Shown here: positions 1 through 37,463 of the stretch, one piece after another
How the letters are laid out: every line of letters starts with the position of its first letter
How positions within the stretch are numbered: the first letter of the stretch is position 1
Assembly: GCA_947177015.1 (NCBI GenBank)
Contig: CAMWSV010000001.1
Coordinates: 1-37,463 of the forward strand
Length of the DNA: 37,463 nucleotides
Direction of reading: 5' to 3'
Origin: an uncultured Porphyromonadaceae bacterium
GTDB lineage: Bacteria > Bacteroidota > Bacteroidia > Bacteroidales > Muribaculaceae
Translations under genes and position numbers: made by a program
Notes under the pieces: generated by a model
Seen by the model: the letters and a program-made list of their open reading frames with translations, nothing else
Told to the model about the DNA's origin: nothing
Databases searched by the model: none

Positions 1-113
1 TTATTTTATATTTTGATATATCTTTATTTTATATTTTGATATATCTTTATTATTTTGATATATCTTACTCCTATTAAAAGATGATATATCTTACTCTATT
101 TAAAGATGTATCT
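1..113. repeat. AT-rich degenerate tandem repeat (23-bp unit) containing GATATATC palindromes
   Basis: TTATTTTATATTTTGATATATCT occurs exactly at 1-23 and 24-46, with a shortened copy at 47-65 and two related TACTC..AAAGATG..TATCT units at 66-113. Possibly truncated by the window edge. Confidence 0.8.
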
Positions 114-117
114 TCTT

Positions 118-1446
118 TTATTTTTCCACCAATACCTCGGGGGCTTCGGGCAGATTAGCATTCGGACGGCTCAGCAGCAACGCGTAGATAAAGATATATG
201 CCGCGAGCACAAAGTCAAGCCAGAAACTGTTGAGGATGCTCCCTGATGATGCAATGAATGACTGCAACCAGGGGAAGATGCCGCCGCCGCAGACCATCAC
301 CATGAAGATACCGGACGCTACGGCTGTGTATTTACCAAGACCGGTCACCGAGAGGTTGAAGATCGCACCCCACATTATGGACGCGAAGAAACCGCAAAGC
401 ACGAAGAAGATGGCATTCAGAGGGATCTGCACCACACTGAACGAAAGCATCTTGGAGTCGAATCCGATAAATTCCACGAGATTTTCCTCTGAAAAGAGTC
501 CCAGAAGGATAAATGCCATCGCGCCGAGGCCTGCCGTGATAAGCATCACACGAGATGATACCTTCCCGCCGATAAGTCCGCCAAGAAATCTGCCTACAAG
601 CATCAGGAGCCAGTAGATACCTACCACTGTGCCTGCAATCGCCGCGCTGGATGCCACGTTAAATTGTTGCACCTCCTGATGTTTCTCAAGAAATTGATAG
701 GTCCAGTTGGCAAGACCAACCTCAAGACCTACATAGCAGAAGATAGCCAATACACCGAATGTGAAGTTACGGTAAGCGAACGCCTTCATCACCTTAACTT
801 TTTCCGAGGGTTTACCCAAGTCTTCGGCCTCAGGCAGTTTGCTGAAGAAGAGAACGATAAAGGCTACTGCAAAGATAGCCATCGCGAGATAGAACACCGG
901 ATTGGCTGATGAGATGGTGCTGGCCTCGCCACCGAGAAGTCCTCCCACTATAACTGGTGCCAAGGTGGCACCCAAAGAGTTGAACGAACCACCGAACTGT
1001 ACCAACTGATTACCCTTATTGGGAGTTGAACCGAGGGAGTTGAGCATCGGGTTCACAACCGTGTTGAGCAGACACATCGAGAAGCCTGCCACGAACGCTC
1101 CTGCCAGATAGATCATCACTGCTGTTGAATTCACCCCTATGAAGCCGGAGATGTATGTGATCGCTACGCCGATGAAACCGATAGTCACCGCGTAGAGGGC
1201 AGTAACTCTGAAGCCCTTATCTTGCAAAAGTTTACCTGCCGGATACCCCATGAAGGCGTATGCGATGAAGTTAGCGAGGGTGCCGAGTTGCGACATCATC
1301 GGATTCCCTTCCGACATCTTCTCAATCACTGAGCCTAACGGATTCTGATATCCGGTCACAAACGCAATCATGAAGAACAGCGCAAACATTATTACTATCG
1401 GCAAAGTATAATTCTTTTTTGCCTTTCCGTTCTGATCTTCCAACAT
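118..1446 (-). CDS. MFS sugar transporter, FucP/GluP (fucose/glucose/galactose:H+ symporter) family
   Basis: 442 aa with ~12 hydrophobic helices; family-like motifs FIAYAFMGYPAG, LNTVVNP, SFNSLGATLAP, YVGLEVG, SIMWGAIF, MVCGGGIFP. Confidence 0.85.
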   Translation of the reverse strand: MLEDQNGKAKKNYTLPIVIMFALFFMIAFVTGYQNPLGSVIEKMSEGNPMMSQLGTLANFIAYAFMGYPAGKLLQDKGFRVTALYAVTIGFIGVAITYISGFIGVNSTAVMIYLAGAFVAGFSMCLLNTVVNPMLNSLGSTPNKGNQLVQFGGSFNSLGATLAPVIVGGLLGGEASTISSANPVFYLAMAIFAVAFIVLFFSKLPEAEDLGKPSEKVKVMKAFAYRNFTFGVLAIFCYVGLEVGLANWTYQFLEKHQEVQQFNVASSAAIAGTVVGIYWLLMLVGRFLGGLIGGKVSSRVMLITAGLGAMAFILLGLFSEENLVEFIGFDSKMLSFSVVQIPLNAIFFVLCGFFASIMWGAIFNLSVTGLGKYTAVASGIFMVMVCGGGIFPWLQSFIASSGSILNSFWLDFVLAAYIFIYALLLSRPNANLPEAPEVLVEK

Positions 1447-1596
1447 AATATTACCTTTTATGAGTGATTTGTAGATTTATCTTTCCCCGCAACCTTATCC
1501 ATATATATATATTATATATTCCTATTCATATATATAATTTATACAAGTTTGTATATCTACATAAGGTTTTGATTATACAGTATTGATATGGAGGAT

Positions 1597-2271
1597 TCAA
1601 TATTCGCGCTCACCAAAGATTCGGGTGCCTACACGTATAAGGTTTGAACCTTCTTCCACTGCCACCGGCCAATCGCCGCTCATACCCATCGACACCATAT
1701 CGAATCCTCGGAGGTCGGGGGTCTCCGCTTTAATCCGGTCGAAAACGGAGCGGATGAGTCGGAAATCCTCTCGCACCCGATTCATATCATCCGTGTTTGA
1801 CGCCATCCCCATCACGCCGCAGATATGAGTGCGTTTCAGTTTTTCGTAGCCTTTATTCCTGAAAAACTCAAGAAGTTCATCGGGGGTAAACCCGAATTTA
1901 GTCTCTTCGCGAGCCACATGCAGTTGCATCAGCACTTTGCTATCCACACCCGCCTTATCAGATTCCTTATCGATCATCTCAAGCAGATGCTCCGTATCCA
2001 CACTCTCTATGAGCGAAACCTCCCCTACCAGCATCTTCACCTTATTTGTCTGGAGATGTCCGATGAAATGCCATTCTATATCGGCTGGCAATTCCGTCTT
2101 CTTCTTGAGAAGTTCCTGCACTCTGCTTTCGCCAAATCGTCGCTGACCTACCTTATAGGCTTCCAGCAATGCCTCCGCTGGATGAAACTTGGAAACTGCC
2201 ACAAGTTCCACCCCTGCCGGAATCTCATTCTTGAGAAGTTCTATATTTCGCGCTACGTCCTGATACGCCAT
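1597..2271 (-). CDS. yggS: YggS/PROSC pyridoxal-phosphate homeostasis protein
   Basis: LVAVSK (PLP lysine), FGESRVQE, WHFIGHLQTNK, SMGMSGD, IRVGTRIFG. Start moved to the ATG at 2271 (MAYQD) to avoid overlap with the upstream gene. Confidence 0.95.
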   Translation of the reverse strand: MAYQDVARNIELLKNEIPAGVELVAVSKFHPAEALLEAYKVGQRRFGESRVQELLKKKTELPADIEWHFIGHLQTNKVKMLVGEVSLIESVDTEHLLEMIDKESDKAGVDSKVLMQLHVAREETKFGFTPDELLEFFRNKGYEKLKRTHICGVMGMASNTDDMNRVREDFRLIRSVFDRIKAETPDLRGFDMVSMGMSGDWPVAVEEGSNLIRVGTRIFGEREY

Positions 2272-2293
2272 ATCTCTGCCTCCGTTCTTTTCT

Positions 2294-2746
2294 TTATTGC
2301 ATCGATGAGGCTTTAGCCTCAAGATTCAAGGGAAACACATCCATAATGGCTGTCTCCGTAATCGAGGCTATCTCATAGTCGCAGATGGTATCTTTCATCG
2401 ATTCATGGAAGTTAGACAAGGCAGTGTCGAAGTCAGAAGCCTGCACCAGGGCAAATACCGCTGATTTTTTCTCCACACCCGATTTCTCATCAATGGTGAT
2501 GATATTATATTTCACGCTGTAATACTTATCACCGGTCTCATCATAGAATATCTCGGCCACCTTAGTCTTCTTCACAGCGGAAATGCTGTAGTCGCCGGAG
2601 ATAAACGGGGTAATCTCTTCGATGATGCGGGCTTCTGCCTCGGTAAAACTCAAGGCGTCCACCATATACGGTTCGTTCACTTTCTTAGGCACACCATTCT
2701 CCATCATCTTGTCGTAGCGTACCTTACATTCAAACCAAAGAGCCAT
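2294..2746 (-). CDS. DUF4494 family protein
   Basis: Begins WFECKVRYDKMMENG..KKVNEPYMVDALSFTEAEARI, typical of this Bacteroidota family; adjacent to yggS. Confidence 0.85.
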   Translation of the reverse strand: MALWFECKVRYDKMMENGVPKKVNEPYMVDALSFTEAEARIIEEITPFISGDYSISAVKKTKVAEIFYDETGDKYYSVKYNIITIDEKSGVEKKSAVFALVQASDFDTALSNFHESMKDTICDYEIASITETAIMDVFPLNLEAKASSMQ

Positions 2747-2785
2747 ATCTTTATCCTGTATTTCGGGTTCTTTTTGTATTTATAC

Positions 2786-2891
2786 CTGATGATCCATGAG
2801 TTCCGGCTCATACCTGCACGCGTCAAAGTGGCTTCGCAGGCAGACTCACTCATCAGCCGAAACGGGATTTATATCCCTCTTTAATCATCAG
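2786..2891 (-). ncRNA. Candidate structured RNA in the leader of the DUF4494-yggS operon (family unassigned)
   Basis: Closing stem 2786-2793/2884-2891, inner stems 2800-2808/2855-2863 and 2811-2818/2835-2842, hairpin 2864-2877. Mismatches read as G-U only on the minus strand. Lies just downstream of a consensus promoter. Confidence 0.5.
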
Positions 2892-2906
2892 AAATTTATT
2901 TCTTGA

Positions 2907-2937
2907 CAAAGATACTAACTTTTTATTTCTACACAAA
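2907..2937 (-). promoter_or_regulatory. Bacteroidota sigma-A promoter (-33 TTTG, -7 TATCTTTG)
   Basis: Minus strand reads TTTG-19 nt-TATCTTTG, matching the TTTG/TAnnTTTG consensus and spacing. Confidence 0.7.
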
Positions 2938-3083
2938 ATAATTCCCTATCATCTTCCCATTTTTTTCATTCTTATCGCTTTTTTACCTGTTTTACATGAA
3001 TACGAGCCAGATTATCTTTTCTTATTTTTTCAACATTCCTGAAGATTTATTTTATTTTTTTAGCATCCGTCACTATTATTTTT

Positions 3084-3091
3084 TATATTTG
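3084..3091 (+). promoter_or_regulatory. Putative -7 promoter box for the DUF4492-cydAB operon
   Basis: TATATTTG followed by CA, about 100 bp upstream of the first ATG. Confidence 0.55.
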
Positions 3092-3191
3092 CAGTTTAGT
3101 AGGACACCTTTACAGTTTACTGAGACACCTGTTTCCCGGTTTAAGACGTCCTTATGATGATTTCATCATTTATCTTAACAACGTTTAGTAT

Positions 3192-3398
3192 ATGTCAATA
3201 AAAAATATTCTGATTTTTTATCGCGACGGATTCCGCCAGATGACCATCGGCAGAACCCTCTGGGCAATTATCCTCATAAAACTTTTCTTACTCTTCTTCG
3301 TGCTCAAATTATTCTTCTTTCCCAATCTCCTCGAAAAGAATTTTGACACTGATGAGGATCGCGCCGAGGCTGTAAGAACTAACCTCACTATGCCCTGA
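3192..3398 (+). CDS. DUF4492 family small membrane protein (cyd-associated)
   Basis: FYRDGFRQMTIGRTLWAIILIKLFLLFFVLKLFFFP; directly upstream of cydA as is usual in Bacteroidales. Confidence 0.85.
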   Translation: MSIKNILIFYRDGFRQMTIGRTLWAIILIKLFLLFFVLKLFFFPNLLEKNFDTDEDRAEAVRTNLTMP

Positions 3399-3508
3399 CT
3401 TCCCTTCGCGCGCCCGGGCACAATCTCGCCTTATCAATAATCATTTCATTGATAATTAACATTTACCATAAGACAATCCAAGTAAAACCTTAATAACAAA
3501 GTACCCTT

Positions 3509-5077
3509 ATGAACGATTTAATCACCGTCGTAGATTGGTCGAGATGGCAATTCGCCCTTACGGCAATTTACCATTGGCTTTTTGTCCCCCTCACTCTGGG
3601 TCTCTCTGTAATTGTGGCTGTCATGGAGTCTATATATCTGAAGACCAGTGACAGCAAATGGCTCAGTACCACTAAGTTCTGGATGACCCTCCTGGCTATC
3701 AACTTCGCCATCGGCGTTGCCACAGGTATAATCCTCGAATTCGAATTCGGCACAAACTGGAGCAACTACTCATGGTTTGTAGGCGATATCTTCGGTGCGC
3801 CCCTCGCAATCGAAGGTATACTCGCTTTCTTTATGGAAGCCACTTTCGGTGCCGTTATGTTCTTCGGCTGGAATAAGGTCAGCCCCCGATTCCACCTGCT
3901 CTCCACATGGCTCACCGCTATAGGAGCATCCATCTCCGCCCTTTGGATTCTCGTGGCAAACTCCTGGATGCAGTATCCCGTGGGAATGGAGTTCGACCCT
4001 GCTCAGATGCGCAACGTGATGGATGATTTCTGGGCGCTCTTCTCGGGCGTTGCTATCAATAAGTTTTTCCATGCCGTATTGAGCGGTTGGGCTCTTTCCG
4101 GTGTATTCGTAATCGGAGTTGCTTGCTTCTTCCTCTTCAGGAAAAGCAACCGCGATTTCGCGCTCCGCTCCATCAAAGTGGGCGGTTGGATCGGGCTCGC
4201 CGGTCTGCTCCTGTGTATGTTCACCGGCGATGGCTCGGCAGTGGAAGTCACCCGCACCCAACCCATGAAACTCGCCGCTATGGAAGGGCTATATGAGGGT
4301 TCCGAAGGTCAGAGCCTCGTCACCCTCGGATTGATCAACCCCGATAAGAAGTGGGATAATAATGAGGATCCCTACCTTTTTGAAATCTCCCTTCCTAAAG
4401 GTCTTTCCATCCTTGCCCGCCACGATATGAATGCTTACGTGCCCGGCATATCCGACATTATAAACGGCGTTGACGTCATTGACGGCGACACGATCAATAC
4501 CGTCTCCTACGAAGATAGAATACGGCGCGGACGTATCGCTCAAAGCGCTCTGCGCGAGTACGGAATGGCTCTGCGCGAAGGCAATGTTGAAGCCACTCAC
4601 GCCGCTCAGCAGACTCTTGCAGAAAACTATCAGTTCTTCGGCTACGGTTACTTCAATTCTCCTGCAGAGGCTATCCCGCCCGTGGCGCTCACCTTCTATT
4701 CTTTCAGAGTCATGGTGATGCTCGGCAGTTATTTCCTCCTCTTCTACGTTGTGGTGCTCTTCCTGGCATATAAAGCCCCGAAATGGCTTACTGACAAGAA
4801 GTGGCTCCAGATTGTGGCTATGATTTCAGTGCCTTTAATGTATATCTGTTCCGAGGCAGGCTGGATTGTTGCCGAAGTGGGTCGTCAGCCCTGGACCGTG
4901 CAGGATCTCCTCCCCGTAGGCGCTGCAATCTCCGACATTCCCTCTTCTTCCGTAATGATTACGTTCTGGATGTTTGCCATACTCTTCACCGTGCTCCTAT
5001 GCGCCGAAGTGGGCATAATGATCAAATGGGTGCTCAAGGCTACACATTCAGATATTGACAACCAGAGCAATAAATAA
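3509..5077 (+). CDS. cydA: Cytochrome bd ubiquinol oxidase subunit I
   Basis: RWQFALTAIYHWLFVPLTLG, EFEFGTNWS, QPMKLAAMEG (Q-loop), EVGRQPW. Confidence 0.97.
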   Translation: MNDLITVVDWSRWQFALTAIYHWLFVPLTLGLSVIVAVMESIYLKTSDSKWLSTTKFWMTLLAINFAIGVATGIILEFEFGTNWSNYSWFVGDIFGAPLAIEGILAFFMEATFGAVMFFGWNKVSPRFHLLSTWLTAIGASISALWILVANSWMQYPVGMEFDPAQMRNVMDDFWALFSGVAINKFFHAVLSGWALSGVFVIGVACFFLFRKSNRDFALRSIKVGGWIGLAGLLLCMFTGDGSAVEVTRTQPMKLAAMEGLYEGSEGQSLVTLGLINPDKKWDNNEDPYLFEISLPKGLSILARHDMNAYVPGISDIINGVDVIDGDTINTVSYEDRIRRGRIAQSALREYGMALREGNVEATHAAQQTLAENYQFFGYGYFNSPAEAIPPVALTFYSFRVMVMLGSYFLLFYVVVLFLAYKAPKWLTDKKWLQIVAMISVPLMYICSEAGWIVAEVGRQPWTVQDLLPVGAAISDIPSSSVMITFWMFAILFTVLLCAEVGIMIKWVLKATHSDIDNQSNK

Positions 5078-5098
5078 TTCCCTTAAATCTTTATTACT

Positions 5099-6235
5099 AT
5101 GACATTGGATCTATTGCAAAATTATTGGTGGGTGATCGTATCCGTTTTGGGCGGCATCCTCGTGTTTCTGCTTTTCGTACAGGGCGGCCAGTCTATGCTG
5201 CTCAATGTCCCGGATAGTTCCTGGACTCAGATGATAGTTCAGGCGATCGGCCGTAAATGGGAATTAACCTTCACCACGCTCGTCACTTTTGGCGGTGCCG
5301 CTTTCGCTGCGTTCCCGCTGTTCTATTCTACAAGTTTCGGAGGTGCCTATTGGCTCTGGATGCTTATCCTGATCAGTTTCGTGGTGCAGGCTGTAAGTTA
5401 TGAATATCGCTGCAAACCCGGCAATCTCCTCGGAAGCAGGATTTACGATATTTTCCTTTTCTTCAATGGCCTTGTAGGGTGCGTGCTGCTCGGTGTGGCT
5501 GTGGCAATGTTCTTCTTTGGTGGCGAGTTCACCGTATCTCGCGGCGCTATGCTCGATAGCAATGCTCCCGTAGTTTCCGTCTGGGCTTCCACACATGGCT
5601 TTGAAGCAATCTTCTGCTGGAAAAACCTTCTGCTCGGTGGCGCGGTATTCTTCCTCGCCCGTGTGCTCGCCGCGCTCTACCTGATGAATGCCGTCAATGC
5701 CGGCGAGAAGTTCTACCAATGGATGAAAAAGAAACTCTGGTGGTCTACCGGTCTGTTCCTCGTATTCTTCCTCGCTTTCCTTGCTGTGCTGCTCACCTCG
5801 GACGGCTACACCGTGCTCTCTTCAAATTCTGTGGTCACCGAAGTGGAGTTGACTCCTTTCAAATACTGGCATAATCTCATTTCCTCACCCTCTATCCTTA
5901 TTCTTCTCCTCCTGGGTGTGGCTAATGTATTGCTCGGAATCCTCCGCACTCTCTTCACCAAGGTTTACACTCAGGGCATCTGGTTTGCAGGTATCGGTAC
6001 GTTCTTCACCGTGGTGGCTCTCTTCTGGATGGCGGGGTTCTGCGACACTCCGTTCCTCCCGTCTGTCACCGACCCGGCGTCTTCGCTCACCATCCGCAAC
6101 GCCTCGTCTTCGCAGTTCACTCTGCAGACTATGACCTACGTGTCTATCCTTATCCCCTTTGTAGTAGCATATATCTGGTACGTCTGGAAACAAATCGATG
6201 CAAAAAAAATCACAAAACCCGAATCAGAACATTGA
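5099..6235 (+). CDS. cydB: Cytochrome bd ubiquinol oxidase subunit II
   Basis: Polytopic membrane protein directly after cydA; KWELTFTTLVTFGGAAFAAFP and SLTIRNASSSQFTL motifs. Confidence 0.95.
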   Translation: MTLDLLQNYWWVIVSVLGGILVFLLFVQGGQSMLLNVPDSSWTQMIVQAIGRKWELTFTTLVTFGGAAFAAFPLFYSTSFGGAYWLWMLILISFVVQAVSYEYRCKPGNLLGSRIYDIFLFFNGLVGCVLLGVAVAMFFFGGEFTVSRGAMLDSNAPVVSVWASTHGFEAIFCWKNLLLGGAVFFLARVLAALYLMNAVNAGEKFYQWMKKKLWWSTGLFLVFFLAFLAVLLTSDGYTVLSSNSVVTEVELTPFKYWHNLISSPSILILLLLGVANVLLGILRTLFTKVYTQGIWFAGIGTFFTVVALFWMAGFCDTPFLPSVTDPASSLTIRNASSSQFTLQTMTYVSILIPFVVAYIWYVWKQIDAKKITKPESEH

Positions 6236-6884
6236 TGCGTCCGCCGGGTCCGACGATGTGAACGTACAGACCACCCAGAATCGCAGCGAAGTGCTGCAAC
6301 TCTTCTTGTCTTTCTTCAAGATCGGCTTGTTCACATTTGGCGGTGGCTGGGCGATGATTTCGATTATCGAACGTGAAATCGTTGATAAATATAACTGGAT
6401 TCGCCGAGAAGACTTTCTTGATCTCCTGGCAGTGGCTCAGTCACTGCCGGGGATTCTTGCTGTAAATATCGCCACAGCCGTAGGCGATAAACTCCACGGC
6501 ATGAAGGGCTCCGCGGTTGCCACCTTAGGATGCGTCCTCCCCTCTTTCCTCATAATCCTCTGCATAGCGATATTCCTCACACCCGACATGATCAAGAGCA
6601 ACCATCTGCTCTCGGCTATCTTCATGGGTATCCGTCCCGCTGTCGTGGCTCTTATTATCGCTCCCGTCATCACCTCCGCTCGCGCCGCCAAACTCGGTCT
6701 GAAGACCGTATGGATCCCCCTCGTAGTGGCTCTGATGATATCATCTTCACAACTTTTCGGAATCAACCTCGGCTTCGCCTCAAACCCCATCCTCTTCATC
6801 ATCCTCGGAGGCCTCGGAGGATGGCTGTTCTGGCGTATGAGTATAAAGAATCTTAAGAATCATAATAATCAGACGGAATCGTAA
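6198..6884 (+). CDS. Short-chain chromate ion transporter (CHR family), first subunit
   Basis: FFKIGLFTFGGGWAM, AQSLPG, RPAVVALI. Start uncertain: the listed ATG overlaps cydB, and GTG at 6258 is an alternative. Confidence 0.88.
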   Translation: MQKKSQNPNQNIDASAGSDDVNVQTTQNRSEVLQLFLSFFKIGLFTFGGGWAMISIIEREIVDKYNWIRREDFLDLLAVAQSLPGILAVNIATAVGDKLHGMKGSAVATLGCVLPSFLIILCIAIFLTPDMIKSNHLLSAIFMGIRPAVVALIIAPVITSARAAKLGLKTVWIPLVVALMISSSQLFGINLGFASNPILFIILGGLGGWLFWRMSIKNLKNHNNQTES

Positions 6885-6892
6885 CCTCAGCC

Positions 6893-7501
6893 ATGAATAT
6901 ATATCTTAAATTGATATGGGCATATCTCAAGATTGGTATCTTCGGATTCGGCGGCGGCTACGCCATGCTTTCGCTCGTAGAACATTCCGTTGTAGATCCC
7001 GGCTGGATTACCGAGACGATGTTTACCGACATCGTGGCAATCTCGCAGATGACCCCCGGACCTATCGGCATTAACTCCGCCACATACATAGGATATGTGG
7101 CTCCGGCACACGTCAATCCGGCACTCGCATCCCCTCTATGGGGCGTGCTCGGGTCAGTACTCGCCACTTTGGCAGTCGTGCTCCCTTCGTTCTTCCTCGT
7201 TATCTACAGTTCTCACTTCATCCGCCGCCATCAGGAGAGCGGTGCCATCAAGGGTATCTTCGCCGGTCTGCGCCCCGTTGTGGTTGGACTCATAGCCTCG
7301 GCTGCAATCCTTCTCATGAATAATGCCAACTTCAATCCCAACGGACTAAACTGGCAACTCGTCACCAATATCATCATTTGTGCCGTGGCGTTCTGCCTCG
7401 TTTTTTTCAAGATTCCGGTGAAGGGAAAGAAGATTTCACTTCACCCCATTCTGGTGATTTGCCTGGCAGGTCTCGCCGGCTATCTCATCTACGGCTTGTG
7501 A
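6893..7501 (+). CDS. Short-chain chromate ion transporter (CHR family), second subunit
   Basis: KIGIFGFGGGYAM, SQMTPGPIGINSATYIG, GLRPVVVGLI; tandem pair typical of short CHRs. Confidence 0.9.
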   Translation: MNIYLKLIWAYLKIGIFGFGGGYAMLSLVEHSVVDPGWITETMFTDIVAISQMTPGPIGINSATYIGYVAPAHVNPALASPLWGVLGSVLATLAVVLPSFFLVIYSSHFIRRHQESGAIKGIFAGLRPVVVGLIASAAILLMNNANFNPNGLNWQLVTNIIICAVAFCLVFFKIPVKGKKISLHPILVICLAGLAGYLIYGL

Positions 7502-7540
7502 TTCTAAGCAGAAACTTTACAATCAGATAAAATCTCAATC

Positions 7541-7585
7541 CATAAAGCCGGCATCACTTTAAGCCGGCTTTATGCTGTCTTTTCC
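7541..7585 (+). terminator. Putative intrinsic terminator after the cyd/chr operon
   Basis: Perfect 12-bp stem CATAAAGCCGGC (7541-7552)/GCCGGCTTTATG (7563-7574) followed by a T-rich tail. Confidence 0.6.
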
Positions 7586-7623
7586 CTTCGGATAAGTTTC
7601 CTTCACCCGGTAATTAATTCTAT

Positions 7624-8943
7624 ATGACTTATAAAGAATCTCTCGATTTTCTCTTCTCGCAACTTCCGATGTTCTCACGCATAGGAGCGGCGGCTTACAA
7701 ACCCGGACTCGATACATCCATTGCCCTCGACAATTATTTCGGCAACCCGCATCGCTGCTTTACGTCTATCCATGTGGCAGGCACCAACGGTAAGGGTTCG
7801 ACTTCTCACAACATCGCTTCAATTCTGCAGCAAGAGGGTTACAAAGTAGGACTATATACATCTCCTCACCTTGCTGATTTCCGCGAAAGAATACGTGTCA
7901 ACGGAAAGATGATTCCGGAGCAGAGTGTGATTGATTTTGTAGAGCGCTGGAGAGAGTGCGGATATGAGGGGCATCCGTCGTTTTTCGAACTCACCATGAT
8001 GATGGCTTTCGACTGGTTTGCCGCCCAAGAGGTGGATTACGCTGTGATAGAAGTCGGAATGGGGGGCAGACTCGATTCCACTAATATCATCACCCCGATA
8101 GCCTGCGTCATCACCAATATCTCTTTCGATCATACCCAGTTTTTAGGCTCAACTCTCCCGCAGATCGCCGGTGAAAAAGCCGGCATCATCAAATCGGGCA
8201 TTCCGGTAGTGATCGGTCACGCCAATGGTGATGTGAGGGAAGTTTTCGAGAAACGCAGTGCCGAGGTCGGCGCTCCCATCGTATTCGCTGAGGATCTGCA
8301 ACCGCTCACTGAGGCAACAGCCACCGAAGATTTCACCCTTGAATGTGATTCCGCCACTGTGGGCGAATTCACATCGCCCCTCTCCGGTGCTTACCAGAAG
8401 GAAAATATTAACACTGTGCTTAGCGCCGTAGAGACACTCCGCAACGCCGGCGTTGAAATCTCTGATGAGTCTGTCAGGGAGGGAATGAAGAATGTAATCA
8501 CCAACACCGGACTTGCCGGAAGATGGATGAAAGTATCCGACTCCCCCCTCACCATTTGCGACACCGGACACAATCAGGCAGGTCTATCCATAACAATGCC
8601 TCAACTCCATGCGATTCTCCTTCGACATCGCCAAAACTCCCCCGATGCTCAACTACGTATGGTCATCGGGTTCGTAAGCGATAAGGATGTGGCACACATC
8701 GTCGACCTTCTCCCCAAAGATGCCATCTACTACGTCACTCAGGCCTCCGTACCCCGCGCAATGCCTGCAGAGAATCTCCTTCCCCTGCTTGAAGGAGCCG
8801 GACTCAACTGCCGCCTGATTCCTGAAGGTGTAGCAACAGCCTATAAAACCGCCCTCAACGACCTCTCCACTCCCCATGATATTATTTTCATCGGCGGCTC
8901 CACTTTCATCGTAGCCGACTTCCTCGCTTCACTCCACAATTAA
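7624..8943 (+). CDS. folC: Folylpolyglutamate synthase/dihydrofolate synthase
   Basis: HVAGTNGKGS P-loop, YTSPHL, EVGMGGRLDSTN, EKAGIIK, DTGHN. Confidence 0.96.
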   Translation: MTYKESLDFLFSQLPMFSRIGAAAYKPGLDTSIALDNYFGNPHRCFTSIHVAGTNGKGSTSHNIASILQQEGYKVGLYTSPHLADFRERIRVNGKMIPEQSVIDFVERWRECGYEGHPSFFELTMMMAFDWFAAQEVDYAVIEVGMGGRLDSTNIITPIACVITNISFDHTQFLGSTLPQIAGEKAGIIKSGIPVVIGHANGDVREVFEKRSAEVGAPIVFAEDLQPLTEATATEDFTLECDSATVGEFTSPLSGAYQKENINTVLSAVETLRNAGVEISDESVREGMKNVITNTGLAGRWMKVSDSPLTICDTGHNQAGLSITMPQLHAILLRHRQNSPDAQLRMVIGFVSDKDVAHIVDLLPKDAIYYVTQASVPRAMPAENLLPLLEGAGLNCRLIPEGVATAYKTALNDLSTPHDIIFIGGSTFIVADFLASLHN

Positions 8944-9054
8944 TTTTTATGTCTTATCAAATTTTAAATTTGTACATTAAATCTTTTTAAGTGCAACTTT
9001 AAATTTTCCGAGCCCAAACATTTTTCAACTCAAATAATAACCTAAACCGAAAAC

Positions 9055-9102
9055 CCCAGGAATAAAAGCCACGACATCTCTGTCTTGGCTTTTATTTCTG
9101 GG
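9055..9102. terminator. Long hairpin between the convergent folC and rng genes
   Basis: CCCAGGAATAAAAGCCACGACA (9055-9076) pairs imperfectly with TGTCTTGGCTTTTATTTCTGGG (9081-9102). Confidence 0.6.
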
Positions 9103-9128
9103 ATGATTCTTTTATTTCTGGGATGATT
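9089..9128. repeat. 20-bp tandem duplication CTTTTATTTCTGGGATGATT x2
   Basis: Exact copies at 9089-9108 and 9109-9128, duplicating part of the hairpin 3' arm. Confidence 0.85.
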
Positions 9129-9183
9129 TGGGATACAGTCTATGTAACCTTCCGAACTTTACATGTTCGTGACGCAGACCCAT

Positions 9184-9227
9184 AAAAGATAGAGGATATG
9201 CTTACGGATGCATATCCTCTTTCTTTT
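9184..9227. terminator. Probable bidirectional intrinsic terminator next to the rng stop
   Basis: Stem AGAGGATATGC (9191-9201)/GCATATCCTCT (9210-9220), flanked by A-rich and T-rich tracts. Confidence 0.7.
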
Positions 9228-9248
9228 AGGTTCACGAGGGGGTTGACG

Positions 9249-10868
9249 TTAGTCTTTATTATCTCGGTTTACTCTTACTTGATTTTTGGAGTGACTGCTG
9301 TTGGTGTCACTCTCTTCTTTAAGGTCGATCTCACGCTTGTCTGAGTCGAGCACACGATACTGCAGGTAGGCAAGCGACTGATCTGCCATCAGTTTCATGC
9401 CGCGTCCGAAGCGACGGCGCCATTTGCCGTAGAGGCTGAACATACCCTTCTTGATATATGCCTCCACGTATGGGTGCACATACATGGTAAACTTCTTCAC
9501 TTCGAGTGTATTCACCAGATAGTCGAGTTTCTCTTCCAATTTGTCGGTAAAGAGAAGCGAGGGTTGCACCTGGCCTTTGCCAAAACAGGAAGGACACTCC
9601 TCCTCTGTGGCAACATCCAATGCCGGACGTACTCTCTGGCGAGTGATCTGCATGAGTCCGAATTTACTGAGCGGAAGGATATTGTGGCGCGCACGGTCGT
9701 TGATCATCAATTCCTTCATGTGATCGAAAAGTTTCTGTCTGTTTTCCTGACTGTTCATGTCAATGAAGTCGATCACTATGATGCCGCCCATATCGCGTAG
9801 TCTCAATTGGCGCGCGATCTCATCGGCTGCTCTCAGGTTCACTTCGAGCGCATTGCTCTCCTGATCAAATGATGCCTTGCTCCTATTGCCCGAGTTGACA
9901 TCAATCACGTGGCATGCCTCCGTATGCTCCACAATAATGTAGGCGCCGCTCTTGAAACTTACAGTCTTCCCGAAACTACTCTTGATCTGACGCGTTATGC
10001 CGAAATGATCAAAAATAGGAATATCTTTCGTGTATAATTTGACAATGTCGTTATTGTCGGGGGCTATAAGATTCACATAATTCTGAATCTGAGTGAAGGT
10101 TTCAGCCTCGTTGACGTAGATATTTTCAAATGTAGGACTGAAAATATCGCGTATCAGACTCACGGCGCGACTATCTTCCTCATAAATCAGCGACGGCGGT
10201 GTGGATCTCTGCATCTTGGCTATCGTGTCGTCCCAACACTTGAGCAGTGTTCGCATCTCATTGTTGAGTTCCGCTACACGCTTATTCTCTGCCGACGTGC
10301 GCACTATCACACCGAATCCCTTCGGCTTAATACTTCCGATCAACTGGCGCAATCTTATTTTCTCCTCTGTAGATTTAATCTTCTGCGAGATCATTATCTT
10401 CTCGGAGAATGGCATGAGCACCATGAAGCGTCCGGTAAACGACAGTTCGGTTGTAAGTCGCGGACCCTTGGATGAGATCGGTTCCTTCGCAATCTGTACC
10501 AGAAGTTTATCTCCGGGCTTCAGCAAATTCTGGATGGTGCCGGTCTTTTGAATATCCGGCAGTTTCTTGATTTTTGAAATCTGGGGCACTTTTTTCGTAT
10601 CCGCAAAACATTCGTTGAGATATTCCTGATACGTTGAAAACTGCTGCCCGAGATCGAGATAATGAAGAAAAGCGTCTTTTTCATAGCCTACATCTACAAA
10701 CGCCGCATTAAGACCCGGCATGATTTTCTTCACCTTTGCCAGATAGATATCGCCTACGGCGTATGCCTGATTGCGATTCTCTTTCTGCAATGAAACCAAG
10801 CGTGAGTCTTCAAGCAGTGCGATGGAGATCTCTTTTTCCTGTACGTCTACTACTAATTCGCTTTTCAT
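9249..10868 (-). CDS. rng: Rne/Rng family ribonuclease (RNase G/E)
   Basis: S1 region GDIYLAKVKKIMPGLNAAFVDVG, KEPISSKGPRLT, VIDVNSG, QLRLRDMGGIIVIDFIDM, CPSCFGKG. Start moved to the ATG at 10868 (MKSELVVD). Confidence 0.95.
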   Translation of the reverse strand: MKSELVVDVQEKEISIALLEDSRLVSLQKENRNQAYAVGDIYLAKVKKIMPGLNAAFVDVGYEKDAFLHYLDLGQQFSTYQEYLNECFADTKKVPQISKIKKLPDIQKTGTIQNLLKPGDKLLVQIAKEPISSKGPRLTTELSFTGRFMVLMPFSEKIMISQKIKSTEEKIRLRQLIGSIKPKGFGVIVRTSAENKRVAELNNEMRTLLKCWDDTIAKMQRSTPPSLIYEEDSRAVSLIRDIFSPTFENIYVNEAETFTQIQNYVNLIAPDNNDIVKLYTKDIPIFDHFGITRQIKSSFGKTVSFKSGAYIIVEHTEACHVIDVNSGNRSKASFDQESNALEVNLRAADEIARQLRLRDMGGIIVIDFIDMNSQENRQKLFDHMKELMINDRARHNILPLSKFGLMQITRQRVRPALDVATEEECPSCFGKGQVQPSLLFTDKLEEKLDYLVNTLEVKKFTMYVHPYVEAYIKKGMFSLYGKWRRRFGRGMKLMADQSLAYLQYRVLDSDKREIDLKEESDTNSSHSKNQVRVNRDNKD

Positions 10869-11059
10869 TTTCGTGGAATGTAAAATTAAAAAGGCAGACA
10901 ATGCCGTATGGACGCCTGTGAAGCCGCTTAAACCCATCTCTATGCATTGCCTGTCCTTTTTGAGCGTTTACGCTGATCGATATGAACTTCCTCTTATTCG
11001 CTGCCACACTTGCGCGCAAAGTAGCATCCGAGCGACGATCATACCGGTGTTCGCCATTC

Positions 11060-11149
11060 TTATTTCTTCTTATGACGATTCTTTCTCAGTCTTTTCTTAC
11101 GCTTGTGGGTAGCCATCTTGTGGCCTTTTCTTTTCTTTCCGCTGGGCAT
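11060..11149 (-). CDS. 29-aa basic protein, ribosomal protein bS22 / AURKAIP1-COX24 (mS38)-like
   Basis: Translated by hand: MPSGKKRKGHKMATHKRKKRLRKNRHKKK*. Below the ORF-track cutoff; K/R-rich KMxxHKRKKRLRKNRH pattern; AT-rich start region; located between HU and rng. Confidence 0.85.
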   Translation of the reverse strand: MPSGKKRKGHKMATHKRKKRLRKNRHKKK

Positions 11150-11295
11150 AATTGTTAAAAATTAATGTAGGGTTACTACTATGTTATTGTTAAATTTTTG
11201 ATTGTGCTGACCGGGCTATCGGGTTCAATATTCCCTTCTGCACTCTCCTCTTGTTTTATTTCGCCTCTTGCTTTGACGTTTGTAGTGAGCGTTTT

Positions 11296-11568
11296 TTACT
11301 TCACCTCGTCGAGGAACACTTTGGAGGGTTTGAATGCCGGAATCTTATGCTCCGGAATGATGATTGAAGTGTTCTTGGAAATATTACGTGCTGTCTTCTC
11401 CTTTCGGGTCTTGATGATGAAGGAGCCGAAGCCGCGAAGATATACATTATTGCCATGCGCTAATGAATCTTTCACTACTTCCATGAATTTTTCTACTGTT
11501 TCAAGCACTGCAGCCTTGTCAAGATTTGTGCTGCGGGATATTTCATTTACAATATCTGCCTTAGTCAT
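11296..11568 (-). CDS. HU/IHF family DNA-binding protein
   Basis: MTKADIV..., VYLRGFGSF, ARNISKNT, PAFKPS. Confidence 0.95.
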   Translation of the reverse strand: MTKADIVNEISRSTNLDKAAVLETVEKFMEVVKDSLAHGNNVYLRGFGSFIIKTRKEKTARNISKNTSIIIPEHKIPAFKPSKVFLDEVK

Positions 11569-11739
11569 CGTTAATAATTCGATTTGTAAGTTAACCTATT
11601 GATAATCCATAATTTGCATAACAAAAGAGCGTTTTTACGGCGCACCTTTCATTTTTTGCACTGCAAATATCGTAATTTTTTTTGAATTATACGCTATATT
11701 CTCAATATTTTCAGTAATTTTCTTTCATTTTTCCCCTTT

Positions 11740-12339
11740 TTAACTATCTGTAACTTTGATTGTAATCCCTTCCGTCTTCCCCATCCTCCCGGCAATCTCT
11801 TCCATATCCGCCTTCCTCACTTTTATACGCAGCGTTATCACATTGCCGAAGTCGCGCTCCATAACCTCTATCTCCGGTGTCTCTTTGATTATGCGCATCA
11901 CCCCATCGGCTGATATATAGGGCACTTCTATATGTAATTCCTGCATCTCATGCATCTCTTTGCGTCCAGCATCCTCCAGAGCCAGCCGAGCCGCTTCTTT
12001 ATATGCCGATATCAATCCGGAAGTACCGAGTTTTATCCCCCCGAAATACCTCACCACTATCACCAGCACATCCGTCACGTCGTGGCTGCGGATCTGTCCT
12101 AAGATAGGCTTCCCCGCTGTGCCGGAGGGTTCGCCGTTGTCGTTAAGTTGCCATTCTGTCTTTTCAGGCCCCAGCATATACGCCCAGCATACATGGCGAG
12201 AGTCACAGTATCGGTTTTGATACTCCTTGACTTTTTCTTTGGCTTCTTCGGCTGAGTTCACCTCCATGGCAAAGCCGAGGAATCGACTCATCTTTTCTGT
12301 ATATTTCCCCTCTCCGGAGTGATCTATTTTGTAATACAT
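11740..12339 (-). CDS. YigZ/IMPACT family protein
   Basis: KMSRFLG, HVCWAY, DNGEPSGTAGKPIL, VVRYFGGIKLGTSGLISAY. Confidence 0.93.
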   Translation of the reverse strand: MYYKIDHSGEGKYTEKMSRFLGFAMEVNSAEEAKEKVKEYQNRYCDSRHVCWAYMLGPEKTEWQLNDNGEPSGTAGKPILGQIRSHDVTDVLVIVVRYFGGIKLGTSGLISAYKEAARLALEDAGRKEMHEMQELHIEVPYISADGVMRIIKETPEIEVMERDFGNVITLRIKVRKADMEEIAGRMGKTEGITIKVTDS

Positions 12340-12400
12340 GGCAGGATAGGCAGGATCTTGATTTTAATCCGATCCCTACTCGGTTTTGATTTCTTGATTC

Positions 12401-12442
12401 AAAAGCCGAGGACCACTCATGCGGGCAGTCCTCGTCTTTTTT
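12401..12442. terminator. Hairpin terminator downstream of the DJ-1 gene
   Basis: AAAAGCCGAGGAC...GTCCTCGTCTTTTTT inverted repeat with T tracts readable on both strands. Confidence 0.6.
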
Positions 12443-12581
12443 CAGCATTGTGCTACTTGGAAATTTAAGTCTTTTTTATTTTCTTTAGTTGTGACGCCAG
12501 AGATTCTTTTTTCATGAAACGCTTTCTTCAATTATGATCTCTGAGACTCATTTCTCAGTTATGGATTCTGAGACTCGCCTG

Positions 12582-13169
12582 TCAGCCGAAGTTATAGTCA
12601 TTGGGTGATTCTCTGTAATAGAGCATTCCGCTTCCCACTTCCCCTGCGATATGCACTCCCAATGCTTCTCTTACTATCACCAAGGCGAATTCAAGTGAGT
12701 TTGCCGGTCCATTACCGGTGATGATGTTGCCGTCTATCACAACTTTCAGGTCAGGACGCGCATGGGCTCCGCGCATCTTATCTTCAAATCCGGGATAGCA
12801 GGTGGCTTCTTTCCCTTCAAGGAGTCCCAACCGACCCAACACTACTGCGGGCGATGCGCAGATAGCGGCTATCTTTCCGTCGGCTGATTTGGCCTGACGT
12901 TCGAGCAGCCCTTGCAGCGGGGCGAAGTCATAGAGATTGTCTGCACCCGGGAGGCCGCCCGGCAGGATTAGCCATAGTGGTTCGTCAAAGAGGGTATTGT
13001 CATACAATACGTCGGCGGCTACAGTGATTCCGTGCGCTCCCGTCACTTGCAACGAACTCGTGATTGATACTGTCTTCACAGGCAGCCCGGCGCGGCGAAG
13101 TACATCCACCACCGTCAAGGCTTCTATCTCCTCAAAGCCGGCTGCTAAAAACACAAATGATGTCTTCAT
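12582..13169 (-). CDS. DJ-1/PfpI family protein (YajL/ThiJ-like)
   Basis: GFEEIEA, ILPGGLPGA, AAICASP (nucleophile Cys), ITGNGP. Confidence 0.93.
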   Translation of the reverse strand: MKTSFVFLAAGFEEIEALTVVDVLRRAGLPVKTVSITSSLQVTGAHGITVAADVLYDNTLFDEPLWLILPGGLPGADNLYDFAPLQGLLERQAKSADGKIAAICASPAVVLGRLGLLEGKEATCYPGFEDKMRGAHARPDLKVVIDGNIITGNGPANSLEFALVIVREALGVHIAGEVGSGMLYYRESPNDYNFG

Positions 13170-13326
13170 AACTAAATCGTATTTTTTGAAATATTTACTT
13201 TTTTGTAATATATAAATGTATAATTGAGTGATGTGTATCCGTTAACTTTTCTATTTCGGAATTTTTCCAAGTATTTACCAACCGGCATATCCGATTTTTT
13301 ACTCATTTTTTATTCTTCCTCGTATG

Positions 13327-13363
13327 CAAATATAGTAATTTTATTTGAATTTTACTAAATTTG
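13327..13363. promoter_or_regulatory. Divergent -7 promoter boxes for DJ-1 (minus) and rmuC (plus)
   Basis: TATATTTG on minus (13327-13334) and TAAATTTG on plus (13356-13363). Confidence 0.55.
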
Positions 13364-13463
13364 TAGATACTTTCTGACTTATATCACCATTTATTAAGTC
13401 TGTTCTTATCGCACATTGTAGTTTTTTATCACCATATTTTAATATCTCAATTCTGGCAATATT

Positions 13464-14771
13464 ATGGTTGTAGCAACCCTTATCATAGCCCTCTGCATAA
13501 CGTTAGGGGCGTTAATCTTCACAATTCTGAAACTTCTTCGCAGTTCCGAAAGCAACCGGATCACGAATCAGGACATATCGGGCATCTCCGAAAATCTATA
13601 TAGGCGAATCCTTGAGCAGCAGCGTATCGAGGCCGAACAGCAGCGTCGGAGTTTCGAAGAGTCTTCGGCAAAGATTCTTGCCGAGACGCGTCGGCAGTAT
13701 GAATTGCAGATAGAGCGACTCGAAGATCGTCTGCGTCGGCAGGCAGAGGATCTGCGCACCACTGCCGCCATGCAGTTCGAATCGCTATCTGCCGCCGCTC
13801 TCGAACGCCAGTCTGACCGTCTGGCTGAAGAGAGCCGCCATGAGTTGATGACTCTATTGAATCCGCTACGCGAAAATTTAGGTGAATTCCGTAAAGCCGT
13901 CAACGCATCTTATATGGAGGAGAATGCCTCGCGTGAGGCGCTCAACCGCCAGATAGACTCCCTAATCTCCGCTAATCGCCAGATAGGTATCGAAACGCGA
14001 CGCCTCTCGGAGGCTCTGCATGGGAATACACGCCTGCAAGGTCTCTGGGGCGAACAGATTCTGGAATCTCTTATGGAGAAGGCAGGATTTATCCCTGATA
14101 TACATTTCGTGACTCAAGCCACTAAAGATGAGGGCTCCGCTATCAAAAATGACGAGGGCAAGGCTCAGCGCCCGGATATGATTTTCTTCCTCCCGGATAA
14201 TAGAAAGATTGTGATCGACGCCAAGACTTCAATGACTTCCTATCTCGATTATTGCGAGGCTGATTGCCGCGAAGATGAAATCGACGCATTGCGCAAACAT
14301 GCCGATTCAGTAAAACGACACATAGATGAACTCGCCCATGCCCAGTATCATAAGAATATTAAGGGTGCCCTTGAACACACCCTTATGTTTATGCCTAATG
14401 ACGGCGCCTATCTGGCTGCAATAAGGGCAGACAAGGAGATCGCTGATTACGCAATGAAGCATAATGTAGTGATCGTCTCGCCCGCCCATATATTCTCTAT
14501 CATAAGTCTGGTGAGTCAGTTATGGCGTATCGATAAGCAGAATAAAAATGCTGAGGAGATTGCCCGTCTCGGTGGCGGCCTCTATGACAAGATGGCCACC
14601 TTCCTGACAGATTTCGAGACGATAGGCAAACATATCGATAACACACACCGCGCTTTCGAAAAATCCAGGAGTCACCTGCACGGTTCCCCAACATCCATCG
14701 CCTCTCGCGCCCGCAAACTTCAGGAATTAGGAGCCCGCACCTCTCGTAAACCTATCAGCGAGTCAGTTTAG
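13464..14771 (+). CDS. rmuC: DNA recombination protein RmuC
   Basis: N-terminal TM anchor, long coiled coil, QGLWGEQILE, RPDMIFFLPDNRKIVIDAKT (PD-(D/E)xK), LMFMPND. Confidence 0.93.
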   Translation: MVVATLIIALCITLGALIFTILKLLRSSESNRITNQDISGISENLYRRILEQQRIEAEQQRRSFEESSAKILAETRRQYELQIERLEDRLRRQAEDLRTTAAMQFESLSAAALERQSDRLAEESRHELMTLLNPLRENLGEFRKAVNASYMEENASREALNRQIDSLISANRQIGIETRRLSEALHGNTRLQGLWGEQILESLMEKAGFIPDIHFVTQATKDEGSAIKNDEGKAQRPDMIFFLPDNRKIVIDAKTSMTSYLDYCEADCREDEIDALRKHADSVKRHIDELAHAQYHKNIKGALEHTLMFMPNDGAYLAAIRADKEIADYAMKHNVVIVSPAHIFSIISLVSQLWRIDKQNKNAEEIARLGGGLYDKMATFLTDFETIGKHIDNTHRAFEKSRSHLHGSPTSIASRARKLQELGARTSRKPISESV

Positions 14772-17181
14772 GAGCAAGCACGAACATTCCGAAAGTGATA
14801 CCGAAATTCCAGTTGCCCGAGGGTGAACTGAGGTAGTTGCCATATAACGATAAGGATGCGAAGGGGAAGTTATACACAGCCGCTATCTCACCGATAAATT
14901 CAGGCCGATTCGCCCATCCTGTATGCCGTGCACCTCCTGAAGCATGATCCAATCCGATATTGCGGAGCGGTAGGAATCCGTAGAATTCACCTCTCACCTG
15001 GAATTTAGACGCAGGATTCCATACGGGCATCAATCCGGCAGCCACATAGTTATCAGCCTTATACGATGGATTGAAGTAGTTGGCTGTTGAGGGGGTCGGC
15101 GCAAACGAGGGCGCCATCACCAGGGCTGCCGTATAAGGTCCCTGCAGCGGCCCGCCGGTCAGTAATCCTTCGGCATACCCCCCGAGATAGAAGTTATTGT
15201 GAAGTTTACCATATTCGCGCCATTTCACCTCTATCTGCGGACGATACTGACGGCGATATTTGATCATCTTATTTCCATCAATACCGTTTCTGAATTCAGG
15301 GAGTCGCCATTCACCTGACGCCGATACCCTCAGTTCACGCCCCGTCATGGGATACATCTGATTATTTAGTGTATTGTATTCCCAGATAAGTTTCAGCACC
15401 GAATGTTTGGTCTTGAACATATCGCGCTTGTCGACCTTATAGTCTACGTCCGCATCCGGATAAAATTTATCTGAACGCTCGCCATAGCCCAACTCGGCCT
15501 TTGCCACAGATTTCCTACCCGTGGCGAGGGAGTAGATAACATTTACAAAGCGGCGGTCTTCGGTGATGAAGGTAGGATAGTTTATTTGATAGAATTTCAA
15601 CTGACTGTCGTAAAATTTCTGACGGCTCATCACTGCTTCGAGTTGCAGCGAGGCAGGAAGCCGGCTATGGATAGTGAATTTGCCACTCAACATGCCGGCA
15701 TAATAACTCTGACCGATCCATCCGCCGAGGTCCACATCGAGTGAGTTGTAACTCAGCGTATGATAGCCGAAATCGAGATATAGCATGGATTGAGTGTCGG
15801 TAGTGATCCAGCCACCTACACCTATATTCCAGGGATTCTTGATCTCCGGCTGCAACACAAGGATATTATTGCTTCTCACCCGATCGGCACTATCCTTCAC
15901 AACACCCAATCTGGGCACGAGCATCAGATTGCTAAGTTTGCCTCCGCTCACAGCGCGATAATAGGCGTCCTGGGTCTGCTCCATTCCGAAAGGAACACCG
16001 GGAAATCCTTTGTCGAAAAGAAATTTCAGGAAGCGACGTTGCGAGGGGGTGCCGTTGCTCACCTCTATCTGATTGAACTCAATCTCGGGGGTGGCAGCCG
16101 CGAATTGCGCTCTGCGGGCGGTGACCTCTTCGAATGATCTGCGCGCCGGCGTACGACTCTTGATTGAGTCCACCATAGCCAACCCCGTCTTATACCCTAT
16201 ATCATAAATCACATCTGCCTGCCCGAAGTCGAGCACTCCGAAATTAAGTACCGGACACTGTATCTTGATACCGTTCTCCGATGGCACCGTATAGTCGTTA
16301 TTCTGGATAATCATATCTTCCAACTGCGACATTATATTGCCGCGCTCCGGCTTACCATCAGGTCCGGACACCGACACGCCGATGATGAAGTCAGGGTTAA
16401 AATCCTCCTGCATTACATCTACCGGGAAGTTATCATAGATACCCCCGTCATAGACCAGCACTCCGTCCACCTCGATCGGACGGAACACCAACGGGAAACT
16501 CATCGAGGCACGCACCGCTCGCCCGAGAAGTCCGTTGCGCATCACAATCTTATGTTTATGATATACGTCACTTGTGACGCATCTGAACGGCACCATCAAT
16601 CTGTCGAAGTCCATCTCACATTGCGATGAATATTTCGTGAATAGTTTCAGAAATTCCATATTCATCGGGATAGGATTGATAAGAGAGGTGGGTATCAACT
16701 GCCCGGCAATATTATTATTGACGCTGTCGCGGAAACTGAGGTTAATATTTGCCCATGAGGGGGAAGGCGCTTTTTGAGAGAAGTAGTAAGATAAGTCGGG
16801 ATCTATCGTACCTGTTGCGCAATCCTGAAATATCGGAGATTTTATAAGTTCCATCATCTGCTCCGGTGAGTAGCCGCATACGTACAGACTGCCTACTACG
16901 GCTCCCATCGAAGTGCCCGCAAGGCAGTCGATAGCGATATTATTCTCCTCCAATGCCTTGATTACTCCTATGTGGGCTATCCCTTTGGCTCCGCCGCCGC
17001 TCAGTACAAGTCCCACCTTATAGTGGTGTGAGGTATCCTTCTCCGCCACGTCGGGCACCTTCATCAATGAATCTGCCGGAAGTGCCCGCTCAGTTGCCGA
17101 TGCCGTAAGGCCCGACACAAAAGTTGGCAGACATGCCAATGCAATGCCTGCCAACTTCTTAATATTTTTGCCTTTTATCAT
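14755..17181 (-). CDS. Patatin-like phospholipase with probable C-terminal outer-membrane beta-barrel (PlpD-like architecture)
   Basis: Signal peptide; SGGGAKG, GTSMG, DGG patatin motifs; amphipathic beta-strand-rich C-terminal half. Overlaps the rmuC stop by 17 bp. Confidence 0.88.
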   Translation of the reverse strand: MIKGKNIKKLAGIALACLPTFVSGLTASATERALPADSLMKVPDVAEKDTSHHYKVGLVLSGGGAKGIAHIGVIKALEENNIAIDCLAGTSMGAVVGSLYVCGYSPEQMMELIKSPIFQDCATGTIDPDLSYYFSQKAPSPSWANINLSFRDSVNNNIAGQLIPTSLINPIPMNMEFLKLFTKYSSQCEMDFDRLMVPFRCVTSDVYHKHKIVMRNGLLGRAVRASMSFPLVFRPIEVDGVLVYDGGIYDNFPVDVMQEDFNPDFIIGVSVSGPDGKPERGNIMSQLEDMIIQNNDYTVPSENGIKIQCPVLNFGVLDFGQADVIYDIGYKTGLAMVDSIKSRTPARRSFEEVTARRAQFAAATPEIEFNQIEVSNGTPSQRRFLKFLFDKGFPGVPFGMEQTQDAYYRAVSGGKLSNLMLVPRLGVVKDSADRVRSNNILVLQPEIKNPWNIGVGGWITTDTQSMLYLDFGYHTLSYNSLDVDLGGWIGQSYYAGMLSGKFTIHSRLPASLQLEAVMSRQKFYDSQLKFYQINYPTFITEDRRFVNVIYSLATGRKSVAKAELGYGERSDKFYPDADVDYKVDKRDMFKTKHSVLKLIWEYNTLNNQMYPMTGRELRVSASGEWRLPEFRNGIDGNKMIKYRRQYRPQIEVKWREYGKLHNNFYLGGYAEGLLTGGPLQGPYTAALVMAPSFAPTPSTANYFNPSYKADNYVAAGLMPVWNPASKFQVRGEFYGFLPLRNIGLDHASGGARHTGWANRPEFIGEIAAVYNFPFASLSLYGNYLSSPSGNWNFGITFGMFVLAPKLTR

Positions 17182-17222
17182 GCTATTTTACATTAGGCGC
17201 GTTTTCGCATTTAAATGCTACA

Positions 17223-19088
17223 TTATTTCTGTTCGGCAGCGATCAAGGCGATCTTCTCTTTGATTTCCTTGATGTCCGCTTCGATTCTCTTCATCTTGCG
17301 CTCCATGTCCTTAACCATAGAGTTGCCCTGAGATGATTTGATATTGAAGAAGCCGAGGTTGTTGTTGTATGTCTTAAGTTCCTGTTCCTTGGCTTCGAGC
17401 ACACGCATCAGTCTCTCACGCTCCGAACGCAGTTTGCGGTTATCCCCTTTCATTGTGTCGAGATGAGCGTCGAAGTTCTGCCGACGTTCCTGATCGCGGC
17501 CGGCTGAGAATGCGGCGTAAAGAGCATCGCACGCTTCGCGATATTCGGCATAGATCTTATCTTTTACCTTGAAGGGTACGTGGCCGGTCTCCGTCCATTG
17601 TTTCTGAAGCGCCTTTACCTGCTTCAGTCCCTCGCGGCGGTCAATGTCGTGGGGAATCTCTTTTAATGCCTTGATGATATCGCGCTTAGCCTGAAGATTA
17701 CCGTTTTCTACGTTATGGCGTTCGTTGGCTATCTTCTTGCGGCGGTCAAATACTTCGCGGCATGCCTTAGTGAAGCGTTCCCATACGGCATCACTCAACT
17801 TACGGGGCACTGCGCCTATCTCCTTCCATGCAGCCTGTAGGCGAATCACTTCATCAAGACTTGATTTGGTTTCTTCGGAATCGCGAAGTGCTTCTGCTTT
17901 CTCACACAATGCGAGTTTCTTTTCGTAGTTGCTCTGCATGTTCTCCTTGACGCCGCTCACGAATTTTGCCTTCGCCTCAAAGAAGTTATCGCAAGCCTTA
18001 CGGAAACGGGCGAAGATCTCATTATTGAGTTTACGCGATGCGAATCCGATCGTACGCCATTTCGCCTGAATCTCTTTCACCTTTTCGGTGGCCTCATCCC
18101 ATGCGGGGAAGGTAGTGAGGGCTGCTGTGTCGATACCCTCCACTTCTTCGCAGAGTGCGGTCTTGGCATCGCCGTTACGCTGCTCTTCCTCCTTACGGCT
18201 GTCGAAGAATTCCTGATGTTTGCGGTGGATGATAGCAGAGGCTTCTTTAAACTCTTCCCATACTGAGTCGCGAAGTTCCTTTACAACCGGTCCGATTTCG
18301 CGCCATTCAGCGTGCAGACGTTGCAATTTGCGTGATGCCTCCACAATCATCTCCTCCTGCTGGAGCGCTATCGCCTCGGCAATCAGTCGGCGTTTAGCCT
18401 CAAGATTCTTCTTGAAGTCGAGGTCGCGCAATTCTTTATTGATTTTCAAGGCATCATAAAAGCCTTCGCTTACGCTCTGGAATTCTCTCCATATTTCGCT
18501 CTCTCCGGAGGGGGTCACTTCCCTAATATCGCGGAAGGTCTTCTGGAGTTCCTGAAAACGCTGGAAGTGCTGATTCACGTTGTCGGGGTCTTCCACGATC
18601 TTACGCATCTCAGCGATTATCTCTTTCTTCTTATTCAGATTCTCTCTGAGGCGTGCCTCTTCCGCTTCAAGATGGCGATTGCGTATTTCGCGGAATGTGG
18701 CTATCAATTCCTTACCTTCGTTTTCCAGATCATCGGGTGTGGCGGAAAAGTCGGCGGGATTGTTGCCTGCCTCTACAAACACATTGAGTTCTTCATTTAT
18801 CTCTCGCTGGCGGAGTGCGAAAAGAGCCTGCTTGATTGCCACAACCTCTTTATGGGCGTTCACCTCAGCGGATTCAACTATTCTGCGGAGTTCATTTACG
18901 AGTTCCTCTTTCGAAAGTGAATGAACATTCTTGTCGGAGGCAGTTGCCACTGCCTCCTCTGCTGCTGAGGCGGGTTCGCTTACTTCGCTCACAATCTCTT
19001 CTGACTGTGCTGTTACATTAGCCTCGGGGGCTACTGATTGAGGGACGGAAGTCTCTTCTATTGGAGACTTCTTTTCAGAGTCTGTCAT
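17223..19088 (-). CDS. DUF349 domain helical-repeat protein
   Basis: Repeated units such as WREIGPV, WRTIGFA, WKEIGAVP, WTETGHVP, each followed by W/F..F..AC..F; highly charged helical composition. Confidence 0.88.
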   Translation of the reverse strand: MTDSEKKSPIEETSVPQSVAPEANVTAQSEEIVSEVSEPASAAEEAVATASDKNVHSLSKEELVNELRRIVESAEVNAHKEVVAIKQALFALRQREINEELNVFVEAGNNPADFSATPDDLENEGKELIATFREIRNRHLEAEEARLRENLNKKKEIIAEMRKIVEDPDNVNQHFQRFQELQKTFRDIREVTPSGESEIWREFQSVSEGFYDALKINKELRDLDFKKNLEAKRRLIAEAIALQQEEMIVEASRKLQRLHAEWREIGPVVKELRDSVWEEFKEASAIIHRKHQEFFDSRKEEEQRNGDAKTALCEEVEGIDTAALTTFPAWDEATEKVKEIQAKWRTIGFASRKLNNEIFARFRKACDNFFEAKAKFVSGVKENMQSNYEKKLALCEKAEALRDSEETKSSLDEVIRLQAAWKEIGAVPRKLSDAVWERFTKACREVFDRRKKIANERHNVENGNLQAKRDIIKALKEIPHDIDRREGLKQVKALQKQWTETGHVPFKVKDKIYAEYREACDALYAAFSAGRDQERRQNFDAHLDTMKGDNRKLRSERERLMRVLEAKEQELKTYNNNLGFFNIKSSQGNSMVKDMERKMKRIEADIKEIKEKIALIAAEQK

Positions 19089-19183
19089 AACGACTTGTTG
19101 TTAACTTGTAGTTAATAAGAAGTTTATTTCGCAAGTTCGCTTCCTGAAGGCTTATCGTCGCCTTGAAAACTTACTCACCGCTA

Positions 19184-20098
19184 TTATTTTTCTATCACTT
19201 TGGTGCTTATCACTTTTATATCTTCTACCGGACGGTCTGACGAGTCTGTGACTGCGTTCTGGATTTTTTCCACCACATCCATACCTTCGAGCACCTCACC
19301 AAACACTGTATATTGACCATCAAGATGTGGAGTGCCCCCTATTGTCTGATAGTCGTTCTTCATCTCTTCGGTAAGTGTCGGCACTTTCACTTCCTTTTCA
19401 AGACGCTCTATGAGTTCCTGACGGAATTGCTCAAGACCTTCGCGGTTGCCGCTCGACTGCATGCTGCGGATTGTGTCGATATTCTCTTTCTGGAGTTTCA
19501 TCCAATATTGCTGCTTGGCATCATTGGCAAGACGCTCTTCCATAATCTGGAGATGACGCGGCGTCTGCTTCTCGCCGGTCACGATATAGAACTGGCTCCC
19601 TGATGAACGACGCTCCGGATTGACGTTATCGCCGGTGCGCGCCGCCGCTAATGCTCCGTATTTGTGATAATGGCGCGGGTAGTTGATCTCTGCGGGCAAG
19701 GTATATCCGGGATCTCCGGCTCCGAGGGGGGTACCCTTACCGGCTGTCTTGGAATTCGGGTCGCCGGTCTGCACCATGAAGTCTTTTATAACTCTGTGAA
19801 AGAGCACCCCGTCATAATATCCTTCCTCCACATGCTTCAGGAAGTTATCGCGATGAAGGGGGGTGTCTCCGTAAAGTTTCACCTTGATCGGACCCTCGGT
19901 GGTGACAATCTCCACGATTGCATCACGATCCGATACTGCAGCCGGCTCCTGCGCCGCGGCTGACGCTGTCTTTTTTGTCTGTGTCATTGCGCTTTTGGCG
20001 GTCGTGCGCTTGCGCGTCTGCTTCTTCACCACTTCCGATGCCGCCGCAAACATACATGCAGTCACAACCAAACATATAAGTATATATATCTTTTTCAT
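19184..20098 (-). CDS. Cyclophilin-type peptidyl-prolyl cis-trans isomerase, exported
   Basis: Signal peptide; FHRVIKDFMVQTGDP, SSGSQFYIV, HLDGQYTVFGEV, with an internal helical insertion. Confidence 0.95.
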   Translation of the reverse strand: MKKIYILICLVVTACMFAAASEVVKKQTRKRTTAKSAMTQTKKTASAAAQEPAAVSDRDAIVEIVTTEGPIKVKLYGDTPLHRDNFLKHVEEGYYDGVLFHRVIKDFMVQTGDPNSKTAGKGTPLGAGDPGYTLPAEINYPRHYHKYGALAAARTGDNVNPERRSSGSQFYIVTGEKQTPRHLQIMEERLANDAKQQYWMKLQKENIDTIRSMQSSGNREGLEQFRQELIERLEKEVKVPTLTEEMKNDYQTIGGTPHLDGQYTVFGEVLEGMDVVEKIQNAVTDSSDRPVEDIKVISTKVIEK

Positions 20099-20146
20099 AT
20101 CTTTCTTGCTCTGCAGCGAAGAGTTGTTTTTCTATTCCGGGAGAAC

Positions 20147-20524
20147 TCAGTCAAAAGTGCCCGTGGCGTAAACACGCTTATACACCTTGCGGAAAAGATC
20201 ATCCTTCTCCCTGAGTTCTTCGGCGCACTCTTTATAGTCCGCACCCCAGATAGCCTCAAGCAGATGACCGATATATCTGCGCTCGCGATCCTTCTCGATA
20301 GCGGATTCAATCAGGGCAGGAAGAAACTCCTCGAATGTCTCACGGTCTACTGCCACGAGAAATCTCGCAGTACTGCATAGAAACTGTCCGCTGACATCTG
20401 CCTTCTTAAGGTCGAAAATCAACTGATCAAGTCGGTCTTTGCAGGTATCTACGTTATTTACAATCTCTTCATATATCGCCATGCCGTCTTCTTCCGACAT
20501 GTTTTTATTTGAATTTTCGCTCAT
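20147..20524 (-). CDS. Hypothetical acidic helical protein
   Basis: 125-aa ORF with AT-rich start region and upstream -7 box, co-oriented with the cyclophilin operon; no family recognised. Confidence 0.75.
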   Translation of the reverse strand: MSENSNKNMSEEDGMAIYEEIVNNVDTCKDRLDQLIFDLKKADVSGQFLCSTARFLVAVDRETFEEFLPALIESAIEKDRERRYIGHLLEAIWGADYKECAEELREKDDLFRKVYKRVYATGTFD

Positions 20525-20542
20525 AACTTAACGTAATTTGCG

Positions 20543-20590
20543 CAAAAATAACAAAAAATTTTATCATTACACCGATTTTAATTAAATTTG
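20543..20590. promoter_or_regulatory. Divergent -7 promoter boxes
   Basis: TATTTTTG on minus (20543-20550) and TAAATTTG on plus (20583-20590). Confidence 0.5.
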
Positions 20591-20749
20591 TGACGGATTT
20601 GGAGTATTTAACCCCGATTTTACTCCTTTTTCTCCCTCTTCTTTCCCCCTCTTCCCCTCCAATTTTACTTTATTTGAATCTTTGATTCATCTTCCGTAAG
20701 CATTCTTATGCTCCCGCAGGCTTGAATCTTTCTATATTTATCACCTACC

Positions 20750-21367
20750 ATGACCCCTTCAGATCTGATCATTGTTGTTGGTCGCCAATTCGGCAGCGGC
20801 GGCAGAAAAATAGGCAAAGCCCTGGCAAAGCATTACGGTCTCGATTACTATGATAAGGAGATGCTTTCGGAGGCTGCCGTAAGGTTCGGCATGAACCCCG
20901 ACATCTTCGCCCGCTACGATGAGAAACGCCCTTCGCCACTGCGTTCTCTGCTCAGCAACGCTTTCGGAGTGGCTGAATCTTACGAAAATTCCATGAGCAG
21001 CGAGTCGATTTATCAGCGACAGAGTTATGTGATCAGGCAGTTGGCTGAAAAAAAAGGGTGTGTATTCGTCGGGCGTTCGGCTGATTATATTCTCCGCGAA
21101 CATCCACATCTGGTCAGCATATTCCTCCACGCTCCCATCGAGCATCGCGCGAAAGCAATCCTCGACCGCGGCGATGCCAAATCTATTGATAAGGCGAAGG
21201 AGTTTGCCAACAAAATCGATGCCTCGCGCGAAAATTTCTATAATTACTTCGCCGGCAGCGGCTGGGGACACGCCGATAATTATCACCTCACTCTCAACTC
21301 CGCTCTCCTCGGCGAGGATGCCACTCTCGAAGTGATAAAGTCTTATATCGACAATCGATTCAAATAA
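20750..21367 (+). CDS. Cytidylate kinase-like family protein
   Basis: IVVGRQFGSGGRKIG P-loop, YYDKE, CVFVGRSADYIL, YHLTLNS. Confidence 0.9.
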   Translation: MTPSDLIIVVGRQFGSGGRKIGKALAKHYGLDYYDKEMLSEAAVRFGMNPDIFARYDEKRPSPLRSLLSNAFGVAESYENSMSSESIYQRQSYVIRQLAEKKGCVFVGRSADYILREHPHLVSIFLHAPIEHRAKAILDRGDAKSIDKAKEFANKIDASRENFYNYFAGSGWGHADNYHLTLNSALLGEDATLEVIKSYIDNRFK

Positions 21368-21557
21368 ATAAAACCTTTCCACATCTTAAGTGTTAATTTA
21401 ATATAAATTGTAGGAATCGCCGTTAAATGTCCTATTAAGCGCTGATCAGCAAATTATCCTTTGGTAATGCAATCCTCGGCTTAATTCTTGAATCAGCATA
21501 CTCTCCGGCACGGCATCCCCCTGATTTACCTCGACAGTTGATATTAATACAATACTT

Positions 21558-22238
21558 ATGAAAGGAAAAAATTATCTCTTCACTTATGTCTCGGCGCTTG
21601 TGATAGGCATCCTGCTCCTCATCTATCATGACAAAGCGCAGTTATATAACAGTGTGGTAATCGCCATCGGCGCGCTTATCGCACTCCCGAGTCTGATTCT
21701 CCTCATCATCGAAGTCGCTCGCGGCAAACGCAAGCCGGCCGAAGGTGAAATCATCACCCGCTCTAAACGTGCCGAAAAAGCGGCATCAAACTGGGCCACC
21801 ATCGTCACCGGACTTGCAGGTCTCATACTGGGTATTTGGATGCTATGCTCTCCGGGATTCTTCATCAAAGCCATCATTTACACTCTGGGCGGAATCCTGA
21901 TCCTTGTAGGCATTGTCCAGATCTCTGCCATCTACAGCGCAGCGCGCCCTGTGCGCCCGATCGCTCTGTGGTTTATCATCCCGGTGCTGACGCTGATCGC
22001 CGGATTGGTAATCATTCTGATGGGACCCGATAAAGTATCTGCCGCAGCCGGATTGATTGCCGGTATCTCTTTAGTGGTTTATGCCGCCAATGGATTCGCA
22101 GCCGCCGGAAGAGAAGCCAAAGTGGTGGCTGACCTCGACAAGGCAGTCGGTGAGACTCCTGAAAAAATTGAATCTGCAGAAAAGTCTGAAGATTCCGAAT
22201 CGAAATCTGAAAATACTGATTCGGAAGCCGAAAAGTGA
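21558..22238 (+). CDS. DUF308/HdeD-like membrane protein
   Basis: About six Gly-rich TM helices in repeated pairs, and an acidic disordered C-terminal tail. Confidence 0.7.
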   Translation: MKGKNYLFTYVSALVIGILLLIYHDKAQLYNSVVIAIGALIALPSLILLIIEVARGKRKPAEGEIITRSKRAEKAASNWATIVTGLAGLILGIWMLCSPGFFIKAIIYTLGGILILVGIVQISAIYSAARPVRPIALWFIIPVLTLIAGLVIILMGPDKVSAAAGLIAGISLVVYAANGFAAAGREAKVVADLDKAVGETPEKIESAEKSEDSESKSENTDSEAEK

Positions 22239-22277
22239 TTCTTCATCCATCGGATTCCGTATCTTCCGATGCATTAC

Positions 22278-22668
22278 AGCAGAAGGGCCGACGATCGCTT
22301 CATGCCGGGAGCATGAAGAGGAAAGTCCGGGCAACGTAGAGCAGCATACTTTCTAACGGAAAGTCGGAGGCGACTCTGAGGATAATGTGACAGAAAACAA
22401 CCGCCATGCCGCGTATCCACGTCGGCACGGTAAGGGTGAAAAGGCGGGGTAAGAGCCCACCGGCTCCCGTGGCGACCCGGGAGGCCGCACATCCTATGTG
22501 TTGCAAGGTCAAGTATACCGGCATTTAAGGATTGCTCGTCCATTGCCGGGGGGTAGGCCGCTAAAGTCGGCGGGCAACCGTCTGACTCAGATAAATGATC
22601 GTCAGCATCGCGCATGGATTCTACAGATTCCCGCTATGCCACATAACCCGGCTTATAACCCTTCTGCT
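22278..22668 (+). ncRNA. rnpB: RNase P RNA, bacterial type A
   Basis: GAGGAAAGTCCGGGC, ACAGAAA, GGGTGAAAAGGCGGGGTAAGAGCCCACCG, AGATAAATGATCG, ACATAACCCGGCTTA; P1 formed by AGCAGAAGGG/CCCTTCTGCT. Confidence 0.98.
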
Positions 22669-22677
22669 CATTCTCTG

Positions 22678-22730
22678 AGGGGATGGATTCGTTGATTTTC
22701 CATCGATTCCATCCCCTCCCTTTTTCCTCT
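22678..22730 (+). terminator. Hairpin plus pyrimidine tract downstream of rnpB
   Basis: GGGATGGA...TCCATCCC stem followed by CCCTTTTT. Confidence 0.5.
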
Positions 22731-22924
22731 TTCCTTACTTCCCTTTTTCCTTTTCCCTTACTTCCCTTTTTTCTCCCTTTTCCTTTACATATTCCATCAC
22801 CTCTCCTCTCTTCCGCTCCTTCTGTTTTCCTCTCTGCCTCTCCTCTCAGCATTATATATTTCGTCCGGGAGTGAGATTTATCGAAACCCGAATCCTTCAA
22901 TCAATTGATACCACCACATCCTCT

Positions 22925-24319
22925 ATGAAAAATACTTTACCTAAAATCATAGCACGCATCAAGGCTCTATATAATTTCTGCACTGTCGGTGTGTGGAAAA
23001 CCACCCGCGACACCCTCTCCGTCCGCATAGTCAAGACTCTCAACCTCTCTGTGCGTTCCTTCTTCGACCGCGATCTGCAGATGAAGTCAGCATCTCTCAC
23101 TTATTCCTCAGTACTCGCACTCGTCCCTGCCCTGGCTCTCATGCTCGCTATCGGCCGCGGTTTCGGACTGCAGGATCTTATATCCAATTCTCTCTACTCC
23201 TATTTTCCGTCGCAGCATAAAGCACTCGAAACGTCAATGACGTTCGTGGATTCTTACCTCAAGGAGGCTAACAACGGAATTTTCGTTGGTGTCGGTATAA
23301 TCATCCTGCTCTGGACCGTGGTGTCTTTGCTATCCACCGTGGAGGAAGCATTCAATAATGTATGGGATATTAAAAAGGACCGAACGATTTATCAGAAAAT
23401 CACCGATTACATCGCCATCTGTCTCTTAGTCCCCATCCTGATGATATGCTCGTCGGGTGTTTCGATATTTATGTCTACGATTGTCCAAAACAACGTGCAC
23501 CTCGCTTTCCTCAGCCCGTTGGTCAACATTTCGCTCGAACTTGCACCTCTCTTCCTGGTATGGATCGCCTTCACTCTCTCCTATTATCTGATTCCGAACA
23601 CCAAGGTGCAGATTAAATATGCAGCCGTAGCCGGGGCTATCTGTGCCGTCGCTTTCCAGATTATTCAGTTGATGTTCGTGAATGGTCAGATCTACGTATC
23701 GAAATATAACGCCATCTACGGCTCGTTCTCTTTCCTCCCCTTGCTCCTCATCTGGATGCAACTTTCCTGGCTCGTATTGCTCTTCGGATGCGTACTCACC
23801 TATTCTCTGCAGAATATCTTCGCCTTTAACTTCTTAGGCGATGTCACCACCATTTCGCGCGATTACCGCCGCAAGATATCGCTCGTGGTGGCAGCCGTGA
23901 TTTATCAGCGTTTCCATGAGGGTCGAACCCCGCTCACCCGCAACGATATTTCGGTGCTCTATGACATACCGATCCGCATAGTCGGCGATATCACTTACGA
24001 TCTCCAGAGGTGCGGACTCATCTATACAGTGCTGGTCAAGGATGATACTCTGGGCTATTCTCCCGCTCTCGATACTCCCACACTCAGCGTCGGCACCGTA
24101 TTGCGACGCCTCGATGCTCTCGGAGATTCGGATTTCATACCGCGATTCAAGGCTATATATCCACAACTCATAGCCCTTACCGACAAATGGAATGAAATGG
24201 CTTGGAACGACGCTGACTCCACTATGGTAATCAATCTCCCGATACCTCAACCTCAGACCATAAAGGAGGTCATCGCCTCCACCGATCCCCGTACACATGA
24301 TTCCAAGAGTGCCGATTGA
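22925..24319 (+). CDS. YihY/virulence factor BrkB family membrane protein
   Basis: SASLTYSSVLALVP, EEAFNNVW, YNAIYGSFSFLPLLLIW. Start moved to the ATG at 22925. Confidence 0.92.
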   Translation: MKNTLPKIIARIKALYNFCTVGVWKTTRDTLSVRIVKTLNLSVRSFFDRDLQMKSASLTYSSVLALVPALALMLAIGRGFGLQDLISNSLYSYFPSQHKALETSMTFVDSYLKEANNGIFVGVGIIILLWTVVSLLSTVEEAFNNVWDIKKDRTIYQKITDYIAICLLVPILMICSSGVSIFMSTIVQNNVHLAFLSPLVNISLELAPLFLVWIAFTLSYYLIPNTKVQIKYAAVAGAICAVAFQIIQLMFVNGQIYVSKYNAIYGSFSFLPLLLIWMQLSWLVLLFGCVLTYSLQNIFAFNFLGDVTTISRDYRRKISLVVAAVIYQRFHEGRTPLTRNDISVLYDIPIRIVGDITYDLQRCGLIYTVLVKDDTLGYSPALDTPTLSVGTVLRRLDALGDSDFIPRFKAIYPQLIALTDKWNEMAWNDADSTMVINLPIPQPQTIKEVIASTDPRTHDSKSAD

Positions 24320-24498
24320 GGATTAAGCAGGTTTTCTAAATAGAGTTTTTGTTACATTCTTTTAAACTTTTCTTTCACCGGAGTTTTTTTTATTACATAA
24401 AGTATTCTCTCTGAATAATAATTATTATTTTTGCAATCAGTAATTATTGTAGCGCAATTATTATTGCCGAGTAATTATTATTTGAGTGAAGTGATTGT

Positions 24499-24506
24499 TA
24501 CCTTTG
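24499..24506 (+). promoter_or_regulatory. Putative -7 box of the glycogen operon
   Basis: TACCTTTG followed by CA, 35 bp upstream of the ATG. Confidence 0.55.
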
Positions 24507-24540
24507 CATACTTTCAAACCTATATAACCTTGGCTCGCCT

Positions 24541-26508
24541 ATGAGTTACCTGAAATTTGATAAAAGCCTTATGATAAACTTGGAGCAATCTCTACCCAAA
24601 GAGATGCTCCGCACCAATAAATCCGGTGCCTATCATTGCACCACTATCGTGGGGTGCAACACTCGTAAACAGCACGGCCTGCTCGTGATTCCAATTCCGG
24701 AAATGGACGATAAGGCGCATATCCTCCTGTCGTCGCTCGATGAGACGGTCATACAGCATGGTGCTCCCTTCAATCTCGGACTACATCAGTATGCCGGCGA
24801 TGTCTTCGCTCCGAACGGACATAAATATATCCGCGAATTCAATTGCGAAACCGTGCCTACCGTCACCTATCGCGTCGGAGGTGTAGTGCTCACGAAGGAA
24901 AAGGTATTCATCTCGCACGAAAACCGCATCCTTATAAAGTACACCCTTTTGGAGGCTCACTCCGACACCACCTTACAGTTCCGCCCGTTTCTCGCTTTCC
25001 GCAACGCCAACGATCTCTGCATCGAGAATCAGGCTATCAATAAGAATGTGCGACCCGTCGACAACGGTATCGCCACCTGCCTCTATCAGGGCTATCCGGA
25101 ACTATTCATGCAGTTCAATAAGGAGGTGAAGTGGGTCAATGACGGACACTGGAATAAAAACATCATCTATTACAAAGACCGCGATCGTGGAATCCCCTTC
25201 ACCGAAGATCTATGGGTGCCCGGATATTTCGAACTCCCCATCCGAAAGGGTGAGTCGATTATATTCTCCGCTTCCACTTTCCCCACCGACCCGGCTGATT
25301 TTGAAAAGACCTACGAACGGGAACTCGTATCGCGCACCTCGCGCACTTCGTTTTATAACTGCCTGAAGAATTCCGCCAAGCAGTTCTATCTCAAAAAACC
25401 GGGTGAGGGAATGTATATCATGGCGGGATATCCGTGGTATAACGTCCGCGGACGCGATGAACTCATCGCCCTGCCGGGATGTACACTCGCCATCGACCAT
25501 CGCGATGATTTCCTCGCCATGACCGATACTTTCCTCCATGCCCTTCGCAAATATATCGATGAAGGGGTCAAGGATTCCGTCATCACCGATATCGACCTCC
25601 CCGACATCCCCCTCTGGACCATCTGGGCTATCCAGCAGTATCGACGCCGCTACGGCATCGCTGAATGTAGAGAGAAGTATGGAGAGGCTGTGGAGCGCCT
25701 GGTAGAAGACATCCGCGCCAACCGCATCAATAATCTCGCGCTGGATTCCAATGGTCTCCTCTCATCAAATGGCACCGACAAACCTGTCACCTGGCTCTCG
25801 GCTTCCCTCGCAGGCAAACCCCTCATCCCGCGCTCGGGATATATCGTGGAGTTCAACGCTCTATGGTATAACGCCATCAAGTTCCTGATTGCTCTCTATA
25901 GCGATATTCCCGAAAAGGGTGAGTATGTTCGCCAACTCGAAGTGTTGGCTGAGAAGGTGAAGGAGTCTTTCATTGCTACATTCCTCAACGATTACGGCTA
26001 TCTCTACGATTACGTCAACGGCGCATATACCGATCTTGAGGTGCGACCCAATATGGTAATCGCAATCGGACTGGAATATTCTCCCCTCGATCGCCGTCAA
26101 CGCAAGAAGATTCTCGATCTCGCCACACGTGAACTCCTCACTCCGAAAGGTATCCGTTCGCTCAGCCCCAAGAGTTACGCCTATACTCCCCTCTATGTAG
26201 GTTCGCCCGAGGAGCGCGAGCGCGCCGTGCACCAGGGTCCCGCGCGTCCGTGGCTCTTCGGATTCTACGCCGATGCCTATATCAAGGTGTTCGGTCTCAG
26301 CGGACTCGGATTCATCGAGCGTATGCTCATCGGCTACGAGGATGAAATGACTGAAGGCTGTATCGGTTCGCTCTCCGAAATGTATGACGCAAATCCCCCC
26401 TATACGGGCCGCGGAGCCGTCTCAACAGCAAAAAATGTTGGCGAGATACTCCGCACTATCAGAAATGTGAAAGAACTCAACAAACTACAAACCGCTCAAG
26501 AAGACTAA
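24541..26508 (+). CDS. Glycogen debranching enzyme (amylo-alpha-1,6-glucosidase family)
   Basis: CNTRKQHGLL N-terminal domain, AGYPW..RGRD, VEFNALWYNA, RPNMVIA, GIRSLSP, SLSEMYD. Confidence 0.92.
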   Translation: MSYLKFDKSLMINLEQSLPKEMLRTNKSGAYHCTTIVGCNTRKQHGLLVIPIPEMDDKAHILLSSLDETVIQHGAPFNLGLHQYAGDVFAPNGHKYIREFNCETVPTVTYRVGGVVLTKEKVFISHENRILIKYTLLEAHSDTTLQFRPFLAFRNANDLCIENQAINKNVRPVDNGIATCLYQGYPELFMQFNKEVKWVNDGHWNKNIIYYKDRDRGIPFTEDLWVPGYFELPIRKGESIIFSASTFPTDPADFEKTYERELVSRTSRTSFYNCLKNSAKQFYLKKPGEGMYIMAGYPWYNVRGRDELIALPGCTLAIDHRDDFLAMTDTFLHALRKYIDEGVKDSVITDIDLPDIPLWTIWAIQQYRRRYGIAECREKYGEAVERLVEDIRANRINNLALDSNGLLSSNGTDKPVTWLSASLAGKPLIPRSGYIVEFNALWYNAIKFLIALYSDIPEKGEYVRQLEVLAEKVKESFIATFLNDYGYLYDYVNGAYTDLEVRPNMVIAIGLEYSPLDRRQRKKILDLATRELLTPKGIRSLSPKSYAYTPLYVGSPEERERAVHQGPARPWLFGFYADAYIKVFGLSGLGFIERMLIGYEDEMTEGCIGSLSEMYDANPPYTGRGAVSTAKNVGEILRTIRNVKELNKLQTAQED

Positions 26509-26511
26509 TTC

Positions 26512-27786
26512 ATGAAGGCTCTAATGTTCGGGTGGGAATTCCCCCCTCATATTCTCGGAGGTCTCGGCACTGCCTCGTATGGCCTCACCAAGGGGATGCA
26601 CAATAACGGAGATATGGATATCACTTTCGTCATCCCTAAGCCCTGGGGCGACGAGGAGAAAGGCTTCGCTCAGATCATCGGTGCCTGCAACACCCCAGTT
26701 GCCTGGCGCGACGTAAGTTGGGACTACGTGAATTCCCGGCTCGGTAAATACATGGACCCCCAACTATATTTCGATCTGCGCGATCATATATATGCCGACT
26801 TCAATTATCTCCATCTCAACGATCTCGGTTGCATCGAGTTCTCGGGCAGATACCCTGACAACCTGCTTGAGGAAATCAATAACTATTCGATCGTGGCAGG
26901 CGTCATAGCCCGCACTGTGGAGTGCGACATTATCCACTCTCACGATTGGCTCACGTATCCCGCCGGAATCCATGCCAAACGCATCACGGGCAAACCCCTC
27001 GTGATCCACGTTCATGCCACCGACTTCGACCGCTCGCGCGGCAACGTCAATCCCACCGTCTTCGCTATCGAGAAAGACGGAATGGAACAGGCTGACCATA
27101 TCATCACCGTCTCCGAACTCACGCGACGCACCGTTATCGACAAATATGGCATAAATCCCGATAAGGTCACCACCGTACACAACGCCGTGATTCCTCTCAG
27201 CGAGGATCTTCTCTCCATTCCACGCCCGGAATCCAAAGATAAGGTGATCACATTCCTCGGCAGAATCACCATGCAGAAGGGTCCGGAGTATTTCGTGGAG
27301 GCTGCCGCAAAGGTGCTTCAGAAGAATAAAAACGTGCGCTTCGTGATGGCAGGTTCAGGAGATATGATGGACGCAATGATTAAACTCGCTGCAAAACGAG
27401 GCATCGCCGATAAGTTCCACTTCACCGGATTCCTTAAAGGCAGGGAGGTTTACGAGATGCTCGCCGCCTCGGATGTCTACGTCATGCCTTCCGTGTCCGA
27501 GCCGTTCGGCATCTCCCCGCTCGAAGCCATGGAGATGGGTGTCCCCTCCATCATTTCCAAGCAAAGCGGATGCGCCGAAATTCTCGACAACGTTATCAAG
27601 ACCGATTACTGGGATATCGACGCCATGGCAGACGCCATGCACTCCATCGTTACAAACCCCGCGCTTCATAAGACTCTGCGCGACCAAGGCATCGAGGAGA
27701 TTCACGGCATCACCTGGGAGAAAGCAGGCAAAAAGGTTATCGACATATATAAGAATGTGATCGAAGCCAACGAGAAATCCAAATAA
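26512..27786 (+). CDS. GT4 glycosyltransferase (probable glucan/glycogen synthase role)
   Basis: FGWEFPPHILGGLG, HSHDW, GRITMQKG, PSVSEPFGISPLEAM (EX7E). Confidence 0.93.
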   Translation: MKALMFGWEFPPHILGGLGTASYGLTKGMHNNGDMDITFVIPKPWGDEEKGFAQIIGACNTPVAWRDVSWDYVNSRLGKYMDPQLYFDLRDHIYADFNYLHLNDLGCIEFSGRYPDNLLEEINNYSIVAGVIARTVECDIIHSHDWLTYPAGIHAKRITGKPLVIHVHATDFDRSRGNVNPTVFAIEKDGMEQADHIITVSELTRRTVIDKYGINPDKVTTVHNAVIPLSEDLLSIPRPESKDKVITFLGRITMQKGPEYFVEAAAKVLQKNKNVRFVMAGSGDMMDAMIKLAAKRGIADKFHFTGFLKGREVYEMLAASDVYVMPSVSEPFGISPLEAMEMGVPSIISKQSGCAEILDNVIKTDYWDIDAMADAMHSIVTNPALHKTLRDQGIEEIHGITWEKAGKKVIDIYKNVIEANEKSK

Positions 27787-28004
27787 CCTCGCTGCAGATC
27801 TTACCGGCGATCTCCACAAAAACCTTCGGTACCCACTCCCAGATGTTACCGGCAATCCCCCCAAAACCGCCTATAACCTCATCAAGCATTATCCAATCCC
27901 TCTGCAAGGATATCAGATATTTACGGCATCAGCAATAATCTATCAATGGTATAATCCTCGCATTAGGTTAATCAATATATAAAATTCCTTATTTTCTTCA
28001 TATT

Positions 28005-29492
28005 ATGAAATCAGTCTGTTTCTATTTCAAGATTCATCAGCCGTTCCGTCTGAAACGCTATCGTTTCTTCGATATCGGCAACGACCATTACTACTACGAC
28101 GATTTTGCCAACGATGAAATCATCAATCGTCTGGCTGAACAATCATACATCCCCATGGCTGAGACACTGCTGGAAATGATCAAGAATTCCAATGGTGAGT
28201 TCAAGTGCGCAATCTCCATCTCCGGCACTGCTATCGAGCAACTCCAACTCTACGTGCCTGAATTTATCGACCTCCTCAAGAAACTCGCCGACACCAAGTG
28301 CGTGGAGTTCCTCTCCGGCACATATTCTCACTCTCTGGCTTCACTCGAAGACCCCGAGGAGTTCCTGCGCGAAGTGAAGATGCACGATGATATCATCAAG
28401 CGTGAATTCGGTCAGAAACCGAAAGTTTTCGCAAACACCGAACTCATCTATGATGACGACACTTCCCTTCTCATCAGGTCAATGGGATTCAGCGTATGCC
28501 TCACTGAGGGTGCAAAACATATACTCGGATGGAAATCGCCCAACTACGTATATTCTTCTGCCGTGGCTCCCGAACTGAAACTCCTTCTCACCAATAATAA
28601 ACTCTCAAACGACATCACACGTAATTTCAATAACCCTGATTGGGAGGAATATCCCCTCACGGCGGATAAATATGTGGATTGGATCGCTTCTCTACCCGAA
28701 GAGCAGCAGATCGTCAACCTCTATCTGCCTATGGATGCCTTCGGTTCGTTCATTCCGGCATCTACCGGTATCTTCGACTTCCTCAAGGCTCTCCCCAAAT
28801 TCGGTAAAGAACGCGGTGTAGAATTTACCACTCCTTCTGCTGCGGCAAAGCGTCTCAAGCCCGTTGACGCCCTCAGCATCCCCTTCCCAATCTCCGACAT
28901 CAATGAGGCTGCCGATGTCGCCGCTTGGAAAGGCAACGATCTCCAGCGCGAAGCCCTCGGCAAACTCTATGCCGTAGGTGAACGTGTTAACCTCTGCACC
29001 GATCGTCGCCTTAAACTTGACTGGGAATACCTTCAGAGTTCCGACCATTTCTACTATATGGCTACGGGTAAAAACGCCGCAGGATCCTTCTCTCCCTACG
29101 ATTCTCCCTTCTCAGCCTTCACCAACTACATGAATGTCCTCGCCGACTTCATCGTCCGGGTCGAAGAGCAATACCCCGAAGAGATCGGCAACGAAGAACT
29201 CAATTCCCTACTCCTCACTATCCGTAATCAGGCATCGGAAATCGATTCGCTCAATAAGGAGGTGAAGCAACTCAAGCAAAATATCCTTACGTCCGACGAC
29301 TCTACCAACGCCCCCGTCAAGGTGCAGGAGGCTCCCCTCCCAGACTCGCACATGCTCCCCGCTGACGCCAAGGAAGAGAAGAAGACCCGCAAATCCGCCG
29401 CCAAAAAGTCTTCCTCCGCCAAAGCCCCCAAAGAGAAAGCGCCTAAAGAGAAAGAAGTACCCAAGAAACCCGGACGCAAATCCACCAAATAA
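28005..29492 (+). CDS. GH57 alpha-amylase-like protein with Lys/Ala/Pro-rich C-terminal tail
   Basis: HQP, SISGTAIEQ, TYSHSL, NTELIY, LQSSDHFYYM GH57 regions; third gene of the debranching-GT4-GH57 operon. Confidence 0.9.
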   Translation: MKSVCFYFKIHQPFRLKRYRFFDIGNDHYYYDDFANDEIINRLAEQSYIPMAETLLEMIKNSNGEFKCAISISGTAIEQLQLYVPEFIDLLKKLADTKCVEFLSGTYSHSLASLEDPEEFLREVKMHDDIIKREFGQKPKVFANTELIYDDDTSLLIRSMGFSVCLTEGAKHILGWKSPNYVYSSAVAPELKLLLTNNKLSNDITRNFNNPDWEEYPLTADKYVDWIASLPEEQQIVNLYLPMDAFGSFIPASTGIFDFLKALPKFGKERGVEFTTPSAAAKRLKPVDALSIPFPISDINEAADVAAWKGNDLQREALGKLYAVGERVNLCTDRRLKLDWEYLQSSDHFYYMATGKNAAGSFSPYDSPFSAFTNYMNVLADFIVRVEEQYPEEIGNEELNSLLLTIRNQASEIDSLNKEVKQLKQNILTSDDSTNAPVKVQEAPLPDSHMLPADAKEEKKTRKSAAKKSSSAKAPKEKAPKEKEVPKKPGRKSTK

Positions 29493-29651
29493 CCCGTCCC
29501 CCTCTGCACCCTCGCACGCGCCTCGTGCCCTCGCACCCTCCCTCTGCGCCATCATCGCGCCATCGCGGCGTATGCAGATATCGTGCAGATATTTTGCGAG
29601 GCGCATGCATAAGTCGGAGGGGTGACTTCGGTCGCCCAAGGAAGCGAGCAA

Positions 29652-29702
29652 GAAAAAAGTAATCCTTGCCGGAGACCGGAGATTCCGGCACGGAAAGGAT
29701 TG
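29652..29702 (-). terminator. Putative intrinsic terminator on the minus strand (end of RiPP operon transcription)
   Basis: Minus strand: AATCCTT-TCCG-TGCCGGA-loop-TCCGGCA-AGGATT followed by ACTTTTTTC. Confidence 0.55.
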
Positions 29703-29704
29703 TC

Positions 29705-29851
29705 TGATGAGAGGAGGGAGTAAGCGGCGGTTGACCGTTCTTGTAATTATACCAAGGTTTTCACTTACAACTAAACTACAGTCTCATAACTTGTCTTACC
29801 ACTTGCCACTATAAAATATCGGTCCGCCGCCGCTCTCTCCCTTTCTTGTCA
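29705..29851 (+). other. ~32-bp imperfect inverted repeat enclosing an 82-nt AT-rich spacer (candidate structured RNA or MITE-like remnant)
   Basis: Arms at 29705-29737 and 29820-29851; pairing uses five G-U pairs on the plus strand. Confidence 0.55.
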
Positions 29852-29932
29852 TTACTCACATCAAGATTTTTTTATTAGTTTTTCTTATCAAATAATAGTT
29901 AATAGTCACCTGCCTAATGGCCGCGTCTGCGA

Positions 29933-32275
29933 CTACAATTCGAGTTGATTCTTCACAAGGTCGTAGAATACTTTGCTGGTAGTCTTAAGCGATTCGAATG
30001 TACCACTGTCAACGATACGCCCTCTATCCATCACAAGTATATTGTCTGCATTTCTTACAGTCGATAGCCTGTGGGCAATAACGATTACAGTGCGACCTTC
30101 AAACATCGCCTCAAGATTTTCTACAATCATCCGCTCGTTGACACTGTCAAGAGAGTTGGTTGCCTCATCAAAAAGAATCACCTCCGGCTTCCGATAGATC
30201 GCACGCGCTATCAGCAGTCGTTGCTTCTGTCCGAGACTAAGACCGCGCCCACTGCTCCCGATCACGGTTGCAGTCTTCAACGGCAACCGGTCTACTTCAT
30301 CGCTTATATTGGCTATCCGCATCGACTCCCTCAGGTTTTCGTAGTCAATCTCTCCCTCATCCATCACAATATTTCGCTCAATCGTGTCGTTATAGATAAA
30401 TCCCTCCTGCATCACGACTCCGCAACGTTTTCGCCATTCCTTCATCGACATTGTCGACAGATCTTTTCCGTTGATAAGAATCTCACCTCCTTCCTGACGA
30501 TAATATCCGAGCATGAGTTTCAGCAACGTACTCTTTCCGCTACCGGAGGCTCCGACTATAGCGGTTGTACGCCCTTTGGGGAATACAGTTGTCACTCCAT
30601 CGAGCGCTTTGATCGGAGAGAAACGGTTATAGCGATAGGTAAGGTTGTTTACAGCGATTTCCACTCCTTCATTCCGGGCGGTGCAACCCTTTTCATTCTC
30701 TATAATCCGGGAAGTATCTTCGCGTTCTTTATCACATTCCGGATCATGGCTTGCTTCCGAGGAAACATCCTCGCCTCCGGCCACATCACGATCCTCCTTA
30801 TCCATATTTTTCACCTCGTTTATGCGTTCCATTGATATCTTAAGATCCTGCAGCGAATAGATGAAAGATATTATGCGCGACACAGGATTGTTTAACTGCC
30901 CGATTATAAACTGGATGGCAAGCATATCTCCGAGTGATAATTTTCCGGCTATCACTCCCGATGCCGCAAGCACGGTGATGATGATATTCTTAAGTTCGTT
31001 GATCAGTACCGACCCGGACTCCTGCGACTGCTGGAGTCTCAGATTCTTCATCTGCACCCGGTAGAGCCGCTGCTGAATTATCTCCCATTCATCGCGTCTG
31101 CGGGCTTCACATCCCTGCAGTTTTGTCTCCTGCATGGAGGAGAGAAGTTGATACGTGCAATGCTGATTATCACTCTCCACTTCGAAGATCTGATAATCGA
31201 TACACTTTCTACGCCGCAGGAAGAGGCAGACCCATATTCCATAGAGGAGTGAGAATCCGAGGAAAATCAGGAAGAGACGGGGACTGAACCATGCGAGCGT
31301 CACACCGAGCACCACCGCGCTGAGCACAACGAAAGATATGCTCACGGCTTCCGATGTCAGAAATGTCTGCACCCGCTTGTTATCTTCCATCCTGCGAAGA
31401 GAGTCGCCGAGTTTGCGGCTGTCGAAGAATCTCATCGGCAGATAGAAAAGCCGATTGATGAAATCTTTCTTCAAACGTATATTAAGACCTACCGATACGT
31501 GCAGTGTGAGCCAGCGGCTTAGAAATTCAGTGATGGTGCTTCCCACTACAATCATCCCCTCACCAATCAGTATCAGATAGATGATATTTAAATCGCTGTC
31601 ATGAATCCCGCGGTCAACTATCGCTTTCGTCAGAAACGGCATAATGAGTTGCAGCAGGCTTCCTACGAAAAGCAAAAGGATAATAAATCCGAAATGCTTC
31701 CGATATTCCCTGAGGTGCTTACGTAACTCTCCGAACCACGACGATACTTTCGTAGAATCCGGATGGGTGCTGACGTATTCGGCATGAATAGCCGCTGCCC
31801 GGGGTAAAGGCTCAAGCATCAGCACTATCCCCTTGACGCAATCAGATCCGCAATCCTTTACGCCCCAGCATCTCATAAACTCATCACGTGACATAACTTT
31901 CTTTCCAAATGCCGGATCGCTTATATAGAATCGCTTTAGATCTGCCGAAATCTTATACAACACTACATAATGATTCTGATTCCAGTGAAGTATGGCCGGG
32001 AGAGTCAGATCCGGTAATTTCGAATCATCAATTCTTACCGCCATAGTATCATACCCGAGTTCCTCCGCCACTTTCTGCAAAGCCAATAGACTGACACCCT
32101 CCGTGTCGGTGTCGCAAAGCTGACTGAGATAATACAGCGGGAACGACATATGGTAATATGCGCAGACAGTAGCCAATGCGGCCGCCCCGCATTGGCTTGA
32201 ATCCCGCTGAATCACCGCGGGATACCTGTGTCTTCGTAATAAAAATCTATATGTGTCGATAAGACTGATACTCAT
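29933..32275 (-). CDS. Peptidase C39-containing ABC transporter (PCAT, double-glycine leader processing/export)
   Basis: QRDSSQCGAAAL (Cys), LHWNQNHYVV (His), ISDPAFG (Asp); TM domain; Walker A GASGSGKST, signature LSLGQKQR, Walker B ILFDEATNSLD, IAHRLST. Confidence 0.96.
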   Translation of the reverse strand: MSISLIDTYRFLLRRHRYPAVIQRDSSQCGAAALATVCAYYHMSFPLYYLSQLCDTDTEGVSLLALQKVAEELGYDTMAVRIDDSKLPDLTLPAILHWNQNHYVVLYKISADLKRFYISDPAFGKKVMSRDEFMRCWGVKDCGSDCVKGIVLMLEPLPRAAAIHAEYVSTHPDSTKVSSWFGELRKHLREYRKHFGFIILLLFVGSLLQLIMPFLTKAIVDRGIHDSDLNIIYLILIGEGMIVVGSTITEFLSRWLTLHVSVGLNIRLKKDFINRLFYLPMRFFDSRKLGDSLRRMEDNKRVQTFLTSEAVSISFVVLSAVVLGVTLAWFSPRLFLIFLGFSLLYGIWVCLFLRRRKCIDYQIFEVESDNQHCTYQLLSSMQETKLQGCEARRRDEWEIIQQRLYRVQMKNLRLQQSQESGSVLINELKNIIITVLAASGVIAGKLSLGDMLAIQFIIGQLNNPVSRIISFIYSLQDLKISMERINEVKNMDKEDRDVAGGEDVSSEASHDPECDKEREDTSRIIENEKGCTARNEGVEIAVNNLTYRYNRFSPIKALDGVTTVFPKGRTTAIVGASGSGKSTLLKLMLGYYRQEGGEILINGKDLSTMSMKEWRKRCGVVMQEGFIYNDTIERNIVMDEGEIDYENLRESMRIANISDEVDRLPLKTATVIGSSGRGLSLGQKQRLLIARAIYRKPEVILFDEATNSLDSVNERMIVENLEAMFEGRTVIVIAHRLSTVRNADNILVMDRGRIVDSGTFESLKTTSKVFYDLVKNQLEL

Positions 32276-32314
32276 GTGGTAATCGTATTTATGGGGATTT
32301 TTCCTGCAGAAGGA

Positions 32315-34660
32315 TTATTTGCCGTAGTCGTTGAAGGTAGAGCCATTGTCGTTGAGATTGAGTACACGCTCACGTTCCTTTTTCTTAAACGGACTGCCGA
32401 AATCGAGATTATAGGAGATAGTCAGTTGGATTAGATCATGGGCATTCCGCATCTCGCGGGTTTTCCTGACTGTCTGTTCGGGTGAATGTTGCCACTCAAT
32501 GTAGTGCCAGCCCTTCTTATCAAACATATAGGACCATCCGACCTGAAAATCCCAGTGGGAGTTGGGGGTGAATCTCACTGACAATTGATCATACCACGGC
32601 CCTCTCCTTGCGACATAGCCATTGCAGGAGTTGAGAGGAAACTGTCGTGCGTAGTCAATCTGCCATTTTCGATATTGCCAAGTCAGTCTGATAAAGCCTC
32701 CAAGTGAATTGGTATGGGTTTTCCATCCGGCATCGTCCTTGAAATCATAATGACGATACTCTAAAAACGCATGAAACGAAAACATGTTGAGGATATTATA
32801 AAAAGATCCCTGCAGGACACATCCGGCCTCATTGGAATAGCGTCCATTTACGGGCATGGAAAGATAAGCCTTTAGGGCGTCATCATATCTGACAACTGTG
32901 ACGGCAGGATTAATACTCCGCGTGTAGGTGGCAGTTGTGTTGACAATGATATTCCTGTTGTTACTGTAACTTACCACAAGACGCTCCTGAATACTATGCA
33001 GAGGCTTAAGATTCTCATTGCCGTTATTGTAAAGATAAGAGGAGGTCTGCACCAGATGATCATCGAGTTGACCGAGTGACAGGGGGGAGGAGCCGTAAGT
33101 CAGGTTATGGTTGAGTGTCCACGATGGATTTATCACCCACTGGAGATTCAACTGCGAGAGATTGTTGAGGTATGTCATCGACCGGTTGTCGATTGCGAAA
33201 TGCTGTATGTTGAGACCGCTCTTCAGATACATCGTGACGCGGTTGGCCCACGTAGCGCGGTACTCCGCATAAATCTGATTATGGTTCTCCTTCATGTGGC
33301 TTTCCGTAGTGGTGAGCGGGTATCTGTTGGTATTGGTGGAGAGCGTCAGTAGATAGCATAGCCCCAATTGCGAGCGGTCGGCAAAGAAGTGTTTGTAATC
33401 CAGTCCTGCAAGCAGGGAATAACGCTCGGATTTAATGTCATTTCCATATTCGAGGAATCCCGACGGGCGGTCGTAACTTATCTCCGACTCATAGGGGGTG
33501 CTGGAGGCTGTGCCCACTACATTCACGTCGACGGCATTCCCGGGATTCAGTTCCTTCGACAGATAGAAATTCAGAGTATGCGTCGCCGCGTTGTTGTGGG
33601 TTCGGCTGGAGCCATAGTAACTATCCGGATTGGCGGAATACATTTCCTCATAGTAGGTATATGATTTACGCAATGCATTGGAATTGTTAAAACAATATGA
33701 GGCCGACAGTAAAAATGATGAGGAGGGCAGATAGTTGTATTGCAGAGTTGCGTTGGCGATCTTGTAATTAAATGGTGAATGAGATTCTTCATTGATATTC
33801 ACCGGAAGGGAAGGTGACGTATAATCGGTAGTGAGAGTATCGTATGTCTTCTCGTTATTGGCGTAATTGAAATTGCCCCTCAGTGTCCATGAGGAACTGC
33901 CCTGATGAAACCGCAGACCGGCTCCTCCCCAGATTAAGGTACCTATGAAGTCATTCGACTCTGTAACATTAAGGCTGCCTCCATTATCTCTCTTCTTCAA
34001 CCTTACATTTATCAGGAAGTTCCCTTCCCCATAGATTGCCGGTACGTTAGGAGAATATTCTACATTGAGTACGTCAGTAGCCTTAAGCGACTGCAACTCC
34101 TCCTGCGAGGAGGGGTGGCCGTCGATAAGGATAACCGGATTCCCAAGGCTGCTCTCGAGCGTACGATTCGTAGGATTATACATCAGAGTCGGTATCCCAA
34201 GTCGTCCGATGAGTTCGATGGCGTAAGTGGAGGCTTCGATGGAAGATTGCCTCGGGGTATAGAGGATCTTGCCGTCGGAGGCCACTACCGGCGACCCTTC
34301 CACCACCACTTCATCAAGTGTACTCACCTCCTGAAGAATACATTCCCCGACATCAATGTTATCCCCACCCGAAGCAAATTCCTTCTCATAGGGTTCGTAG
34401 CCGAATGATTCAATTCTTAGAATTAAGGTACTTAAAGAGTCCGGGACTTGCAAGTGAAATTCGCCATTATCATCAGATAACGTAGAATCTATAATAATGG
34501 TAGCCTCATCGCTCCTTTTCAACACACTACATTCTGCATTGGAGATTTTGCGGCTGTAATTCCCTTCGGAAATAACAGTACCTCTAATTTCTATCCCAAA
34601 ACTATGCAAAGGTAGGATAAGTAACAAAGCGATAGTAGCAATTATTTTAATAAATTTCAT
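32315..34660 (-). CDS. TonB-dependent-receptor-like outer-membrane beta-barrel protein with N-terminal carboxypeptidase-regulatory-like domain
   Basis: Signal peptide; IRGTVI..SDDNGEFHL..SFGYEP domain; LDEVVVEG linker; plug-like VILIDG..DVLNVEY..PAIYG; aromatic amphipathic strands ending LTISYNLDFG plus a short basic tail. Confidence 0.85.
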   Translation of the reverse strand: MKFIKIIATIALLLILPLHSFGIEIRGTVISEGNYSRKISNAECSVLKRSDEATIIIDSTLSDDNGEFHLQVPDSLSTLILRIESFGYEPYEKEFASGGDNIDVGECILQEVSTLDEVVVEGSPVVASDGKILYTPRQSSIEASTYAIELIGRLGIPTLMYNPTNRTLESSLGNPVILIDGHPSSQEELQSLKATDVLNVEYSPNVPAIYGEGNFLINVRLKKRDNGGSLNVTESNDFIGTLIWGGAGLRFHQGSSSWTLRGNFNYANNEKTYDTLTTDYTSPSLPVNINEESHSPFNYKIANATLQYNYLPSSSFLLSASYCFNNSNALRKSYTYYEEMYSANPDSYYGSSRTHNNAATHTLNFYLSKELNPGNAVDVNVVGTASSTPYESEISYDRPSGFLEYGNDIKSERYSLLAGLDYKHFFADRSQLGLCYLLTLSTNTNRYPLTTTESHMKENHNQIYAEYRATWANRVTMYLKSGLNIQHFAIDNRSMTYLNNLSQLNLQWVINPSWTLNHNLTYGSSPLSLGQLDDHLVQTSSYLYNNGNENLKPLHSIQERLVVSYSNNRNIIVNTTATYTRSINPAVTVVRYDDALKAYLSMPVNGRYSNEAGCVLQGSFYNILNMFSFHAFLEYRHYDFKDDAGWKTHTNSLGGFIRLTWQYRKWQIDYARQFPLNSCNGYVARRGPWYDQLSVRFTPNSHWDFQVGWSYMFDKKGWHYIEWQHSPEQTVRKTREMRNAHDLIQLTISYNLDFGSPFKKKERERVLNLNDNGSTFNDYGK

Positions 34661-34667
34661 CGAATCA

Positions 34668-34707
34668 AAGAAATTAGAATATCAGGATACCCGAAAGTAT
34701 CCTGATA
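34668..34707 (-). terminator. Hairpin between precursor and barrel genes (partial terminator or mRNA stabiliser)
   Basis: Perfect 11-bp stem TATCAGGATAC (34680-34690)/GTATCCTGATA (34697-34707); on minus it is followed by TTCTAATTTCTTT. Confidence 0.65.
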
Positions 34708-34777
34708 GTAATGATTAAATCGGGGGGATAAGGGACTCAAGTCTCCTGCACACTTTAAGGAGAGATCTGACTAATTA

Positions 34778-35026
34778 TTAGCAAATAATACCTGAATGAC
34801 AAGTACCACCGGCAAAACAAGTACCACCAGAACATTCGTTACCGGTGCAATTATTCCCGGTACAATGATTGCCCGTACAAGAGTTACCGGTACAAGAGTT
34901 ACCGGTACAAGAGTCACCCGTGACGAGACCGTTGATGTCAACGTTCTCACCGGGAGCGATTCCTCCCAGTACTTCCAGGCGTTCCAGTTCAGAAAGTTCG
35001 CCCTGTGAAAAAATTTCTTTTTTCAT
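34778..35026 (-). CDS. Double-glycine RiPP precursor peptide with Cys-rich pentapeptide-repeat core
   Basis: Leader MKKEIFSQGELSELERLEVLGG fits L(-12)S..E(-8)..V(-4)xGG; 60-aa core with 9 Cys; located between rSAM/SPASM and barrel/PCAT genes. Confidence 0.92.
   Translation of the reverse strand: MKKEIFSQGELSELERLEVLGGIAPGENVDINGLVTGDSCTGNSCTGNSCTGNHCTGNNCTGNECSGGTCFAGGTCHSGIIC
34832..34921 (-). repeat. 15-bp-period coding repeat, six TG(N/D)xC units
   Basis: GTACAAGAGTTACCG is exact at 34875-34889 and 34890-34904, near-exact at 34905-34919; the other units are diverged. Confidence 0.9.
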
Positions 35027-35238
35027 GATTTAGAATAATTATAAAGTTATAAGTAGTTGATTATTGCTTATACTAATTCTGTGTCAAAAATTTCTGAATC
35101 CTTAAGACTGATTCTCTTTTTCGAATAGGCAAAGTTTTTACCTTATCTCAATTGAAGATAATTTTAAGATAAAGAAAGATTTGTCACGGGATAAATTAAA
35201 ATTCATAGCCACGAATCAGTAATAAACAATCTATTAAT

Positions 35239-36519
35239 TTAATGATATCTTTGATCAATGAATTTTACGACTGCATTCTCAAATTCTGAATCATCACTAT
35301 CCATCTTGCATCCATTGGGATTTGTCATCCAGTTACGCGGACACTGTCCATAGCAGTTAGGTAAGTATATGCAATCCCTGCATCTGTCATTATCAAATGT
35401 TCTTACAGTATATTGCTCAAAGAATTGCATATCTCCCTCAATTTTACCATCAGATCCTATTTTGCATTTTGCATCACTCTGATAGAGATCATCATTGGCT
35501 GTACATTTCACTATATCTCCCTGATAATTTATTGTGGAATGTAAACGCCGGGATGCATAACATGGTGCACCGTAATTTAGTGGATTCCAGTACTCAACCC
35601 TGAATCCGGCATCCTCAAAGTTTTTAAGAATTTGATATAATTCCGAGGTATAGGATTTATCAACATTCTCCTGCCACACCTTACGCGGCAATATAACAAT
35701 CCGAGATCGGATATCGGACGGAATCAGATTCATCACTTCCTCTACGATACCTACTTTTAGGTTCTCATGCGTATAATTGATTCGCAGGATGACTTCAATA
35801 TTAGGATTATCCAACAGAATATCTCTAATATTGGTAAGCGCGCGATTAAAAGATGAATCTAAATTCTTCATGAATTTTACCTTATCATGGTTTTCCTTAT
35901 TACCGTCTAAGGTGATCTGAAATATTTTGAAATTCAATTCTCTCATCTTCGCGTGCTTTTCCGGAGTCAGGAAGTAGGCGTTTGTGGTGGCTCCCATTGA
36001 GCAGGGAATACCGGCTTCTTTACATGCCTTTACGGCATATTCTCCGATCGGAACTATCACTTTATCGAAATACATAAGTGGTTCGCCGCCAAACCAGTCA
36101 ATATGCAGCGATTCTATCTCTTCCTCTTTTATGAGGTAATCGATATAGTGGCATACACGCTCTATAGTCTCCTCATTCATCATTGAGGGAATATGATCCT
36201 GTATGCAATACCAGCATGCATAGTTGCAATTGAGTGTCGGAATTATGATTAAGAAGGCATTCATATCATTTTTCGCCCGGTCAGCCCTATCGAGAATAAT
36301 CTGATATTCATCTACATCATCCTCAATGATAAAACCGCCCTCTACAAGTTTCGAATAGACAGCAGGGAATGTCTCCTGCCATGCCTCGAAATCTTCCAGA
36401 TTATCGCGAAGTTTGTTGCCGGTACCATTCGACAGACGGAAATACATATGGGTAATTCCATTATACCAATAAGAATAACCATCTTTTTCGATGATATGGT
36501 TATACTTGCTAAGTTTCAT
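35239..36519 (-). CDS. Radical SAM/SPASM-domain peptide maturase
   Basis: CNYACWYC (CxxxCxxC), WFGGEP, TTNA, QITLDG; SPASM Cys set PCYA..GDIVKC..CRDCIYLPNCYGQC..GC; N-terminal ~75 aa resemble an RRE/PqqD-like domain. Confidence 0.95.
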   Translation of the reverse strand: MKLSKYNHIIEKDGYSYWYNGITHMYFRLSNGTGNKLRDNLEDFEAWQETFPAVYSKLVEGGFIIEDDVDEYQIILDRADRAKNDMNAFLIIIPTLNCNYACWYCIQDHIPSMMNEETIERVCHYIDYLIKEEEIESLHIDWFGGEPLMYFDKVIVPIGEYAVKACKEAGIPCSMGATTNAYFLTPEKHAKMRELNFKIFQITLDGNKENHDKVKFMKNLDSSFNRALTNIRDILLDNPNIEVILRINYTHENLKVGIVEEVMNLIPSDIRSRIVILPRKVWQENVDKSYTSELYQILKNFEDAGFRVEYWNPLNYGAPCYASRRLHSTINYQGDIVKCTANDDLYQSDAKCKIGSDGKIEGDMQFFEQYTVRTFDNDRCRDCIYLPNCYGQCPRNWMTNPNGCKMDSDDSEFENAVVKFIDQRYH

Positions 36520-36530
36520 AAGTAATTTAG

Positions 36531-36905
36531 TTAATATATTATCTTTGCTTCTCCGGTCCAGGATTCCCCCTGCAGGGAGATGACATGCATGTCGGAGGTC
36601 TGAGGCAATGTCAGTGTACAGTTGAGCCGGGGCGAGGTAGCTTCGAGTCCTCCCGTAATATCATACACGTACACGTACCCTTCGAGATCTTCGGGCGCAG
36701 CTACGGAGAGCACCCCGGTGGCATTGTCAAAAGAGGTTTCGATCGGAAGATGCAACGGAGCATTACCGAAACCACCTGATCCCACACTTCCTGGTAAAGG
36801 TCTTTTCTTAAACCCGATGACTACAAGAGTGTCGTCCGCTTGCACTTCACTTACTCCTGTTGTAAAAGCAAGCATACATAAGATGAATTTCAGAATTGTC
36901 TTCAT
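36531..36905 (-). CDS. Small secreted beta-rich protein, DUF3244-like
   Basis: Sec signal peptide ending VQA, Gly/Pro linker (GSGGFGNAPLHLPI), then beta-strand pattern with VYVYDITG; 11 bp upstream of the rSAM gene. Family assignment is by resemblance only. Confidence 0.65.
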   Translation of the reverse strand: MKTILKFILCMLAFTTGVSEVQADDTLVVIGFKKRPLPGSVGSGGFGNAPLHLPIETSFDNATGVLSVAAPEDLEGYVYVYDITGGLEATSPRLNCTLTLPQTSDMHVISLQGESWTGEAKIIY

Positions 36906-37009
36906 ACGATTAGTTAAATTATGGATTTGGAAAAAATGGATATTACTTAGTTTAAATATTCATGCTTGGGATATCATCGGTGACCATTAAAGGCATAAAT
37001 TTACGGTGG

Positions 37010-37041
37010 CAAAGTTACACGTTTTCAACGGTCTATGCAAG
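37010..37041 (-). promoter_or_regulatory. Sigma-A promoter of the RiPP operon
   Basis: Minus strand: CTTG-20 nt-TAACTTTG, about 105 bp upstream of the first ATG. Confidence 0.65.
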
Positions 37042-37463
37042 GAAAATAAAATTAAAAAAGTTCGAAAATGGAATTTTATTTTATTGATTATAAGCGTGTT
37101 ACAAAACCACTAAAATGCAAAAGTTCGTGTATTCAGAAAAAAGTTTGTATAAAAACGTGGGAAATGGCGTAATTTTAGCCTTTTTATGAATCAAAACTTA
37201 TATCGGATTTATATTAGAAATTTATAATTCTCTATCAATTAACGAATTATAAAATTTAAAACTTGTATTGGACTTATTTTAGAGATAACCATGATGAAAA
37301 TCGATTGTTTATCACCCGAGAGGAGGTTGAAGTAACGTCAACTACTGCGCGGCGGAAGCATAAGTCGAAATAGGGGCAGAAAGAGCCCCCCGGGCAGTTT
37401 ATTAAACCCCCCCCAAAAAAGACGCCGCGGCCCCCCCCCCCCCCCACACACCCCCCCCCCCCC

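Follow-up and report, generated by a model that had tools for sequence, protein, structure and literature searches.

A nine-cysteine GxxC ladder beside a radical SAM/SPASM enzyme in an uncultured Muribaculaceae bacterium: a candidate for serial cysteine-to-glycine thioethers

Introduction

The described systems closest to the locus studied here are radical SAM peptides in which Cys is joined to a nearby residue; they are cited from the accessible parts of the published texts. In the NxxC ranthipeptide of streptococci (NxxcA/NxxcB), encoded in a Gram-positive quorum-sensing locus, the Cys is joined to the residue three positions upstream (Cys23-Asn20 in NxxcA), giving one ring at the Asn beta-carbon (PMC8326336, PMC9389541). 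Streptosactin (GggA/GggB), a type 2 sactipeptide, has two un-nested four-residue rings in series with acceptors located downstream, at i+3: GggB makes the links Cys25-Ser28 and Cys31-Gly34, the latter being a four-residue Cys-Gly ring (PMC8172795, PMC9389541). Gly also serves as sactionine acceptor in StsA/StsB and BlaA/BlaB, where three or two rings form a nested hairpin and the enzymes are MftC-like (PMC10288494). In the CrpA/CrpC system of Methanococcus voltae (TIGR04463), the enzyme has a fused RRE and serially modifies Cys motifs of a 28.8 kDa substrate with 17-residue repeats, in which Cys precedes the acceptor and the links are ranthionines (PMC13692751). The CefA/CefB pair (NF038108/NF038107), known here from the HMM library alone, has Cys at every fifth residue beside a radical SAM/SPASM gene. 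Bacteroidales contain very many radical SAM peptide clusters with unknown products; clusters with a radical SAM gene, a PCAT and a GG-leader precursor (TIGR04148/04149/04150) are common in the order, often without a membrane fusion protein (PMC10352776).

Here we describe a cluster of the same plan in an uncultured Porphyromonadaceae bacterium (GTDB family Muribaculaceae). The window is the whole stretch of 37,463 nucleotides that was analysed, i.e., contig CAMWSV010000001.1 of assembly GCA_947177015.1. Its precursor peptide, P0001, has a ladder of nine Cys, the first seven of them at every fifth residue as in CefA. A sequence-only reading had seen in this ladder a possible new NxC or CxxN topology. 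In our analysis, the system would resemble NxxC in register and streptosactin in ring size and serial layout, and it lacks the defining features or falls below the cut-offs of NxxC, PapB, CefA/CefB, TIGR04463 and TIGR04148-50. In contrast to NxxcA, P0001 is predicted to carry up to nine rings, has Gly at -3 of its Cys (so that the alpha-carbon would be linked), and comes with a GG leader, a PCAT and an outer-membrane barrel. In contrast to streptosactin, the predicted acceptors lie upstream. The alternation of donor Cys and acceptor that defines type 2 sactipeptides would be given in P0001 by GxxC, nine times. The accessible text of the Bacteroidales survey (PMC10352776) mentions neither this enzyme clade nor a GxxC/QxxC register; the literature that we searched, with few subscription papers, holds no description of the clade, of CefA/CefB or of this register, and the PMC10288494 spreadsheet (3,421 precursors) gave no match for the leader and core motifs tried.

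Results and Discussion

A five-gene cluster at the end of the contig

Five minus-strand genes lie at the contig end (Table 1): they encode a 124-aa protein, the radical SAM/SPASM enzyme P0002, the precursor P0001, an outer-membrane barrel and a C39-peptidase ABC transporter. Glycogen-metabolism genes come next, on the other strand. The precursor gene starts 213 bp downstream of the P0002 gene. The earlier assignment of P0001 as a radical-SAM RiPP precursor is borne out. Three of the features that mark a radical SAM/SPASM thioether RiPP are present: a maturase, a predicted RRE fold, and next to the maturase a Cys-rich precursor whose leader is conserved and whose core varies. The N-terminal domain of the barrel matches PF13715 below the cut-off (E 2e-5) and its look-alikes in the Atlas are of the PF14905 type, at 0.99-1.00; we infer a role in export or uptake. 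No membrane fusion protein gene is found in the cluster, and four HlyD-type genes over cut-off are found on other contigs of the genome. P0001 has no match to TIGR04149 at E<=1, and the cluster lacks a pseudo-rSAM or second rSAM-like ORF.

Table 1. Features of the cluster in the window
Feature	Coordinates	Strand	Basis
Protein of 124 aa, hydrophobic N-terminus, no family match	36531..36905	-	
Radical SAM/SPASM maturase P0002, 426 aa, predicted N-terminal RRE	35239..36519	-	
Promoter-like site, 34 bp upstream of precursor start	35060..35087	-	11/12 sigma-70 consensus matches
RiPP precursor gene P0001, 82 aa	34778..35026	-	ORF translation, synonymous repeat variation, second-run agreement
Double-glycine leader, 22 residues, predicted cut after Gly22 by C39 peptidase	34961..35026	-	
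Ladder of nine GxxC units in residues 36-82; six units read T-G-[ND]-x-C	34781..34921	-	
Hairpin of 12 pairs with T-rich tail, between precursor and barrel gene	34680..34707	-	Consensus match only
Outer-membrane beta-barrel, 781 aa, carboxypeptidase-regulatory-like N-terminal domain	32315..34660	-	
Peptidase-containing ABC transporter (C39 + ABC membrane + ATPase), 780 aa	29933..32275	-	

At E<=1e-80, clade enzymes are present in 22 of the 220 genomes that represent the genus; of 401 genomes sampled from the family, 20 encode one. Genus searches around two genomes (G323 and G294) gave no new loci. Among 31 related metagenome loci with flanks of at most 3 kb, a barrel homolog is present in 25 and a transporter homolog in 20. 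The adjacent transporter is absent from L271 (G116), L272 (G123), L270 (G109) and L274 (G131), the first of which also lacks the barrel and consists of enzyme and precursor only. Export genes may therefore be shared in trans.

The same genome has a third, more distant cluster (L268, contig C56, 2861-11100) with two C39 ABC transporters, a radical SAM enzyme (34% identical) and a PF14905 barrel; its Asn/Cys peptide of 65 aa carries NGGDC-type repeats.

The ladder is real and has Gly at -3 of every Cys

The translation agrees with what had been read from the letters: an 82-aa GG-leader ORF with a TG(N/D)xC ladder, nine Cys spaced by 5,5,5,5,5,5,6,6 and a C-terminal Cys, with Asn/Asp at -2 of six Cys and Asn at +3 of five. 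Two regularities come on top of these, namely Gly at -3 of all nine Cys and Thr/Ser at -4 of eight (Table 2). The leader is recognised as such by its near identity to that of P0003, a peptide with a different core, and by the same leader type in precursors of the clade.

Table 2. Residues around the nine Cys of P0001
Cys	40	45	50	55	60	65	70	76	82
-4	T	T	T	T	T	T	S	A	S
-3	G	G	G	G	G	G	G	G	G
-2	D	N	N	N	N	N	G	G	I
+3	N	N	N	N	N	G	G	G	none
+4	S	S	H	N	E	T	G	I	

At the DNA level the ladder lies on a 15-bp tandem repeat. Across units one to six, codons for Thr, Gly and Cys vary only synonymously (pairwise, these units have 28 synonymous and 17 non-synonymous codon differences), and the ladder therefore behaves as coding sequence. 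A contig from a second run of the same study matches 34794-35047 without any difference, which argues against an assembly slip; another run, which contains the entire stretch and may be the source of the window, is excluded from this comparison. Among the sequencing runs listed for the locus, none is an RNA run. Translated in six frames (4.07 million residues), the genome matches (C..[ND].){3}C nowhere but in the ladder and has one other match to five Cys spaced by 5; the ladder is also the only stop-to-stop segment under 160 aa with at least five GxxC. The P0001 ladder is real and not a product of chance. The hairpin downstream of the gene would favour the precursor transcript over the downstream genes (4 terminator-like sites were found vs 1.8 in shuffles), and the promoter-like site is a weak lead (15 sigma-70-like sites vs 9.0 +/- 3.0 in shuffles).

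With a period of five, position -2 of one Cys is +3 of the previous one and -3 is +2; from the repeat by itself, the acceptor cannot be told. The first six units are tandem duplicates in which Thr at -4, Gly at -3 and Asn at -2 are equally conserved, which leaves three Cys to discriminate. These last three break the tie, since Asn vanishes and the spacing becomes 6, while Gly stays at -3. We propose that each Cys is linked to the Gly three residues upstream by a sulfur-to-alpha-carbon thioether, giving up to nine un-nested four-residue rings; to judge by the sequences, this proposal stands about evenly between right and wrong. Serial small macrocycles, suggested earlier, remain the likeliest product, with thioether links.

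The strict five-residue period and the Gly in every unit could also reflect a peptide with little or no modification, i.e., a disulfide-braced mini-solenoid with ten-residue coils or a binder of metal by free thiols. A ten-residue disulfide-braced coil with two Gly in its turns has been modelled for a midge antifreeze protein (accessible text of PMC13080227), and radical SAM enzymes often modify some Cys only, as with the single thioether in the six-Cys Tte1186a. However, nine Cys cannot all pair, and the gene just upstream encodes a dedicated maturase whose catalytic and SPASM Cys are intact. In relatives, the Cys spacing ranges from 4 to 14 while the residue class at -3 is kept (see below), which fits local rings rather than a regular solenoid. 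We consider this reading rather improbable; single-sequence AlphaFold2 on the precursor (mean pLDDT 45.9) gives no information on a solenoid fold.

P0002 has the cysteine pattern of thioether-forming enzymes

The CX3CX2C motif of P0002 lies at 98/102/105, with 45.8 bits for PF04055 (cut-off 29.5). Its three catalytic Cys are conserved in an alignment of 48 rows and its seven SPASM Cys (320, 339, 380, 383, 389, 393 and 404) are invariant in 48/48 aligned relatives. P0002 deviates at 10 of 131 conserved columns, within the relatives' range of 0-18, and thus gives no sign of decay. The structure model (pLDDT 93.5) finds the thioether former CteB (5why/5wgg) as best fold match, over the full length, and starts with three strands followed by helices, the fold of an RRE; the N-terminal domain is predicted on this ground to be a RiPP recognition element. 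A joint prediction of P0002 with P0001 scored 0.59 vs 0.43 for a control and gives no verdict.

P0002 reaches no NCBIfam cut-off. Its best match is the CrpC family TIGR04463 (164 vs 525 bits), followed by CefB (NF038107; 125.9 vs 600 bits), and P0001 likewise stays under the CefA cut-off (17.2 vs 30 bits). PapB (NF047865) scores 92.6 bits vs 340, and P0001 has no freyrasin-type CX3D motif, to judge by its +4 residues. GggB (NF050038) is absent from the 25 best NCBIfam matches of P0002, and TIGR04148 is not among the best 25 of 52 matches (all of at least 32 bits; cut-off 300). CrpC shares with P0002 the spacing of the SPASM Cys: 320-339 and 380/383/389/393 are spaced as 333-352 and 390/393/399/403 in CrpC, with the last Cys of P0002 closer than that of CrpC. 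In CrpC, three Cys hold AuxI (Cys333/352/403), where its authors infer an open site for the substrate thiol, and the others are 390/393/399/422 (accessible text of PMC13692751). This Cys pattern is that of thioether formers, so P0002 likely forms thioethers too.

By alignment to CteB, six active-site-proximal residues of P0002 are I106, F143, T178, T203, T340 and A341. The corresponding residues are F,F,T,S,H,Q in CteB and Y,T,I,S,K,L in the sactisynthase StsB, and two non-hairpin sactisynthases, GggB and QmpB, are likewise CteB-like in profile (accessible text of PMC10288494). In its residues, P0002 looks closer to CteB than to StsB, which counts against Cys-to-Gly links. Since the six positions are identical in P0006, an enzyme close to P0002, they offer no explanation of a switch to Gly.

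A five-enzyme subclade that includes P0002 shares changes at the otherwise conserved positions 88, 148, 220, 326, 327 and 390. These are possible specificity determinants, and several lie close to the SPASM hairpin and to strand one of the barrel. The clade motif KCTAC has an extra Cys after the second AuxI ligand in 90 of 119 homologs, and P0002 has KCTAN. As a marker of precursor type this Cys correlates loosely (it is kept in 5/11 ladder loci), and we draw nothing from it.

The CrpC match also bears on the main rival of our proposal, in which Cys1-5 form beta-thioethers with Asn at +3, Cys6-8 form sactionines with Gly at +3 and the C-terminal Cys stays free. It would account for eight Cys and for the odd count, since all eight non-terminal Cys of P0001 have Asn or Gly there. 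CrpC links Cys to downstream residues, in CAVD, CAGD, CAGM and CPLV (accessible text of PMC13692751), and both GggB links run downstream as well. A ladder of CxxD/N with a period of five lies beside a radical SAM gene in another Bacteroidales family (L028, described below) and passes the CefA cut-off. Against this, the TIGR04463 score is far below its cut-off, the L028 enzyme is merely 23% identical to P0002, and the near clade behaves differently at +3, as shown in the next section. We regard downstream links as unlikely.

Related precursors keep an acceptor-type residue three positions upstream of Cys

Precursor candidates were collected beside enzymes at least 38% identical to P0002. Of 58 candidates, 42 remained after removal of cores more than 60% alike, and 41 without P0001, with 260 Cys and enzymes 38-51% identical to P0002. 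The leader filter missed a few, e.g., L151, which was included later in the ladder-type set. Expected counts come from shuffles with Cys kept in place; the relatives are not independent, so z values overstate. Gln occurs at -3 of 94 Cys vs 18.8 expected (z 19.6), whereas the count for Asn at -2 does not depart from background (24 vs 23.5). Asn at +3 is found 34 times vs 24.4 expected. At positions +2 and -5, Asn is enriched about 2.8-fold, owing to the common motif QxxCxNxxxGC. This is the commonest precursor motif of the clade, repeated one to three times (L002, L159, L232 and about 25 other loci); every second Cys in it has Asn at -5 and lacks an acceptor-type residue at -3, which counts against an upstream register.

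The cores of 11 loci lack this motif and are of ladder type. Here, N/D/Q/E/H/F/Y/W occupies -3 of 80/98 Cys vs 31.8 expected, a set of residues that was chosen after viewing the data. Counting Asn/Asp only, the numbers are 36 vs 15.3 at -3 and 17 vs 14.6 at -2. With six locus-less precursors added, three of them near copies of counted loci, the set is found at -3 in 121/144 Cys. The occupants are N 36, Q 35, D 15, H 13, Y 11, F 10 and G 7; Val, Ile and Leu occur once each and Ala never. The first Cys has an acceptor-type residue at -3 in 10/11 ladder cores, and the rule is kept in 36/53 Cys for which the spacing to the preceding Cys is neither 5 nor 6. One ladder, L299, was fetched after the rule had been set and follows it 9/9 (N,H,N,H,H,N,H,Y,N); three further new precursors fetched alongside are of QxxCxN type. 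Downstream positions do not show this excess: acceptor-type residues are found at +3 of 18/71 Cys once 6-spaced Cys are dropped, and at +2 of 14/67 once aliasing spacings are dropped, both vs a background of 33%. The register points to upstream links in the near clade. It is confined to this clade: for enzymes below 38% identity the rule fails (106/301 vs 97.9 expected; 51 cores).

Conservation of the Asn/Asp and Cys positions in homologous precursors, on which the earlier reading depends, does not hold, given that P0003 lacks the TG[ND]xC ladder, that Asn at -2 stays at background and that +3 does too. The proposal of Asn in a new NxC or CxxN topology lacks support; the conserved position is -3, which is Gly in P0001. 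Its CxxN half survives as the main rival, with Asn/Gly at +3 of eight Cys; the near clade is at background there, and the topology would not be new, given CrpC and GggB. The NxC half amounts to six three-residue Cys-Asn/Asp beta-thioether rings, with the last three Cys free or in disulfides. It can draw on Asn/Asp at -2 in 6/9 P0001 Cys, on 9/16 such Cys vs 3.2 expected across three GxxC peptides (P0001 and two introduced below), and on rings with one intervening residue made by QmpB (accessible text of PMC13361665). Yet both sets of the clade are at background at -2, distant relatives are below it (Asn 20 vs 31), and three Cys are left unexplained, which makes it the least probable reading considered here.

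The register of the clade has a difficulty for P0001 itself: Gly is depleted at -3, with 19 vs 34.7 expected in the 41 cores and 6/98 in the ladder loci. Asn at -3 is found in 0/9 P0001 Cys vs 36/144 ladder Cys in relatives. Gly is hence an unusual occupant, and it could be merely a turn residue.

The nearest relatives of peptide and enzyme

Two peptides with leaders like that of P0001 also have Gly at -3. P0003 has the P0001 leader almost letter for letter and an unrelated core, with Gly at -3 in 3/4 Cys and H,G,S at +3. P0130, with a near leader, has Gly at -3 in 3/3 Cys and also at +3 of both non-terminal Cys, the latter in favour of downstream links. Together they have Gly at -3 in 6/7 Cys vs 1.8 expected, an excess that is partly built in because they were found with P0001 as query; neither is tied to an enzyme. 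At -2 the two peptides read G,I,N,L,W,N,N. P0123 has a leader similar to that of P0001, and N/Q/G at -3 in 10/10 Cys at spacings of 5-7. L186 and L188 were retrieved through their enzymes rather than by peptide similarity; both alternate G,N,G,N at -3, and the SGIIC that ends P0001 also occurs in L188. An Atlas search with the P0001 precursor had a best score of 0.85 and gave leads only.

Thr/Ser at -4 might be the partners instead, giving five-residue rings made either by a radical SAM enzyme at Thr C-gamma, as with CteB, or as lanthionines by an enzyme encoded elsewhere. Thr/Ser are the commonest -4 residues in the ladder relatives (61/144), besides their presence at 8/9 P0001 Cys; CteB is the closest solved structure to P0002; and look-alike (SGNxC)n ladders stand behind a mersacidin-type leader (P0127, P0129). 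The relatives are, however, mixed at -4 (S,V,V,P,S,L,T,V,T,S in P0123 and T,I,C in P0130) and not at -3. The cluster has no lanthionine synthetase gene (LanB/C, LanM), and PF05147/PF13575 have no match in the genome, which is 84% complete, nor in any control genome. This reading is very unlikely.

P0127 and P0129 themselves have long (SGNxC)n ladders, nearly the repeat of P0001, with a mersacidin/lichenicidin-type leader and a twin-arginine-like N-terminus; they likely belong to another enzyme context.

In a quick tree, P0002 groups with P0004-P0007 (98*), then with the enzyme of L143 (99*). The former are its closest enzymes, 56-59% identical, and none is tied to a precursor; no GTDB genome was found with an enzyme more than 51% identical. 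L143 has the nearest enzyme with a linked precursor, which lies downstream in the same gene order and has QxxC at 8/9 Cys. At +3 its residues are G,D,S,S,K,Q,V,P,K, as mixed as those of P0003, which counts against downstream links.

A sequencing run with a close relative (enzyme mostly 90-99% alike) keeps the leader and not the core. A low-depth loose end in this run, translated by hand in the frame whose stop falls at the corresponding position, has DGGC, with Asp at -3 and Gly at -2 and +3.

Proposed chemistry

In the upstream Cys-to-Gly reading, the RRE would bind the leader and the thiol of a substrate Cys would bind the open iron of auxiliary cluster I (Cys320/339/393), by the spacing match to CrpC. 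The 5'-deoxyadenosyl radical would then take a hydrogen from residue i-3, and the C-S bond would form. If the -3 register holds, this bond must be a sactionine, because Gly can be linked through the alpha-carbon alone. The maturase would repeat this along the ladder. Cleavage after Gly22 and export of the 60-residue anionic core, which unmodified has a monoisotopic mass of 5754.27 Da, would fall to the C39 ABC transporter.

The -3 residues of the clade all offer a carbonyl-, aryl- or captodatively stabilised radical. Judging from these occupants, the clade may accept any activated carbon at i-3 as the partner of Cys, and the choice between alpha and beta/gamma attack would then lie with the substrate, not the enzyme; alternatively, all links are alpha and the side chains are chosen for recognition. 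Stated in full, the idea would be that the clade, widespread in gut Bacteroidales, staples Cys to an activated carbon three residues upstream, beta in Asn/Asp/His/Phe/Tyr, gamma in Gln and alpha in Gly, with P0001 as the nine-sactionine extreme that ends at the C-terminus. We put this generalisation forward tentatively and as doubtful in its entirety.

If the Cys-to-Gly proposal is true, the chain of rings is longer than in the described peptides that we found, given that sactipeptides usually have one to four rings (accessible text of PMC8326336), and P0002 would be a tolerant tool for making many small rings in one peptide. If the clade-wide rule is true, these enzymes straddle the divide between sactipeptides and ranthipeptides and would include makers of Cys-to-His/Phe/Tyr side-chain thioethers, none of which we found described for radical SAM enzymes in the literature searched. 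Candidates for such aromatic links are L151/L260 (1495-1767), L299 (1109-1381), L266 and L181, with His, Tyr or Phe at -3 of most Cys. The -3 rule is a sharp and cheaply testable cross-link prediction for a common clade. The all-Gly ladder is an ideal substrate to ask whether ranthi-like active sites make sactionines, and whether regiochemistry (alpha vs beta/gamma) follows the substrate or the enzyme.

A possible function of the peptide

The core of P0001 has 4 acidic residues and no Lys or Arg, and cores diverge fast under a conserved leader. Because of these two features, we suggest that the peptide could be a strain-specific signal or a narrow-range antagonist read via its cognate barrel, rather than a membrane-lytic bacteriocin, a role that we hold to be conceivable and somewhat short of probable.

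A paralogous cluster in the same genome (L267, contig C134, 531-6019) is headed by a 127-aa homolog of the 124-aa protein and has no precursor. Its radical SAM gene is a stump, 65% identical to P0002, that ends after about 89 codons, and it is accompanied by two tandem outer-membrane barrels (50% and 56-58% identical to that of the window) and a transporter. It looks as if production has been lost and the barrels kept. The retention of barrels and transporter beside a truncated enzyme fits a strain-specific ligand read by a barrel.

Similar ladders elsewhere

L028 (2035-4129 of a Prolixibacteraceae contig) has a radical SAM gene with a GG-leader precursor on either side. One of the two is the CxxD/N ladder mentioned above, with 13 Cys and 59.4 bits for CefA vs the cut-off of 30; its enzyme scores 175.5 vs 600 for CefB. 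L028 keeps Asp/Asn/Glu at +3/-2 and varies at -3, whereas P0001 keeps Gly at -3. With this variation and the low identity of the enzymes, the shared five-residue period looks convergent. A scan of GTDB genomes for (CxxN/Dx)4C, covering 2 of 64 parts, gave at least 120 loci, almost all of them 15-bp repeats that lie off frame, in short frames or in unrelated proteins; among the loci listed, L028 was the one small GG-leader ORF beside a radical SAM gene, and the pattern is too loose for an estimate of prevalence. In viral contigs, (GNxC[ST])3GNxC had 7 matches, none adjoining a radical SAM-like ORF. Among more distant enzymes (33-35% identical), those of L193, L196/L197, L218 and L277 are preceded by arrays of three or four precursors with the pattern NxN...CxC...NxN...CxCxC.
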